This document shows, piece by piece, positions 1-64,000 of a DNA stretch of 64,000 bases. The DNA is from Candidatus Woodwardiibium gallinarum (GTDB taxonomy: Bacteria > Bacillota > Clostridia > Oscillospirales > CAG-382), in the NCBI GenBank assembly GCA_904419545.1, contig CAJFRY010000004.1, positions 9,435-73,434 on the forward strand. Direction: 5' to 3'. The position numbers and the translations under genes are program-made. Under the pieces are notes generated by a model. The model saw nothing but the letters and a program-made list of their open reading frames with translations, had not been told where the DNA came from and made no database searches. The first letter of the stretch is position 1, and each line of letters opens with the position of its first letter.

Positions 1-981
1 ACCCTCGCCATCCAGCGCTGCGCCGCCGACTCGGTATCGGAGGCGACGGTCTCAGTCGTCGACCTGCCGAATGACGAGATGAAGGGCCGCATCATCGGCC
101 GCGAGGGCCGCAACATACGCGCGATTGAAACGCTGACCGGCGTCGACCTGATCATCGACGACACGCCCGAGGCCATCACCATTTCCACCTTCAACCCGGT
201 GCGCCGCGAGATTGCGCGCATCGCACTCGAAAAGCTGATTTCCGACGGACGCATCCACCCCTCGCGCATCGAGGAAATGGTGGAAAAGAGCCGCAAGGAA
301 GTCGAAAATACGATCAAGAAGGAGGGCGAACAGGCCACCTTCGAGGTTGGCATCCACGGCATCAACCACGAGCTGGTTAAAATCCTCGGCCGGCTGAAGT
401 TCCGCACCAGCTATGGGCAGAACGTGCTCAAGCATTCCATAGAGGTCGCGCATATCGCCGGAATGATCGCCAGCGAGCTGGGCGTCGACGCAACGCTGGC
501 CAAGCGCGCCGGCTTGCTGCATGACATCGGCAAGGCGATGAGCCACGAGGTCGACGGCAGCCATGTGCAGATCGGCGTCGATCTGGCGCGCAAATACAAG
601 GAAAGCAAGGACGTCATCCACGCCATCGAGGCGCACCATGGCGACGTCGAGCCGACCACGCTGGTCGCGATGATCGTGCAGGCCGCCGACGCCATCAGCG
701 CCGCCCGTCCCGGTGCGCGCCGCGAGAATCTGGAAAATTACATCAAGCGCCTGCAGCGGCTTGAGGAGATCGCCAACTCGTTCGACGGGATCGAGAAATC
801 CTTCGCCATTCAGGCGGGCCGCGAAATCCGCATTATGGTCAAGCCCGAGCAGGTCGGCGACGACGATATGCTGTTCCTGTCCAAGGAGATCGCAAAAAAA
901 ATCGAGTCCGAGCTGGAATACCCCGGTCAGATCAAAATCCACCTCATCCGCGAGACACGTGCCTACGAATACGCAAAATAG
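1..981 (+). CDS. rny: Ribonuclease Y, C-terminal part (5' end cut by window edge)
   Basis: The reading frame is open from nt 1. The translation shows a KH motif ([15 protein letters not shown]) and an HD domain (LLHDIGKA...EAHHGD) typical of RNase Y. The stop codon is at 979-981. Confidence 0.9.
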
Positions 982-1437
982 GTTCCGGATTGCCGCGTGT
1001 GCTTTTCCGCACGCAGGAAACGGGGCTGTACATAAGGTCCGCACACCGTTCTCCGGCGGCAGCGCTGCCGCCGGAGAATTTTTCTGTATTTCAAGCGCCG
1101 CTTCGAAGGCTTGCCGCCCTTCACATCCGCATCCGCACGCAGAAAATCTGTTTTTTCGCGCCGTCCGCGATTGACCGGCCGCCAAACCGGCCGCGGCAAA
1201 AGGCAAAGGGCCTTTGGCGCAGCGCTTCGGAGGACTTGCCGGAATCGGAGTTTTCTGCTGTGCCCGTTTCAAAGCTGAGATGATGCGGCGCAGGCCGCCC
1301 GCCGCGCTTCCCCTGCCGCAGCGCCGCCTTTGGACGCGGGGAGCACCCGTGACGATTGACAACAAATTCAGAAAGAATGCCGTTCTGCGCGTTGCGCAGA
1401 AGGTCCTGCGGTATGCGGCGTTTGGGAAACCGAGCGT

Positions 1438-1660
1438 AAAAGTTCAAGCGCAAAGCGCTTGAACTTTGCAAGATTTTGCCTTCGGCAAAACTTGATTCGA
1501 AAGAAACAGGGTAAAAAAGTTCAAGCGCAAAGCGCTTGAACTTTGCAAGATTTTGCCTTCGGCAAAACTTGCTTCGAAAGTAAAGGAGATAAAGTTCAAG
1601 CGCAAAGTGCCGGATCTTTGCAAGGTTCTGCCTTCGGTAAAACCTTGCATCAAAAAATGG
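1438..1660. repeat. Three tandem copies (period 75-77 nt) of a structured repeat unit; the third copy is degenerate
   Basis: The GTTCAAGCGC unit start recurs at 1442, 1519 and 1594. Each unit has hairpin A (GTTCAAGCGC-AAA-GCGCTTGAAC), then TTT, then hairpin B (GCAAGATTTTGCC-TTC-GGCAAAACTTGC), then TTCGAAAG. Confidence 0.85.
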
Positions 1661-1673
1661 GGGGGTACGTCCG

Positions 1674-2312
1674 ATGCATACGATTCCCGAGTTGTTCGAC
1701 CTGTCCCGTCCCTTCGTGGCGCACGCGCCGCAGACGGCAGAGCTTCTGCTGGGGCTGTCTATCCTTGCCCCGACTGTCGTTCTGCTCATGCTGGCCGTCC
1801 CGGCGGCCCGCCGGAAATGGGGCAAGCCCCTGCGGGGCTGGCTGCTCGGCCTGTCCGCCGGGCTTTCCCCGCTCGTCGCTGCTCTCCCGTTTATGAGTCT
1901 GCGCGCATTTGGTGCGGGCATTGCTGCGTTTTTCGGAACGACGCCCGCCGTCCGGGATACGCTCGGCTTCCCGTGGAACGCCGACCTGCTTGCGCTCGAA
2001 TTGTTTTGGATTGCCGTCATCTGCTTTTATCTTGCCGACCCTCTCCCCGGCCGCCGGCGGACGGTCACCGTGAGCCTTCTGGCCGGTGCAATCGCACTCG
2101 ACGTCCTTTACGGCCGTTATCTGCAGGCCCGTCTGGATGCGGCGGAAACGGTACAGTATGCCGAAAACACGCTGGGGCTGCATGTCGATCTGCCGTCCGT
2201 TTTGTTTGTACTGCTCAATCTGACCGCTCTTGCGCTTCCGCTTTGCAGTACGCTGCGCAATAGAAGCGCGACGGCGGAACCAGGTCTGCTGCTCAGGCGG
2301 AGGAAAGATTAG
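1674..2312 (+). CDS. Hypothetical polytopic membrane protein
   Basis: 212-aa ORF with several hydrophobic helices and a G-rich stretch 9 nt upstream of the ATG. No family was recognised. Confidence 0.55.
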   Translation: MHTIPELFDLSRPFVAHAPQTAELLLGLSILAPTVVLLMLAVPAARRKWGKPLRGWLLGLSAGLSPLVAALPFMSLRAFGAGIAAFFGTTPAVRDTLGFPWNADLLALELFWIAVICFYLADPLPGRRRTVTVSLLAGAIALDVLYGRYLQARLDAAETVQYAENTLGLHVDLPSVLFVLLNLTALALPLCSTLRNRSATAEPGLLLRRRKD

Positions 2313-2320
2313 AAGCGCCA

Positions 2321-2470
2321 AAAGTTCAAGCGCAAAGCACTTGAACTTTGCAAGATTTTGCCTTCGGCAAAACTTGCTTCGAAAGAAATAGGATAAAATG
2401 TATAAGCACAAAGCGTCTGCGCTTTGCAAGGTTTTGCCTTCGGCAAAACTTGTCCCTGCTTTCGAACCTG
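2321..2470. repeat. Two further copies of the same 76-nt structured repeat; the second copy is degenerate
   Basis: AAAGTTCAAGCGCAAAGCACTTGAACTTTGCAAGATTTTGCCTTCGGCAAAACTTGCTTCGAAAG at 2321-2386 is near-identical to the units at 1438-1590. A diverged copy follows. Confidence 0.8.
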
Positions 2471-2590
2471 CCTGCGTTCTCCGTTCGCGGTCGGACCGCT
2501 TCCGCTTACCCTCGCCGCCGCGGCGGACATTCTGCGCATCGATTCTGTCCATGCCCCGAGCACAGAAACACAATTTGGCAGATTGTTTTT

Positions 2591-2746
2591 ACGGAAAACC
2601 CGCTCGGCCTGTATGTCGACGCGCTGTTCGTGATCTTCACGCTCCTCAACCTTGCCGCCGCAGCTCTGCCGCTTTGGGACGCGTTCCGCCGCATGCCGCG
2701 CGAAGAAAGTGCCGCGCCGTCTGCAGGCCATCACGAATCCGTTTGA
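2591..2746 (+). pseudogene. C-terminal remnant paralogous to the 1674..2312 membrane protein
   Basis: TENPLGLYVDALFVIFTLLNLAAAALPLWDAFRRM aligns by eye with AENTLGLHVDLPSVLFVLLNLTALALPLCSTLRNR (nt 2160-2270). Upstream, the frame runs into the repeat units, so no credible N-terminus exists. Confidence 0.4.
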
Positions 2747-3337
2747 TTTGTTTCGCCCTTCGTCATACCCCGATTGCCCGCTTTCGGCAGACTGCGAATT
2801 TTCCGCACTGCGGGGCTTTGCCCGCACGGCAGCATGGGAAAACCGGACTTGTGCATTCCAAACCGTCATACGGTCCCGGCGCTGCGCGACTGCCCGATTT
2901 GCCGTTCGCAGCGCACGCGGAACGTGCCGTGCGATGCATTCGTGCACATCCGCGGGAAAAAGCACGTCTCCGAAACAGGCCGGGCCAAACGCCCTCTCCA
3001 CCGCTTCCATATGCGTCAGACGGGACCTCGTCTGAAGGCATCCGTCTGACCGAACGGCGATGTGCCGACGGGAACGGAAAGCCATTTCGCTGAAAGGAGT
3101 TTTTACGATGCTGTATGAAACCCTGCGCGGCGTAGAACCCTTAAGGAAGCTGTACCACACCGCCATTTATCGGAATGCCTGCGACGTCATCCACGCGCCG
3201 GCTGCGGAGGCCGTCCTGCGGCTTCTGATTCGCGAGCTGCTGCGACGGGAAAACCGAGCAGCTCCGCAAAAAGGCACCTTTGAAAAAACCAACCGCGCAC
3301 CGCACCGGCTGCGCGGGAAAGGAACGACGCACACCTT

Positions 3338-5356
3338 ATGAAAAAGATTCTCTTCATCACCCCCGAACGCTTTCGGGAAAGCGACCTGATCACCGTGCTC
3401 CGCCGTGTCGGCTGCGAGCTGACGCTCGTCCCGAAAACCGACCTGCCCGGGCTGGACGCGTCCGGCTACGACGCGATCGTGCTGTCCGGCGGCACGGAAA
3501 ACGAGCCGATGACCTTCACCCCCGCCGAGCGCGAGGCGGCCGACCGTCTGAGCCGCTCAGGCGTGCGGATGTTCGCCGAGTTCTGCCAGTACCTCGGCTC
3601 GATCAACTGCCCGAACGTCGAAAGCACACGCTATGCGCGGCCGATCGCGCGCTTCCGCTACGGCGAGATCACCGAGGGCGACATCCTCGACGAGCAGTGC
3701 AACACCCGCGTCGTGCATTTCTATGCATCGGCCGACCGGCTTCCGCTGTTGAGCTACCGCTCCAACCCGGAGGGCTTCTATTCGCTGAAAAACTTTGCGG
3801 AGGCCGAGTTCCCCGCCTCCGCCGACGCGCTCTGGACCGAGCACGAAACGCTGCTGTTCTGCACCTTCCGGCTGGCCGACTTCGCCAAGGGCTGCTTTGC
3901 GCCCAAGCGGAAGTGGTTCTCGCTCGTCGGCTTCATCCTGCTGTGGCTGACCGGCGAGCGGCACGACCTCTCCTTCCTCGACGCGTACTACGCCGAAGCC
4001 GCCTATTCGACCGTTCCCTGCGAGGGGACCGACCTCGAGTTCGCACAAACCGTCGAACGCGCGATGGACTGGCACGAGAAGGGCGGCTTCCTGCTGCCGC
4101 CTGACGGAACCGGCTGCCGCGCCGTCCTTGAAGGCGTGGGCGCCGCCGTCCTGCCCGACGGGACGCACAGCGCGCTGCACAACTACACCACCGTTTCCAC
4201 CGGTGAAACGGCGCTGGCCTATTATCTGAAATCCCTCTATACCGGCGACGGGGCCGCGCGCCGCATCAGCGACGAGCTGCTCGCATCGGGGCGGCTGCAC
4301 ATCGCCGACGCGGCGGACGCGACCGACGGCTGGGGCCGCAGCGGCGACAACGCATGGTGGAACGTCTGCTATCAGGACGACGACGCGCGCGGGCTGCTCT
4401 TCCCGCGGCTGCTGCGCGCGCTCTACGGCGACGAGCTGCCCGACGAGGACGCCGTCCGCCGCAATCTGGACTTCCTGCTGCGCACCACCGGCCGCGACGG
4501 GCTGCGCGTCGCGCGCACCGAGCTGGTGGACGACAGACGGCTGCTCATCCAGACCTTTGAAATCGAACCCGACGCGGCCCGTGACGGTAAATGGCGCTGG
4601 GGCGGCGGCCGCACGCTGCCGATTGCCGAACTGGCCGGTCAGGACGGCGGCTCGCCAAGCGCGCACTACAACGGATACTACCTCGCGTCGCTGCTGCTGG
4701 CATACAAGGTGCTGGGCGACGAAAAATACCGCGACACGGCCGTGCGCGGGCTGGAGACGATCATGGCACACTTCCCGAACACCGCGCGCGAGCACAGCGA
4801 AACGCAGGAGCTTTGCCGGCTGATTCTCCCGCTGTCCTACCTCTACTGGGTCACGGGCGAGGAAAAGCACCGCGAATGGCTGTACGCGGTCACGCGGTCG
4901 CTGCTCGAGAAGCAGCATGCCAGCGGCGCCTTCATCGAATGGGATACCGGCTACAACGCCTGCTGCGCGGGCGCGAAGGACGGCGAGTCGAGCGTGCTTG
5001 CGGCCAACGGCGACCCGGTGGCGGATATGCTGTACTCGATGAACTGGCTGCCGTTCGCGCTGATTCAGGCGTATTTCATCACGCACGACGACATGTTCCT
5101 CATCCTCTGGCGGCGGGTCTGCACATTTCTCGCTTCCATCCAGCTGCACAGCCGCGACAGGCTGATCGACGGCGCGTGGCCGCGCGCGTTTGACGTCGAG
5201 CAGCAGGAGGTCTACGGCGTGCCGAACGACGTGGGCTGGTCCCCGTGGTCGATCGAGTGCGGCTGGACGATGGGACAGATCCCCATCGGCTTCTACTGCG
5301 GCCTGCTGCGCGACCGGCTGCTGGCGTTCTACGGAAGGCCGGGTGAGGCGCGGTGA
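3338..5356 (+). CDS. Hypothetical 672-aa protein, function not recognised
   Basis: Long ORF with coding-like composition. Its TGA overlaps the GTG start of ymdB (GTGA). No catalytic motif was recognised by eye. Confidence 0.6.
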   Translation: MKKILFITPERFRESDLITVLRRVGCELTLVPKTDLPGLDASGYDAIVLSGGTENEPMTFTPAEREAADRLSRSGVRMFAEFCQYLGSINCPNVESTRYARPIARFRYGEITEGDILDEQCNTRVVHFYASADRLPLLSYRSNPEGFYSLKNFAEAEFPASADALWTEHETLLFCTFRLADFAKGCFAPKRKWFSLVGFILLWLTGERHDLSFLDAYYAEAAYSTVPCEGTDLEFAQTVERAMDWHEKGGFLLPPDGTGCRAVLEGVGAAVLPDGTHSALHNYTTVSTGETALAYYLKSLYTGDGAARRISDELLASGRLHIADAADATDGWGRSGDNAWWNVCYQDDDARGLLFPRLLRALYGDELPDEDAVRRNLDFLLRTTGRDGLRVARTELVDDRRLLIQTFEIEPDAARDGKWRWGGGRTLPIAELAGQDGGSPSAHYNGYYLASLLLAYKVLGDEKYRDTAVRGLETIMAHFPNTAREHSETQELCRLILPLSYLYWVTGEEKHREWLYAVTRSLLEKQHASGAFIEWDTGYNACCAGAKDGESSVLAANGDPVADMLYSMNWLPFALIQAYFITHDDMFLILWRRVCTFLASIQLHSRDRLIDGAWPRAFDVEQQEVYGVPNDVGWSPWSIECGWTMGQIPIGFYCGLLRDRLLAFYGRPGEAR

Positions 5357-6150
5357 AGCTGCTGGCACTCGGCGACGTGGTCGGCGCCTACGGCACGCGC
5401 GAGACGGCCGCCCTTCTGCCCAGACTGCGGCGCGAGACGGGCGCGGACTTCGTCGTTGTCAACGCCGAGAACGCCGCGCCCGGCAACGGCACCGACCCCG
5501 CGTCCGCCGAGCTGCTGCTGGAGTCGGGAGCCGATGTGCTCACCGGCGGCAACCACACGCTGCGGCGGTACGACTTTTTCGACCTGCTCAACGAGCACGA
5601 CTGCATCCTCCGGCCGCTCAACTATCCTGCCGCCGCGCCGGGGAAGGGCTTTACCATTCTGCGCGGGCCGGAGGGGCTGCGCATCCTGGTGATGTCGCTC
5701 TGCGGACAGGTATTTATGGGACCGGCAGACAACCCCTTCACCGCAGCCGAGCGGCTGCTGGCCGGGCAGCGCGGGAACTACGACATCGCCGTCGCCGACT
5801 TCCACGCCGAAGCGACGAGCGAAAAACTGGCGTTCGCCCACCGGTTCGACGGTGAAATCCAGATCATGTTCGGCACCCACACGCACGTCCAGACCGCCGA
5901 CGAGCAGCTTCTCGACAAGGGCAGCGGCTACATCACCGACCTTGGGATGTGCGGCGATACAAGCGGCGTGCTCGGCGTAAAAAGCGAGTGCGTCATCAGC
6001 GACTTTACGACGAAGGTGCATATGCGTTTCGAGGGGGCGGAGGGGCATTTTGCCGCCTGCGGCGCACTGTTCACGCTGGACACGCGCACCCGCTGCGTGA
6101 CCGAAGTCAAACGCATATGTACTTGCAAAACCGAAACGGGTATGATATAA
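5353..6150 (+). CDS. ymdB: YmdB-family metallophosphoesterase (2',3'-cyclic-nucleotide 2'-phosphodiesterase)
   Basis: MKLLALGDVVG...VVVNAENAAPGNG...GGNH...HAEATSEK...GTHTHVQTAD matches the YmdB calcineurin-like signature. It lies downstream of rny, as in Bacillus. Confidence 0.85.
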   Translation: MKLLALGDVVGAYGTRETAALLPRLRRETGADFVVVNAENAAPGNGTDPASAELLLESGADVLTGGNHTLRRYDFFDLLNEHDCILRPLNYPAAAPGKGFTILRGPEGLRILVMSLCGQVFMGPADNPFTAAERLLAGQRGNYDIAVADFHAEATSEKLAFAHRFDGEIQIMFGTHTHVQTADEQLLDKGSGYITDLGMCGDTSGVLGVKSECVISDFTTKVHMRFEGAEGHFAACGALFTLDTRTRCVTEVKRICTCKTETGMI

Positions 6151-6446
6151 TGGGTCTGTGACCGGAAACCGCAGCTCCATTATACGAGTTGCGGCCTGCG
6201 GCCCCGGCTCGGGGTGTTTCCGCGGCAGAGCCGTGAAAACGTTCCGGCTTTGTACGGTGTTCCGCTTATGAAGACAGCCGTCCGGCTTCAACTCGGCCCC
6301 TGCCCGGCTTCGTTCCGGCAGGAAATCAGTCCGTTCGGCCGGCTGCGGATAAAAGCGTTATCCTTACGGACACGCCGCTCAGGCCGACCGGCCCCGATTC
6401 CCGTCCCGAAATATTACGACCGAAAACAGAAAGGACAAACAACATC

Positions 6447-6803
6447 ATGACAACCTTCTTCAAGCTCCTCGACTCCGCAGCGGACGCAACTGCCGAACAG
6501 GGCGGCTGGCTGAGCACGCTGCTGACCTTCCTGCCCTTTGTGCTGCTGATCGTGGTCTTCTACTTTATGCTCATCCGCCCGCAGAAAAAGCAGCAGCGCG
6601 AGCTGGACGCGATGCGCAGCTCGATTGCCAAGGGCGACATTGTGACCACGAAGGGCGGCATCGTCGGCATTGTCGTCAACATCAAGGACGACATGCTTCT
6701 GCTCCAGACCGGCGGCGAAAAGACGACCATCCAGGTGCAGAAATGGGCCGTCGCGACGGTCGAATCCCGCCACGAAGAGAAAAGCGACGAAACCGAAAAA
6801 TAA
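6447..6803 (+). CDS. yajC: Preprotein translocase subunit YajC
   Basis: Single N-terminal TM helix followed by IRPQKKQQRE...GDIVTTKGGIVG, typical of YajC. Confidence 0.85.
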   Translation: MTTFFKLLDSAADATAEQGGWLSTLLTFLPFVLLIVVFYFMLIRPQKKQQRELDAMRSSIAKGDIVTTKGGIVGIVVNIKDDMLLLQTGGEKTTIQVQKWAVATVESRHEEKSDETEK

Positions 6804-6968
6804 ACGCTTCCGTCCGGAACGGGAGCATGCCTGCATCCGGCTGATGCGGGCAGGTGCTGCGGTCAGTCAATCGTATAAGTAAGAGCGTCCCCTGCCGCAT
6901 ACGGCAAATCCGGCATTTGCAGGAGATGCGGACTTTGACGCCCGAAATTCCGAAAGGAGTCATCAGGT

Positions 6969-8207
6969 ATGACAAAAGCATTGATGAAAAAATATGCGCG
7001 CCTGATTGCGCGCGTGGGCGCCAACGTCCAGAAGGGACAGGGCGTGATGCTCTACGCCGAGACGGCACAGGCGCCGTTCGCCGCGCTGGTGGCCGAGGCC
7101 TGCTATAAAGCCGGCGCCAAGTGGGTGGAGGTCAACTGGTCCTACCAGCCGCTGACCAAGCTCGATTACCGCTACCAGAAGCTGGAGACCCTCTGTAACG
7201 TCCCCAAATACAAAGAAGAAAAATTCAGGATGTATGCCGACGAGCTGCCCTGTATGATCCATATCCTCTCCGAGGACCCCGACGGGCTGGCGGGCATCGA
7301 TCAGGAAAAGATGCAGAAGGCCGGCATCGCGCGCCATAAGGTGCTCAAGCCCTACAACGACGCAATGGAAAACCGTTACCAGTGGACCATCGCCGCCGTC
7401 CCCTCGCCCGAATGGGCGCAGAAGGTGTTCCCCGGCGAGACGAAGGCACGCGCCGTCGCTTTGCTGTGGGACGCGATCCTGCAGACCGTCCGCGTCAGCG
7501 CGGACAACGACCCCGTCGCCGCGTGGAAGGCCCACAACGAGACCTTCGCCCGCTACGCGAAGGCGCTCAACGACGCAAAATTTGACACGCTGGAATATAA
7601 GAGCGCCAACGGCACGGATTTCCGCGTCACGCTCAACCCGCGCGGGATCTGGAAGGGCGGCTGCGACAAAACGCTTGCGGGCGTGCAGCACAACCCGAAC
7701 ATGCCCACCGAGGAGATTTTCACCACACCGCTCAAGGGCAAGGCCGAGGGACGGCTGGTTTCGACCAAGCCGCTTTCCTATCAGGGGCAGCTCATCGAGG
7801 ACTTCTCCATCGACTTCAAAGACGGCAGGGCCGTCGCGTGGCGCGCGGCGAAGAACGAATCGCTGCTCGGGCAGATGCTCTCGATGGACGAGGGCGCGCC
7901 CTTCCTGGGCGAGCTGGCGCTCGTCCCGGTCGAATCCCCTGTCAACCAAACGGGAATTTTGTTCTACAACACGCTGTTTGACGAAAACGCGAGCTGCCAT
8001 GTGGCGCTCGGCCGCGGGTTCGCCGACTGCCTGGAGGGCTTTGAAACGATGTCCAAGCAGGAGCAGACCGACGCCGGCGTCAACGACAGCATCATCCACG
8101 TCGATTTTATGGTCGGCGCGAACGACCTGTCTGTCACCGGTTTTAAGGACGGCAGGGCGGTCAAAGTCTTTGAGAACGGCACGTGGGCCGAGGGCTTCGG
8201 CGGCTGA
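6969..8207 (+). CDS. Aminopeptidase, M29 (AmpS/PepS) family
   Basis: 412 aa. The N-terminus (KKYARLIARVGANVQKGQ) and the C-terminal HVALG...IHVDFM motifs are typical of thermophilic-type M29 aminopeptidases. Confidence 0.85.
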   Translation: MTKALMKKYARLIARVGANVQKGQGVMLYAETAQAPFAALVAEACYKAGAKWVEVNWSYQPLTKLDYRYQKLETLCNVPKYKEEKFRMYADELPCMIHILSEDPDGLAGIDQEKMQKAGIARHKVLKPYNDAMENRYQWTIAAVPSPEWAQKVFPGETKARAVALLWDAILQTVRVSADNDPVAAWKAHNETFARYAKALNDAKFDTLEYKSANGTDFRVTLNPRGIWKGGCDKTLAGVQHNPNMPTEEIFTTPLKGKAEGRLVSTKPLSYQGQLIEDFSIDFKDGRAVAWRAAKNESLLGQMLSMDEGAPFLGELALVPVESPVNQTGILFYNTLFDENASCHVALGRGFADCLEGFETMSKQEQTDAGVNDSIIHVDFMVGANDLSVTGFKDGRAVKVFENGTWAEGFGG

Positions 8208-8335
8208 AGCGCCGCCTTCCGCGCGGATTTGAAAATTCCGCCGCGATGCAAATTTTATCCGACAGCAGCCCAATCGGGCAAAATCAGCGCTTTTGAACCG
8301 CTGTGCCCTACGGTCAAGAAAGGATAGTCATAACA

Positions 8336-9943
8336 ATGAAAAAGCTGCTTGCCCTTTTCCTGCTCTGCGTGCTGCTGACACTGTCCGTCACAGCGGCCTG
8401 TGCGCGCCGTACACCGGCCGTCAGCACCCAAACAAACGATGAGAGCGGGAACGCCGAACGGGAGTCCAGCGTTTCAGCTATGTCGTCGAACGCGGCCGAG
8501 GTATCCCTGGCCGACTCCTTCGGCGAAACCGGCATCAGCGACGGCGCCGTGTCCGCACCGGGCGATGCCGAACCGGAAACGCCGGAGGAGCTGCTGCTCT
8601 CGCAGCTCGGCAATATGGATCTGGGAGGTTTTAACTGCCACATCCTCGTTTCGGCGGAACAAGACCTTGCAGGCCAGCTTGCCGCCGAGGAGAACAAGCC
8701 GGACGTTTTGAACACAGCCGTTGCGGAAAGGAACGAGTTGCTCGAAACGCTCTACGGGTTCACGCTCAGCGTCCGCACCGTTGAAGGCTGCGATGAGCTG
8801 CTGGATGCGGTCCGGACAGATCTGATTGCAGGTCTGCAAACCGTCAACCTGTTTGCAGGCGGCGCCCATGCGGTCGGTTTTTTGTCTATCGAAGGCGCGG
8901 CCTATGACTTCGCGGCAGACGAATTCGACGCGGGCCTGCGGCTCGACGCCCCGTGGTGGGACGGCGCGCTCCTTGACGCGCTTGCCGTCGGCGGCCGCGC
9001 AACGCTGCTTTCCGGCGACGTGATGCTCTCGTCCGCCGAACGGCTCGAGGTGCTTTACTGCAACCAAAGCCTGCTTCGCGAGCACGGACTGACCGACCCG
9101 TTCGCCCTTTTTGAAGGCGGCGAATGGTCTCCCGAAGCGCTCATCCGCCTCTGCCGCGACGCATCCGCCGCCGGGCTGACCGGAATGGTCGGCAACGAGA
9201 GCATGGTCGACGGGCTGATGACCGCCGCCGGAGCGCCGATGCTGCGGCTGGCGGAGGACGGCACGGTCGAGCCGTCCGAGGCCGAGGTGCTGGCAGAACG
9301 GTTTGCGGAACTTTTTTCGCTGCTGTCCGATGAGAGTGCCTGGCGGTATTCCCGGGTGTATGACTACAGCTTCGGCTGCGATGCCGACGCTCCGCTTGAC
9401 GCGCTGTTTTACGGCGGAGAAGCGCTGTTTATGATCATGCCGCTCGGCGATGCCGACGCGGAAGCGCTGCGCACGATGGAGGACGAATACGCGATCCTCC
9501 CGCTGCCGTCAGGGGACGGAGCGAATCTTTCCGCGCCGATTGACAGCCACGGTTACCCCGTTATCGCCCTGTCGGTCGGAGCCCCGCTGGACGATCTTCC
9601 CAAGGCCGCAGCGGTGTTGGACGCGCTTGCCTGCTACAATCATTTTTATATCGAACCGCAATACCGGCGAGCGATGCTGAAACGCTTCGGGCTCGAAGCT
9701 CAAGCGGCTCTGATCGATGAGCTTTTGGATGCGCAGACGGCCGACCCTGTCGGCGTGTTCGATGCGGGAAGTTCGCCCCTGCGCTTTTTCTCCGAAGCGC
9801 TCCTGGATCTGGAAGAGCGCGAAAACGGCTTGTCAAACGGGGACGATTTTGATTTTGTGCAGACCGCCGCAGACCGCATGGCAGCCTTCGCCCGTATGGC
9901 TGCGGACGACATCCAATACTGCATCGATCTTTACAACGATTGA
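8336..9943 (+). CDS. Lipoprotein, solute-binding-protein-like; paralog of 52183..53643
   Basis: The internal ATG at 8336 is preferred because of an AGGA upstream. The signal peptide carries a lipobox (LSVTAAC). It resembles the 52183 product (for example VAERNELLETLYG versus VKRNELMAAKYG). Confidence 0.65.
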   Translation: MKKLLALFLLCVLLTLSVTAACARRTPAVSTQTNDESGNAERESSVSAMSSNAAEVSLADSFGETGISDGAVSAPGDAEPETPEELLLSQLGNMDLGGFNCHILVSAEQDLAGQLAAEENKPDVLNTAVAERNELLETLYGFTLSVRTVEGCDELLDAVRTDLIAGLQTVNLFAGGAHAVGFLSIEGAAYDFAADEFDAGLRLDAPWWDGALLDALAVGGRATLLSGDVMLSSAERLEVLYCNQSLLREHGLTDPFALFEGGEWSPEALIRLCRDASAAGLTGMVGNESMVDGLMTAAGAPMLRLAEDGTVEPSEAEVLAERFAELFSLLSDESAWRYSRVYDYSFGCDADAPLDALFYGGEALFMIMPLGDADAEALRTMEDEYAILPLPSGDGANLSAPIDSHGYPVIALSVGAPLDDLPKAAAVLDALACYNHFYIEPQYRRAMLKRFGLEAQAALIDELLDAQTADPVGVFDAGSSPLRFFSEALLDLEERENGLSNGDDFDFVQTAADRMAAFARMAADDIQYCIDLYND

Positions 9944-10034
9944 TCAGCCGGCAGGCCGCCGAACAAACGGGAACGGCCGACACGATGCGGGTGTGCCGCA
10001 CAAGAGCGGTGCGACCGCCGAAAAAAACAAATCC

Positions 10035-10074
10035 GCAGGACGGCAGGGCCCAGGCCATGCCGTCCTGCTTTTTT
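10035..10074 (+). terminator. Rho-independent terminator after the lipoprotein gene
   Basis: 11-bp stem GCAGGACGGCA/TGCCGTCCTGC followed by TTTTTT. Confidence 0.75.
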
Positions 10075-10420
10075 GCCGTTCTGCGGGAACGCCGTGCCGT
10101 CCGCCGGCGAATCCCGAACTCTCGGCCGAGCCGTATGCGTTCTCGGCCCGTTTCGGGTACAGACGCAGTGTTTCTTATACGGAAACGCAATTCAAAAATG
10201 CACAGAAAATCGAATATAAGCAGAGTTTGCAATGCCTTCCGCCAAGCATAATCAAATTATGTGAAGCCTTGCCGGGCAAAATCAGATGATACGAAACATA
10301 ATCTTAGATATATGGAATATGTGAGGTTTTTCCGCCTTACAGTTTAATTGCGTTTTCGTATGATGTATTACTGCGCGCACGTCCGGTCCCTTGCCGCCCG
10401 TATATGCTTTCGGGTCATGC

Positions 10421-10804
10421 TTACAGACGATTCTGGTCGCCCCACGCACACATCCCATCCAAAATCGGAATCAGCGACTTGCCTCGTTCCGTCAGGCTGT
10501 ACTCGACTTTGGGCGGTATCTGCGGGTATTCTTCCCGATGTACGAGCTGATCCCGCTCCAATTCCTTCAGCGCAGAGCTCAGCGTCTTATAGGAAATGGA
10601 ACCGATGTACTTTTTTATCTCATTGAATCGAACCACGCCAAACTCCATAAGCGTATAGAGGATCGTCATCTTATATTTTCCGCTGATCAACGACAAAGTA
10701 TAATGGAAGCCCGTTGTGCTGAGACATGCGTTTATTATATACACCTTTTTCCCATTTTTGCGCTCTCCTTTGGGTAAGTATATGAATTCATAATCGTATC
10801 GCAC
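10421..10804 (-). CDS. HxlR-family winged-helix transcriptional regulator
   Basis: LISGKYKMTILYTL...RFNEIKKYIGSISYKTLSSALKELERDQLVHREEYPQIPPKVEYSLTERG is a canonical HxlR pattern. The GTG start is uncertain because no clear SD was found. Confidence 0.8.
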   Translation of the reverse strand: MRYDYEFIYLPKGERKNGKKVYIINACLSTTGFHYTLSLISGKYKMTILYTLMEFGVVRFNEIKKYIGSISYKTLSSALKELERDQLVHREEYPQIPPKVEYSLTERGKSLIPILDGMCAWGDQNRL

Positions 10805-10894
10805 CGAAATGTGCGTACTTGTCTTTTTTGAATTCCGATTATACTATCCAGGACGGAAAAAGTCAATTCCGCAAACAGAAAGGGAGGAAAATCG

Positions 10895-11500
10895 ATGACA
10901 AAGAACTTTGGTGCAAAACCCTATTTGTTTCCCATGCCGACCTATATGATCGGAACCTACAACGAGGATGACACCGTCGATGTGATGATGATGGCATGGG
11001 GCGGGATCTGCGCGGAGGATATGGTCGCGCTGAACCTGGAGGCCGAGCACAAAACCGTGGCCAATATCAACGCAAGGAAGGCGTTCACCCTCGCCGTCCC
11101 GGGGACGGATACGCTCAGAGAATCCGATTTCTTCGGAATCGCCACCGCCAACAGGACGGCTGACAAATTCGGGCGCAGCGGACTCCACGCAGTCAAAAGC
11201 GAAAGCGTAGACGCGCCGGTCATTGCGGAATATCCGATCACGCTGGAATGCGAGGTCATCGAAATGCAGACGCAGCCTTACGGCCTGCGGGTCCTCGGCA
11301 GAATCGTCAACGTGGTCGCCGATGAAAAGGTCTTAGATGCAGCCGGAAAGATCGACGCCGGCAAAATCCACGCCTTTGCCTTTGACCAGATGCAAAACGG
11401 CTATTATGCCATCGGAGAAAAAATCGGTCAGGCCTGGAACAGCGGCGCTGCTTTGATGAAAAAGCAGGATAACGGAGACGGGAAAGCTAAAAATCCATAA
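10895..11500 (+). CDS. Flavin reductase-like (FMN-binding split-barrel) protein
   Basis: Divergent from the HxlR gene. PMPTYMIGTY...VMMMAWGG...FTLAVP...ECEV is typical of the flavin reductase domain family. Confidence 0.75.
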   Translation: MTKNFGAKPYLFPMPTYMIGTYNEDDTVDVMMMAWGGICAEDMVALNLEAEHKTVANINARKAFTLAVPGTDTLRESDFFGIATANRTADKFGRSGLHAVKSESVDAPVIAEYPITLECEVIEMQTQPYGLRVLGRIVNVVADEKVLDAAGKIDAGKIHAFAFDQMQNGYYAIGEKIGQAWNSGAALMKKQDNGDGKAKNP

Positions 11501-12040
11501 CCGTACGCCTTTACGCGGAACCGCCAAAGCGCAGAGGGCATAATTCGACCTTCGCGCACAGCATTTTGTAACCAATGCTTGCGGCGCGCCGGGATTGCGT
11601 CCGGCTTTTTCACCCCCCCCGCCGCCGGACCCGAGGGAACGGCGCCGGCACCCCTGCTTCGGACGCATCTCTCCTTTCAGCGCAATGACCGCCTATACCA
11701 TAACGAAGCGGCTGTTCAACAAAACAGCGCTGCCGGCCAACCAACGCAAACGGAAAAACGGATAGGAAGCCTGCCGGCTTCCTATCCGTCCGTTTGCATT
11801 TCCAGCCGCCGTATCTCGCCGGCGCGGCCACCGCTTCCCCTCTTCTCCCGCCGGACCCGAGGGAACATCGACCGCCGTCTGCGTATGCCTCCTGCCCGAC
11901 GCCAAAGCTGCGGGCTTACGGACACAACGGCTCCGTTTCCCGCAGCTTTTCCGGCTTTCTTTTCTACACAAAAAAAACAATTGCAGGACCGCGCGCCGCC
12001 ATCGGCCTTTTCTGACCGGTGTGCAGAGACATGCGCCCGC

Positions 12041-12535
12041 TTACAACCGCTTTTCCATAATGCTGCGCTGGACGGAATAGCCGTTTTTTTCATAGAACGC
12101 GATCGCCTCGGTGTTGAACGCCCATACGTTCAAATCCATGTTATAGCAGCCCGCTTCGCGCGCGAATGCCTCCGCCTTACGCATCAGTGCGCTGCCCACG
12201 CCCTGCTTCACGCACGAGGGGTCGACACAGAGATCCTCAACGTACAGCGTGCGGACAGCGCGCAGCGACGGGTTGGACGGCGTACTGCGCAGACGGCAGA
12301 TGATATAGCCGACCACCCGCCCCGAGCCGTCATCCGCCACGAACACCGGCGAGCTTTCATCCGCGAACAGCGCGAGCACCCCCGCACGGTCGAATTTCGC
12401 ACCGCTGCCGATAAACAGGTCGGGCCTGCCTTCGCGGTGAAGCTGCGCAATATAGGCCAGCAGCTCCTCCACGCGGCCGGCGTCCGCTTCGCACGGGGTA
12501 CGGATGATAAGATCTTGCATATTGTATTTCGCCAT
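12041..12535 (-). CDS. GNAT-family N-acetyltransferase
   Basis: 164 aa. Motif A (LCVDPSCVKQGVGSALM) and a C-terminal AIAFYEKNGY. Confidence 0.8.
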   Translation of the reverse strand: MAKYNMQDLIIRTPCEADAGRVEELLAYIAQLHREGRPDLFIGSGAKFDRAGVLALFADESSPVFVADDGSGRVVGYIICRLRSTPSNPSLRAVRTLYVEDLCVDPSCVKQGVGSALMRKAEAFAREAGCYNMDLNVWAFNTEAIAFYEKNGYSVQRSIMEKRL

Positions 12536-12655
12536 CCTTTCATTTTGTCGTATAGATTATACCACCGGCGACGGCCGCTGTCAACCGCCGTAACGCCCCC
12601 TTGCGGGAGGGGCAGGAAAACCGATTGCGCAGACGGTTGTTTTGCAAAAAAACTC

Positions 12656-12684
12656 TTGACAAATCCCGCACACTGTGCTAAAAT
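12656..12684 (+). promoter_or_regulatory. Sigma-A type promoter for tRNA-Gln
   Basis: TTGACA (12656-12661), 17-nt spacer ending in TGC, then TAAAAT (12679-12684). It lies about 30 nt upstream of the tRNA 5' end. Confidence 0.6.
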
Positions 12685-12714
12685 AACTAAGCTTACAGCA
12701 GAAACTGAATATTT

Positions 12715-12788
12715 TGCGGAATTGTGTAATGGTAGCACGGCAGACTCTGACTCTGTTTGTGAGGGTTCAAATCCTTCTTCCGCAGCCA
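12715..12788 (+). tRNA. tRNA-Gln (anticodon CUG), CCA encoded
   Basis: The cloverleaf was folded by hand. Acceptor stem TGCGGAA/TTCCGCA, D-loop with GG, anticodon loop CTCTGAC (CTG at 12747-12749), T-loop TTCAAAT, discriminator G, then CCA. Confidence 0.9.
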
Positions 12789-12795
12789 GTCGAGA

Positions 12796-12830
12796 GCCTC
12801 GACACGCAACGCGTTCGGGGCTTTTCCTTT
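12796..12830 (+). terminator. Terminator-like hairpin after tRNA-Gln
   Basis: 7-bp stem GCCTCGA/TCGGGGC with a 12-nt loop, followed by TTTTCCTTTT. A second hairpin (AAAACGCCATT/AATGGCGTTTT) lies at 12888-12929. Confidence 0.55.
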
Positions 12831-13061
12831 TCCAAAGCTTTGATGCCCGCGTCGGAGCGGCTTCTTTTTAGTCCCCGGTTACATATGAAAACGCCATTCG
12901 CTTCTGAATTCTTAGGGTAATGGCGTTTTTGTTTACGCGTTACGCAGATTCCCATATTGCAAAAGCGGCAGAATCGTGCTTCTATATACAAAAAACGCAT
13001 GTGTATTTATTCAAATAAATAGCAATATGTAATTCGATTTGCCTATTCCTATGTTGTCGTA

Positions 13062-14183
13062 ATGTTAGGGGTGGATTCAATGAATATATCCAGATCTATC
13101 GACTATCTTCTTGAAAACGGAGGGAATCTTCTTCGCTACAGACTGCACCGGGATGTTTTACATGACCTTACTCCTGTGGAAGAAGAAAACCATCTTGAGG
13201 GGCTTCGCCAGAGTGATGATTATAAGTTGTTGCTCTCGCATATTCATGAAAACGGATATATCGGACGCGGAATGCATTCCTGGGAAAAATTCAAGACTTC
13301 ACACTTGGACGATGGAGAATCGGCTGCACGCTATATCGCCAATACAGGTATCCCGGCAGACACTCCGTTTGTTTACAACTTTGCAATGGCCCTGCGCAAC
13401 GATGACGTATTGGAGGAGGAATTTTCCTATTATCATCCCGAAAAAGTGCGGTTTGCCAATCGGAATTGCGGACTAAACAGCGGTTCATCTTTGGGCGTAA
13501 CAATCAATACTTGTCAGGCATTGATTGGTTACGGAGATGACGACGAGATAAAGCCGTTTGTCGATATATCCTATCGTGCATTCACAAGTTTATTGGAACT
13601 GAATTCCGTCTATGATTTAGTGGAGTTTAACCCTAATCTAAAACGAAAATATAATTACCCGACGATTACCCCGGAAACCTATTTCCCGTGTCAATACCAT
13701 CTGGAAACGCTTGCCTGTACAAATTCATGGCGAACTTCTGATTCCGTTGAATTGTTGGCAAAGGCAATCAATTACCATGACGAGATCTGTACGGATCATT
13801 TTTCCTTTGCAGTAAAGATGAACGGAAAGCAGGTCGGACCCGGATGGGCGTATATGCAGCCCTTTCACGAGTTGTCCTTTCCAAGCAAGGCGCCAAATCA
13901 TCGAAAAACCTTAACCTGTCTTGCAAAGGTCGTTGGGGAAAAGGCGGATGTGGTTAAGCGTTCCAGAAAAATACTTGAAGAGATGCTTGATGCGGACGGG
14001 GTCCTTCGTACAACTTTTGATACGCCATATCAGAAAAAATGTTTTAAGGATAACTTGCGAATCGCACATCCTTATGCTGAAATCGGATTGGAACCAAATC
14101 ACAGGAAGGATTGTGCGATTTGGTGTGAGCTAACCTTTTGGGCAGTTCAATATTTATATATTCTTGGGGCTGCGGAGTGGTAA
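13062..14183 (+). CDS. Hypothetical protein on a low-GC islet, no recognised domain
   Basis: 373-aa ORF (alternative ATG at 13080) in DNA visibly more AT-rich than the surroundings. It lies immediately downstream of tRNA-Gln. Confidence 0.6.
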   Translation: MLGVDSMNISRSIDYLLENGGNLLRYRLHRDVLHDLTPVEEENHLEGLRQSDDYKLLLSHIHENGYIGRGMHSWEKFKTSHLDDGESAARYIANTGIPADTPFVYNFAMALRNDDVLEEEFSYYHPEKVRFANRNCGLNSGSSLGVTINTCQALIGYGDDDEIKPFVDISYRAFTSLLELNSVYDLVEFNPNLKRKYNYPTITPETYFPCQYHLETLACTNSWRTSDSVELLAKAINYHDEICTDHFSFAVKMNGKQVGPGWAYMQPFHELSFPSKAPNHRKTLTCLAKVVGEKADVVKRSRKILEEMLDADGVLRTTFDTPYQKKCFKDNLRIAHPYAEIGLEPNHRKDCAIWCELTFWAVQYLYILGAAEW

Positions 14184-14900
14184 TGCCTGCTTGTGTTGCT
14201 TGTATTCGGTGCGTGTGCAGGAACGCTTAGACCGGTTCAGGTTCACCGAATGAAAATCCGCCGGCATCTCATTCGCGCGCTCTCGGCAAACCGGCAGAAA
14301 AGCGCCTTTTGCAAGTCGCGCACCGCAGGCCTTTTCAAACCGCGTGGCTCGCGTCTAAGCCGAGCTTTTTTGTATCCCCTTTCCAAGCATGACGCTGGAT
14401 CCAATTCATTTGGGTTCAGCGTTATTTTTTGACTTAGAGGCTGTCCGTGATCGTTGCCTCTTTACAGCGGCGAGTCGCCGCAGGCAGACCGCGCACTGCG
14501 TTGTGTGCCCGGTTTTGTTTTTCCGCCCGCGTTTAGGCTGCATTTTTTCATTCCGGCTTGACAGGTCTGCGGCCGGCCAATCGTAATGTGTTGCCGACTG
14601 CTTCCTGCTGCCGGCCCTTGCCTTTCCATGAAAAAAGCACAACGGTTGGATTTTGTTGTGCTTTCACAAATCAATGCAATTAAATCCACGAACGCCGCAT
14701 TTCGGAGACGCCGCCGTCCAATCGTTTATTCGGGCGTGGACCGCAAGTCTCTGCGGGCGCACTTTGCATCAGACGTGCCGAACCCCTTTCCGCCGCTTTT
14801 CGGGAGAGGGCCTTAGGCCGGCGTGCACCTGACCGAGCACCGCCGCGCCGCGAAACAAAAGCTTTTCCGTACCCATCAAGGCGCCGGATTTTCTGCGCAG

Positions 14901-14939
14901 AAAAAGGCCCGGGTCGCCGGCCGGCGATCAGGCCTTTTT
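14901..14939 (-). terminator. Hairpin terminator downstream of tspO (possibly bidirectional)
   Basis: AAAAAGGCC...GGCCTTTTT with an inner TCGCCGG/CCGGCGA stem. T-runs are present on both strands. Confidence 0.6.
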
Positions 14940-14972
14940 CTCTTGAACAAAACGCTTCGCCAAGCGGTTATC

Positions 14973-15434
14973 TCAATTCAGCAGATATATCGAAAGGTTC
15001 AAATATCCCGCGAACGCCACCCATAGTAAATAGGGGATCATCAGGTACCCCGCCGGCTTTGAAATTCGGAAAAACAACACGGTTGCAGCCAGAATGAGCA
15101 GCCACAGCAGCACGAGCCAGACGAACGAGAACAGATACGCCTGCATATTGAAGAAGAACAATGGCCAGAAAAAGTTGAGCAAAAGCTGCACACCGTATAC
15201 GAACAGCGCAAGCCCGTTCGGCTTTCCGGAAGTCAGCACCAGATAGGACGCGATTCCCATCAGAACATACAGCACCGTCCAAACCACCGGGAACAGCCAG
15301 CCGGGCGGCGCCAGCGGCGGCTTCGCGATTGCCTCGAAGGTCTCCATGCTGCCGCGTGTCAGCAGCGCCGAAAGTCCGCCGACCGCCAGCGGGACGGCCA
15401 GGCAGACGATGAGCTTTTTCCATTGGATTTTCAT
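14973..15434 (-). CDS. tspO: TspO/MBR family tryptophan-rich sensory protein
   Basis: 153 aa with five TM helices. KPPLAPPGWLFPVVWTVLYVLMG and WPLFFF...YLLWVAFAGYLN are typical TspO motifs. Confidence 0.85.
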   Translation of the reverse strand: MKIQWKKLIVCLAVPLAVGGLSALLTRGSMETFEAIAKPPLAPPGWLFPVVWTVLYVLMGIASYLVLTSGKPNGLALFVYGVQLLLNFFWPLFFFNMQAYLFSFVWLVLLWLLILAATVLFFRISKPAGYLMIPYLLWVAFAGYLNLSIYLLN

Positions 15435-16470
15435 AAAAGCAACCCTCGCTTTCGCGCAGCGAAAGCCTCCCTTCCTGAAAAGTTTGTTGTGCGGCGAACC
15501 CCTTTACGCTTACTATATGCGCAAAAGCGTACCCATATACAAAAAGCGCAGCCTTCCCCGCCCGTTTTTTCGCGTACAGTGTGTTCCTGCAAGACGTTAA
15601 GCGGCCCGCGGCAGTTCATGCGGTTAAGCAGAGAATCGCTGCGCAAGGGCTTTCCTTCTACGCATAAAATCCGCAACGGGTTTGCCGCACAAAAGCAGAG
15701 CTGACCGGCGGGCTAACGGAAAAGGCGCCGCGCAGCCCGCACGTCTGTTTTTACACGGTCAGCACCCGCTCTACGGCACTCTGCCCGTTAGCAAAAAACA
15801 CCGCGTAAAAGCATCTGCTGTACGCGCGTCATAGATGTGCGATGCCCAACGCACGGCGAGCAAACCTCTCCGTTCCCCCATACGGGAACACGCGCCGCAC
15901 CTCTCCGCTCTTCCGGTTCCGTGACTCCCGTCCGCGCCGCCGGAACGCACCGGCTGAAAACCTGCCGCGAACATTGCTTTCGCCCGTTCTTCCATACGTA
16001 TCAGGCCCGGGAATGCGAAAAAGCAACGTACAAAAGGCCGTTTTCTTTTATGCATGTGCTCAAATGCCCAACACCCGCTGTGCGTGCGTTGAGCATAAGA
16101 AAAAATCAGCCGGCGTTTAACCGCTTTGCCTTAATCTCCTTTTTGTATATCGCCGCTCATAAATCCGTGCATCGTCCCGTTATATGGGACAGTGCATGGA
16201 AAGCAAAAAACGGAATCGCGGGATTTCGTATAAATCATATGGATTCTTTTTATATACAGGAAACCGCGCTTATTCCCTCGGTTTCTATCCCCGCCGCCCG
16301 CAGCACGGACAGAGCGTGCGCGACAAAACCGGAATGAACCCCTCTTTTCAGCCGTTTTCCTATGATGTTCATTGAAGTGAAAACGAAATTCAGGTCCCCG
16401 CAAAACGGGCGGCCGGCATAAAACGCGGAAAGAAACAACCGGAAATCCGCCGTTTCGGCTCCGTTCCCCT

Positions 16471-16511
16471 CCGTATGTCCAACGCCGGCAAAGCCGGCGT
16501 TGGACATACGG
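16471..16511. repeat. Perfect 19-bp palindromic hairpin (core ACGCCGGC-AAA-GCCGGCGT)
   Basis: CCGTATGTCCAACGCCGGC AAA GCCGGCGTTGGACATACGG. No flanking U-run on either strand. Confidence 0.85.
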
Positions 16512-16686
16512 GCATTGCTTATCCCCAAACGCAATGCAAAACTGTACAAAAAACGAGCATAATCTGCTTTGCGAAGGCTTTTGCCAGGCATATCCTGAGC
16601 ATAGCTTTTATGCGAGGGTTTTTCGCCCTGCAGTTTGATTGCGTGTTCATACGTACTCAGCCGCTTTTCTGCCTTGGCCGCCGCCG

Positions 16687-16723
16687 AAAAAAGGCCCTCC
16701 GCTTCCGCGCGGACGGCCTTTTT
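16687..16723 (-). terminator. Rho-independent terminator of proS
   Basis: GC-rich stem GGCCGTCCGC/GCGGAGGGCC with one mismatch, followed on the - strand by TTTTTT. It lies 10 nt after the proS stop. Confidence 0.7.
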
Positions 16724-16733
16724 CGTTCCCGAT

Positions 16734-18173
16734 TTAATACGCCTTGCCCCAGTAAACGAGGTGCTTGGCTTCCTTCCCGCAGCAGACGCAGCGGCTGCCC
16801 GGCGCAAGCGTCTCGCCGAAGGGGATGCAGCGCGAACTGACGCCGGTCTTTTCCTTGACTTCGTCCTCGCAGGCCTCGTCGCCGCACCACGGCGCGCGGA
16901 CGAAGCCGTCGCCCCTGGCTTCGAGCGTTGAAAGGATTTCCCCGACCGTCGCGCAGTCGTAGGTACGCGCTTCGCGGTTGGCCAGCGCGGCGGCGTACAT
17001 GCCGCTGCGGACATCCTCGAGCGCCTGCGCAAGGGAAGCGGAGACGGTCTCGAGCGGAACGGTGCGCTTTTCGCCGTTATGGCGCAGCGCCAGCACGCAC
17101 TGGCCGGCCTCGATGTCGCGCGGGCCGAGCTCGATGCGGACGGGCACGCCCTTCATTTCATACTCGGCGTACTTCCAGCCGGCGGAATTGTCGCTGTCGT
17201 CCAGCTTCACGCGGAAGTCCTTCGCCAGCGCCGCGCGCAGCTCCCCGCAGCGCTCGAGAACGCCGGGCTTATGCTGCGCGACGGGGATGATGACCGCCTG
17301 CACCGGCGCAACGGCGGGCGGCAGGACCAAGCCGTTATCGTCCCCGTGGGTCATGATGATGGCGCCGATGAGCCGTGTCGTCACGCCCCACGAGGTCTGG
17401 AAGGGATAGGTCTTGACGTTTTCCCTATTGGTATATTGGATATCGAACGCGCGGGCAAAACCGTCGCCGAAATAATGGCTCGTACCGGCCTGGAGCGCCT
17501 TGCCGTCGTGCATAAGCGCCTCGATGGCGTAGGTCGCCTCGGCGCCGGCGAACTTGTCGCTGTCGGTCTTGCGGCCGCGGATAACCGGCATCGCCAGCGA
17601 CTGCTCGCAGAAATCGGCGTAAACGTCCAGCATACGCTCGGTTTCGGCGACGGCCTCTTCGGCGGTAGCGTGGATGGTATGCCCCTCCTGCCAGAGGAAC
17701 TCACGCGAACGGAGGAAAGGGCGGGTCGTCTTTTCCCAGCGGACGACGCTCACCCACTGGTTATACAGCTTAGGCAGGTCGCGGTAGGAATGGATGATGT
17801 TGGCGTAATGCTCGCAGAACAGCGTCTCCGACGTCGGGCGGATGCAGAGGCGCTCCTCCAGCTTTTCGCTGCCGCCCTGCGTGACCCACGCCACCTCGGG
17901 CGCAAAGCCTGCGACGTGATCTTTTTCTTTTTGCAGCAGGCTCTCGGGGATGAACATCGGCATATTGACGTTCTCATGCCCGGTGGCCTTGAAGGCGGCA
18001 TCAAGGATGCGCTGGATGTTTTCCCAGATCGCGTAGCCGTAGGGACGGATGACCATGCAGCCCTTGACGCTGGTGTATTCGATCAGCTCGGCCTTTTTGA
18101 CGATGTCGGTATACCAGCGGGCAAAGTCCTCGTCCCGGCCGGTGATGGCCTCGACCTGTTTTTTTTCTGCCAT
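16734..18173 (-). CDS. proS: Proline--tRNA ligase (archaeal/eukaryote-like class IIa form)
   Basis: 479 aa. The N-terminus ([17 protein letters not shown]...[16 protein letters not shown]) and the C-terminal zinc-type CGDEACE...[18 protein letters not shown] are typical. Confidence 0.92.
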
Positions 18174-18439
18174 AGATTACTACCTCCGAAATATGTAAAA
18201 TACCGCCGTTTTTTCGTCCAAAATGCGGGAAAACGCGCGCGGAATTATTCACAAAATTGATATTGCTTTGTATCAATGAAATATATTATAATGAGCGTAG
18301 GTACATCCCCGGTGCTTCGGGGACGTTCCGTTGCATTATAGTAAACGACATAAATTTTCTTAACTTACCCCGGCCACAGATGCAAAAATCACGGCATTTG
18401 CAGCCTGTCCAAGTGAAAATTTGAATGTCGTTAACTATA

Positions 18440-18468
18440 AGTATAACAGAAACGGTTCTGGTTGTCAA
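18440..18468 (-). promoter_or_regulatory. Candidate promoter about 260 nt upstream of proS
   Basis: On the - strand: TTGACA, 17 nt, then TATACT. A second candidate (TTAAGA, 17 nt, TATAAT) has its -10 at 18335-18340. Confidence 0.45.
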
Positions 18469-18505
18469 CAGCCAAAATGCACGGCGGAAAGGACGTTTTT
18501 TTCAA

Positions 18506-19051
18506 ATGCAATCGAAAAAAAGAACGGTTTGCCTCCTCGCCGCGCTCCTTGCCTGCGTGCTGCCGCTGTGCGCCTGCTCGGCGGTGAACAGCGCGCTGGA
18601 GGGGCTGGGGCTGGGCGAGCTTGGGCAGAAAATGGAACAGGCGTGGGACGAGTTCGGACGCGACGCGTGGAACGACATGACCGACGATGCATGGCGCGAG
18701 TTCGGATTCGGAAAATTGCTGGAGTGGCCGTCCGAGGGGCCGGGCGCCAAGCTGCCGCCGCTGCGCAGCGGCGAGCTGAGCGCTCATCTGGACGAGCCGA
18801 CGCGCGGCTTCCTGCGCGTCACATCGCTCAAGGCGTCGGACTATGCCGCCTATGTTGACGAATTGACCGAGCTGGGCTTTGCCGCAGAAAACGGATTTTT
18901 GCAAAACAACGGCGTGTGGGTTGCGCTGCACTATGACGAAACGGCGCAGGCGCTGCTGCTGTTTTACGCCGACTCTGCCTCGTCGCTGACCGACCTGATC
19001 GAGCATCCGCCCTCCGTCTCCGAGGCGGAGGATACAGTCGCCGAAAGCTGA
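18506..19051 (+). CDS. Hypothetical lipoprotein
   Basis: The internal ATG gives MQSKKRTVCLLAALLACVLPLCACS, a signal peptide with a lipobox. No family was recognised. Confidence 0.6.
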   Translation: MQSKKRTVCLLAALLACVLPLCACSAVNSALEGLGLGELGQKMEQAWDEFGRDAWNDMTDDAWREFGFGKLLEWPSEGPGAKLPPLRSGELSAHLDEPTRGFLRVTSLKASDYAAYVDELTELGFAAENGFLQNNGVWVALHYDETAQALLLFYADSASSLTDLIEHPPSVSEAEDTVAES

Positions 19052-19098
19052 CGAAGCCGCTTTAGATTCCGACAGAAAGGAATGTAAACTTAAACGTT

Positions 19099-21600
19099 AT
19101 GAAAACGCACATTCGGATTTTAACACTGCTGCTGGCGTTCTGCCTGCTGCTTCCGGCTGCGGCTGTAGCTGCGTTCGGGCAGGAGGACGAAACGAGCGGG
19201 CAGCCTCAGACGGCCGATGAGGTCGTCCTGCGCGTGGCGCCGTACACGGGCGGCACGGTTACGGTTACAGGCGCGCTCGGCGAGCCGGAAACCGAAACGG
19301 ACGGTACATACGCCTACCGCTTCGCGGCGGGCAGCGCCTTTACGCTGACGCTCACGCCCGAGGAAGGCAAAGCCGTTTCCGCAGCCACGCTCAACGGGAC
19401 GGCGATTACACTTATCGGCAGCGGCAGCACCAAGACCTATGCCGGCACCATCGAAGCCGATTCGACGCTGGCTGTGACCTTTTCCGACCCGCAGCCCACC
19501 GTCACGCACCGCGTGACGGTGACGGTCATCAACAGCTCGAACAAGGCCGTACTCGTGCGCGCGGACGGCGAGGAGGTGCTCGGCAGCTTCGCAGCCGACG
19601 AGGGCAGCACGCCGAGAATCTCCATCGAGACCGAAACCGGCTGCGCCGTCAGCAGCGTTACGCTGACCGATTCGGCCACCGGCAAGCAGACAACCATCCC
19701 CTACACCGGCGACCCGTTTACGCTTCCGGCGGTCACAGCCGACTGCACGCTGACCATCCTGACGGCCAACGCTTACTTTATCACCGTATCCGCCGCCTCC
19801 AACGGCAGCGTTTCGCCGTCGAGCGGGTATTACGCGGAGGGCTCCACCGTCGAACTGACGCTCACACCGAATGCGGGCTATGTGGTGGACTATCTTCTCG
19901 TCGACGGCGAGAAGGTGGAGCTGACCGGCAACACCTATGCGCATAAGGTCACGGACAGAGCGGTCATCACGGCCTACTTCAAAAAGGCCGTCGAGCAGGT
20001 TGAGGTTACGGTCAAAAACGACGACACGGCCGGCAGCGTCTCCGCCGCAGGCTATACCATCCAAAACGGCGCCTTTACGGTCGAAGCCGGCTCGCGCGTG
20101 ACCTTTACGGTCACACCGAACACCGGCTATGTGCTGGACAGCGTGACCGTTGACGGCACGGCGGTCGAAGTGACCGACAACACCTTCGTCGTCCCGGTGC
20201 GGGCGGCAGCGGAGGTCGTCATTACCTATAAGAAGTCCTACCGCATCACCGCCATTGTGTCCGACCAGGGCGGCGGGCGCATTACGGTCGACGAGCCGCA
20301 CGTACTGGAAAATATGTTTGTTTACGTGCCGGAGGGCGACCGCATTACCTTCACCTTTACGCCCGATATGGGATATGAGATCGATTATGTCCGGGTCGAC
20401 GGCACGCAGGTGACGCTGACGTCCGACAACAAATATACCATCACCGACGTGAAAAAGACCCACACCGTTTCGGTCGTGTTCAAGCATTCCGATACAGGCA
20501 GCACAACATACTCGATCTATGCAAGCGCAGGCGCCAACGGCAGCATTTCGCCGTCCGGCCGTCAGTCGGTTGCAGAGGGGACGAATCTGGTTTTCACCAT
20601 TACCCCGAATGCCGGATATGAGGTCGATTACGTGCAGGTCGACGGCAGCGACGTTTCGCTGACCGACGGCAAGTACGAATTCAAAAACATCGCGGGCAAC
20701 CACACCATCAACGTGTACTTCAAGGAAGCCGGCACCGTCAGCGCCGGCGCGATCACGAAGGAGGACGTCGACTGGACCAAGTCCCCGATCGAAATCTCGT
20801 TTGACACGACCACCGTCATCGATAAAGGCGTGTTCGATACCATTCTCAGCGAGCACCAGACGGTCGAAATCGTGATGAAATCGTCCGAATACGAATACTA
20901 TTTCCCCACCAATTCGGTCTTTACGCTCGACGGCTCGTCGGCGGACATGAAGATCCTGCGCAACGGCGGCAGCAATTATTCAGCCATCCTCGCGCTGCTC
21001 GAGCGCAAATCCATCACCGGTGAAAACTGCGTGCTTTCCTGCCCGCAGACCATCCGGATGCCCGAGGGCACAAGGCTGCGCGTGTTCATCGGCGCCTCGC
21101 TTGCCAAGCAGACGGTGCAGCTTTACATATACAAGGATGAAGATCTGACCCCTGTCAGCGGTCTGCTGACCGCCGACACGAGCGGCTGGGTCACGGTCGA
21201 GAACTATGGCGGCGGCGACCTGGTGTTCGTCCGCACCGACGTCGGTTCGTACACGGTAGCGGTCATCACCGGTGAAAACGGCTCGGTCGAGCCGGGCGGG
21301 AACGTTACGGCGGTCCGCGGCGAATCGCTGGAATTCAAGGCCACGGCGGCCGAGGGCTATGTCGTCGATTCCATCAAGGTCGACGGCGTGTCGATGGACA
21401 TCGAGCGCGGCAAGGCTGAGCTGACCTACACGCTGAACGTGCTGTCCAACCACACGGTAGAATTCACCTTTACCGAGGGAGAAGCAACCGACGGCGGCGG
21501 CTCGAATACGGGTCTGATCATCTCGATTGTAGTCATCGTGCTGGTGCTGGCAGGCGGCGGCGTGCTGTTCTACCTCAAATGGCGGCAGTCGCGGTTCTGA
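19099..21600 (+). CDS. Large surface protein with repeated InlB-B-repeat-like (Listeria/Bacteroides repeat type) domains and a C-terminal TM anchor
   Basis: Signal peptide at the N-terminus. A module of about 75-80 aa of the form NGSVSPSG...G..V.FT.TPN.GY.VD.V.VDG..V recurs at least 7 times. The C-terminus has a hydrophobic helix followed by KWRQSRF. Confidence 0.75.
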   Translation: MKTHIRILTLLLAFCLLLPAAAVAAFGQEDETSGQPQTADEVVLRVAPYTGGTVTVTGALGEPETETDGTYAYRFAAGSAFTLTLTPEEGKAVSAATLNGTAITLIGSGSTKTYAGTIEADSTLAVTFSDPQPTVTHRVTVTVINSSNKAVLVRADGEEVLGSFAADEGSTPRISIETETGCAVSSVTLTDSATGKQTTIPYTGDPFTLPAVTADCTLTILTANAYFITVSAASNGSVSPSSGYYAEGSTVELTLTPNAGYVVDYLLVDGEKVELTGNTYAHKVTDRAVITAYFKKAVEQVEVTVKNDDTAGSVSAAGYTIQNGAFTVEAGSRVTFTVTPNTGYVLDSVTVDGTAVEVTDNTFVVPVRAAAEVVITYKKSYRITAIVSDQGGGRITVDEPHVLENMFVYVPEGDRITFTFTPDMGYEIDYVRVDGTQVTLTSDNKYTITDVKKTHTVSVVFKHSDTGSTTYSIYASAGANGSISPSGRQSVAEGTNLVFTITPNAGYEVDYVQVDGSDVSLTDGKYEFKNIAGNHTINVYFKEAGTVSAGAITKEDVDWTKSPIEISFDTTTVIDKGVFDTILSEHQTVEIVMKSSEYEYYFPTNSVFTLDGSSADMKILRNGGSNYSAILALLERKSITGENCVLSCPQTIRMPEGTRLRVFIGASLAKQTVQLYIYKDEDLTPVSGLLTADTSGWVTVENYGGGDLVFVRTDVGSYTVAVITGENGSVEPGGNVTAVRGESLEFKATAAEGYVVDSIKVDGVSMDIERGKAELTYTLNVLSNHTVEFTFTEGEATDGGGSNTGLIISIVVIVLVLAGGGVLFYLKWRQSRF

Positions 21601-21650
21601 TGCGGTAAGCAACGGAAGATAGGCTCTCCGGCGGGGGAGACCGAACAAAA

Positions 21651-21686
21651 ACGGGTTTCGTGCCAAGTGCACGGAACCCGTTTTTT
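21651..21686 (+). terminator. Rho-independent terminator
   Basis: 13-bp stem ACGGGTTTCGTGC/GCACGGAACCCGT followed by TTTTT. Confidence 0.8.
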
Positions 21687-21882
21687 ATTTGTTCCGCGTC
21701 GCGCCCCGGCGTTATGGGAATCAGCCGTTCCCATATGCGTGCAGTCGAAGCGCCGGGGACCGGCATATAACTTTCCGGCGGATGTGCTCGACATAGAAGC
21801 CAACAACCTGTTAAAGGGCGAAAGGAAAGCAACACTGAAAAACAGATGCATGCCGTTGTTTTCTGAAAATAAAAACGCCAAT

Positions 21883-21925
21883 CCTCCCTTCGCCCAACGC
21901 CGCAAAGCGGCGTTGGGCGAGGGAG
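21883..21925. repeat. Long palindromic hairpin (core CCCAACGCCGC-AAA-GCGGCGTTGGG)
   Basis: Stem of about 19 bp with one bulge. Related palindromes lie at 22669-22697 and 59110-59133. Confidence 0.8.
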
Positions 21926-23086
21926 AAGGATTCGCTGTTATGGGACTGAAAGATGCGTGACAGACTGCACATCGTTAGAAAGCATGAGAAAAACAGGCGC
22001 GGTGGGAAATCGAATCGGCTGAAATGAAAGATAAAGGCTCCGCGTTTCTCTGTCGACGCTGTAAGAAAACGGAGCTTCTCCGGAAATTACCGATGCGATG
22101 CTTCTGTTTTCCCCAAAAGCAGAGGCGGCCTTGCAGCTTTTGCTTATAGAAAAAATAATCCGTCATCGGTTTTCAGGACAGCACAGCTTTCCCCTTTACA
22201 CCCATCGCCGCTGCGGCGTCGGGCATTGCGGAGAGACAAAAAAACAGGGGAGAAAATATGCCGACAAACAAAATATGTTTTTTGAAAACAAGCGCATCTG
22301 TTTGAAGACAGGCTACACGGCGAAGCGGGGTGGCTTGTCCTCGGAAAAAAAGATGCAATAAAAAATGGCACATCTGTTGCGTCAAGCAGCCGCTTCGCCG
22401 CCACTTACCCAATTCCAAAACCATTTCCCCTGTTCAGCACGGATATGCCGCTTTCGGTATATCCGCACCGGTTCTGTTCCACAGCAAATGATATCCGCCC
22501 CCAATGGCCAGCTGTGCCGCAGCGAATCATAGTTAGACAGAAAAAATTGCTGAGTGAAAAAGGGAACAGAAACGGGAATTTAAGAAGAAACGCATGGCAG
22601 CCGCTTTTTGTCACGTATGGATACGCCGTTTTTACAGCGCTGCAAAACGATGCCTTTTTACAAATTCTGCCCAACACCGCGTTGCGCGGCGTTGGGCATA
22701 AAGGGAGGGAGGAAGCGGCCGTCGCCCGTCAGATCATAAGACAAAATCCATCCATCTCACTCCGACGGCCTGCACCGCCAAGCGGCGCAGGCCGTTCGTG
22801 GGAAGTCCAAGAGCGCATATGCTTCCATTGTCCCCCATTATAAAAGCCGTTTTTCCCCTACGCGGCGTGGATATGCCGCACAACGGCATATCCACGTACC
22901 GCAACGCATTTCAGGTTTCCAAAACAACGTGCCGCGCCGCGAAGCCGCAGAACGGATGGGAAAAGCAGCGCCGCAAAAAACGGATTCCGCAATTCCGAAA
23001 CCGACAAAACGCTTTACAGGGACGGAACTGCCGCTGCACGCAAAACATCCCCCTCCGGCGCGCGTCCCCCGCTCCCGCCGACGGGC

Positions 23087-23183
23087 AAATCCACACCCGT
23101 GCATCTCCGAATCCACAGCGCTCTGCCTTGTTCTTTCACGAGATTTCCCACAGTTGTCCACATTGTCCACCGGGTTATCCACA
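23087..23183 (+). promoter_or_regulatory. DnaA-box array outside oriC (6 same-orientation boxes, one perfect)
   Basis: AAATCCACA 23087, GAATCCACA 23109, TTTCCCACA 23144, TTGTCCACA 23154, TTGTCCACC 23163 and TTATCCACA 23175-23183, compared with the consensus TTATCCACA. Confidence 0.6.
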
Positions 23184-23237
23184 ATTTGCGGCCGCTTTGC
23201 CACCTGCACCGGTGCAAAAAGCCCACAGCAGTGCACA

Positions 23238-25403
23238 TCATTTGCCTTCAGGGTGCCCGTCCCCCGACTCGTCCTTCCGCAGCGACTCGCCGACGAAATC
23301 GCACAGCTCGGCGGCGACTTCGCTGCTGACCGCCTCCGCGACAAGCCGGAACCCGCCGTGGAAAAGCGGCGAGACCGTTACGGTTCCGCGGTCGGTGCGC
23401 ACCCGGACGCGCCCGTCCTCGACGCCGTGCTTTTCGGCCAGCGCGGCGATGCGCGCGCTCTTGCGGTCCTCGTCGTAGTCGACCGTTTTCGTCTTAACAA
23501 AGAAGCGGGGCAGCAGTGCGGGGACATCATCCGCAGAGATGTCGAGCGTCTGGAGCGCAGCAAGAAACTCGAGTACGAGCGTCGGCCCGTCCAGCAGCCA
23601 CGGGAGACGTCCGGCGGCGGGCCGGTCGTTTCCCTCTCCGGCCTCATCATAAAGCACGACGGTGCAGCCTCGGTCCTTCAATAAGTCGCGAAGCGCGGCG
23701 GGACAGGCGTCGGGCAGCTCGAAGGCGGTCCGGCCGCGCGCCTGCTCAGCGAGCAGGACGGTTCCGGCGAGGTGCCAGAAGGACAGAAACCCGTTTTCGA
23801 GCGATGCGCAGGCGGTGCGCCCGTCGTCGGAGACGAAAAACCGCGTTTCGCCCTCGGTTAGATCGCGGGTGCGCGTGCGGCGCAGGAGCGCAGTTTTCAG
23901 GAACATAGACGGTGCGTTGTCGGTTTCGAGGATCGCGCCGCGCCAAAGGGGGATGGCGCGAAGAAGCAGGTGGCGGAAATAGCCGTTTTTCAGCTCACAG
24001 CTCAAATCATGCGCACGCTTGATCGAAACGGCGGGCGTCTCGCGGGCGAAAAAGAGACTCTCCAGCCGGCGTTCCGCGGCGCGGCAGAGCGGCAGCCCGC
24101 GGCAGTTGAGCAGGGTCAGCCCATCGGCGGAGGCGAAAACGGCCAGCGCGGGCGAAAACAGGCGGCAGGCAAATGAGCAGAGCGAATAAAAGCCGTCCCC
24201 CAGTAAAATCGGGGACGAGCCCGCAGCCGAAGCGCCCAGTGCCGCCGCGCGGGCAAGCGCGTCGCCGAGCGGGCTGCCGTCGTGCATGAAAGCCACACCG
24301 CGCCCCTTTGCGTACACGCCCGCGGCCCCGCCCAGCCGCAGCGCGCGGGACAGCGACGGCCGGCCGCCGACATGGCCTTCGTCCTCAAATACATGCTGTT
24401 TTTCGTCGGCGGAATAAATATTTTCCAAAATAACTGCTCCCTTCCCTATCTTCACACCCGGCGCGATGCGGACATTCTCACCGATTTCCGCGCCGTCGCC
24501 GATTTGCACGCCTGCGCCGACGACTGCGCCGTGTTTCACCTGCACTTCACTGCCGAGGGCGGCGTTTTCGCAGACGACGCAGCCCTCCAGCAGACAGCCT
24601 TCGCCGGTCCGAACGCCGGAGAACAGCACGCTGCCCAAAGCGCGGCTGCCCCGTCCGAGCAGAACATTTTCCCCGCGCACCGTCTCGCCGCCCGAAAAGT
24701 GCAGGTTGCAGTCGCGGAACGCGGCGGGATTCCCCACGTCGCACCAGTACCCGTCCGCGGTATGGGTGCGGATGGGCACGCCTTCGCGCAGCAGCTCGGG
24801 AAACAGGTCCTTTGAAAAATCGTAAAACCGTCCGGGCGGGACGCGTTCAAGCGTGCGGCGGCTCAGAAAATAAATCCCGCTGTTGACGCGGTTGGAAAAC
24901 GTTTCGCGCCACGCGGGCTTTTCGGCGAACGCCGCTACGCAGCCGTCCCGGCCAAGCACGACGCCGTATTCGGTCGGGTCTACGGCGGTGGTAAGGACGA
25001 TGGTCGCCTCCGCACCCGAATCGAGATGCGCGCGGAGCGCACCTTCGAGCGGAAAGTCGAACACCGCATCGCCTGCGAGGACGGCGACGGTATCGCCCAG
25101 CCAGTCGAGCGCCTGCCTGACCGAGCCCGCCGTACCCAACGGCGACGTTTCGCGGAAATAGCGGACGTCCAGCCCCGACGGACGCAGCGCCTCGATCTGC
25201 TCGGGGCGGAACATCGTCGTCACCGCAACGCGGGTGATCCCGCAATCGCGCAGTGCGTCAAAGATACGCTCAATGGCGGACCTGCCCGCAATCGGCACGA
25301 GCGGCTTGGGTCTGGTTTCGGTTATGGGAAACAGCCGCGTTCCCATTCCACCGGCAAGAACGGCGGCGGACAGCCCGGAATGCATCATCATATCCATCTC
25401 CAT
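23238..25403 (-). CDS. Sugar-phosphate nucleotidyltransferase with left-handed beta-helix and a C-terminal phosphohexomutase-like region
   Basis: AAVLAGGMGTRLFPITETRPKPLVPI is the NTP-transferase signature. Hexapeptide repeats follow, then a long PGM/PMM-like tail. The start lies among several ATGs between 25403 and 25385. Confidence 0.7.
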   Translation of the reverse strand: MEMDMMMHSGLSAAVLAGGMGTRLFPITETRPKPLVPIAGRSAIERIFDALRDCGITRVAVTTMFRPEQIEALRPSGLDVRYFRETSPLGTAGSVRQALDWLGDTVAVLAGDAVFDFPLEGALRAHLDSGAEATIVLTTAVDPTEYGVVLGRDGCVAAFAEKPAWRETFSNRVNSGIYFLSRRTLERVPPGRFYDFSKDLFPELLREGVPIRTHTADGYWCDVGNPAAFRDCNLHFSGGETVRGENVLLGRGSRALGSVLFSGVRTGEGCLLEGCVVCENAALGSEVQVKHGAVVGAGVQIGDGAEIGENVRIAPGVKIGKGAVILENIYSADEKQHVFEDEGHVGGRPSLSRALRLGGAAGVYAKGRGVAFMHDGSPLGDALARAAALGASAAGSSPILLGDGFYSLCSFACRLFSPALAVFASADGLTLLNCRGLPLCRAAERRLESLFFARETPAVSIKRAHDLSCELKNGYFRHLLLRAIPLWRGAILETDNAPSMFLKTALLRRTRTRDLTEGETRFFVSDDGRTACASLENGFLSFWHLAGTVLLAEQARGRTAFELPDACPAALRDLLKDRGCTVVLYDEAGEGNDRPAAGRLPWLLDGPTLVLEFLAALQTLDISADDVPALLPRFFVKTKTVDYDEDRKSARIAALAEKHGVEDGRVRVRTDRGTVTVSPLFHGGFRLVAEAVSSEVAAELCDFVGESLRKDESGDGHPEGK

Positions 25404-25932
25404 TCGGCCGCCTTGCGGCGGCGCCAAACTCCGTGTCATACCGCCCGCCGGCAAAAGCCGCGTAAAACGAGGATTGAAGCAGACCTTGGGCAAAATGTCC
25501 TCCGCCTCTTGAAGCGCCGAATTCCGTTTCGGAATCCGTCAGGGATACAATCCTCTATGGATTCCTTTGCGCGGCTGAAAAGGACACACCTCTTATTGAA
25601 AAGTGTATTTCATTAAGCGCTTATCTGCGCCATACTCCTCAAAACGGCATTTGCGCCGGAGCGGCGCACGCGGCATCCAAAAGGAAAAAATGCGCGCGTT
25701 ATGCCGCTCCGCTTCGTCGAACGATGTTTCAACGTCCTTATTTTTCCCCGCTTTGCATCCGAAATATGCCCGCAGTTGTTGACAAAAGACGAAAATGGTT
25801 GTATTATAAAATCGGCGGCAAAATTTTTGCACACTCCATATATCGCTCCGTAAATGTTTTTGCATCATTCTCATTCAGTACGGTTTCAGTACAGCCTTGA
25901 TTCAATGCAAGGATTAAGAATAAAGCAGGGCG

Positions 25933-26847
25933 GTGCGGCCAATGATACAGCTTTTTTATTTACTTGTCATTTTGGCAATTTATTTGTTTTTTGATTCCAA
26001 ATACAAAAAAACTGAATATTACCTGCAAACAAAAAACCCTTTTCTGCACACGCATCTTAACAAAGGAAAAAAAGGAGAATATCTAATCTTCAAAAATCTG
26101 CACCCACTGGAAGGCAAAAAACGGTTTTTGTTCAATTTATATATTCCGAAGCGGAACGGCGACACGACTGAAATTGACGTTGTCCTCCTGCATGAATCCG
26201 GGATACACATATTTGAATCCAAAAATTACAGTGGTTGGATTTTTGGGTCGGAGGCGAACAGATATTGGACGCAGGTGCTCCCCTTGGGGCGGAGGAGGTC
26301 GCAGAAGAACAGATTTTTTAACCCCATCCTCCAGAATAAAACGCATGTAAAATGGCTGCTTTCGTATCTTTCGGATTCCGGTTTGCACGCTTACTCCTAC
26401 GCAGTGTTCAGCAATCGCTGCACATTTAAGGACATCACGCTGACAAGCGGCAAGCACGACGTTATACATCGCCGCAATATTCTCCCCACTCTCCGGCATA
26501 ATGCGGCCATGGCGGGCCGACGGCTGACCGATACGCAAATAGACGCTCTGTGCGAAAAGCTGTTCCCGCTTACGCAGGCCGACGAGACAGAAAAGTTTCT
26601 GCACGGCGTTTCCGTGCGTGAAAAACAGATTTCTCCGGACGAAAAGCCGGTTTTCCGGCACAAACAGCCTCCGCGTCCCGCGCGGGAGACGGCGCAGCCG
26701 GATATCGGAACACTTTGTCCGCGCTGCGGCGGCAGGCTTGTCGTGCGCACCGCCGCAAAAGGCGAAAGAAAAGGGCGGCAGTTTTCAGGCTGCTCCGACT
26801 TCCCGAAATGCAGATACACGCAAAACATACCAAAAAATCAACCTTGA
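25933..26847 (+). CDS. NERD-domain protein with C-terminal topoisomerase-type zinc ribbon
   Basis: N-terminal TM helix. GEYLIFKNL...EIDVVLLHESGIHIFESKNYSGWIFG matches the NERD domain. The C-terminus reads CPRCGGRLVVR...FSGCSDFPKCRY. Confidence 0.75.
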   Translation: MRPMIQLFYLLVILAIYLFFDSKYKKTEYYLQTKNPFLHTHLNKGKKGEYLIFKNLHPLEGKKRFLFNLYIPKRNGDTTEIDVVLLHESGIHIFESKNYSGWIFGSEANRYWTQVLPLGRRRSQKNRFFNPILQNKTHVKWLLSYLSDSGLHAYSYAVFSNRCTFKDITLTSGKHDVIHRRNILPTLRHNAAMAGRRLTDTQIDALCEKLFPLTQADETEKFLHGVSVREKQISPDEKPVFRHKQPPRPARETAQPDIGTLCPRCGGRLVVRTAAKGERKGRQFSGCSDFPKCRYTQNIPKNQP

Positions 26848-26925
26848 CCGGGGTATGAAAACCTGTTTCCGAAAGGTATGCGTTCCCCCGATCCTTAGCA
26901 GAACCGATTTGGAAGGAAGATTCCG

Positions 26926-27846
26926 TTGAAGATCATCACAGACAAAGACCTCCCGCTTTCGGGGCGGACGGTGCTGACCATCGGCGCATTCGACGGCGTG
27001 CACATCGGGCACGCCTGCCTGCTGCGCTCGATGTGTGCCGTCTCGGGCGAAAAGCAGCTTCCGAACGTGGTCTGGACCTTTGCCGAAAGCCCGAAAGCAC
27101 TGCAAAACGGCGCAAAATACATAACAGGCTCACTCGAAAAAATGGACGCGCTCGAAAAACTGGGCGCCGAACAGATTTATTTTGCCGACTTTGAGCGCTG
27201 CCGCTCGCTGACGCCGTCGGAATTTGTCGAAAAAGCGCTCATCGGCGATTTTCATGTCGACACCGTCGTCTGCGGCTTTGATTTCCGCTTCGGCGCACAG
27301 CGGGCGGGCGACGCGGAGATGCTCAAAACGCTGCTCGCGCGCGCGGGCGTAAGCTGCATCGTCGTGCCGCCGGTCAAGGCGGGCGACGAGACGGTCAGCT
27401 CCACCCTCATCCGCCGAAAACTGACGGAAGGCGACATCGAGGGCGCGTCCTTCCTGCTGGGGCGGCGCTACAGCTTCCTGCTGCCGGTCATCCACGGACG
27501 GCGGCTGGGGCGGACAATCGGATTCCCGACCATCAACCAGCGCTTTCCCGACTACCAGGTCGTGCCGGCCTACGGCGTATACGCCTGCCTGTGCGAGGTG
27601 GACGGGCAGACCTACCGCGGCATCTCCAACATCGGGGTGCGCCCGACCGTCTCTGAGCATGAGGATGCGCCGCTCTGCGAAACGCATATCTTTGACTTCT
27701 CCGAGGATCTGTACGACAAGGAGGCGCGCATTTACCTCTGCCGCCGCATCCGGCCCGAACGACGTTTCGAGTCGGTCGAGGCGCTGCGCGAGCAGGTAGA
27801 GCGGGACAAGCAGGCCGCGCGGGATTATTTTGCGAACTTTTTGTAA
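26926..27846 (+). CDS. ribF: Bifunctional riboflavin kinase / FMN adenylyltransferase
   Basis: TTG start. LTIGAFDGVHIGH is the FAD synthetase motif. The C-terminal GFPTINQ...GVYA...RPT...ETHIFDF matches riboflavin kinase. Confidence 0.88.
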   Translation: MKIITDKDLPLSGRTVLTIGAFDGVHIGHACLLRSMCAVSGEKQLPNVVWTFAESPKALQNGAKYITGSLEKMDALEKLGAEQIYFADFERCRSLTPSEFVEKALIGDFHVDTVVCGFDFRFGAQRAGDAEMLKTLLARAGVSCIVVPPVKAGDETVSSTLIRRKLTEGDIEGASFLLGRRYSFLLPVIHGRRLGRTIGFPTINQRFPDYQVVPAYGVYACLCEVDGQTYRGISNIGVRPTVSEHEDAPLCETHIFDFSEDLYDKEARIYLCRRIRPERRFESVEALREQVERDKQAARDYFANFL

Positions 27847-27928
27847 AGTGAACGCCTGACCGCTTGCAAGCGGCGCGTGCGTCTGGTACAATAGAAGCAG
27901 GAATCCGCCGGAGGGAGAAGGGGTTTTT

Positions 27929-29275
27929 ATGAAATACCGTATTCTGCGCACGTTTTTATGCCTTTCGCTGCTCTGCCTGCTGCTGCTCGCCTGTGCCCTG
28001 CCCGCTCTTGCGGAGGAGGAAGGGGAGGAGCCGCCCGTCATCACATCGGGCAACAGCATCGTCATTTACAATGTGGAAACCGATACCTTTCTTTTTGAAA
28101 ACGACGGCACGCGCAGCCTCGCGCCGACCGTCGTATCCAAGCTGATGACGGCGATGATCGCCGCCGACCATTATGAAAGCCTGTCCGCCAAGGTGACCGT
28201 CGCCGCAGAGGCGCTGCGCGACATCGGCGCGGCGGGAGACATCTCGGCCCCACGGCTCGGACTGACCGCCGGGTCGGAGATGACGGTAGAGGACCTGCTC
28301 TGCGCCACGCTCGTCAGCTCGGCCAACGATGCGGCCTGCGCTTTGGCCTATGACATTTCAGGCGGCGATATGGCCGCCTTCGTCGAAGAGATGAACCGCC
28401 GCGCCGAGGCAATCGGGGCATCCGACACGCACTTCACCAGCCCGGCCGGCGTCTACAGCGACCGGTCGCACACGACCGCGCGGGATGCCGCGCGCATCGC
28501 GGGCGCGTTTTACAATTACAACCGGCTGCTGGAGATTTCCTCGCTGCCCTACTACCAGCTCGGCAACACGATGCATACGAAAAATTACCTGCTCAGCGAA
28601 GCGCTGATGAAAGGCTGCACGCTTGCGGGCGTGAAGGGCATCGCAGCCGGACAGGCGAAGGCCGACGGAGAATACTGCCTGATCACCGCCGCCGAGTCGG
28701 AGGCGCTGACTTATATCTTCGTCGTGATGGACGCCGCGGGCGAGAACCGCTACAACGACGGCACGCGCGATTTTCCGGCCGAAAACGCATACAACGACGT
28801 CAAAAAGCTGCTCCCGTGGGCAACGAGCGCCTTCGGTTATTCGATGCTGCTCTCGACCGAAGAGGTTGTCGGAGAGCTGCCGGTGCGCCTGTCGGCCGAC
28901 GCGGACTTTGTCACCGTCGTTCCGTCGGAGCCGATCGAGGTGCTGCTGCCCAAATCGACCGACCTGACCGGCGTCGAACGCCGGATCGAATACACCGCCA
29001 CCGAGCTGGAAGCGCCGGTGACACAGGGGACGGTCGTCGGCTCGGTCTCGGTCTGGCTGGACGGGCAGGAGCTGGGACATGCGGACCTGGTCACGCGGCT
29101 TTCTGTCGAACGAAGCGAGCTGATGTCGATTTTTGACAAAGTAAAGAACTTTTTGTACGGGGACACGATGAAAACGATCATCCGCATCCTGCTGATCATC
29201 ATTGCGCTGTTCATCGTCTATGAAGTCTCGTTCTTCATTTACCGGCTGGTCAAGCGCGCCAGGGGCGGAAAATAG
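27929..29275 (+). CDS. D-alanyl-D-alanine carboxypeptidase (PBP5/DacB)-like protein, active-site motifs partly degenerate
   Basis: Signal peptide and a PBP5-like fold signature (SSANDAACALA is the SxN motif). A C-terminal TM helix is present. See the finding on the SxxK motif. Confidence 0.7.
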   Translation: MKYRILRTFLCLSLLCLLLLACALPALAEEEGEEPPVITSGNSIVIYNVETDTFLFENDGTRSLAPTVVSKLMTAMIAADHYESLSAKVTVAAEALRDIGAAGDISAPRLGLTAGSEMTVEDLLCATLVSSANDAACALAYDISGGDMAAFVEEMNRRAEAIGASDTHFTSPAGVYSDRSHTTARDAARIAGAFYNYNRLLEISSLPYYQLGNTMHTKNYLLSEALMKGCTLAGVKGIAAGQAKADGEYCLITAAESEALTYIFVVMDAAGENRYNDGTRDFPAENAYNDVKKLLPWATSAFGYSMLLSTEEVVGELPVRLSADADFVTVVPSEPIEVLLPKSTDLTGVERRIEYTATELEAPVTQGTVVGSVSVWLDGQELGHADLVTRLSVERSELMSIFDKVKNFLYGDTMKTIIRILLIIIALFIVYEVSFFIYRLVKRARGGK

Positions 29276-29402
29276 CAAAAAAATAAACGGGGGACGGCCT
29301 TTTTGTCGTCCCCTCGCTGTCAAAATGCCGTTTTTTGAAAGAAGCGGGCTGCCGCAGCTTTCGTCTGCGTGATGCCTGAAAACAGGATCGGGAGGTACCG
29401 TT

Positions 29403-29885
29403 ATGCTGTCCCAGTCCGTCACTGAGGATATTGTACTTATATGTGCTGCCCTGCAGCCCATCATAACCGCATTGTTCTGGTTCTTTCAATGTATGGGAAT
29501 ACAGGCAAAAACACTGCGTTTGCAAGCTGTTCGGTGTCTGCTGTTCACACTGCTTCATCTCGGCTTATACACAGGCGCCATGCTGTGCCTGGCGGAAATT
29601 TTTCCGATAGACGGATTGGGCGGTCATGTTGCGCTGCGATTCGCCGTTTCGCTTTCCTGCATGCTCGGTCTCCTTTGGAATTCCTTTACGGGTGAAACGC
29701 GGCATCTGCGCTCGGCAGCGGCGATGATGCTGCTGCTTGACCTCGTGGCTGTGTTCGGCTTTGCTTTGTATTTTGACTTTCAGGGGCAGGAGGATGCGCT
29801 CAGTTATTGGACCTTGCTGATTCTGTCGCTGCTGAATTATATATGCTTTTATTCGATAACGGTACGGCGTTCAGCACGGGAATAA
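29403..29885 (+). CDS. Hypothetical membrane protein
   Basis: 160-aa ORF with 4-5 hydrophobic helices. No family was recognised. Confidence 0.45.
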   Translation: MLSQSVTEDIVLICAALQPIITALFWFFQCMGIQAKTLRLQAVRCLLFTLLHLGLYTGAMLCLAEIFPIDGLGGHVALRFAVSLSCMLGLLWNSFTGETRHLRSAAAMMLLLDLVAVFGFALYFDFQGQEDALSYWTLLILSLLNYICFYSITVRRSARE

Positions 29886-30007
29886 GTATGTGAATCCATT
29901 CGCGTTCCTTCGCGCTCTGTGCGGAATCAGCAAACAATAAGATGCGGACAAGGCAGTAAACAGGGGACTTTCAGGGCAGCAAGCCTTCACAAAGGAGAGA
30001 ACATATT

Positions 30008-30736
30008 ATGTTTCTTACTTCCGGCCTTTTTCCGGACATCCTCTACGCATTTAACAGCATATTGGCGGGCGTGATCACGGGCGTGTTTTTGCTCGCATCC
30101 CTTATGCAAACCGGCCGCCTCCGCAAAGCCGTATATGTGTCGTGCGGAATCGTTTCGCTTATTCTTATATCCCCTATCGCCGTATATTACAGCTTCGGCA
30201 AACCGGCGGTGTGCTTGCTGGCCGGAACACTTGCTGCGTTTTTCTTTTGGTCGGCGCTCTGCTACAAACGTCTTTGCCGTCAAAACCGTGAGCTTCTTTT
30301 TTGCCTTCTTGCGCTGCTGTTGATGCTCGCGCAGCTTTCTGTCACCTGGCTGCCGGTGTTCCTGCCGGATATTCTTTCGTTTTTTTTCCATTACGAACTG
30401 GAGATTTCGGGTTCGCCAATAATCTTGTTCTACCTTTCGCTGTCACTGGGCATTCCGCTCCTGTTCGCGTCCTATCTGCCGCGGCGGGACATTCTCCGGC
30501 GGACGGACAGGGCGGCGGTCGTTGTATCGGCGGCAGCATTTGCCGCAGTTGTCTGCGGACTCGTGCTGAGCTTTCAGGACCGGCTTGCAGACGGTCTGCT
30601 CGTTGCGCTGGACCTCACCGTCTGTTTGCTGACAGCGGCCGCCTATGTGCTGCTCCTGCTGGCCGGAAAGAAGACCGACAGCGACCTGTCCGAGTCGCTG
30701 CCGGAAACAACGCCGGAGCATGATTCCGCCGGCTGA
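30008..30736 (+). CDS. Hypothetical polytopic membrane protein
   Basis: 242-aa ORF with multiple TM helices and an AAAGGAGAG SD 6 nt upstream of the ATG. Confidence 0.5.
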   Translation: MFLTSGLFPDILYAFNSILAGVITGVFLLASLMQTGRLRKAVYVSCGIVSLILISPIAVYYSFGKPAVCLLAGTLAAFFFWSALCYKRLCRQNRELLFCLLALLLMLAQLSVTWLPVFLPDILSFFFHYELEISGSPIILFYLSLSLGIPLLFASYLPRRDILRRTDRAAVVVSAAAFAAVVCGLVLSFQDRLADGLLVALDLTVCLLTAAAYVLLLLAGKKTDSDLSESLPETTPEHDSAG

Positions 30737-31069
30737 CCCTCCGCCTCAGGATTGCCGCAAAGAGATTCTTTTACAGGGTATATACAGGCCGAAGATAAGC
30801 GCTGAAAAGCATACCGACAGCAGTGCCGCTCCGGCCGGAGCAGCGTCAGGGGAAAGTCCGAAAGCATAGGAAGGCAGAAGCCTTCTTTCGGCGCGGCAGC
30901 GCCGCCTGCATACGGCCGGCCCGCATTCCCGAAAACGAAGCTTTTTCGTCTCACAAAACGCTTTGCCGTCTCCAAAGAAAATAAAAGCCTTTGCGCCTGA
31001 TTTCCGATAAGCCGTTTTTTGAAAGAAGCGGAAAGGGAACGGCAATGGCCGTCCCCTTTTGCTCGATTT

Positions 31070-32188
31070 TTATTTTCCGGGCTTTTCGTATTCGCCCTCG
31101 CGGATACCGGGATATTTTTCATCCAGATACGCCTCGCGATAGGGGTTGACCCCGCGCGAGACGTCTTCGGGCTTGTTCGGCAGCAGCCAGCTCTTCTTTT
31201 TATAGAAGCGATTGCGGAAGCGGTTCTCGATGCGGCCGGACTTTTCGAGCACGTCCATGCAGGCACGGATACAGCCGCGCGCGCCGCAGATGGCAAAATA
31301 GCCGGTATGATTGAGAATATAGTTGTAATATTCCATCACCGCGCCGCTGCCCGGCTTGCGGCCCCACTTGGCGTTGGCGATCGAATAGCAGAGGATATAG
31401 GCTTCTTCCTCCGTCATATCGGTGTTCCGCACGTCGAACGCCATATTCGGGAACTCCTTCTTATGGAACGGCGAGCACTCGTTATTGAAGCCGTGATGCG
31501 AGAGGGTGCAGCGGCCCATCTGCACATCGCCGAACCAGACCTTCTTCTCGCCGAAGTCGACCTCAAGCCGCCGCTCGGCGTCCTTGACGGACGGGACGGC
31601 GTTGCCCGGGCACTCGCGCTGGCAGGCGCCGCAATGGAGGCAGATTTCGCCGGTATCGAGGATAGGGTCGGGCTCCAGCTCGCAGTCGGTGAAGATCAGT
31701 CCCAGCCGCACGCGCGGGCCGAATTTCTTCGTGAGGAAAACCTTTGAAAATCCGATTTCGCCCAATCCGCAGCCTGCTGCGATGATGCGCACGCTGCACA
31801 CGACGTCGGGCGGAACCTTGCCGGGCGCGACCGGTTCGCGCGTGGTACCGTTCCCCTCGGGGACGGCCGGATAGTGCGCGACCGCTTCCCAGCCATGGTC
31901 CTCGATGAAACAGCAAAGCTCGTACGACTTGATCGGGCGGAAAAGCGAGTTGAGCTTATTGTAGGAATAAAACGTATAGTTGTGCCAGTGCGTGCCCTCC
32001 TCGATGCCGCGGTAGGTTCCGCGCGGGATACGCATCGCGACGGCGATGACCGACTTGGCGTCGGGGAAATAGGTCAGCGGCGACATCAGCTTCGGCGCGC
32101 CCTTGAAGCGCTCGATGTTTCCGATGGCGATGCAGTCGATGCCCAGTTCGGCCGCCCTGGCCTTGATCATTTCAGACGTCAGCTTCAT
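31070..32188 (-). CDS. 4Fe-4S cluster protein, QueG / reductive-dehalogenase-like
   Basis: The internal ATG at 32188 overlaps the upstream stop (ATGA). The N-terminus resembles the paralog (AAELGIDCIAIGNIERF). A ferredoxin motif CLHCGACQRECP is present. Confidence 0.65.
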   Translation of the reverse strand: MKLTSEMIKARAAELGIDCIAIGNIERFKGAPKLMSPLTYFPDAKSVIAVAMRIPRGTYRGIEEGTHWHNYTFYSYNKLNSLFRPIKSYELCCFIEDHGWEAVAHYPAVPEGNGTTREPVAPGKVPPDVVCSVRIIAAGCGLGEIGFSKVFLTKKFGPRVRLGLIFTDCELEPDPILDTGEICLHCGACQRECPGNAVPSVKDAERRLEVDFGEKKVWFGDVQMGRCTLSHHGFNNECSPFHKKEFPNMAFDVRNTDMTEEEAYILCYSIANAKWGRKPGSGAVMEYYNYILNHTGYFAICGARGCIRACMDVLEKSGRIENRFRNRFYKKKSWLLPNKPEDVSRGVNPYREAYLDEKYPGIREGEYEKPGK

Positions 32189-33108
32189 TTCGCACCCCGG
32201 TTCCCATCCTTGCTGAACACGCCGCCGAGGACGTTGGCCACGTCGGGGTTGCGCTCGGCATAGCTGCCGGATTCGTTCAGCGCCCACGCATCGTGCTTAC
32301 GGAAAGCCTGTTCAAAGCGGTTTTCGGTCCGCTGCCCGGCCTCGAGATGGCACAGACAGGTGCGGTTGCAGAGCGCGGCGACGCGGTCGGGCTTTCCCTT
32401 GGGGGTGAAGCGGTTGGGACATGCGCCGTTTTTACAGACCCTGCATTTGTCGTAATCGATGACGGCAACGGTCATTTTTTTGCCGCAGATTTCAATCTCC
32501 TCGGTTTCGTCGGCGTGGATGGCGCCGAGCGGACAGGCCTTGGCACATTCGCCGCAGCGGTCGCAGACAGAGCCCTCCATGATCGGCGTCGGCTCCAGGA
32601 CCGCATCCGTCACGATCATATGGAAGCGCTGGCGCGAGCCGAACTTTTCGGAAAACGGGATGCGGTTGAACGAAATCTCGCACAGCCCGCAGGCGACGGC
32701 GGCATAGTCAAAGTCGGGATAGAGATTCGGCGCAAGCCGCCCGTCGGCCACCGGCACGCCGGTCGGCTCGTTCCCGTCGGACGGGTTGGGGAACAGCGGC
32801 ATCGCCTCCCAGCCCTCGTCCTCCAGCGCATTGGTCAGGCCGTAGCAGGCCAGCGAGAGAAACTCATCCTCCAGCCAGTTTTTGCCGAACAGGTTGTAAT
32901 CGGAAAAGTTGGTGCCCTCCTCAATGCCGCGCAGCGAGCCGCGGCAGATGCGCTTGCCGAGCATAATCACCGTCTCCCCCTCCGGAAAGATGGAGAACGG
33001 GTTCTTCTCTGCGGGCAGCGCGTCGAAGCGCGACTTGGGTGCAAAGCCAATCAGGTCGATGCCCTCGCGCCTGACGGCGTCCTCGATTTTCTTTTTCAAT
33101 GCGTCCAT
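32185..33108 (-). CDS. 4Fe-4S cluster protein, QueG / reductive-dehalogenase-like (paralog of 31070..32188)
   Basis: REGIDLIGFAPKSRF...CDRCGECAKACPLGAI plus a second Cys cluster (CRVCKNGACP). Confidence 0.65.
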   Translation of the reverse strand: MDALKKKIEDAVRREGIDLIGFAPKSRFDALPAEKNPFSIFPEGETVIMLGKRICRGSLRGIEEGTNFSDYNLFGKNWLEDEFLSLACYGLTNALEDEGWEAMPLFPNPSDGNEPTGVPVADGRLAPNLYPDFDYAAVACGLCEISFNRIPFSEKFGSRQRFHMIVTDAVLEPTPIMEGSVCDRCGECAKACPLGAIHADETEEIEICGKKMTVAVIDYDKCRVCKNGACPNRFTPKGKPDRVAALCNRTCLCHLEAGQRTENRFEQAFRKHDAWALNESGSYAERNPDVANVLGGVFSKDGNRGAK

Positions 33109-33288
33109 AGCGTATTCAATCGTTCCTTCCTATATGTAGGTTATACGGTCATTATACGCGCATAGAGCTCGGTTCCGCAATAACAAACCGCAACCGGATT
33201 ATCAAAAACCGAAACCGCGCGAAAGCTGCGTCTTTCGTCCGGCTGTATCCGTTTGCTTCGGAAAGAAGCGAAAAAGGGAGACTTTTTT

Positions 33289-34062
33289 ATGTTTACAGCA
33301 CCCCGCATCCTCGTCTCGTCTCTGTCGGTTTTCGATGCGTCATTCGCCAAAGCCGGCGAAGTGACCGTGCCGCGGCGCGACTTCCATGCGCTGTCCTTCC
33401 GGCTGTCAGGCCGGATTACGGTGGAGACGGAAAACGAACGGCTGCTCTCGTCCGCAGGCGAGCTTACGTTCGTGCCGCAGGGGATATCCTATCGTACCGA
33501 AATTCTGGAGGACAGCCGCATTTACGTCGTCCACTTCAACACCGTTGACAGCTATCCGAAGCCTTCGCCCTTTGTCGTCGCTCCGCCTTATCCGGTCGTG
33601 CTGCGCAATCTTTTCGCGGGGCTGTTCTCGCGTTATCGCGTGGGAATGGAGCATGACCTGACCTGCCTGTCGATGTTTTACGAAATTCTCGCGGAAACGG
33701 TTCGCGCGCTGCCGGCGTCCGGCGAAACGGGCAGCGATTCGCCAAGGCTGCGCGCGGTCAGAGCGCAGATTGACCGTCATTTCGACGACCCCGGTATGAC
33801 CGTCGCCGCGCTGGCCGCGCACGCGGGCTGGAGCGAGGCCTATTTCCGCCGCGCGTTCCGCAAAGCGTTCGGCGTCCCGCCGCTGGAATATATCCGCCAA
33901 GTGCGGCTGGAGAACGCCAAAGCGCTTTTGCGGACGGGATATTACTCGGTCACGGAAACGGCTATGCGCTGCGGATTTGACAGTGTGAGTTATTTTTCCT
34001 ACACCTTCCGCAAAACGGTGGGCGTTACGCCGAGCGCGTACAGAGAACGGTTTTTATCCTGA
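33289..34062 (+). CDS. AraC-family transcriptional regulator (cupin plus HTH)
   Basis: The ATG at 33289 has an AAGGGAG SD 8 nt upstream. The C-terminus carries two HTH motifs (AALAAHAGWSEAYFRRAFRKAFG, ETAMRCGFDSVSYFSYTFRK). It is divergent from the Fe-S gene pair. Confidence 0.85.
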   Translation: MFTAPRILVSSLSVFDASFAKAGEVTVPRRDFHALSFRLSGRITVETENERLLSSAGELTFVPQGISYRTEILEDSRIYVVHFNTVDSYPKPSPFVVAPPYPVVLRNLFAGLFSRYRVGMEHDLTCLSMFYEILAETVRALPASGETGSDSPRLRAVRAQIDRHFDDPGMTVAALAAHAGWSEAYFRRAFRKAFGVPPLEYIRQVRLENAKALLRTGYYSVTETAMRCGFDSVSYFSYTFRKTVGVTPSAYRERFLS

Positions 34063-34451
34063 AATGCAATCAAAACAGTCGCAGACAGGCGTCCGAGCGT
34101 CGAGCTGAACGCCTGTCTGCGCACAGATAAAATGGGGAAGGCGTTTCCGTTCCATATCCGGTTTTCCGCAGCTCCGACGAATCTGTACGGCTGCGCCGGA
34201 CAACGGATTCGCTCTCGGCGGCATATGTGATGATTGGCAAACCAAAAACACAGGGGCGGCAGACATGGAAACGCCGCCGGACGGGTCCGGCTCCGCCGCA
34301 GAGGCTGCAAATCCGCAGCGGTTATGATAAAGCGGATCCGTTGCGCATTCACCGAACATCCGAACGAGAACGAACCCCGCCGTTCAGAAAGCGGCGCGGC
34401 ATGGGATTCGGATGTTTTCCACACCGTTGTGCACAACGCCCGCCGTCCTGT

Positions 34452-34521
34452 TTTCCCACATTTTCCGCCAAATTCTGCTGCCGCTTGCGGACTTATCCAC
34501 TTATCCACCGAGTTATCCACA
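34452..34521 (+). promoter_or_regulatory. DnaA-box array outside oriC (left copy of a direct repeat)
   Basis: TTTCCCACA 34452, TTATCCACT 34493, TTATCCACC 34501 and TTATCCACA 34513-34521. Confidence 0.6.
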
Positions 34522-34589
34522 ATCTGCAAATATTATAATTTTGATTTTAAACAGTCGTTTTATAAATAAACAACTCTGTACTACAGAAT

Positions 34590-34892
34590 TTAATCTATTG
34601 AAAAATCAGAAAAAGGCGCTTCTTCACTTACAAACGTATCGTAAGTAAACTTTGAACCAAGCCGAAATCCGACGAGAAAACAATCCAATAGCGAAGCGTC
34701 GTTTATTTTATGGGTCGTATCTATATATTTTGTAAACCAAGCTTTTTCATCATCTTGCAGGGTTTGTAAAAGCTGTACTTCGGCTTCGTTTTGTAATTGA
34801 ATTTCTTCTTCGAGTTTGGATTTCCCGCGTATCAATCGCAGTTGTGATTCGAGATTTCCATAATAAAATTCTTTCAAAATTCCTGACATCAT
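34590..34892 (-). CDS. Small hypothetical protein (about 100 aa), predicted helical, in a low-GC cassette
   Basis: The ORF has an AAAAGGAG SD 5 nt before the ATG at 34892 and its own promoter. The DNA is AT-rich compared with its neighbours. Confidence 0.6.
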   Translation of the reverse strand: MMSGILKEFYYGNLESQLRLIRGKSKLEEEIQLQNEAEVQLLQTLQDDEKAWFTKYIDTTHKINDASLLDCFLVGFRLGSKFTYDTFVSEEAPFSDFSID

Positions 34893-34918
34893 ATACACTC
34901 CTTTTCACTGATGCATTT

Positions 34919-34947
34919 ATTTTACACGATTTTCAATGGTTTTGCAA
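34919..34947 (-). promoter_or_regulatory. Promoter of the small cassette gene
   Basis: On the - strand: TTGCAA (34947-34942), 17-nt spacer, then TAAAAT (34924-34919). Confidence 0.5.
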
Positions 34948-35104
34948 GATGATATATTTACTTTCGTTTCAATAAAAATAATTACTATAATTATCTTTTT
35001 TCCAAGCATGAAGTTGCATTTCATATTCAAACCTGCTGATATAGCCCGGCGACTTACAGCAATCAAACTGCAAAAACAGTCGAAAACAGGTTTTGTTCCG
35101 ACAG

Positions 35105-35133
35105 TTATTCACTTATCCACCGAGTTATCCACA
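35105..35133 (+). promoter_or_regulatory. DnaA-box array outside oriC (right copy of the direct repeat)
   Basis: TTATTCACT 35105, TTATCCACC 35113 and TTATCCACA 35125-35133. The spacing and the GAG linker are the same as at 34493-34521. Confidence 0.6.
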
Positions 35134-35151
35134 ATGTCGTATTTTACGCGC

Positions 35152-35182
35152 AAAAAAGGACGCTTGAAAAAGCGTCCTTTTT
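35152..35182 (-). terminator. Terminator of the surface-protein gene (bidirectional shape)
   Basis: AAAAAGGACGC-TTGAAAAA-GCGTCCTTTTT, with A/T runs on both sides. Confidence 0.7.
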
Positions 35183-35195
35183 ATGGTATGTATGC

Positions 35196-36062
35196 TTACG
35201 TCCGTTTCTTCGTGACGAGCACGGCGGCTGCAATTGCGGCGACAGCAATGACAATCAGAGCCGTCAGTCCGCTGTCTCCGGTGGTAGGTACAGAAGAAGC
35301 CGGAGAAGAACTCCCGCCGGGCGCTGCGGAAGACGTTTGGGCAGTTGTCTCGGAGGAGGTATCAACCGGCGTTTCGGAGGATTCTTCCGCAGGCGCTGCC
35401 GTCTGCACTCCGATTTCGGTAAATCCGATCCATTCGAGAGACGTATAGCCGTAGTTGGTCGTGGTCGTCCAGTAATCTTTGTCTCCCTTATAAGCGGGAA
35501 TGTCACCGAACGTAAAGGTCAGCAGAATGTATTTCGCATTGACCCTGAAGTCGCTTACATCGACCGTCACATCCTCAACCTTGGCGCCTTCAAAGTTGCC
35601 GGTGTCTATATCGGCGGTTGTGTCAATGGGAAATGTGCCGGCATTGTAATACGTTTCGTCATCTTCAGAATATTCTACCTTTACCGACTCGGGCACGCCG
35701 ATCATTGCCTGCACCTGATGCAGAAGAGAAAACTTGATTGCAGACACGGAAGCCTGCTCGCTCAATTCAAGCGTAAAGCTACAGGCAGGGATAACAGCTT
35801 CAGTAGCAGTAGCCTGCGTATTTTTAACCAGTAAGACACCGGCGGTATCAAACGCCGTCGCTTCTGACAGCGTATCGCCGTCGAACAGGCATGCAGCGGT
35901 CGCGCCGCCCTGATATGCCTCCTCACAGATGCTGCCTTCGGATTCAAATGTGATTCCGCGAATAGAAACGTCTCCCTCCGCTGCCGGAGCGGCGACCGTA
36001 CATATGGCAGCGAGCAAAAGCACTGCAAGCAGTACGGATATACATTTTTTCACAGCCATCAC
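35196..36062 (-). CDS. Cell-wall-anchored surface protein with sortase-type sorting signal (VPTTG)
   Basis: N-terminal signal peptide. The C-terminus has a Ser/Thr/Pro-rich linker, VPTTGDSG, a hydrophobic helix and a KKRT tail. Confidence 0.7.
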   Translation of the reverse strand: MMAVKKCISVLLAVLLLAAICTVAAPAAEGDVSIRGITFESEGSICEEAYQGGATAACLFDGDTLSEATAFDTAGVLLVKNTQATATEAVIPACSFTLELSEQASVSAIKFSLLHQVQAMIGVPESVKVEYSEDDETYYNAGTFPIDTTADIDTGNFEGAKVEDVTVDVSDFRVNAKYILLTFTFGDIPAYKGDKDYWTTTTNYGYTSLEWIGFTEIGVQTAAPAEESSETPVDTSSETTAQTSSAAPGGSSSPASSVPTTGDSGLTALIVIAVAAIAAAVLVTKKRT

Positions 36063-36177
36063 CTTTCCTTAAATTGGATTTTTATGCCAAGCAGAACAAC
36101 CGCTTGCCGCTGCGAACGGCAGCATGTCTGCTTTGTGCCGGCCGACAAATGCGGGATCCACAAAGGATTCTGTTTTT

Positions 36178-36206
36178 ATTATAATTATATTCAAATCATT
36201 TGTCAA
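36178..36206 (-). promoter_or_regulatory. Perfect-consensus sigma-A promoter for the surface-protein gene
   Basis: On the - strand: TTGACA (36206-36201), exactly 17 nt, then TATAAT (36183-36178). Confidence 0.6.
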
Positions 36207-36401
36207 TATAAATATACATTTAGAAATAAATTTTTATTATTTACAGATTTCTTCCGAAACATGTGAAAGCCTTCCGTCCAACCAAACAGCAAAAAGAACA
36301 CAGAAAGAGCGGGCAAAAAATCCATCAACGCCATACAGTCAGGGCAGATGTCCGGCAACAGATATTTATCCGTACATGGCGGCGCATTCGGACAAACAAA
36401 C

Positions 36402-36425
36402 AGCGGACGGCTCAAGCCGTCCGCT
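36402..36425 (-). terminator. Hairpin after the gyrBA-PPTase unit
   Basis: 10-bp stem AGCGGACGGC/GCCGTCCGCT with loop TCAA. The - strand continues GTTTGTTTG. Confidence 0.55.
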
Positions 36426-36441
36426 TTTCATCACGAAATTA

Positions 36442-36969
36442 TTATGTTTTCCCGCCGGCGACGGCGAACAGATAGTCGCTCTTATCCGCCAGCGGAACGG
36501 CCAGCGGACCGACAGGAACCCCGCAAACCTCGGGCAGCAGCTCGTTTCCGTCGCTGACCGAGAACGCAGGAAATTCGCGGATGCCGGCACCGGTATACTT
36601 GACGTACGCCTCGCGCCGCACCCAGACTTCGCCGAAGCGGCGAGGGTCGCTGCGGACAAACGCATAGTCCTCGGGTGTGAAAAACCGTTCCGCCACGGCA
36701 AGGAAGCGGCCTTCCCGAACGCAGGCAAAGCGGTCCCTCCGCTCGCCGTCGATGCCGAGCGGGCTGCCGGCCAGCGCCGCGACCATATAATCGCCGGTCG
36801 TTGTGACCGAAAGGTATCGCAGCGGCGGATAACCGGTGAGCGACGGCTTGCCATTGGCGTCATAGGCGACGCCGACGGCGGTTCCGAGCATCTTTTGAAG
36901 AGCATCGCACAGCGTTTTGTGACGGACGGCGGCGGTCGGTGCGTTATCCAGCACCAGCAGGCAGGGCAT
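36442..36969 (-). CDS. 4'-phosphopantetheinyl transferase (Sfp-type)
   Basis: 175 aa with GIDGERR, FFTPEDYAF and VWVRREAYVKYTG motifs. Its ATG shares one nt with the gyrA TAA (TAATG). Confidence 0.75.
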   Translation of the reverse strand: MPCLLVLDNAPTAAVRHKTLCDALQKMLGTAVGVAYDANGKPSLTGYPPLRYLSVTTTGDYMVAALAGSPLGIDGERRDRFACVREGRFLAVAERFFTPEDYAFVRSDPRRFGEVWVRREAYVKYTGAGIREFPAFSVSDGNELLPEVCGVPVGPLAVPLADKSDYLFAVAGGKT

Positions 36970-39512
36970 TACGCCTCACCTTCGGGCGGAAGCTCCGATT
37001 CGACTGTTTCCTCGGGCTCGACGGCGGATTCGGCGCCGTAGCTTTCCTCATCCTCCGGGCTGACGGCCGCAAAGGAGACAAGCGACGCGCCGTCGGTCAG
37101 CCGCATCACGATTACGCCGCCGGCGGAACGGCCGTAGACGGGGATATCCGCAACCTTGGTGCGGATGATAACGCCGGAATCGGACAACAGCATAATATCG
37201 TCGTCCGGCGCGACCATCGCAATGCCGGTCAGCTTGCCGGTTTTCTCGCTGACGCGATGACAAATCACGCCCTTGCCGCCGCGCTTCTGGTCGCTGAACT
37301 CGGCGATATCGGTCTGTTTGCCGTAGCCCTTGGAGGTGATGGTCAGCAAATGCTTCCCGCCCTCAGGCGGAATGACGGCGGCGCCGACGACGCGGTCGCC
37401 CGCAGTCAGACGGACAGCACGCACGCCGCGTGCCTGACGGCCTACGCAGCGGACGTCGTTTTCATCAAAGCGGATGGCATAGCCCTTCTCGGTGGCGGCG
37501 ATGATCGAGGTGCTCCCGTCGGTCTTGAGCACCGAGAGCAGCTCGTCGCCCTCATCGAGCGTGACGGCGTACAGGCCGCCGGTGCGGCGGGTTCGATAAG
37601 CCATCAGGTTTACGCGTTTGACAATACCCTGCCGCGTCAGCATAACCAGATATTCATCCGCCGTAAATTCGGCCACCGACAGAATAGCGGTGATCTCCTC
37701 GTCCGGCTCGAGAGAAAGCACGTTGACAAGGTTCGTTCCCTTCGAGGTCCTGCCGGCCTCGGGGATCTCATAGCATTTCTTGATGTACAGCCGGCCGCGG
37801 TTGGAGAACATCAGCAGATAGTCATGGCTGTGTGCGACGAGCACTTCCTTGACGTAATCCTCCTCCTTGGTCGTCATCGCGGTAACGCCCTTGCCGCCGC
37901 GCCGCTGCGCCTGATAGGTCTCGGACGGCAGCCGTTTGATGTATCCCTCGCTTGTGACCGTGACCACGCAGCTTACACGGTCGATGAGGTCTTCGATGAG
38001 AATTTCGTTTTCGACCTCTTCAATCGAGGTGCGGCGTTCGTCGCCGTAACGGTCTTTGATTTTCTGCAAATCTTCCTTAATAATGGCTGTCAGCTTGGAT
38101 TCGTCGGCAAGGATCCCTTTCAATTCCTCGATGAGCGCGTAAAGCGCCTGCAGGCGTTCCTCGATCTTCTGCCGTTCGAGACCCGACAGACGGCCGAGCG
38201 TCATATCGACGATGGCCTGCGACTGCGCTTCGCTGAGTCCGAAGCGCGACTGCAGCTTCTCGCGCGCATCGGACACGTTTGCAGACGAGCGGATGATCTG
38301 GATTACCTCGTCAATATGGTCAATCGCAATTTTCAGGCCTTCATAGATGTGCGCCTCGCGCTCGGCACGGTTAAGCTCAAACTGCGTGCGCCGGCGGATG
38401 ACGTCCTCCTGATGACGGATATAGTAATAAAGCATCTCCCTGAGGTTGAGCACCTTCGGCTCGCCCTCGACGAGCGCAAGCATATTGACTGCACAGGTAT
38501 CCTGAAGCTGGGTATATTTGTACAGCAGGTTGAGTACAACCTGCGCATTGGCGTCCTTTTTGATCTCGATAACGATGCGCATACCCGCGCGGCCGGACTC
38601 ATTGCGGATATCGCTGATCCCGTCGATGCGCTTGGTCTTGACAAGATTGACCATATTTTCCAGCAGCAGCGAACGGTTGACCTGATACGGCAGCTCAGTG
38701 ACGATGATGCTTGTCCTGCCGCGCTTTTCCTCAAAATGTGCTTTGGCGCGCACACGGATGCGGCCGCGGCCGGTCATATACGCCTCGCGGATGCCGGCGG
38801 TGCCGTAAATGGTGCCGTATGTCGGGAAATCCGGCCCTTTGATAAACTGCATCAGGTCGGAAACGGTGCAGTCAGGGTGGTCGATCATATAAACAGTCGC
38901 GTCGATCACCTCACCGAGGTTATGCGGCGGAATGTTCGTCGCCATCCCGACGGCGATGCCGATGGAGCCGTTGACCAGCAGGTTCGGGAACCGCGAAGGC
39001 AGCACGAGCGGCTCCTTGCGGGTATTGTCAAAATTCATCCCGTATTCGATGACGTCCTTTTCGATATCGACGAGCATCTCGTTGGCAAGCCGGGACATTC
39101 TTGCTTCTGTATAACGATAGGCGGCAGCGGAATCGCCGTCGATGTTGCCGAAGTTGCCATGCCCTTCGACAAGCGGATACCGCAGCGAAAAGGGCTGTGC
39201 CAGCCGGACCATCGTATCGTACACGGCGACGTCGCCATGCGGATGGTAGCGGCCGAGCACGTTTCCGACCGTCGTCGCGGATTTGCGGAAAGGCTTGTCG
39301 TAGGTCAGCTTATCCTCATACATCGCGTAGAGGATGCGGCGGTGGACCGGCTTAAGGCCGTCCCGCACGTCGGGCAGCGCGCGGCCGACAATGACCGACA
39401 TCGCATAATCGATGTACGCAGTCTTGATCTCCTTTTCAATGCCGACGTCCTGGATGATCTGCTCCTCGTGCGCGCTGTAGTCGTATTCATGTTCGTGTGC
39501 CATATGCTTCAC
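36969..39512 (-). CDS. gyrA: DNA gyrase subunit A
   Basis: 847 aa with [24 protein letters not shown] (catalytic Tyr) and C-terminal beta-pinwheel repeats. Confidence 0.95.
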
Positions 39513-39524
39513 CTTTCGTTGTCG

Positions 39525-41693
<2,169 letters not shown>

Positions 41694-41719
<26 letters not shown>

Positions 41720-42797
41720 ATGCAGACCCCTCCTTCACACGGATCGTATGCGTGTTCCCGAAGCCGCCGAACAGCTCCTCTTCGCAGCCGGTGATGATGA
41801 CCTGCAGCCGGTCGAGGCTGCCGAGCAGGAAGGCGCGCCGGCCCGCGTCCAGCTCACTGAGAATATCGTCAAACAAAAACACGGGGTATTCGCCCGTCAG
41901 CCGGCGGGAAAGCTCGCCCTCTGCCAGCTTCAGTGCGAGCACCGCAGTGCGCTGCTGGCCCTGAGACGCATAGAGGCGCGCGTTTTTGCCGTTAATCTGC
42001 ACGGAAAAATCATCCTTATGCGGACCTGCCAGCGCCAATCCGCGCAGCTTCTCGGCCGCCTTACGGCTCTCAAACACCCTTTCATAGCCGCTTCTCAGCT
42101 CTTCAAGCGTTTCCCCCTCGGCCTGCGTGGTATAGACGAGCGTAAGCGTTTCACGCTGCGCGCTCATTTCCGAATGGACGGGAGAAGCCTGCTCCTCGAG
42201 CTTCCGCAGGTATTTGCGGCGGTTGACGGTGACGACCGCCCCGCAGGCAGCCATCCGCTCGTTATAAACATCCAGCAGATCGTCGTTCCCTTCTCCCGTG
42301 CGCAGAAGCGCATTCTTCTGCGACAGCAGCCGGCCGTACTCGTTCAGCGACGATACGTAGCGCGGAAACGACTGACAGATGGCCATATCAAGAAAACGGC
42401 GGCGGTTTTCGGGCGCGCCCTTGACCAGATTCAGATGGTCGGGCGTAAACACCACCGCGCGGAACACGCCAAGGTAATCGGAAAGTTTGGTCACCTCGCA
42501 GCCGTTGCGGAACAGCTTCCGCCGTCCGCCCTTCGGAAAGCCGACCGCGAAGCTCTCGCGCAGGCCCGACGCCGAAAAGCCGATTTCCGCGCGCGCGGCC
42601 TCCCGCCCGAAACGGATCAGCTCCCGGTCCTTGCAGCCGCGGAAGCTCTTCCCTGCCGCAAAATAGAATGCCGCTTCCAAAAGGTTCGTTTTCCCTGCCG
42701 CGTTTTCGCCGCAGATGATATTGACCCCCGGCACAAACGAAACCGACGCACTTTCATAATTTCGGAAATCGGTCAGCGCGAGCCGCTCCAATATCAT
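41694..42797 (-). CDS. recF: DNA replication and repair protein RecF
   Basis: The N-terminal LTDFRNYE...GENAAGKTNLLEA is a Walker A motif. The signature SQGQQRT and a LFDDILSELD Walker B are also present. Confidence 0.92.
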
Positions 42798-42798
42798 A

Positions 42799-43923
42799 TC
42801 AGTCCTTCAGCCGGACGGGGACGACGAGATAGAGGGTCTTGCTGTCCTCTTCCTCGTCGGCAGGGCTTAAGATCATCGAAAACAGCGGCGTCGAGAGCGA
42901 TGCGACGATCTCCTCCCCTCGGACGGCGTGGAGCGCGTCGAGCAGGTAGCGGTGGTTGAAGCCGATTTCGATATCGTCCCCCTGCTTGTCGGCGCGGATA
43001 TTGTCATTCACATGTCCGTACTGCGTCGAGCAGGATATATTCAGATTGCCGTCGGTAAACCGGCAGCGCAGCGGCGTTTTCAGCTTTTCGTCGACCAGCA
43101 GCGACGCGCGTTCGACGCATTCGATGAACTCGCGCGTCTTCAGGCGCACGAACACGCGGTTCTCCTTTGGGATGGCACGCTCGTAATCGAGAAAATCGCC
43201 CTCCAGAAGCCGCGAGAAAAGAGTCACGCCGTCAAGCTTGAAAATGATATATTTGTTTGTAAATTCCACCGTAACCGGCTCGTCGCTGTCCGCAAGCAGC
43301 CGCGAGAATTCGGCCAGCGTGCGGCCGGGGACGACGAGCGAGAATGCCTCGGTATTGTTCGAAACGGCGTTTTTTTCGCTCCGCAGTGCCAGGCGGTAAT
43401 TATCCAGCGCGACGACGGTCAAAGCGCTTCCCGACACCCGAAAGAGCTGGCCGGTGAGAATGGGGCGCGCGTCGGTCTGCGCAACGGCGAAGTTTGTGGA
43501 CTGGATGATCTCCTTCAAAAGTGCCTGCGTCATCGTAAAGCGCGTATCGCCGCCGAGCATCGGCAGGCTGGGAAAGGTATCACTGCCCAGTCCGTGAATG
43601 GAATATTCGCTCATTCCGCCGGTGATGGAAACAAGGTTTTTGTCATCCGAAGAGAAGGTGATGTCGCAGTCGGGAAAATTACGGACAATGGCAAATACCT
43701 TCTGCGCATTGAGAATGACCGCGCCGTCGGACAGGCCGTTGACCTGCGTAACCGTCCGAACGCCTTTTTCCAGGTCGTAGCCGCAGACGGAAAGCTCGCT
43801 CCCTTTCAGGGTAAAGAGCAGCCCTTCGAGCGCGGGCAGCGTGTTTCTCGACGAGACGGCGGTCATCGTCGGCTGGATGAGGGAAACAAGCGTCTTCTTA
43901 TCGGCTGTAAAATGAATCGGCAT
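42799..43923 (-). CDS. dnaN: DNA polymerase III beta sliding clamp
   Basis: The internal ATG at 43923 has an AAAGGAG SD 9 nt upstream. MPIHFTADKKTLVSLIQ...SSRNTLPALEGLLF is a typical DnaN N-terminus. Confidence 0.92.
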   Translation of the reverse strand: MPIHFTADKKTLVSLIQPTMTAVSSRNTLPALEGLLFTLKGSELSVCGYDLEKGVRTVTQVNGLSDGAVILNAQKVFAIVRNFPDCDITFSSDDKNLVSITGGMSEYSIHGLGSDTFPSLPMLGGDTRFTMTQALLKEIIQSTNFAVAQTDARPILTGQLFRVSGSALTVVALDNYRLALRSEKNAVSNNTEAFSLVVPGRTLAEFSRLLADSDEPVTVEFTNKYIIFKLDGVTLFSRLLEGDFLDYERAIPKENRVFVRLKTREFIECVERASLLVDEKLKTPLRCRFTDGNLNISCSTQYGHVNDNIRADKQGDDIEIGFNHRYLLDALHAVRGEEIVASLSTPLFSMILSPADEEEDSKTLYLVVPVRLKD

Positions 43924-43990
43924 ATCGCAAATGCTCCTTTTTTCTTTCGATCGTCGTTTCCGGCGCGTCGGAAACAATCCGCCGTGCGGC

Positions 43991-44171
43991 ATAACAATCA
44001 TAATGTTTTATCTATAAGGTATTAGCAGTAGCAATAGTAGTAGGCTCTGTGGGAAATGTGGAAAAGCGGAAAAACGCTTTTATTGAAGGGCGTTTCGGCA
44101 TTTTTTCATGTGGACGGGCTGTGAACGGACAGCGGACAGGCACGAGAAAACGGTGGAAAAGCTGTGGACAG
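43991..44171. other. oriC core: AT-rich block, DnaA-trio-like TAG repeats, GC spacer, DnaA boxes
   Basis: AT-rich block at 43991-44022. Trios TAG CAG TAG CAA TAG TAG TAG at 44023-44043, then GCTC. Boxes TGTGGGAAA 44048, TGTGGAAAA 44057, TGTGGACGG 44109, TGTGAACGG 44120, GGTGGAAAA 44152 and TGTGGACAG 44163. Confidence 0.65.
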
Positions 44172-44219
44172 CATCGGTTATCGGTTCATTCGGACGGATT
44201 TTGACGCGTTATGTCGGTC

Positions 44220-44527
44220 TTACTGCACCTTTTCCGTATATCCGCAGGTAAATGGAAAAAAATCGTACTTGTTTGTTCCCGTGTGTATGAATCCGGCCGT
44301 TTCATACCATCGGCGAAGGATGCGGTTTTCCTCGGCAGTGCCGATATGCATCATCCGGCAGCCCGTCGCCTTGGACTGCGCGAACGCGTGACGCAGCATG
44401 GCGGCGCCGGTTCCCTGATGGGCGACAGGCGGGGGCGGACGCACAGGCTGTTCAGCCCGCAGGCATTGTTCTCCAAAGTCAGCGAATGGAATCCGGCGGG
44501 CCTTCCGCCTTGGTCACCGGCGTACAT
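44220..44527 (-). pseudogene. GNAT acetyltransferase remnant (N-terminally truncated, frameshifted) inside the dnaA-dnaN spacer
   Basis: The motif A region reads LNSLCVRP in one frame and continues PPPVAHQGTGAAMLRHA...RRWYETAGF in another. The shift is at a C5 run (44431-44435). Confidence 0.5.
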
Positions 44528-44571
44528 CGGCCGACCGCTTTCGTACTGTGAAAGCGGACGCTCGCCGTTTA

Positions 44572-45939
44572 TCAGAGCGTCGTCAGTTCCTTGCTCAGCT
44601 CGCGGATTTCCTTATCGAAGGCCGAATCCTTTTTCATCCGGTTGATGACGTTGTCACGCGCGTTGATGACCGTCGAATGGTCACGGCCGAACTGGCGGCC
44701 GATGGCCTTGAGCGAAAGGCCGGTGTATTCGGTGCAGAGGTACATCGCGATGTGACGGACGTATACAATATCGCTGGTGCGCTTTTTGCCGCGGATGTCT
44801 TCAATGGAAAAGCCGTAGCGGCGCGAAACAAAGGAAAATATTTTTTCGCTTGTGACACGCTCGCTGCCGCCGGAGGAAAAAAAGTCCTTGAGCACATCGG
44901 CGGCCATTGCCTTGGAAATCGGCTCGCCGGTGATGAAGCTCTGCGCGCGCAGCCGCTTGAGTGCGCCCTCGATCTGACGGACGTTGTTGGTGATGTTTTC
45001 CGACAGGTAGGTGATGACCTCGTTGTCCAGCCGGATACCCAGCAGCTTGGTTTTCATCTTGAAAATGGCAGCGCGCAGCTCGGTGTCCGGCGGCTGGATG
45101 TCGGCCATCAGGCCGCTTTCAAAGCGGGTCTGCAGGCGCGATTCCAGATAGCTGATGTCGCGCGGCGGCCGGTCGGAGGTAAGTATGATCTGCTTTCGTT
45201 CGTTATAAAGCGCGTTGAAGGTATGGAAGAATTCCTCCTGCACCGAGTATTTGCCGGCAATGAAATGCACGTCGTCGACTAAAAGCATGTCCACATTGCG
45301 GTATTTTTCCTTAAATGCCATGTTCCGGTTCTGCCGCAGCGCCAGTGCATCGATGAGCTCGTTTGTGAATTCCTCACTGGTGACATAAAGGATATTGAAG
45401 TTTGGGTGCAGCTTTTTGACTTCATTCATAATCGCGAACAAAAGATGCGTTTTCCCCAGACCCGACGGACCGAAGAGAAACAGCGGGTTATACAGCTCGG
45501 CCGGGTGCTGCGCGACCGCAAAGGCGGCGGCCTGCGCGAGCTGGTTGGATGAGCCGACGACGAAATTGTCAAACGTGTATTCGCTGCGTGAATTCGGACC
45601 CGAAGGAGACGCCGGCTGTGCGGAAGGCGTGGGACGGGCAGGCGGCGCACTGGTGATAAAAAGCCGTTCCTCACTGCGCGCATCGCTGTCACCGGCGGCG
45701 GATTCAATGCGGACTTCGACCTTGAAGCCGAGCACCTCTTCGAACATTCGTTCCAGAACCGGCAGATATTTTTTCTCAATAATGCTTTTTTTGAAATCGT
45801 CCTCCGCTATGATCGTTACGCTGTCACCGTCCAACGAAGAGAGCGTTGCGCTGCCGAACCACAGGCCCACGGTGGTCTCGGAGAATTCCTTTTTCAGTTT
45901 TTCTACGATGTCGTGCCACAGATTTTCTCCGATGTTCAT
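44572..45939 (-). CDS. dnaA: Chromosomal replication initiator protein DnaA
   Basis: 455 aa with GPSGLGKTHLL (Walker A), LLVDDVHF, and the domain IV motif RHIAMYLCTEYTGLSLKAIGRQFGRDHSTV. Confidence 0.95.
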   Translation of the reverse strand: MNIGENLWHDIVEKLKKEFSETTVGLWFGSATLSSLDGDSVTIIAEDDFKKSIIEKKYLPVLERMFEEVLGFKVEVRIESAAGDSDARSEERLFITSAPPARPTPSAQPASPSGPNSRSEYTFDNFVVGSSNQLAQAAAFAVAQHPAELYNPLFLFGPSGLGKTHLLFAIMNEVKKLHPNFNILYVTSEEFTNELIDALALRQNRNMAFKEKYRNVDMLLVDDVHFIAGKYSVQEEFFHTFNALYNERKQIILTSDRPPRDISYLESRLQTRFESGLMADIQPPDTELRAAIFKMKTKLLGIRLDNEVITYLSENITNNVRQIEGALKRLRAQSFITGEPISKAMAADVLKDFFSSGGSERVTSEKIFSFVSRRYGFSIEDIRGKKRTSDIVYVRHIAMYLCTEYTGLSLKAIGRQFGRDHSTVINARDNVINRMKKDSAFDKEIRELSKELTTL

Positions 45940-45985
45940 GCGCCGACAAGGCCTCCTTTTTGGATTATGGATGCTTTTTCATTTC

Positions 45986-46014
45986 ATTATATCATATGCA
46001 GCGCAAAATTGCAA
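45986..46014 (-). promoter_or_regulatory. dnaA promoter
   Basis: On the - strand: TTGCAA (46014-46009), 17 nt, then TATAAT (45991-45986). Confidence 0.55.
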
Positions 46015-46133
46015 GTCCAATGGGATAAAAGTTTCGGCAGCGGCGCTTTTTCGCCTGCCTTGCTTTCTTGCGCAGGGATTGCGGAAAAAAGATCGGCTCT
46101 GCGAAAGAAACGTGAAAAAACCGGCAAAAAGGC

Positions 46134-46163
46134 TTGACAAACGCGGGGGTTTGCGTATATAAT
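46134..46163 (+). promoter_or_regulatory. rpmH operon promoter
   Basis: TTGACA 46134-46139, 18 nt, then TATAAT 46158-46163. Alternatively TATATA with a 16-nt spacer. Confidence 0.6.
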
Positions 46164-46251
46164 AAAAGTTGCATTTCTGCCGCTGCTGCTGAAAGCAGGA
46201 ACGGTGGGAGCACAATCTTGTCGGCAACGAAGAAATCGGAGGTGCAAAAGA

Positions 46252-46386
46252 ATGCTCAGAACATACCAGCCGAAAAAGCGCCACAGAAAGATGGAGCATG
46301 GCTTCAGAAAGAGAATGGCGACGGCCAACGGCAGAAAGGTCTTGAAGCGCAGAAGGGCGAGAGGCAGACTGAAGCTCAGCTACTGA
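46252..46386 (+). CDS. rpmH: 50S ribosomal protein L34
   Basis: [44 protein letters not shown], with a GGAGG SD upstream. Confidence 0.92.
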
Positions 46387-46466
46387 TTGTCAGACGCAGG
46401 CTCTGTCCGCGCGGCAGGAGCACAGACCCAATTCCGAGAAACGGATGCTCCCGGCAGAAGGGAGCA

Positions 46467-46841
46467 ATGGCTGAAACTATGGAAAAACAGAAGAAGCTGC
46501 AGACCTTAAAGGAGAACCATCTTTTCGCAAAAGCCTATGCGCGCGGGAAGTGCTTTCCTTCCCGCACGGTGGTCCTTTACGTGCTGCGGAGCCGCGGCCG
46601 GCCGTCGCCTTCAAGGGTGGGGCTGACAGTTTCCAAGAACCGGGGGAACGCGGTCGTGCGCAACCGCACGCGCAGACGGCTCCGCGAAGCGCTGCGTCCG
46701 GTATACCCGCTTGTAAAAGACGGATTTATCATTGTCCTTGTCGCCAGACAGGCTGCGGTGGAGGCGTCCTTTGCCGAAATCGAATCAGACCTGCGTCTTT
46801 TATTGAACAGGGCGGCTCTTTTACGGGATGGGTCGGTATGA
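46467..46841 (+). CDS. rnpA: Ribonuclease P protein component
   Basis: LKENHLFAKAYARGK...VGLTVSKNRGNAVVRNRTRRRLREA contains the RNR motif. It lies directly after rpmH. The start is 46467 or 46479. Confidence 0.85.
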   Translation: MAETMEKQKKLQTLKENHLFAKAYARGKCFPSRTVVLYVLRSRGRPSPSRVGLTVSKNRGNAVVRNRTRRRLREALRPVYPLVKDGFIIVLVARQAAVEASFAEIESDLRLLLNRAALLRDGSV

Positions 46842-47077
46842 AGCGCTTTTTCATTTTTCTTATCCGCCTGTATCAAAAGCATGTTTCCCCCGCGCTGCCC
46901 CGGGCCTGCCGGTTTACGCCGACCTGCTCGGAGTACGCCGTGCAGGCTTTTGAAGAATATGGAGCGTTCGTCGGCTTTTTCCTCGCCGCTTACCGCGTGC
47001 TGCGCTGCAATCCGCTGTGCAGAGGAGGATACGACCCCGTTCCGCAGAAACGAAACAAAGGAAAGCCCAAAAAATGA
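46838..47077 (+). CDS. yidD: Membrane protein insertion efficiency factor YidD
   Basis: LIRLYQKHVSPALPRACRFTPTCSEYA...RCNPLCRGGYDPVP is canonical YidD. It overlaps the rnpA stop. Confidence 0.85.
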   Translation: MKRFFIFLIRLYQKHVSPALPRACRFTPTCSEYAVQAFEEYGAFVGFFLAAYRVLRCNPLCRGGYDPVPQKRNKGKPKK

Positions 47078-48408
47078 ATAGTATAATGGACATCCTCTAT
47101 ATACCGTTCGGGTATATAATGAAGCTGTGCTGCCTGATTTCGGGGAACAACTATGTCATCGCGCTGTTCTTTTTCGCCCTGCTTCTGCAGATCGTGCTGT
47201 TCCCGCTGGGTATCAAGCAGCAGAAGTCCCAGATCACGATGGCCAAGCTGCGTCCGAAGGAAATGGCCATCCGTAAGAAATATGCCGGGCGTACCGACAG
47301 ACCTACGCAGCAGAAGATGAATATGGAAATCCAGCAGCTGTATGCCGACAACGGATATAACCCGCTTTCCGGCTGCCTTCCGCTGCTCATCCAGCTTCCG
47401 ATCATTGTTGCGCTGTTTGCCGTCGTCCGTAATCCGATCACCTATACCGTCAATCTCAGTTTCGGCGGAGACGCCGGACTGGACACACAAGGTCTTTATA
47501 CGGACGCGGTGGAAATGCTTGAAGAAGCGCGCACCCGTTTGCCTTCTGAAACGGACGATTCGGAAATTTCGGCGTTTTCTGATAATTTAATCAGCTGGGA
47601 ACGGACGCTCGGCGCCATTTTGAACGAGGAGAACGAATATCAGAACGAAGTAGAGCCGGTCAATAACGGAACTTCGGAATATCTGCTGGTGCAGATGATC
47701 TCGTTTGGCGGCGAAGAAATCAACAATTTTCTCGAGAGCAAAAATCTGGAACCGGTGATGGATCCGTTCGGTACGGAAATCAAAGAGTTGATGCCGAATT
47801 TCAATATCATCGGCGGTGTAAGCGCTTTACAGCAGCCGACCTTCGGGCTTAACTGGCTGCTGCTGGTGCCGATTCTGGTCTTTCTGTCCAGCTATCTGTC
47901 CGGCATCGTGATGCGGAAGCTGTCCACAATGCCGGAAAATGCCAACGGGCCGGGCAACGGGATGTTTATGAAGATCGGTATGCCGCTGATTTCGGCGATT
48001 TTTGCTTTCTCCTTCCCGGCAGCCATCGGCATTTACTGGATTTTCCGAACCGTCGTCGGTATGGGACAGCAGTATCTGCTGTATCGGATGTATCCGGCGC
48101 CTAAATTTACGCCGGAAGAATATGCCGCAGCCGAAAAAGAACTGCGCAAATCCGCTAAAAAGAAAAAGGTTATTATGATCGAAGTCGACGAGGACGACGA
48201 CAGCTACAGCGATATCGAGGTGAAGAACGGCAATTCCGGCGCGTCGGGCAGCGGTAAGCCGCGCATCGAAATGCTGACGCCGGATGACGACGGCGACGAC
48301 GGGACGAAAGCCGATGAAGGGAAAAAAGCCTCCTCCGACGCGAAAGCGCTGCCCAAGGCGCCGCTCAAGGAGGAAAATACCCCGCCTGACAAAGAGCATA
48401 AGGAATAA
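47074..48408 (+). CDS. yidC: Membrane protein insertase YidC (with a large hydrophilic insertion and a charged tail)
   Basis: The ATG overlaps the yidD stop (ATGA). MAKLRPKEMAIRKKY...QQLYADNGYNPLSGCLPLLIQLPI is the YidC/Oxa1 core. Confidence 0.88.
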   Translation: MNSIMDILYIPFGYIMKLCCLISGNNYVIALFFFALLLQIVLFPLGIKQQKSQITMAKLRPKEMAIRKKYAGRTDRPTQQKMNMEIQQLYADNGYNPLSGCLPLLIQLPIIVALFAVVRNPITYTVNLSFGGDAGLDTQGLYTDAVEMLEEARTRLPSETDDSEISAFSDNLISWERTLGAILNEENEYQNEVEPVNNGTSEYLLVQMISFGGEEINNFLESKNLEPVMDPFGTEIKELMPNFNIIGGVSALQQPTFGLNWLLLVPILVFLSSYLSGIVMRKLSTMPENANGPGNGMFMKIGMPLISAIFAFSFPAAIGIYWIFRTVVGMGQQYLLYRMYPAPKFTPEEYAAAEKELRKSAKKKKVIMIEVDEDDDSYSDIEVKNGNSGASGSGKPRIEMLTPDDDGDDGTKADEGKKASSDAKALPKAPLKEENTPPDKEHKE

Positions 48409-48585
48409 ACGCCTGAAGCGTTCATCTCCCGGGCTTCGTAAGGTTTTCGCTGTCCAATCAGGGGCCTGTATGCTTTGCCGAACGGGAAAGCATGCCCTGA
48501 CGCAACGTGTATGGGAGGTTGCGCCTGTACCCCGACTAAATTCCGAAAGGAGGAAGCTTTCGCGTAGCGGAAGCTGTCATAATTC

Positions 48586-49248
48586 ATGAAAGAAACGATT
48601 GTATACGGCAAGACTGTCGCGCTCGCGCTCAAGCGCGGAGCGGAGGAGCTGGGCGTCGACGAATCCAAGGCCGAATACGAGGTGCTGGAGGAGCCGAAAA
48701 AGGGCTTTTTCGGTGTCGGCGCGTCGGACGCCAAGCTGCGTGTGTATTATCAGCCGTCCCCGGCGGAAATCGCTGCTGATTTTGTGAAAAACCTGTTGAT
48801 GAATATGCAGGTAGAAGCCGACGTTTCCATCGAGCATGAGGATGCGGAGGGCGCTTCCATTGCCGTCAACGGCGAAGGTTTGGGACTGCTCATCGGCCGT
48901 CATGGCGATGTGCTCGATGCGGTGCAGCATCTGGCCGGTCTGGCGGCCAATCACGGCCGCAGCGGTTATTACCGTATAACGGTGGATATCGAGAATTACC
49001 GTGCCAAGCGGGCCGAGACGCTCCGGCAGCTTGCGCGCAGAATGGCCGAAAAAACGCTCAGATATCGCCGCAGCAATACGCTTGAGCCGATGAACGCCTA
49101 TGAGCGCCGTATTATCCATACAGAGGTGCAGGGTATTGAGGGCGTGACGACGTATTCCATCGGCAGCGATGCCGACCGCCGCATCGTCATTGCATTGGAA
49201 AAGAAGTCCAAGTCCCGTGAGGACGGCGGCGATTCCGCCGAGGCATAG
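48586..49248 (+). CDS. jag: RNA-binding protein Jag/KhpB (Jag_N, KH, R3H)
   Basis: GLLIGRHGDVLDAVQHL is the KH domain. EPMNAYERRIIHTEV is the R3H domain. It lies after yidC, as in other Firmicutes. Confidence 0.88.
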   Translation: MKETIVYGKTVALALKRGAEELGVDESKAEYEVLEEPKKGFFGVGASDAKLRVYYQPSPAEIAADFVKNLLMNMQVEADVSIEHEDAEGASIAVNGEGLGLLIGRHGDVLDAVQHLAGLAANHGRSGYYRITVDIENYRAKRAETLRQLARRMAEKTLRYRRSNTLEPMNAYERRIIHTEVQGIEGVTTYSIGSDADRRIVIALEKKSKSREDGGDSAEA

Positions 49249-49263
49249 GAAAAAAGGAAAAGA

Positions 49264-49301
49264 GCACCGCAGACAGGTCCGTCTGCGGTGCTTTTCGTTT
49301 T
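49264..49301 (+). terminator. Rho-independent terminator of the rpmH-jag operon
   Basis: 11-bp stem GCACCGCAGAC/GTCTGCGGTGC followed by TTTTCGTTTT. Confidence 0.85.
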
Positions 49302-49342
49302 CAGGAAGTGTATGCTGTACAATGTCTGTTTCTTGCAAATCC

Positions 49343-49411
49343 CAAAGGAATTTGCAAGCCGCGGCATTGACTGCTGACGGTTTCAACCCGTTTTGTCGGG
49401 AAATCGTATTA
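49343..49411 (+). repeat. Copy A of an about 70-nt dispersed direct repeat
   Basis: CAAAGGAATTTGCAAGCCGCGGCATT...GGTTTCAACCCGTTTTGTCGGGAAATCGTATTA is about 80 percent identical by eye to 55000-55073. It is preceded by the inverted repeat CTTGCAAAT-N9-ATTTGCAAG (49332-49358). Confidence 0.65.
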
Positions 49412-49602
49412 CCGTCCATACGGCGTGAAGAACCGAATATATCGGAAGAAACCGGTTCCAGGCGCCGTTTTTTGTGTCCAAATCGCAGGAAAATTATAAA
49501 AAAGGATGAAATTTCACAAAAACGCTTGCTTTTTTCTTTGCTTTATGGTATAGTATCAAATGCGTTAACTGCGTAAAAAGGACTTTCGGAGGAATCGGGA
49601 AA

Positions 49603-50025
49603 ATGAATGTTTTTGATTATATAATCGGCGGTTTGCTGCTGCTGATGGCCGTTTTTCTTGTCGTTGCGATTATGCTGCAGTCCGGCAAGGGCAAAGGGTT
49701 GTCCGGCACGATCACGGGAGGAGCATCCGATTCCTATTTCGGCAAAAACAAAGGCAAAACGCGTGACCAAATGCTTTCGCGGCTGACGACAGTGGTTGCG
49801 ATTGTGTTTGTGGTGCTTGTGCTGCTGCTCTATATTTTCCAGGGCTCGTTTGACAATAGCGGCAGCTCGTCCTCCACGGCCGGAACCTCCTCGGCGGTGA
49901 CCTCGTCACAGACGGCTGAGAGTTCGCAGGCGGAATCTGACGATGCAGAATCGGAGGAGAGCGCAGCGGAGTCGGCGGATGAAACGTCAGCGGAAGCGTC
50001 GGATGAGGTTTCCGCAGAAGAATAA
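49603..50025 (+). CDS. secG: Preprotein translocase subunit SecG with a long acidic Ser/Ala/Glu tail
   Basis: The N-terminal 75 aa (LLLLMAVFLVVAIMLQSGKGKGLSG...second TM) are SecG-like. A TTGCTT-17-TATAGT promoter lies upstream. Confidence 0.8.
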   Translation: MNVFDYIIGGLLLLMAVFLVVAIMLQSGKGKGLSGTITGGASDSYFGKNKGKTRDQMLSRLTTVVAIVFVVLVLLLYIFQGSFDNSGSSSSTAGTSSAVTSSQTAESSQAESDDAESEESAAESADETSAEASDEVSAEE

Positions 50026-50231
50026 GCAAACAAAAGCGACCCTCACACACGGCAAAGCCGCCCTTCAGCGGTTTACGCCGGCTTTGCATTGATCGCAAAA
50101 GAGGACGGGCGCGTAGCTTTTTGTACGTACAATCGTCTTTTCAAAACGTCCTCTTTTGAGGGCGTTTTTTGTCGGGTATATTTTGAATTGCGGGTGACAC
50201 TATGATAACAAAACAGTTAAAGGGCATTTAT

Positions 50232-52118
50232 ATGCGAAAGGAAAACAACTCCGGCTGCGTGCGCATTCTGGACGAGGAAGGCGTCGCGGTGGAGTACGGG
50301 CTTGTGGACGTGGTCAGCGGCTCGCTGGAGGGTGTGTTCGACCGGGATATAGTCAACTGCGTAATGCGTCTTTCCGAGCAGGAACTGGCGCTGCTCGCCT
50401 CTTACCGCGGAAAGGGCTGTCCGTTTCTCGAGCGTCCGCTGCGCTGCCGTGTTACCCGTGTGCTTTCCCGCGCGCAGGACTTCGTCTGCGGCAGCTACAG
50501 CGTTTCCGGCGGAAAAGGCTATGTCCTGCCCGACAGCTACGTGACGCACCGTGTGCCCGTGAGTACGAAGGCTACCGTCCTTTGCCGCGAAGGTGATAAG
50601 ATTTACGCGCAGATCTGCAAGTATAAGGCGCTGGCCGCAATGAAGGTCCTGCCGGTGGAGAATCTCGGTTCGTCCGAATCGCTGCGTGCCTGTGTAGTCG
50701 CCACGCTGCGCGGCACGCCGTTTGGGGAGCCTTTTTCGGCGGAAGCCTGCGCCGAAGCGAAGGAGGTGCAGTCGCGTCGGATACCGCCGGCCGGCCGTAC
50801 CGACCTGCGCGGCAAGACGCTGTTCACAATCTCGCAGGGGCTGCCCATTCGCGGCGATTTTGCCTTTTCCATTGAGCAGCAGAATAACGGTTATCGGCTC
50901 GGTGTGCATATGGCCGACGTGGCGGAGCTGGTTGCGGAAGGCAGCGCGCTCGAGCGTGAAGCGGCGGCGCGCGGCCGCAATCTTTTCCGCAGCAATCTGA
51001 TTTGGCCGATGCTTCCGCGCGAGCTGACGACGGACGCCTGCATGCTGCGCGCCGGCGAAGACCGGCCTGCGGTTTCGATCTTTTTGCAATATGACGTGAA
51101 TGCCGAGCTGCAATCGGTTTCGTTTGAGGAAAGCATCGTCAACATTGCGGCCAATGCCACCTATGCGGAGATTGATACGCTGCTTTTGGGGATGGACGGC
51201 TCGGCCATCCTTCCCCTGCGGGAAAAATATGCGGCGATCGGCACGGCGGTGCGCGAGCTGTATGAGCTTGCCTCGATGCTGCGGCGGGAACGTCACGCGC
51301 GCGGCGGCATCGATTACGAACCGCTTTGCATGGATTTTGAACGGATCGACGAGCACGGTACCGTGTCTGTCGGGATGACGCCGACATATGACGCCGGGCT
51401 GCTCGTCCGCGAGCTGCTTATTGCCGCGGGCGCGGCGGTCGGCCGGCATTTTTCCGAAAACGGGCTGCCGATGCTCTATACCGCGTTTGCCGACCCGCGA
51501 AAGGCATTGCTGGATCATTTGGAAACGCTGGAGGGCTTGCTTCCCGGCTTGCCGCTTCGTGAGCATGGCGAAATTCTTCGCCGCGTGACCGAAGCTGCTG
51601 CAAATCATCCGGTTGAGGACGCGGTTCTCTATCTGCTGCGCCGTATTTTGCCTGCCGCACGCTATGTCCGCACGCCCGCGCCGCATCATTTGCACGCGGT
51701 GGACGCATTTGTGTCCTTTGCAAATCCTGCCGGCCGTTATGCGGATCTGCTGGTCCAGCGTGCGATCAAAAACAGCATTCGTTATGGCGCCGCAGTTGCC
51801 AACGACAGCCGTTTTGATGAAAAGCTGCGTGACGCTGCCCGCTGCTGCTCGGAGACGGAGGAACGCTGCTCAATGCTGGAAGCGCGTCTGGCCGCTTTGT
51901 ATCAAATCGACGCGCTGCATGGCCGCGAGGGCACGCGGTTTTCCTGCCGTGTGGTTGAGTCTTACCCCTCGGGCGCACTGGTCCTTTTGGACAACGGAGC
52001 GCCAGCGCGCATCGTGTTTGATGCGCCCGGCAAGCAGACGCTTGAGCCCGGCGAATCGGTCGAAGCGGTGCTTAAATCGGCGCTTTTCTCCACACTGACG
52101 GTCGAGCTGAAGCTCTGA
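50232..52118 (+). CDS. RNase R / RNase II (RNB-domain) family protein, catalytic motifs apparently degenerate
   Basis: RNB-like core (GVHMADVAELV...MLPRELT...DRPAVS) and a C-terminal S1-like segment. It sits in the secG-rnr position conserved in Firmicutes. The start is 50232 (AAGGG SD) or 50202. Confidence 0.7.
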   Translation: MRKENNSGCVRILDEEGVAVEYGLVDVVSGSLEGVFDRDIVNCVMRLSEQELALLASYRGKGCPFLERPLRCRVTRVLSRAQDFVCGSYSVSGGKGYVLPDSYVTHRVPVSTKATVLCREGDKIYAQICKYKALAAMKVLPVENLGSSESLRACVVATLRGTPFGEPFSAEACAEAKEVQSRRIPPAGRTDLRGKTLFTISQGLPIRGDFAFSIEQQNNGYRLGVHMADVAELVAEGSALEREAAARGRNLFRSNLIWPMLPRELTTDACMLRAGEDRPAVSIFLQYDVNAELQSVSFEESIVNIAANATYAEIDTLLLGMDGSAILPLREKYAAIGTAVRELYELASMLRRERHARGGIDYEPLCMDFERIDEHGTVSVGMTPTYDAGLLVRELLIAAGAAVGRHFSENGLPMLYTAFADPRKALLDHLETLEGLLPGLPLREHGEILRRVTEAAANHPVEDAVLYLLRRILPAARYVRTPAPHHLHAVDAFVSFANPAGRYADLLVQRAIKNSIRYGAAVANDSRFDEKLRDAARCCSETEERCSMLEARLAALYQIDALHGREGTRFSCRVVESYPSGALVLLDNGAPARIVFDAPGKQTLEPGESVEAVLKSALFSTLTVELKL

Positions 52119-52182
52119 CAGATGCGAAACGCCTTGTCTCCGGCCGGGTTTTCCGTCCGGCGAACGGGAAAGGAAAATACCT

Positions 52183-53643
52183 ATGAGCAAATCGAAAACA
52201 CGCGTGCCGGCGTTGCTGCTGGCCTGTATCTGCCTGCTGACCGGCACGCTGTTCGCTTGTGAAAACGTGCCGAATATTCCCGATGTATCCGGCACATCGT
52301 CGGGAGAGGAGTCATCGGCTGCCGGCTCGGAGCCGGAACGTAAGCTTTCTGCCGAGGAGTGGCTGGAAACACTGCCCGAGCGGGATTATACAGGTTATGT
52401 CTTTACGCTTGCGACGACCGAGACGGGCTTTGTCGTTCCTGCCGAGGAGGATGAGCCGGGGCTTGTTGATATGGCCGCAGTCAAGCGTAATGAGCTTATG
52501 GCTGCCAAATATGGTATAGAGGTTCGGGAAAAAGCGCTCAAAACCGGCACGCTGGCCGGTGAGCTCAAAACTGCCCGCACTGCGGGCACGCAATATGCGG
52601 ACGCGGTCCTCGCGCCTGCGCGTGATCTTGCGGCCGCAGCGGCGGCAGGCGAGCTTCTGAACCTGTATTCCCTGCCTTATTTTGACCTTTCTGCCGAATA
52701 TATGACAAAGCCGCTTTCGACCGACAGCGTTATCGGCAGTACCTGCTACGCAGTTTTCGGCAGCGCAACCGGTGCGGAGAATTCGGCGTGGGTCGTCTAT
52801 TATAACCGCACGCTGCTTGATAAGGCCGGATACGACTCGATGGAGAAGCTGGCTGCTTCGGAGGAATGGACGCTTGGCAAGCTGCGGGAAATTGCCGAAA
52901 CCGTTGCTGCCGAAACGATGGATAAACGGTCGCCGGACAGCTCGCACGACATTTTCGGCTACAGTTCCTATTATAATGATGACGAATTTTTGCTTTCGCT
53001 CTGGCAAACCTCGGGCGTTCGCGCGTTCGGTGACAGTGCCGGCCAGCCGCTTGAGCTGCGATATGACTATGAAAAGGCGCAGTCTGCGCTGGATACGCTG
53101 GGCGCGTTTTTGGACAGCAAGGCGATGTTCCCCGCCTCCGGACAGTCTGCGCTGAATGCGTTCGGCGAGGGGCGGCTGGCGTTTTTCATTTACCGGCTGG
53201 ATTTTGCTTCGGTTCTTGCGGAGCAGGACGTCGATTGGGGTCTGCTGCCGCTGCCCGCGCTTTCGGCGGACGGCGAAGCCGTTTCCCCGCTGGACGGGCT
53301 GACCTGCGGATTGGGCGTGCCCGTGCTGCAGGAGGACAGCGAACGCACCGGCATTCTTCTCAACGCGTTTTTTGCCGCCTCGCACGCACATATGCGGCAG
53401 GCACTGATGAACAATTACGTGCATTTCTATCTCAGCGACAACGATCAGGCGCTGATGCTCGAACGGATTTTTGATCACGTCCGTGCAGATGCGGCGCTGC
53501 TTTACGCGCCGGGATATACGAATATCGCTGCTGTCTCGTCCGACCTGCTGACTGAGCTGCTGCGCAACGGCGGCAGCCTTGAGTCGCGCCTTGAGCCGCA
53601 TTTGGCATCTTTTGAGAACTTTGCAAAAACAAATTTTCGTTAG
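52183..53643 (+). CDS. Lipoprotein, solute-binding-protein-like; paralog of 8336..9943
   Basis: Signal peptide with lipobox LFAC. Similar by eye to the 8336 product. Confidence 0.65.
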   Translation: MSKSKTRVPALLLACICLLTGTLFACENVPNIPDVSGTSSGEESSAAGSEPERKLSAEEWLETLPERDYTGYVFTLATTETGFVVPAEEDEPGLVDMAAVKRNELMAAKYGIEVREKALKTGTLAGELKTARTAGTQYADAVLAPARDLAAAAAAGELLNLYSLPYFDLSAEYMTKPLSTDSVIGSTCYAVFGSATGAENSAWVVYYNRTLLDKAGYDSMEKLAASEEWTLGKLREIAETVAAETMDKRSPDSSHDIFGYSSYYNDDEFLLSLWQTSGVRAFGDSAGQPLELRYDYEKAQSALDTLGAFLDSKAMFPASGQSALNAFGEGRLAFFIYRLDFASVLAEQDVDWGLLPLPALSADGEAVSPLDGLTCGLGVPVLQEDSERTGILLNAFFAASHAHMRQALMNNYVHFYLSDNDQALMLERIFDHVRADAALLYAPGYTNIAAVSSDLLTELLRNGGSLESRLEPHLASFENFAKTNFR

Positions 53644-53920
53644 AAATTCAGGGCTTCCCCGCCGCAATACACGCTGAAGTCATGACGGGACGGCGGCTTG
53701 CAGTATTTCCGGCATTCGCCATAAAAATTGAGCTCCACGAAACGCGCGTATTTTTTGTTCAGACTGACGGATAATCTGACAGCGCCGCACCATCAGAATT
53801 CTGCGGTACTGCCTTAAAAACGGCAGACAGGCAAACCGCCTTTTGCCGTTTTGCCTGTCCGCCGTTTGGCGGCGGGATTGAAGCGGGAGTCAAAAATCGG
53901 AGCAAAAGGAGAGCGGACAT

Positions 53921-54370
53921 ATGGAAATCCGTCTGATCAATGGCAAATCACAAACCGATTCGGCAGTCCGGCTGATGCGGGAGACTTTTATGCATTCCGT
54001 TGCTCCACTGTATGCACCCAGAGGCGTGGATAACTTTCTGGCTTTTATTGAGGATCGGACGCTTGTGCAATCCTTGGAGCTGTTCGGCGCCTTTGAAAAC
54101 GAAGCGCTTGTTGGGGTGCTTGCCGTGAAGGAAGGACGCAGACATATCTGCTGCTTTTTTGTTCAGGCGTCCTATCAGCGGCAGGGCATCGGTCGCCGGC
54201 TGTGGGAACATCTGCTTACGGTGAGCGACAATGAAATGTACACTGTACATGCTTCGCCGAATGCCGTTCCGGCCTATATCCGTCTGGGCTTTGCGGCTGC
54301 TGCGGAGGAACAGAATGCGGATGGTATGCGTTTCACACCGATGCGTTTTATACGCGAAGAAAATGTGTAG
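53921..54370 (+). CDS. GNAT-family N-acetyltransferase
   Basis: FFVQASYQRQGIGRRLWEHL is motif A. AVPAYIRLGF lies near the C-terminus. Confidence 0.8.
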   Translation: MEIRLINGKSQTDSAVRLMRETFMHSVAPLYAPRGVDNFLAFIEDRTLVQSLELFGAFENEALVGVLAVKEGRRHICCFFVQASYQRQGIGRRLWEHLLTVSDNEMYTVHASPNAVPAYIRLGFAAAAEEQNADGMRFTPMRFIREENV

Positions 54371-54999
54371 GCGTATTCCACGCCTACGCATATTGTTTTT
54401 TTGCCTTTGTATGTTTGGGAAACGGCATAGGAAATTAAGATATCCGTGCAGAAAGCGGACCGGCTGTAAAAAGCGTGGTAAAAACAAGCGCGCCGTTTGT
54501 TGAAAAACGGCAGGAACTTTATTTGCCTCAGTCGTTCGGCATATCAATATACAATATAAACATATATATAATATATAATTCACATATAAAAAGATATTGT
54601 TTTGCCATAGAGCATGTTTTGTTCGGTTATAAACAGGCCAAAGTGATAAAGGCTGAATTCAAGATTAAAATGACATAGAATCTGAAAAGCAAATTGATAT
54701 GTCTGCGGCGGCACTTATAAAAATGTTATCCACGGTTTTTTGTGCAATCCTTTGCGCAAATGGCAAAAACGACAGCGAGCGTTTGGCTTGCTGTCGTTTT
54801 TTACACGTTTTGCCTGTTTGTTTTGAAAAAGCAAGTTTTGCTGCAATCGTATAATTTTCAGAAGAATATCCACGCCATTGTAGCATAACAAGAATCGGCA
54901 TCCGTTTAGGCCTGTTCTTATATTTGCCATTTGCCAAAGCAAACGACTTGCGAACAAAGTCCGAAGAGACTGCCGTGCAACATTGATTTCCGGTAAGAC

Positions 55000-55073
55000 C
55001 AAAAGGATTTGCAAGCCGCAGCATTTGCCGTGCGTGATCCGGATTCAAACGGTTTTATCAAGAAATCGTATTA
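55000..55073 (+). repeat. Copy B of the about 70-nt dispersed direct repeat
   Basis: CAAAAGGATTTGCAAGCCGCAGCATTT...GGATTCAAACGGTTTTATCAAGAAATCGTATTA, in the same orientation as copy A. Confidence 0.65.
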
Positions 55074-55487
55074 TAAAAGTCTTTCCGATAATGTGACATT
55101 TATGGTGCGATTGCGCACGACTTTTTGAGCCGATGAAAAAATCAGCGGGAGCGAAAAGCCAGAGCTTACATTTGCATAAAAAATAACGCATAGGTTTTGG
55201 CAAGTATTTAATTCTTCGGGAATCCGACACGCTCGCAGGCAATTGTTTTATTCGGAAGTGTCATAAAGGCCTATATAAACGTGCATAAATTCTATATCAG
55301 ATTTGCTCAACAGCATTATGCAGTCCGTAAAATTGACGCTTGTGTTTTGTGTGAAACGACAATACAAAACTGAATTGTGTTTATAACGAATTTGAACCGG
55401 CCATTGGCCAAAACAATGCAGCTTCAGTTGCGAATTGCATCGTGCGTTTAACTGTTTTTGTCGTTGCGGAACAAAAGTGCTTCGGTA

Positions 55488-55503
55488 TGTTTCACGTGAA
55501 ACA
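55488..55503. promoter_or_regulatory. parS (ParB/Spo0J binding site), perfect palindrome
   Basis: TGTTTCACGTGAAACA matches the Firmicute parS consensus TGTTNCACGTGAAACA at 16 of 16 positions. Confidence 0.8.
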
Positions 55504-55715
55504 TTCGCTTGCGTAAACCTCGATATAGAAAGTACAACAGACAAAAAGCAATTTCGGCTGCTGCGCAAAAAACACGTTTCATGGACGGATAAAATGCTCT
55601 CAGACCAATTGTTTCACGCTTCAAGGCTAAAAGTCATAGCTCTTTCTGAATAAAACTTTTTGAATTCAGTACATGTAAAAGACCTTATATTTGATTCAAT
55701 GCGGTTTTTCCGAAT

Positions 55716-55731
55716 TGTTCCACGTGAAACA
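55716..55731. promoter_or_regulatory. parS (ParB/Spo0J binding site)
   Basis: TGTTCCACGTGAAACA is identical to the Bacillus subtilis consensus parS. Confidence 0.8.
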
Positions 55732-56172
55732 AAACCTGTTCGGTATTTGTTTTATGGGAGCGGTCGATCGACGCGCCTGCCAATTAACTATATGAAATTT
55801 ACAGCATTATGCCACGGCAAAAGCACAACAGCGCCTGAAAAAAATAAGAGTAAAGTTTACGGCCGGAAAATGGCTTGTAAATTTGTCGCATGCCAAATCG
55901 TTTTGGCCGTGCCGGTAAATCCTTTGCAGAAAAAAGCGGCCGAACGGCTTTCAAACGGTTAAAATCATTTGAAACGAACCTCGAATGCCGGCGCCGCTTT
56001 TGCACAAAAGCGCATATCTGCAATTGCGTTTTCGTATAAAACACGCAAGGGAACCTTTATCAAAAAAGGTTCCCTTGCAAAAAGATTTTGCCGTTGGCGA
56101 AAAGGAAATGCTGAAGCACCGTCCTGACAGATCGGCCAAGCACTTCCGTGCTGCTCCGGCTTTGCTCTTGCT

Positions 56173-56946
56173 TTACTGCGCGGCGTTGATAATAACCGCA
56201 AAGTCAGGGGCTTTCAGTGATGCGCCGCCGATGAGGCCGCCGTCAACGTTCGGCATCGCAAGCAGTTCGGCGGCGTTCTTGGCGTTCATCGAGCCGCCGT
56301 ACTGGATGGTCAGCGCTTCGGCCGCCGCGTCGGAATACAGCCCTGCAACGACGGCGCGGATAACGCCGCAGACCTCGTCGGCCTGCTCGCTGGTCGCGGT
56401 GCGTCCGGTACCGATGGCCCAGACCGGCTCGTAAGCGATAATGACGTTCTTCAGCTCGTCTGCGCTCACGCCCTGAAGCGCAACCTTTGTCTGGAGCGCG
56501 ACAACCTCGGCCGTAATGCCCTGCTCGCGCTGCGCGAGCAGCTCGCCGACGCAGAGAATCACCTTCAGGCCGGCGGCCAGCGCCGCCTTGACGCGAAGGT
56601 TAACTGTCTCGTCGGTCTCGCCGAAGTATTGCCGGCGCTCGCTGTGGCCGATAATGACGTATTCCACGCCGATTTCCTTGAGCATATCGGCGCTGATTTC
56701 GCCGGTATAGGCGCCGTTCTTTTCCCAGTGCACATTTTCTGCGCCGACCTTGATCGCGCTGCCCTTGCAGGCATCGAGGACGACAGCCAGGTCAACGAAC
56801 GGTACGCAGGCGACGACCTCGCAGCCGGAGGTATCCTTCCCGTCAATTTCCGCACGGATGTCCTTGATGAGCGCAACCGCCTCGGCGGGGGTCTTGTTCA
56901 TCTTCCAGTTGCCGGCAATGACGGTTCTTCTGTTCTTGTTGGACAT
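56173..56946 (-). CDS. tpiA: Triosephosphate isomerase
   Basis: IAGNWKMNK, IIGHSERR, AYEPVWAIGTG and GGASLK motifs are present. Confidence 0.93.
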   Translation of the reverse strand: MSNKNRRTVIAGNWKMNKTPAEAVALIKDIRAEIDGKDTSGCEVVACVPFVDLAVVLDACKGSAIKVGAENVHWEKNGAYTGEISADMLKEIGVEYVIIGHSERRQYFGETDETVNLRVKAALAAGLKVILCVGELLAQREQGITAEVVALQTKVALQGVSADELKNVIIAYEPVWAIGTGRTATSEQADEVCGVIRAVVAGLYSDAAAEALTIQYGGSMNAKNAAELLAMPNVDGGLIGGASLKAPDFAVIINAAQ

Positions 56947-56969
56947 AACGAAATCTTCCTTTTCTCGAT

Positions 56970-58178
56970 TTATTTGTCGTTCAGGCAGGCGATGCCGGGA
57001 AGCTCCAGCCCCTCGAGGAATTCGAGCGATGCGCCGCCGCCGGTGGAAATATGCGTGATTTTGTCGGCAAAGCCCAGCTTCTCGACCGCTGCCGCGCTGT
57101 CGCCGCCGCCGACGATCGTCGTTGCGTCGGAATCGGCCAGCGCCTGCGCAACCGCGATGGTCCCCTTTGCCAGCTCGTCATTCTCAAATACGCCCATCGG
57201 TCCGTTCCAGATGACGGTTTTGGCGGCTTTGACCGCTTCGGCAAACAGTTCGCGCGTCTTGGGGCCGATGTCCAGACCCATTTTGTCCGCCGGAATGGAA
57301 TCCGAGCAGACGACTTCGGTTTCGATGTGCGCGTCGATCGGATCCGGGAACGAAGCGGCGACGACCGTGTCGACCGGCAAAAGCAGCTTCACGCCCTTTT
57401 CATCGGCTTTTTTGAGCATATCCTTGCAGTAATCGAGCTTCTCCGCATCGTACAGCGATGTGCCGATACCCTTGCCCTGCGCGGCAAGGAAGGTGTAAGC
57501 CATGCCGCCGCCGATGATGAGCGTATCCACCTTCGTCAGCAGGTTCTCGATGACCTTGAGCTTGTCCGCAACCTTTGCGCCGCCCAGAATCGCTACAAAC
57601 GGACGCGTCGGATTGTTGAGCGCGCCGCCCATAATCGAGATTTCCTTCTGAATCAGGTATCCGCAGACCGCCGGCAGATAGTCGGCGACGCCTGCCGTGG
57701 ACGCATGGGCGCGGTGCGCGGTGCCGAACGCGTCATTGACATAAATTTCAGCCAGCGATGCGAGCTGTTTGGCAAACGCGGGATCGTTCTTTTCCTCCTC
57801 CTTGTGGAAGCGGACGTTTTCGAGCAGCAGGACTTCGCCGTCCTTGAGCGCGGCCGCCTTGGCCTGCGCGTCAGGCCCGACGACGTCGGCGGCGAGCGTA
57901 ACTTCCTTGCCCAGCAGCTCGGACAGGCGTTTGGCGACGGGTGCAAGCGAATATTTCGGGTTGAATTCACCCTTCGGGCGGCCCATGTGCGAGCAGAGGA
58001 TCACCCGCGCGTTATGCGCCAGCAGATATTTGATTGTCGGCAGTGCCCCCACGATACGGTTGTCGTCGGTGATGCGGCCATCCTCCATCGGCACATTGAA
58101 GTCGCAGCGGACGAGTACTTTTTTGCCCGTTACATTGATGTCCTCAACGCTCTTCTTGGTTAACATAATGTTTTTCAC
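56970..58178 (-). CDS. pgk: Phosphoglycerate kinase
   Basis: [21 protein letters not shown] and GGGDSAAA motifs are present. The start is the GTG at 58178 or the ATG at 58166. Confidence 0.93.
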
Positions 58179-58258
58179 GTTCCTTTCTGCGCCCGCGTCC
58201 CGGCTGCCGTCCGGCAGAAGGAAGGGCGGATATTCTTTACATTCTTAACCAATTTCGT

Positions 58259-58287
58259 ATTGTATCACAATTGCGCCGGATTTTCAA
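58259..58287 (-). promoter_or_regulatory. pgk-tpiA promoter
   Basis: On the - strand: TTGAAA (58287-58282), 17-nt spacer ending in TGA, then TACAAT (58264-58259). Confidence 0.55.
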
Positions 58288-59475
58288 GTCTTTTGCGCGG
58301 ATTTTCAGGTTAAATTCGTGATTTTCAAAAACGGCGGCTGAAAAGCGGCAACTGCCGAACCAGGAAGGAAAGGCCGAAAACGGGTGCATAACGAAATCCG
58401 GCAAAATCATTGAAAAACGTTTGTTTTCCCGATTCCACGAATGTTGGGCAACAGGAGAACGGAACGGCAAAAGGAGTACGGTTTATCCTTCAGTGTCTGC
58501 TGAACAAATCGTTATGCGGCCTGTTTGCCTGCCTTTGGCGGGCAATTTCATTGTAAACGGATCTTCATGACCGTTTTTAAGGATATACGGTCATGAATCC
58601 ATGCGCATCCGCATTGCATAGCGTGGTGCGCTATGCGGCGAGGGAAAAAGATTTTGCGGACCATCGCGCGAAATCCAAGCGCCTGAACAACGCAGAACGC
58701 CGGAAAACCCTGGCTTTTAAGGCATTTTGCGTTGTTCGGCGCGCAATATATAACGGCATTTGTCTTTTTGGTACGGCGGACGGGAAAAGGAAGTCGGATA
58801 AGACGGCGTTCGTATGCAGATGTGACCCGTATGCCCGTTATCCATAGATTTGGATTTCTTGCACTTCGTAAAGGAATTCGTGAATGGGTGGAAGAATTTC
58901 GTCGACGGGCAAGCCGGTTCCTGCGCTTGTGTTTTTTTTGATAGGACAAGCTCTGTAATGAGACGCTGCTTATTATCGGAGAAAAGCCGGCGGCAGCTAT
59001 TGCGATATTCAGGCACGGGAAACGCCGGTCTGAAGGGCGCGCACCTTTTATGCCGCTTTGCAAAAGAGGGGTTCGGAAGGCCGTGTGATGGCTCGGGCTT
59101 TCTGTTTTTCCGCCCAATGCCGGCGTTGGGCGGATATGGGGCGGCGTTAAGGAAAAAACAAGGCGCGCGATGGTGTATTTGCCGTGTCTGATTTCTGCGT
59201 CGCGAAGCCGGCGGGAGCATATATGAACAGATGTGCAAAATGCATTTGCATGCGGGAAACGGGAACAAGGCTTTTTTCGCTTGAGAGACCGTGACAAAAT
59301 CATTTTTTCCTGTACGTGGAGCAGATGCGTGTGGGGAAGCGGCGGAATTGTAAGGATTGGAGGCCGGAATTCGTTTAATGATATGCTCTGTCCGTTCCGG
59401 AGAAGTATATTGTTGTTCGCCTCCTTTCCTCCATAATGCTTTAGGAAGTCAAAAGAGCAAAAGAAAATAACGGTG

Positions 59476-59516
59476 CAAACGAGGGACGCCGGCATTCGGC
59501 CGGCGTCCCTCGTTTG
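59476..59516. repeat. Perfect 18-bp palindromic hairpin (core GACGCCGGC...GCCGGCGTC)
   Basis: CAAACGAGGGACGCCGGC-ATTCG-GCCGGCGTCCCTCGTTTG in a gene-free stretch. Confidence 0.85.
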
Positions 59517-60369
59517 TAAGGAGAGAAAAAATAAAAAAGAAGAAATTGTTGAAAGCAAAAGAACCGTTCTTTCGGGTTTGGCGAATGGGGGACATTTTCG
59601 GAATGGCATGGAAGCGCGCAGACGAGTATATCAGGGAGTATGTGAAAAACATCGGGCCATTCCGGGCGCTTTGACGGTGCTCGGAATCAAGCGGCTGATG
59701 CCGGCCGTTCTTCGATAACCTTCAATGCCGTATAACAAAATCCAATTTTGATAGAAAACCCGTTGAAATTTCATTCCATGCAAGCACGAATTGGAAAAAC
59801 ATCCTGTTTTTATTTATTATAATATTTTCTGTATATAATGACAAGAAGAATTAAATTTCACAGATATGAAATTTATGTAAAAAGAAAACTGATGAAGATG
59901 CTCCTGCGCCGGTCATACGCCTTATTTTTTAACGGATTTCTGCATGTGTGCGTGGACCGCTCATCATGGAAGCGCAGCGAACGCAGGAAATGTAGGAGGG
60001 CAGAATACGTTGATCCTCATCAAATTTTATAAAACGGCAGGACGGATAGCTTTCGGCTGCTCTTTTGCGCTTACGCCCGACGCTTGAGAAAAAGCGGCGA
60101 AGGGTTTTCCGGTTTTGTATATGGATTTATGCCCTGCACCGGTTTTGCCGGCGCCTTGGTAAGGGAGCTTCCGTTTTTTTGCAACACCGCAGCTTATTGG
60201 CGGTGCCTCCGATATACGAAGGGAGGTGGAGCCGGAGCGGTGTTAAAAGGACAGGTCGTTGACGTTGGCTTTATCCATTACGAGCGACGCCCGATTGACA
60301 AACGCCGATAGAATACGAAACGCTTTTCGCAATTGTATATGGATTATAGCGGCCTTGGCGCCGCCGACG

Positions 60370-61509
60370 TCATCCGCAGACAAATGGGGAGCGGCGGAGG
60401 GAGTTGCCGAACTGAGGCTTAGGCGCGGTGAGCGCGAGGAGCGCATCGGCCCGCACTTCGGCGGCGAAGGCGGCTTTGACTTCCGGACCTGCTTCGGCGG
60501 CGCGTGCGGGCTTGGTAACGACCGGCAGGGCCGGGCGCAGTGTGCGAAGCAGTTCCCTGCCGGCCGCATTCATCGCCAGCAGCAGGGTATAGGCGGGCTT
60601 TCGGTGGACGGCCTCACGGCGAATGTCCAGCAGGACGGCCAAGGCCGCGCGGCGCACGCGCGCATCGGTGAAGCCGGCCGCCCGGCAGCGGGCGACAAGC
60701 GATGCAAGGCTGTCCGCCTCGGCAGCGGCGCGGACCATCCGTCCGCCCAGACCGCCGCCCGTCCCGTAGAGCTGCGAAAGGTCGGTCTTTCCGCCGCGCA
60801 GGAGCAGCAGCAGCGCGCGGGAAAGCCGCTCGGTGTCACGCGGGAAGACGTCGCCGTCCAGTTCTCCGTATACGCGGCGGCTGCCCTCGGGCAGCGCGCG
60901 GAGGAACGCGTCCCGGCCCGCTTCGCGCAGCAGCGTGCGGAGCGACGAGGAGGATGCGCAGGCGCCGTCGCGTGCGACCGGCTCGGGCTTCAGCGGACTT
61001 TGCAGCCCGCGCAGGGCGTGCAGGTATTCTACGGCCAGAATGTTGTTGGGCTTTTGCAGCAGCGACGCGGCTTCCGCGCCCGCAAGACGGCTGACCGCCT
61101 TGGGGTAGGAGAGGTTTCTTTCGCGTTTGATGAGCGCGTCGAGCGTTTCGCGGAAGCCGGGCGCGCCGGTGACGGCGGCGGCGCGTTCCACCTGCGCGAA
61201 GTCGTCCTCCACGCCGAAGGCCAGCGCATCGGCGCCCAGCGCGTCGGCGACATACACGCCCGCGCGCGCAAAGTCCGCAGCGGACGCGCAGCAGTGCGGG
61301 AAGGGCAGCGAGAATACCGCGTCCATCCCGCATTCGACGGCGGCGCGCGCACGGACGTACTTGTCCGCGATGGCCGCTTCGCCGCGCTGTACCGCATCGC
61401 CGCTCATAATGCCGACGACGGCGTCGTATTTCGTTTTCAGCACCTCAAGCTGCTTTTTGTGTCCGAAGTGAAAGGGGTTGTATTCGCAGATGACGGCGGC
61501 GACGCGCAA
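60370..61509 (-). CDS. tmcAL: tRNA(Met) cytidine acetate ligase TmcAL (YlbM/UPF0348) -like nucleotidyltransferase
   Basis: VAAVICEYNPFHFGHKKQL is the HxGH-type motif of the YlbM family. The TTG start at 61509 has an AAGGAG SD 8 nt upstream. The longer ORF to 61659 is less likely. Confidence 0.7.
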   Translation of the reverse strand: MRVAAVICEYNPFHFGHKKQLEVLKTKYDAVVGIMSGDAVQRGEAAIADKYVRARAAVECGMDAVFSLPFPHCCASAADFARAGVYVADALGADALAFGVEDDFAQVERAAAVTGAPGFRETLDALIKRERNLSYPKAVSRLAGAEAASLLQKPNNILAVEYLHALRGLQSPLKPEPVARDGACASSSSLRTLLREAGRDAFLRALPEGSRRVYGELDGDVFPRDTERLSRALLLLLRGGKTDLSQLYGTGGGLGGRMVRAAAEADSLASLVARCRAAGFTDARVRRAALAVLLDIRREAVHRKPAYTLLLAMNAAGRELLRTLRPALPVVTKPARAAEAGPEVKAAFAAEVRADALLALTAPKPQFGNSLRRSPFVCG

Positions 61510-61682
61510 ACGGCAGCGCTCCTTTCGGCGGCAGAGCCTTTTCCGTGCGGAAAGGACTTGCATTTTTTCTTTTACAGTAGTATAATGTTTAACGGCAAAA
61601 AAGTCAAGGAAAAAAGGCGCCCGGGGTCGGTTTTGCCGGGCGCGGCGCATCAGGCGCAAAAGAAAGGATGTTTGTTTTTGTT

Positions 61683-62888
61683 ATGTATGTACTCGTAGTC
61701 AACGCGGGAAGCTCGTCGCTGAAGTATCAGCTTTTTGATATGGACAAGCACGAGGTCATCGCCAAGGGTATCTGTGAGCGGATCGGCATCGACGGCAAAA
61801 TCACCCACCACGCCGCCGGCAAGCCCGATTATACCGCCGAAATCCCTATGCCCACCCACGCGCAGGCGACGCAGGCGCTCATTGACAGTCTGCTGGACAA
61901 GGAGCACGGATGCCTGACCGATATGCACCAGATCGGCGCCATCGGCCACCGTATCGTCAACGGCGGCGAATGGCTGACCGAGCCGGTGCTCGTCAGCGAG
62001 CAGGTGCTTGCCGACCTGGAAAAGTGCCGCGACATCGCGCCGCTGCACACGGTCCCGCATCTGCTGGGCATCCGCGGCTGTATGGAGGTCCTGCCGACCA
62101 CCCCGCAGGTGCTGGTCATCGACACCGCCTTCCACCGCACGATGCCCGAGAAGGCGTACTTCTACCCGATTCCCTACGAGCTGTACAGAAAGTATAAAAT
62201 CCGCCGCTACGGCTTCCACGGCACATCGCACCGCTATGTGTCCGAGAAGGCCATCGAATACCTCGGCCGCGGTGCGGAAGGCACGAAGATCGTCACCTGC
62301 CACCTCGGGAACGGGTCCTCGATTTCCGCGGTCAAGGACGGCAAGGTCATTGACACGAGCATGGGATTCACGCCGCTGGAGGGGATCATCATGGGTTCGC
62401 GCTGCGGCAGCATTGACCCCGCCATCGTGCCGTTCATAATGGAGAAGGAGAACATCCCCGCTTCCGAGATGGGCAACTTTATGAACAAGCAGTGCGGCCT
62501 GCTGGGCGTTTCGGAGGTTTCCTCCGACCTGCGCGATGTGATGGCCGCCGTCCGCGCCGGCAACAAGCAGGCCAAGCTGGCGTATGATATCCTCTGCTAC
62601 GGGATCAAGAAATACATCGGCTCGTACGCTGCGGCGATGAATGGGCTGGACTGTGTCGTCTTTACCGCCGGTATCGGCGAGAATACGCCTGAGGTCCGCG
62701 CCGGCGCGCTGGAAGAGATGGATTATCTCGGCATCCGCATCGACCCTGAGAAGAACGCCAATGTCAAGAAGCTGCCCGCGCCCTGCGACATCTCGGCCGA
62801 CGGCAGCCGCGTGCGCGTATACGTCATCCCGACCAACGAGGAATTGGTCATCGCATCGGACACCGAGAAGCTCGTCTCCGCGCTTTAA
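61683..62888 (+). CDS. ackA: Acetate kinase
   Basis: VLVVNAGSSSLKYQLF, FHGTSHRYV and TCHLGNGSS...GIGENT motifs are present. Confidence 0.93.
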   Translation: MYVLVVNAGSSSLKYQLFDMDKHEVIAKGICERIGIDGKITHHAAGKPDYTAEIPMPTHAQATQALIDSLLDKEHGCLTDMHQIGAIGHRIVNGGEWLTEPVLVSEQVLADLEKCRDIAPLHTVPHLLGIRGCMEVLPTTPQVLVIDTAFHRTMPEKAYFYPIPYELYRKYKIRRYGFHGTSHRYVSEKAIEYLGRGAEGTKIVTCHLGNGSSISAVKDGKVIDTSMGFTPLEGIIMGSRCGSIDPAIVPFIMEKENIPASEMGNFMNKQCGLLGVSEVSSDLRDVMAAVRAGNKQAKLAYDILCYGIKKYIGSYAAAMNGLDCVVFTAGIGENTPEVRAGALEEMDYLGIRIDPEKNANVKKLPAPCDISADGSRVRVYVIPTNEELVIASDTEKLVSAL

Positions 62889-62894
62889 GACTGT

Positions 62895-63872
62895 GTGATG
62901 GACCGCTGTCTGCTCCCTTATGTCACCTTTTTGCAGGAGCATGACCCTGCGCCCTTCGCCGAGTATATCCTCGCGCGCGAGCTGATCGGGGACGAAACGG
63001 AGGCGGAGGACGCCTATGCGTGGGCAAAGCAGTTTGCATTGTATGACGACCTTGCCGGCGAGCAGCGGGAGGACGGCTCCTGGGGCGCGTACCTTTCGGC
63101 GGAGACGGCCACGAGCAAAAACTGCCGGTACAAGACCACCGCCCGTGCGCTTCAGCGCGCCCGCGACCTCGCGCTGCCCGCGGACGACCCCGCCGTCGTC
63201 CGCGCACGTGCGCTGCTGCACCGCTATCTGTCCGGCGAAACGCCGCTGCCCGACACGATGAGCCCCCGGAATTTCACACAGCGCGCCGGCATCCGCCGGC
63301 AGGCGCTGCTTGACCTCTCTTTTTATGAACCGGAGGACGAACAGGTGATGCGCTTCCGCAGTCTTTTGGCCGAACGGCTCGAATATGCGTGTGCGTCCGG
63401 CCGTTTCGACCGCGCGCGCTGGAAAGCCGCCGGAATCGAAGAGCCGCTGCGCATCGGGGAAGCCGACGAGAGCGTTCTGCCGATTTTAGCGTTTCCCGGC
63501 TGTATAGGGGAACGCCTGCAGCGCTGTCTGCTGGCGTATTTATGGGAAGAATGGCACTTTTACGGTATTGTTTGCTGTGGGGACCGGTATGCGCCGTCGG
63601 ACGGGGAATTCCATTTCTGGCTGCTGCTTCTGGAGCAGCTTCGGGACTTTTCGCTGTTCCCTGAATTTGCCGCTTCGCAGGTCTTGCCCGCGCTGCGGAT
63701 GCTCTGCGACCGGCTGATCGACCCGTGCGAGCGTGTAGAAATCAAAATCAACCGCTATCACGCGCAGTACGGACAGTACAGCGCTTCATGGCAGACTTAT
63801 GCGCGCAAACGCAACGACTTGCTGCTGCGGCTGCTGCGTACGCTGCGTTGCGCGCTGGTTTGCAGGGAATAG
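62895..63872 (+). CDS. Hypothetical protein, no recognised domain
   Basis: 325-aa ORF with coding-like composition directly after ackA. It starts at GTG 62895 or ATG 62898. Confidence 0.5.
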   Translation: MMDRCLLPYVTFLQEHDPAPFAEYILARELIGDETEAEDAYAWAKQFALYDDLAGEQREDGSWGAYLSAETATSKNCRYKTTARALQRARDLALPADDPAVVRARALLHRYLSGETPLPDTMSPRNFTQRAGIRRQALLDLSFYEPEDEQVMRFRSLLAERLEYACASGRFDRARWKAAGIEEPLRIGEADESVLPILAFPGCIGERLQRCLLAYLWEEWHFYGIVCCGDRYAPSDGEFHFWLLLLEQLRDFSLFPEFAASQVLPALRMLCDRLIDPCERVEIKINRYHAQYGQYSASWQTYARKRNDLLLRLLRTLRCALVCRE

Positions 63873-64000
63873 AAAGCTGAATTTGTGCCGTGGGGAGCAG
63901 GAATTGCGCTTCAAAATCACGGTGCGGAAATTTTTGCCGGTTGTGTTCCTGAAGCGGTATTTGAAAAAACAACCGTTTATGTTTTGCAAAGTTGAAAAGC

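Follow-up and report, generated by a model that had tools for sequence, protein, structure and literature searches.

Paired triple DnaA-box arrays bracket a strain-variable slot near the replication origin of Candidatus Woodwardiibium gallinarum

What does it mean when two near-identical triple arrays of DnaA boxes lie on either side of a small, AT-rich, one-gene cassette in the neighbourhood of a bacterial replication origin? This question is raised by a locus of Candidatus Woodwardiibium gallinarum (Clostridia), from which a stretch of 64,000 nt, hereafter the window, was analysed. To our knowledge, experiments on extra-origin DnaA-box clusters come almost exclusively from B. subtilis, E. 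coli and Streptomyces. In the following we argue that the paired arrays are probably, though by no means certainly, oriC-proximal DnaA-box clusters which were duplicated once, the accessory DNA between the copies having turned over later.

The arrays form a 31-nt direct repeat on the + strand, TTATCCACTTATCCACCGAGTTATCCACAAT at 34493-34523 and TTATTCACTTATCCACCGAGTTATCCACAAT at 35105-35135, with 30 of 31 positions identical and a start-to-start distance of 612 nt, which bears out the initial annotation of two near-identical arrays of equal orientation and spacing; no match, with up to three mismatches allowed, occurred in any of 100 shuffles. In each array, three DnaA boxes of one orientation are placed within 29 nt at offsets of 8 and 12 nt. 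Of the six boxes, two fit the 9-mer consensus perfectly and three with one mismatch, while two mismatches occur in the opening box of the right array. One base is common to boxes 1 and 2, which may prevent three DnaA molecules from binding simultaneously. The left array is accompanied by three more weak boxes within 80 nt, in the stretch (34415-34460) where boxes with at most two mismatches are densest in the window, and their orientation is that of the array. Over the entire window, 22 boxes lie within one mismatch of TTATCCACA, against 6.5 +/- 2.8 expected. The elements of the locus are as follows:

33253..34062, + strand: AraC-family regulator gene, the left-hand core neighbour
34415..34460, + strand: auxiliary weaker boxes on the outer side of the left array (TTTTCCACA at 34415-34423, TTGTGCACA at 34427-34435, TTTCCCACA at 34452-34460)
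34493..34523, + strand: left triple DnaA-box array, TTATCCACt / TTATCCACc / gag / TTATCCACA / at
35105..35135, + strand: right triple DnaA-box array, TTATTCACt / TTATCCACc / gag / TTATCCACA / at
35152..35183, no strand assigned: hairpin between an A-run and a T-run, 3' of the LPXTG-type gene, read from the sequence
35196..36062, - strand: LPXTG-type surface-protein gene, 288 aa, the right-hand core neighbour

Both arrays are intergenic, between the convergent core genes for the AraC regulator and the LPXTG-type protein. The DNA separating them here (about 581-583 nt, GC 0.33) is AT-rich, as had been described from the start, with a GC content of 0.29-0.37 between the arrays against ~0.6 outside. 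The hairpin, which is also present in two other contigs (L187 and L175), is likely the terminator of the LPXTG-type gene, and the locus has no match in Rfam. Some gene callers predict an ORF of 169-176 aa on the - strand that spans the left array (33999-34529). It was discarded as spurious, being rich in Arg, running into the end of the AraC gene and belonging to no family.

The geometry of the arrays recurs in other genomes. The module has the signature TTATnCAC-TTATCCAC-n4-TTATCCACA, or, as a search pattern, TTATNCAC-TTATCCAC-N4-TTATCCACA, and a metagenome scan with fixed box geometry and free spacer (24 specified bases, ~0 chance matches expected) retrieved at least 117 contigs in 47 unrelated flank groups, with identical 29-mers present in unrelated genomes. 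In L140, L167, L171 and L176 it is the dnaA-dnaN spacer that holds the module, and there the third box is followed by a short spacer and then by CTACTAC-type trios; in another group (L137) it is likewise found between these two genes and in a further one (L123) ~290 nt upstream of dnaA. Most contexts show no visible sign of an origin. B. subtilis and C. difficile are also described as having three boxes directly ahead of the trios (PMC7561715), and the tandem boxes of the unwinding system are at most 3 bp apart (PMC8287927). Since the module stands directly before DnaA-trios in the dnaA-dnaN spacer of several taxa, it is an oriC-type DnaA docking module, and the triple-box geometry is not unique to this locus. 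Its occurrence in only 2 of 2.9 million viral contigs argues that it is no phage motif. In other taxa, Spo0A boxes stood to the left of the arrays in 6 of 47 groups against ~4 expected, an enrichment that is not significant. An apparent insertion directly after an array in another species (L124) is better explained by a chimeric assembly whose parts meet at the common 29-mer.

The origin itself, with boxes, trios and GC-skew minimum, is at ~44.0 kb, amid the confirmed origin-region genes dnaA, rnpA, yidC, dnaN, recF, gyrB and gyrA. Two elements of the window are needed here:

44020..44065, - strand: true oriC unwinding module in the dnaA-dnaN spacer, TTTTCCACA TTTCCCACA, gagc, CTA-type DnaA-trios and an AT-rich stretch
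23144..23185, + strand: third array of the same orientation, TTTCCCACA g TTGTCCACA TTGTCCACC ggg TTATCCACA at

The paired arrays are 9-10 kb from the unwinding module and from the cumulative GC-skew minimum (~44 kb). The organism's own oriC boxes abut each other directly and are weaker than those of the arrays; the best box of the dnaA-dnaN spacer (TTTTCCACA, 44057-44065) has one mismatch, and the claim that the array boxes are nearer to the consensus therefore holds. Together with the third array, which was invariant in five strains and had no variable DNA beside it in any of them, this makes at least three arrays within 21 kb, all to one side of the origin. Neither trio periodicity nor unwinding features follow any of the three. 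The DnaA of the organism has a standard C-terminal box-binding domain; box sequence and the analogy with origins suggest that the arrays are bound by DnaA with high affinity.

The DNA between the arrays differs from strain to strain, as was revealed by 25 conspecific contigs. In the window it comprises:

34524..35104, no strand assigned: strain-variable slot, allele A, 581 nt, 33% GC, holding the DUF6809 gene alone
34590..34892, - strand: DUF6809 gene, 100 aa, Pfam PF20648, E 5e-17
34919..34947, - strand: promoter-like site TTGCAA-17-TAAAAT of the DUF6809 gene, a consensus match only
35068..35104, + strand: inner flank of the right array, 37 nt, occurring in both allele A and allele C (36/37), with a weak resemblance in B

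At least three alleles of the slot segregate within the species: ~15 of the 25 contigs carry allele A and ~9 allele B (3.1-3.7 kb), and allele C (at least 2.9 kb) is that of L175. The larger alleles encode an XRE regulator and secreted or membrane proteins, and B and C have the XRE end in common. Only allele A is AT-rich; the GC content of the DNA bounded by the direct 31-nt repeats is 0.33, 0.44 and 0.50, as against 0.57. The breakpoints between alleles A and B coincide with the array edges, and homology of the window to L187 stops at 34524 and 35102. Both arrays are retained in every conspecific contig retrieved through the PPTase protein, the left one being identical in all, while the right one has a T at position 5 that is fixed in alleles A, B and C, so that the C/T base which sets left apart from right is constant among the three. 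The initial annotation had asked whether relatives lack the cassette and keep a single array: the DUF6809 gene is indeed absent from ~9 of the 25 contigs, yet both arrays remain there, and an empty site with a single array was seen in none of the 25. No integrase, serine recombinase or transposase was found in alleles A, B and C or their flanks. The fixed left/right base and the 37 nt common to A and C point to one old duplication, followed by internal turnover.

In a sister clade, both arrays are intact on all five contigs that span the locus, and the left 29-mer of the window is identical to array 1 of that clade. The flanking coding DNA is 72-79% identical between the window and the sister contigs, while in the AraC-LPXTG interval the arrays are the sole alignable intergenic sequence. 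There, the arrays bracket the LPXTG-type gene, one lying between the AraC and LPXTG genes and the second beyond the latter. The sister contigs were found by a pattern requiring intact boxes, so that the conservation is partly ascertained, which is offset by the fact that every contig spanning the locus is intact; in this comparison with pattern-retrieved contigs the arrays are conserved above the neutral background. More distant relatives were less instructive. GTDB genomes reached through the PPTase gene (best 47% identical) have no arrays after gyrA-PPTase and are too distant to inform, and where AraC orthologues are 45-50% identical the gene block lies elsewhere in the genome and has no arrays. 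The lack of arrays at the AraC and PPTase genes of distant relatives suggests that the locus is young. The module has thus been duplicated, is fixed in the species and is conserved in its sister clade amid diverged intergenic DNA.

Among the readings offered initially, that of an extra-origin DnaA-box cluster is the best supported, in view of an intergenic module of oriC type that is kept in the sister clade and lies 9-10 kb from oriC. On this account each array would be a copy of a widely conserved 29-nt docking module, with a box, a second at +8 and a third at +20 in one orientation, and the arrays would hold initiation back by buffering or titrating DnaA near the origin, like the clusters of B. 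subtilis or datA of E. coli. The slot would represent an accessory-gene site in a convergent intergenic region: one ancestral event may have left the module on both its sides, after which the slot was presumably reshaped by replacements and deletions inside it; among its at least three alleles is the low-GC cassette of 581 nt with DUF6809, which is a passenger. As to titration itself, it leaves unexplained why the variable DNA sits exactly between two copies, and why two arrays 0.6-3.7 kb apart surround different accessory genes in the species and in its sister.

An alternative that we regard as possible, if hardly likely, is that the arrays are recombination sites, serving either as att-like sites for a recombinase encoded elsewhere or as a portable patch of 29-31 nt of homology; in the latter version, circular DNA bearing the module would integrate in Campbell fashion and duplicate the array, whereupon cassettes could be swapped or accreted. 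Such sites would account for direct 31-nt repeats that bound DNA of foreign composition and for A/B breakpoints at the array edges, and the positions of the sister clade's arrays (AraC-LPXTG and beyond LPXTG) are those that serial insertions predict. Moreover, DUF6809 adjoins a tyrosine integrase in L224 and TnpV in L219, identical 29-mers occur in unrelated genomes, and one probably chimeric contig is joined at such a 29-mer. Against this, a recombinase gene is present neither in nor beside any allele, the fixed left/right base and the inner 37 nt common to A and C speak for one event rather than repeated insertions, the 25 conspecific contigs include no empty site, and the third array has no variable DNA beside it; the near absence of the module from viral contigs and the lack of any plasmid or phage match for the cassette weigh in the same direction. 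The initial suggestion that a foreign cassette had inserted and duplicated the array hence survives in part: the insert is low in GC, strain-variable and bounded exactly by the arrays, and in the sister clade only one array stands between these AraC and LPXTG genes, but the lack of a recombinase, the fixed base and the common 37 nt tell against a working att site.

The two functions might also be combined, a thought that we consider unlikely. A DnaA-bound array would then double as an integration site that captures foreign DNA, is itself duplicated and allows cassettes to be swapped near the origin; because DnaA binding would keep the module identical across genomes, its 29-31 nt would amount to universal homology, or else present a target to some recombinase of unknown kind. 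If so, origin-proximal DnaA-box clusters would be a platform for cassette acquisition, on which bound DnaA possibly insulates or doses the captured genes.

As initially described, the small gene is a single - strand gene of about 100 aa with a strong Shine-Dalgarno sequence (the likely start is the ATG at 34892, preceded by AAAGGAG, and gives 100 aa), and the promoter-like site is present at 34947-34919. A profile and structure search, proposed along with that description, assigned the protein to DUF6809 (62.9 bits against a gathering cutoff of 27; profile positions 1-84 of 85) and predicted a helical hairpin, while no significant sequence or fold match was obtained in the PDB. It has 111 homologues. 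By alignment the conserved motifs are kept in the protein of the window, but the near-invariant Pro16 is replaced by Ser. The AF2 model, a plain helical hairpin with a pLDDT of 77, characterises DUF6809 as a predicted small helical-hairpin protein. PHROG, PADLOC and NCBIfam contain no family for it, nothing on its function was found in the literature, and the cassette DNA matches no plasmid or phage record. Elsewhere, DUF6809 has XRE regulators (proteins of ~110 aa), an integrase or TnpV as neighbours (it directly follows a tyrosine integrase in L224 and stands beside TnpV in L219), and this company makes it a probable remnant of a mobile-element module. The initial annotation had overlooked the membership in DUF6809, as well as the weak boxes left of the left array and the third array at 23144-23185.

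That this gene is a DnaA-regulated checkpoint gene analogous to sda or sirA, controlled by the upstream array with help of the downstream one through looping, is in our opinion very unlikely. The gene is intact and conserved, its promoter and Shine-Dalgarno sequence are good, an array lies upstream of it, and Sda is likewise a small helical protein with DnaA boxes before its gene (PMC3245932). However, roughly one third of the strains (~9 of 25 contigs) keep the arrays with quite different genes between them, the arrays of the sister clade flank another gene, and no DnaA boxes were found near the DUF6809 genes of other genomes in seven other contexts (L003-L009, L219-L225). Furthermore, the upstream array ends ~160 nt before the -35 element, and the protein resembles no solved protein in sequence or fold. 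The checkpoint idea of the initial annotation is not borne out; as the gene content of the slot differs between strains, the small gene is a passenger and not a DnaA-controlled regulator.

It is scarcely credible that the AT-rich DNA is a cryptic second origin, or that of an integrated replicon, built like a bipartite oriC that loops out a gene: two box clusters of oriC type do flank AT-rich DNA, but the AT-richness belongs to allele A only, the switch of the GC skew is at 44 kb rather than 35 kb, the dnaA-dnaN spacer already holds a complete unwinding module, no replication-protein gene is present, and since neither trios nor unwinding features follow the arrays the idea is rejected. Just as remote is the notion of a dispersed motif of another factor with an incidental likeness to DnaA boxes, for although the module has many contexts and most are not visibly at an origin, five of the six boxes are within one mismatch of the consensus (two of them perfect, with two mismatches in the right array's first box), it recurs between dnaA and dnaN directly before trios in several taxa, and the organism's DnaA has the standard box-binding domain.

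The preferred reading, that of duplicated oriC-proximal clusters, implies that uncultured gut Clostridia possess a compact, stereotyped three-box module, as used before DnaA-trios at many clostridial origins, which was redeployed at origin-proximal intergenic sites under strong constraint. Its signature may offer a simple means of locating sites of DnaA regulation in metagenomic sequence. A further question, raised by the two copies on either side of a variable slot, is whether DnaA-bound sites promote or tolerate gene acquisition close to the origin, where gene dosage peaks. Finally, a tempting mis-annotation is corrected, in that the small DUF6809 gene is no DnaA-linked checkpoint gene.

How do these arrays compare with known systems? 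With sda and sirA, the DnaA-linked sporulation checkpoint genes of Bacillus, the locus has in common a small gene beside DnaA boxes near the origin; unlike those, the gene has no homology to them, is missing from many strains that retain the boxes, and in other genomes is not linked to boxes at all. The ~30-nt direct repeats around low-GC, strain-variable DNA, and the single repeat at the equivalent junction of a related clade, recall att-flanked genomic islets, from which the locus differs by the lack of an integrase or excisionase, by junction details that point to one old event, and by a repeat that is a predicted protein-binding module conserved across taxa rather than the end of a gene, for tRNA or otherwise.

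A closer resemblance is to the basal unwinding system of origins, where DnaA-trios (3'-GAT-5' repeats) occur within ~16 bp of the boxes and are followed by an AT-rich unwinding element. Here as there, three boxes share one orientation, with the last two 3 nt apart, and other Clostridia have the identical module before CTACTAC-type trios in dnaA-dnaN; by contrast, the present arrays have no trios or dedicated unwinding element and lie 9-21 kb from the real origin, which is where the GC skew switches (~44 kb). Like datA and DARS1/2 of E. coli, they are non-origin box clusters near oriC that may modulate the availability or nucleotide state of DnaA. datA needs IHF and five boxes, and in the DARS core one of the three boxes points against the others, whereas the boxes of our arrays are all on the + strand; as far as we know, these are proteobacterial systems with Hda/RIDA partners, which Firmicutes lack.

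The initial annotation knew of no described system with this geometry. This stands for the paired arrangement around a strain-variable slot, which is not known to have a described counterpart, but not for the triple-box module itself, which is of a known type and was found in at least 47 contexts. The nearest relatives of the arrays are the DnaA-box clusters (DBCs) of B. subtilis, of which six lie outside the origin (Okumura et al. 2012, PMC3245932). A DBC requires three or more consensus-like boxes, spaced by less than 100 bp on average (PMC7561715), and each of our arrays has three within 29 nt. Their neighbour genes vary between Bacillus species while their position stays near oriC (PMC3245932), just as the genes next to our arrays differ between related species. 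In both cases the clusters are intergenic and outside oriC, mostly near it (here 9-10 kb away), and the role proposed for both is negative control of initiation through DnaA binding. Unlike the B. subtilis clusters, each of our arrays is a single compact module of 29-31 nt in which the box offsets are fixed (8 and 12 nt), and its two nearly identical direct copies, separated by 0.6-3.7 kb, enclose strain-variable DNA.

The two arrays form a 31-nt direct repeat, both copies on the + strand and 612 nt apart, inside the intergenic region of the convergent AraC (+) and LPXTG (-) genes. Each consists of three DnaA boxes of the same orientation, starting at offsets 0, 8 and 20, with a perfect TTATCCACA as the third box. 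Beyond these two, no copy of the repeat with up to three mismatches occurs in the 64 kb, nor did any arise in 100 shuffles; boxes with at most one mismatch number 22 in the window, against 6.5 expected. GC is 0.29-0.37 between the repeats versus about 0.6 outside, and a single ORF is found there, so that the direct repeats, boxes, AT-rich interior and lone - strand gene of the initial annotation are all present in the sequence. The features of the region are:

23144-23185, +, third array, in one orientation: TTTCCCACA g TTGTCCACA TTGTCCACC ggg TTATCCACA at
33253-34062, +, AraC-family gene
34415, 34427 and 34452, +, weaker boxes of the same orientation just left of the left array
34493-34523, +, left array, 31-nt direct repeat: TTATCCACTTATCCACCGAGTTATCCACAAT
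start ATG at 34892, -, DUF6809 gene (100 aa), with AAAGGAG before the start and a TTGCAA-17-TAAAAT promoter-like site
35105-35135, +, right array, 31-nt direct repeat: TTATCCACTTATCCACCGAGTTATCCACAAT with C to T at position 5
35196-36062, -, LPXTG-type surface-protein gene
36442-36969, -, phosphopantetheinyl transferase (PPTase) gene
36969-39512, -, gyrA
44020-44065, -, unwinding module in the dnaA-dnaN spacer: TTTTCCACA TTTCCCACA, gagc, trios, then AT-rich DNA
44572-45939, -, dnaA, with N-terminal, ATPase and C-terminal box-binding domains
dnaN, recF, a RemA-like gene and gyrB, -, in a same-strand run with dnaA and gyrA
right of dnaA, +, rnpA and yidC

Judged by its sequence, the spacer module is a textbook unwinding module (search rules are given in PMC8287927), in which gagc is followed by CTA CTA CTA TTG CTA CTG CTA ATA, the complement of 3'-GAT-5' trios. 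Together with the minimum of the cumulative GC skew at about 44 kb, it puts the paired arrays outside the origin, 9-10 kb away in the left replichore. An extra-origin DnaA-box cluster, one of three readings first proposed, is the best fit to arrays that are intergenic, lie at this distance from the origin and carry an oriC-type module. The dnaA-dnaN spacer also contains, upstream of its unwinding module, a GNAT-type acetyltransferase remnant, a frameshifted C-terminus (44220-44527, -). The 430 nt from AraC to the left array (34062-34492) are GC-rich and without a credible gene; a 169-176-aa ORF called across this stretch and the array looks spurious.

The DNA between the arrays varies among strains. 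The exact PPTase protein is recorded in 1061 blocks of the collection (ENA, JGI, NCBI and Logan assemblies), and its look-up returned a conspecific set of 25 contigs from ENA metagenome assemblies; one retrieved contig (L231) is labelled human gut. About 15 of the 25 have the window arrangement (allele A). In about nine (allele B), the same arrays enclose 3.1-3.7 kb with genes for a 112-aa XRE regulator, a small membrane protein, a double-zinc-ribbon protein and a secreted protein of 535-725 aa with Listeria-Bacteroides repeats and a dockerin. Allele C (contig L175) has the XRE gene as in B, two lipoproteins (one with an NPCBM domain) and a zinc-ribbon membrane protein. Inner GC is 0.33 in A, 0.50 in B and 0.44 in C (window 0.57). 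Homology between the window and L187, an allele B contig, ends at 34524 and restarts at 35102, the array edges. All alleles have TTATCCAC as left array and TTATTCAC as right array. A and C have in common the 37 nt inward of the right array, B and C the XRE end; at the right inner end, B resembles A and C only weakly. Such a mosaic, with the left/right difference fixed, points to arrays older than the alleles and to later replacement of what they enclose. An inserted foreign cassette that duplicated an array as an att-like repeat would agree with a low-GC slot bounded by the arrays; the fixed left/right base and the mosaic alleles, however, do not speak for separate insertions at an att site. 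No empty site was seen among the 25 contigs.

A sister clade was represented by four contigs retrieved by the module pattern itself (L106, L107, L134, L195) and one via its LPXTG homologue (L235). Amino acid identity to the window is 79% for AraC, 67-76% for the LPXTG protein and 70% for PPTase, and adjacent Fe-S protein genes are 93-95% identical. The order there is AraC, array 1, LPXTG gene, about 750 nt, array 2, PPTase and gyrA, such that the arrays bracket the LPXTG gene, with a single array between it and AraC. Array 1 is identical to the window's left array at 28-29 of 29 positions, array 2 differs only in the spacer, and blastn found no other similarity in the AraC-LPXTG or LPXTG-PPTase intergenic regions. 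Both arrays are intact on every contig spanning the locus, which has neither a DUF6809 nor an XRE slot. As to the relative without cassette and with one array, envisaged in the initial annotation, the cassette is missing in the sister clade and one array separates AraC from LPXTG, but a second lies beyond LPXTG, and no conspecific contig has an empty site. More distant relatives have no arrays at these genes. Nothing in the sister clade corresponds to the 34062-34492 stretch; there, 143 nt separate the end of AraC from the array. The LPXTG gene beside the right array is itself accessory; in another organism (L238) a 74% homologue occurs in an unrelated chromosomal setting without arrays, and its AT-rich promoter region resembles that of the window gene.

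Most likely, the array was duplicated once, upon entry of DNA between the convergent AraC and LPXTG genes, either at the array or directly beside it, and the slot would have been remodelled afterwards. Entry could have been by Campbell-type recombination with DNA bearing the same module, or by a recombinase acting in trans. That the module has an active role in recombination we consider possible but unlikely; it is the point of interest here.

The profile search and structure prediction advised for the 100-aa product gave Pfam DUF6809 (62.9 bits, gathering score 27) and an AlphaFold2 model (pLDDT 77) in which a short N-terminal helix precedes a long antiparallel helical hairpin. Its 111 homologues are all annotated as DUF6809 only and share two conserved motifs, FYYGN[IL][ED]PQ and DSFxVGFRLGAxFTYDTFV. 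No significant PDB match in sequence or fold, no phage, defence or NCBI family and no paper on DUF6809 was found. The near-invariant Pro16 is Ser in this species, and in some strains (L001, L002) an in-frame 24-bp deletion removes EIQLQNEA of helix 1. At other loci, the gene is preceded by a roughly 110-aa XRE regulator, close to a YoeB/Phd toxin-antitoxin pair and an integrase-core-domain (rve) transposase gene (contigs L003-L009), lies beside TnpV and GmrSD (L219), immediately follows a tyrosine integrase (L224) or occupies a strain-variable spot (L221-L223); none of these loci has DnaA boxes. The XRE proteins of alleles B and C are 32-37% identical to these XRE neighbours. The gene appears to be a still functional remnant of a regulatory module from a mobile element, and nothing found ties it to DnaA. 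A DnaA-controlled gene of the sda type is effectively excluded, given DUF6809 loci without boxes and arrays kept around other genes.

Public metagenome contigs were scanned with TTATNCACTTATCCACNNNNTTATCCACA, the geometry of the 29-nt module fixed and its spacer free. Matches occur on at least 117 contigs in at least 47 groups with unrelated flanks, where chance would give essentially none for 24 specified bases; among the matches listed, the free positions have a consensus, A-n-A-G in the spacer and AG ahead of box 1. By tblastn with the window's replication proteins, the L137/L189 group, L140, L167, L171 and L176 have the module between dnaA and dnaN, and the L123 group has it about 290 nt upstream of dnaA. 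CTACTAC-type trios come after the third box, beyond a short spacer, in L140, L167, L171 and L176. Other groups have ordinary chromosomal settings, e.g. recG or a recD2-like gene. Among 2.9 million viral contigs, only two carry the module. From this comparison, the window arrays appear to be orphan copies of an oriC-type DnaA docking module. A second origin is effectively excluded because trios are absent after all three window arrays.

In eight contigs from several unrelated taxa (L104, L156, L164, L178, L180, L155, L101, L197), an opposite-orientation box (GTGGACAA or GTGGATAA) lies 13-20 nt past the triple array, followed by TGTTTCAC and GTGAAAC half-sites a few bases apart that look like halves of parS sites; the window arrays lack this composite. 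On contig L124 (1-850), AT-rich dnaA-side DNA gives way to unrelated, GC-rich DNA precisely where the 29-mer ends; short-read assembly has probably made a chimera here, at a module common to two species, which is a caution for assemblies around such arrays.

The third array, downstream of a nucleotidyltransferase gene and preceded by two ATCCACA-type partial boxes (23089-23119), is invariant in the five strains compared, without variable DNA beside it. Between it and a Flg_new_2 surface-protein gene lie about 1.5 kb (21600-23140) with no convincing ORF or Rfam match, 99.4-99.9% identical to other strains, which may be pseudogene debris or a long non-coding region.

No description of such a module or paired arrangement was found in the literature, the sole full-text match to a 16-mer being an unrelated paper on diatom bioengineering. 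We infer that DnaA binds the arrays, with a titrating or regulatory effect. DnaA-box clusters are a known kind of element; new here are the stereotyped 29-nt module, its wide recurrence and the paired copies around a variable slot, which are of use to replication-control specialists and for annotation and do not, on present evidence, amount to a new kind of system. In B. subtilis, such clusters are intergenic, mostly near oriC, have neighbouring genes that differ by species, and restrain initiation (PMC3245932). The window arrays, likewise intergenic, near oriC and with different gene neighbours in the sister clade, best fit origin-proximal DnaA-box clusters in this sense.
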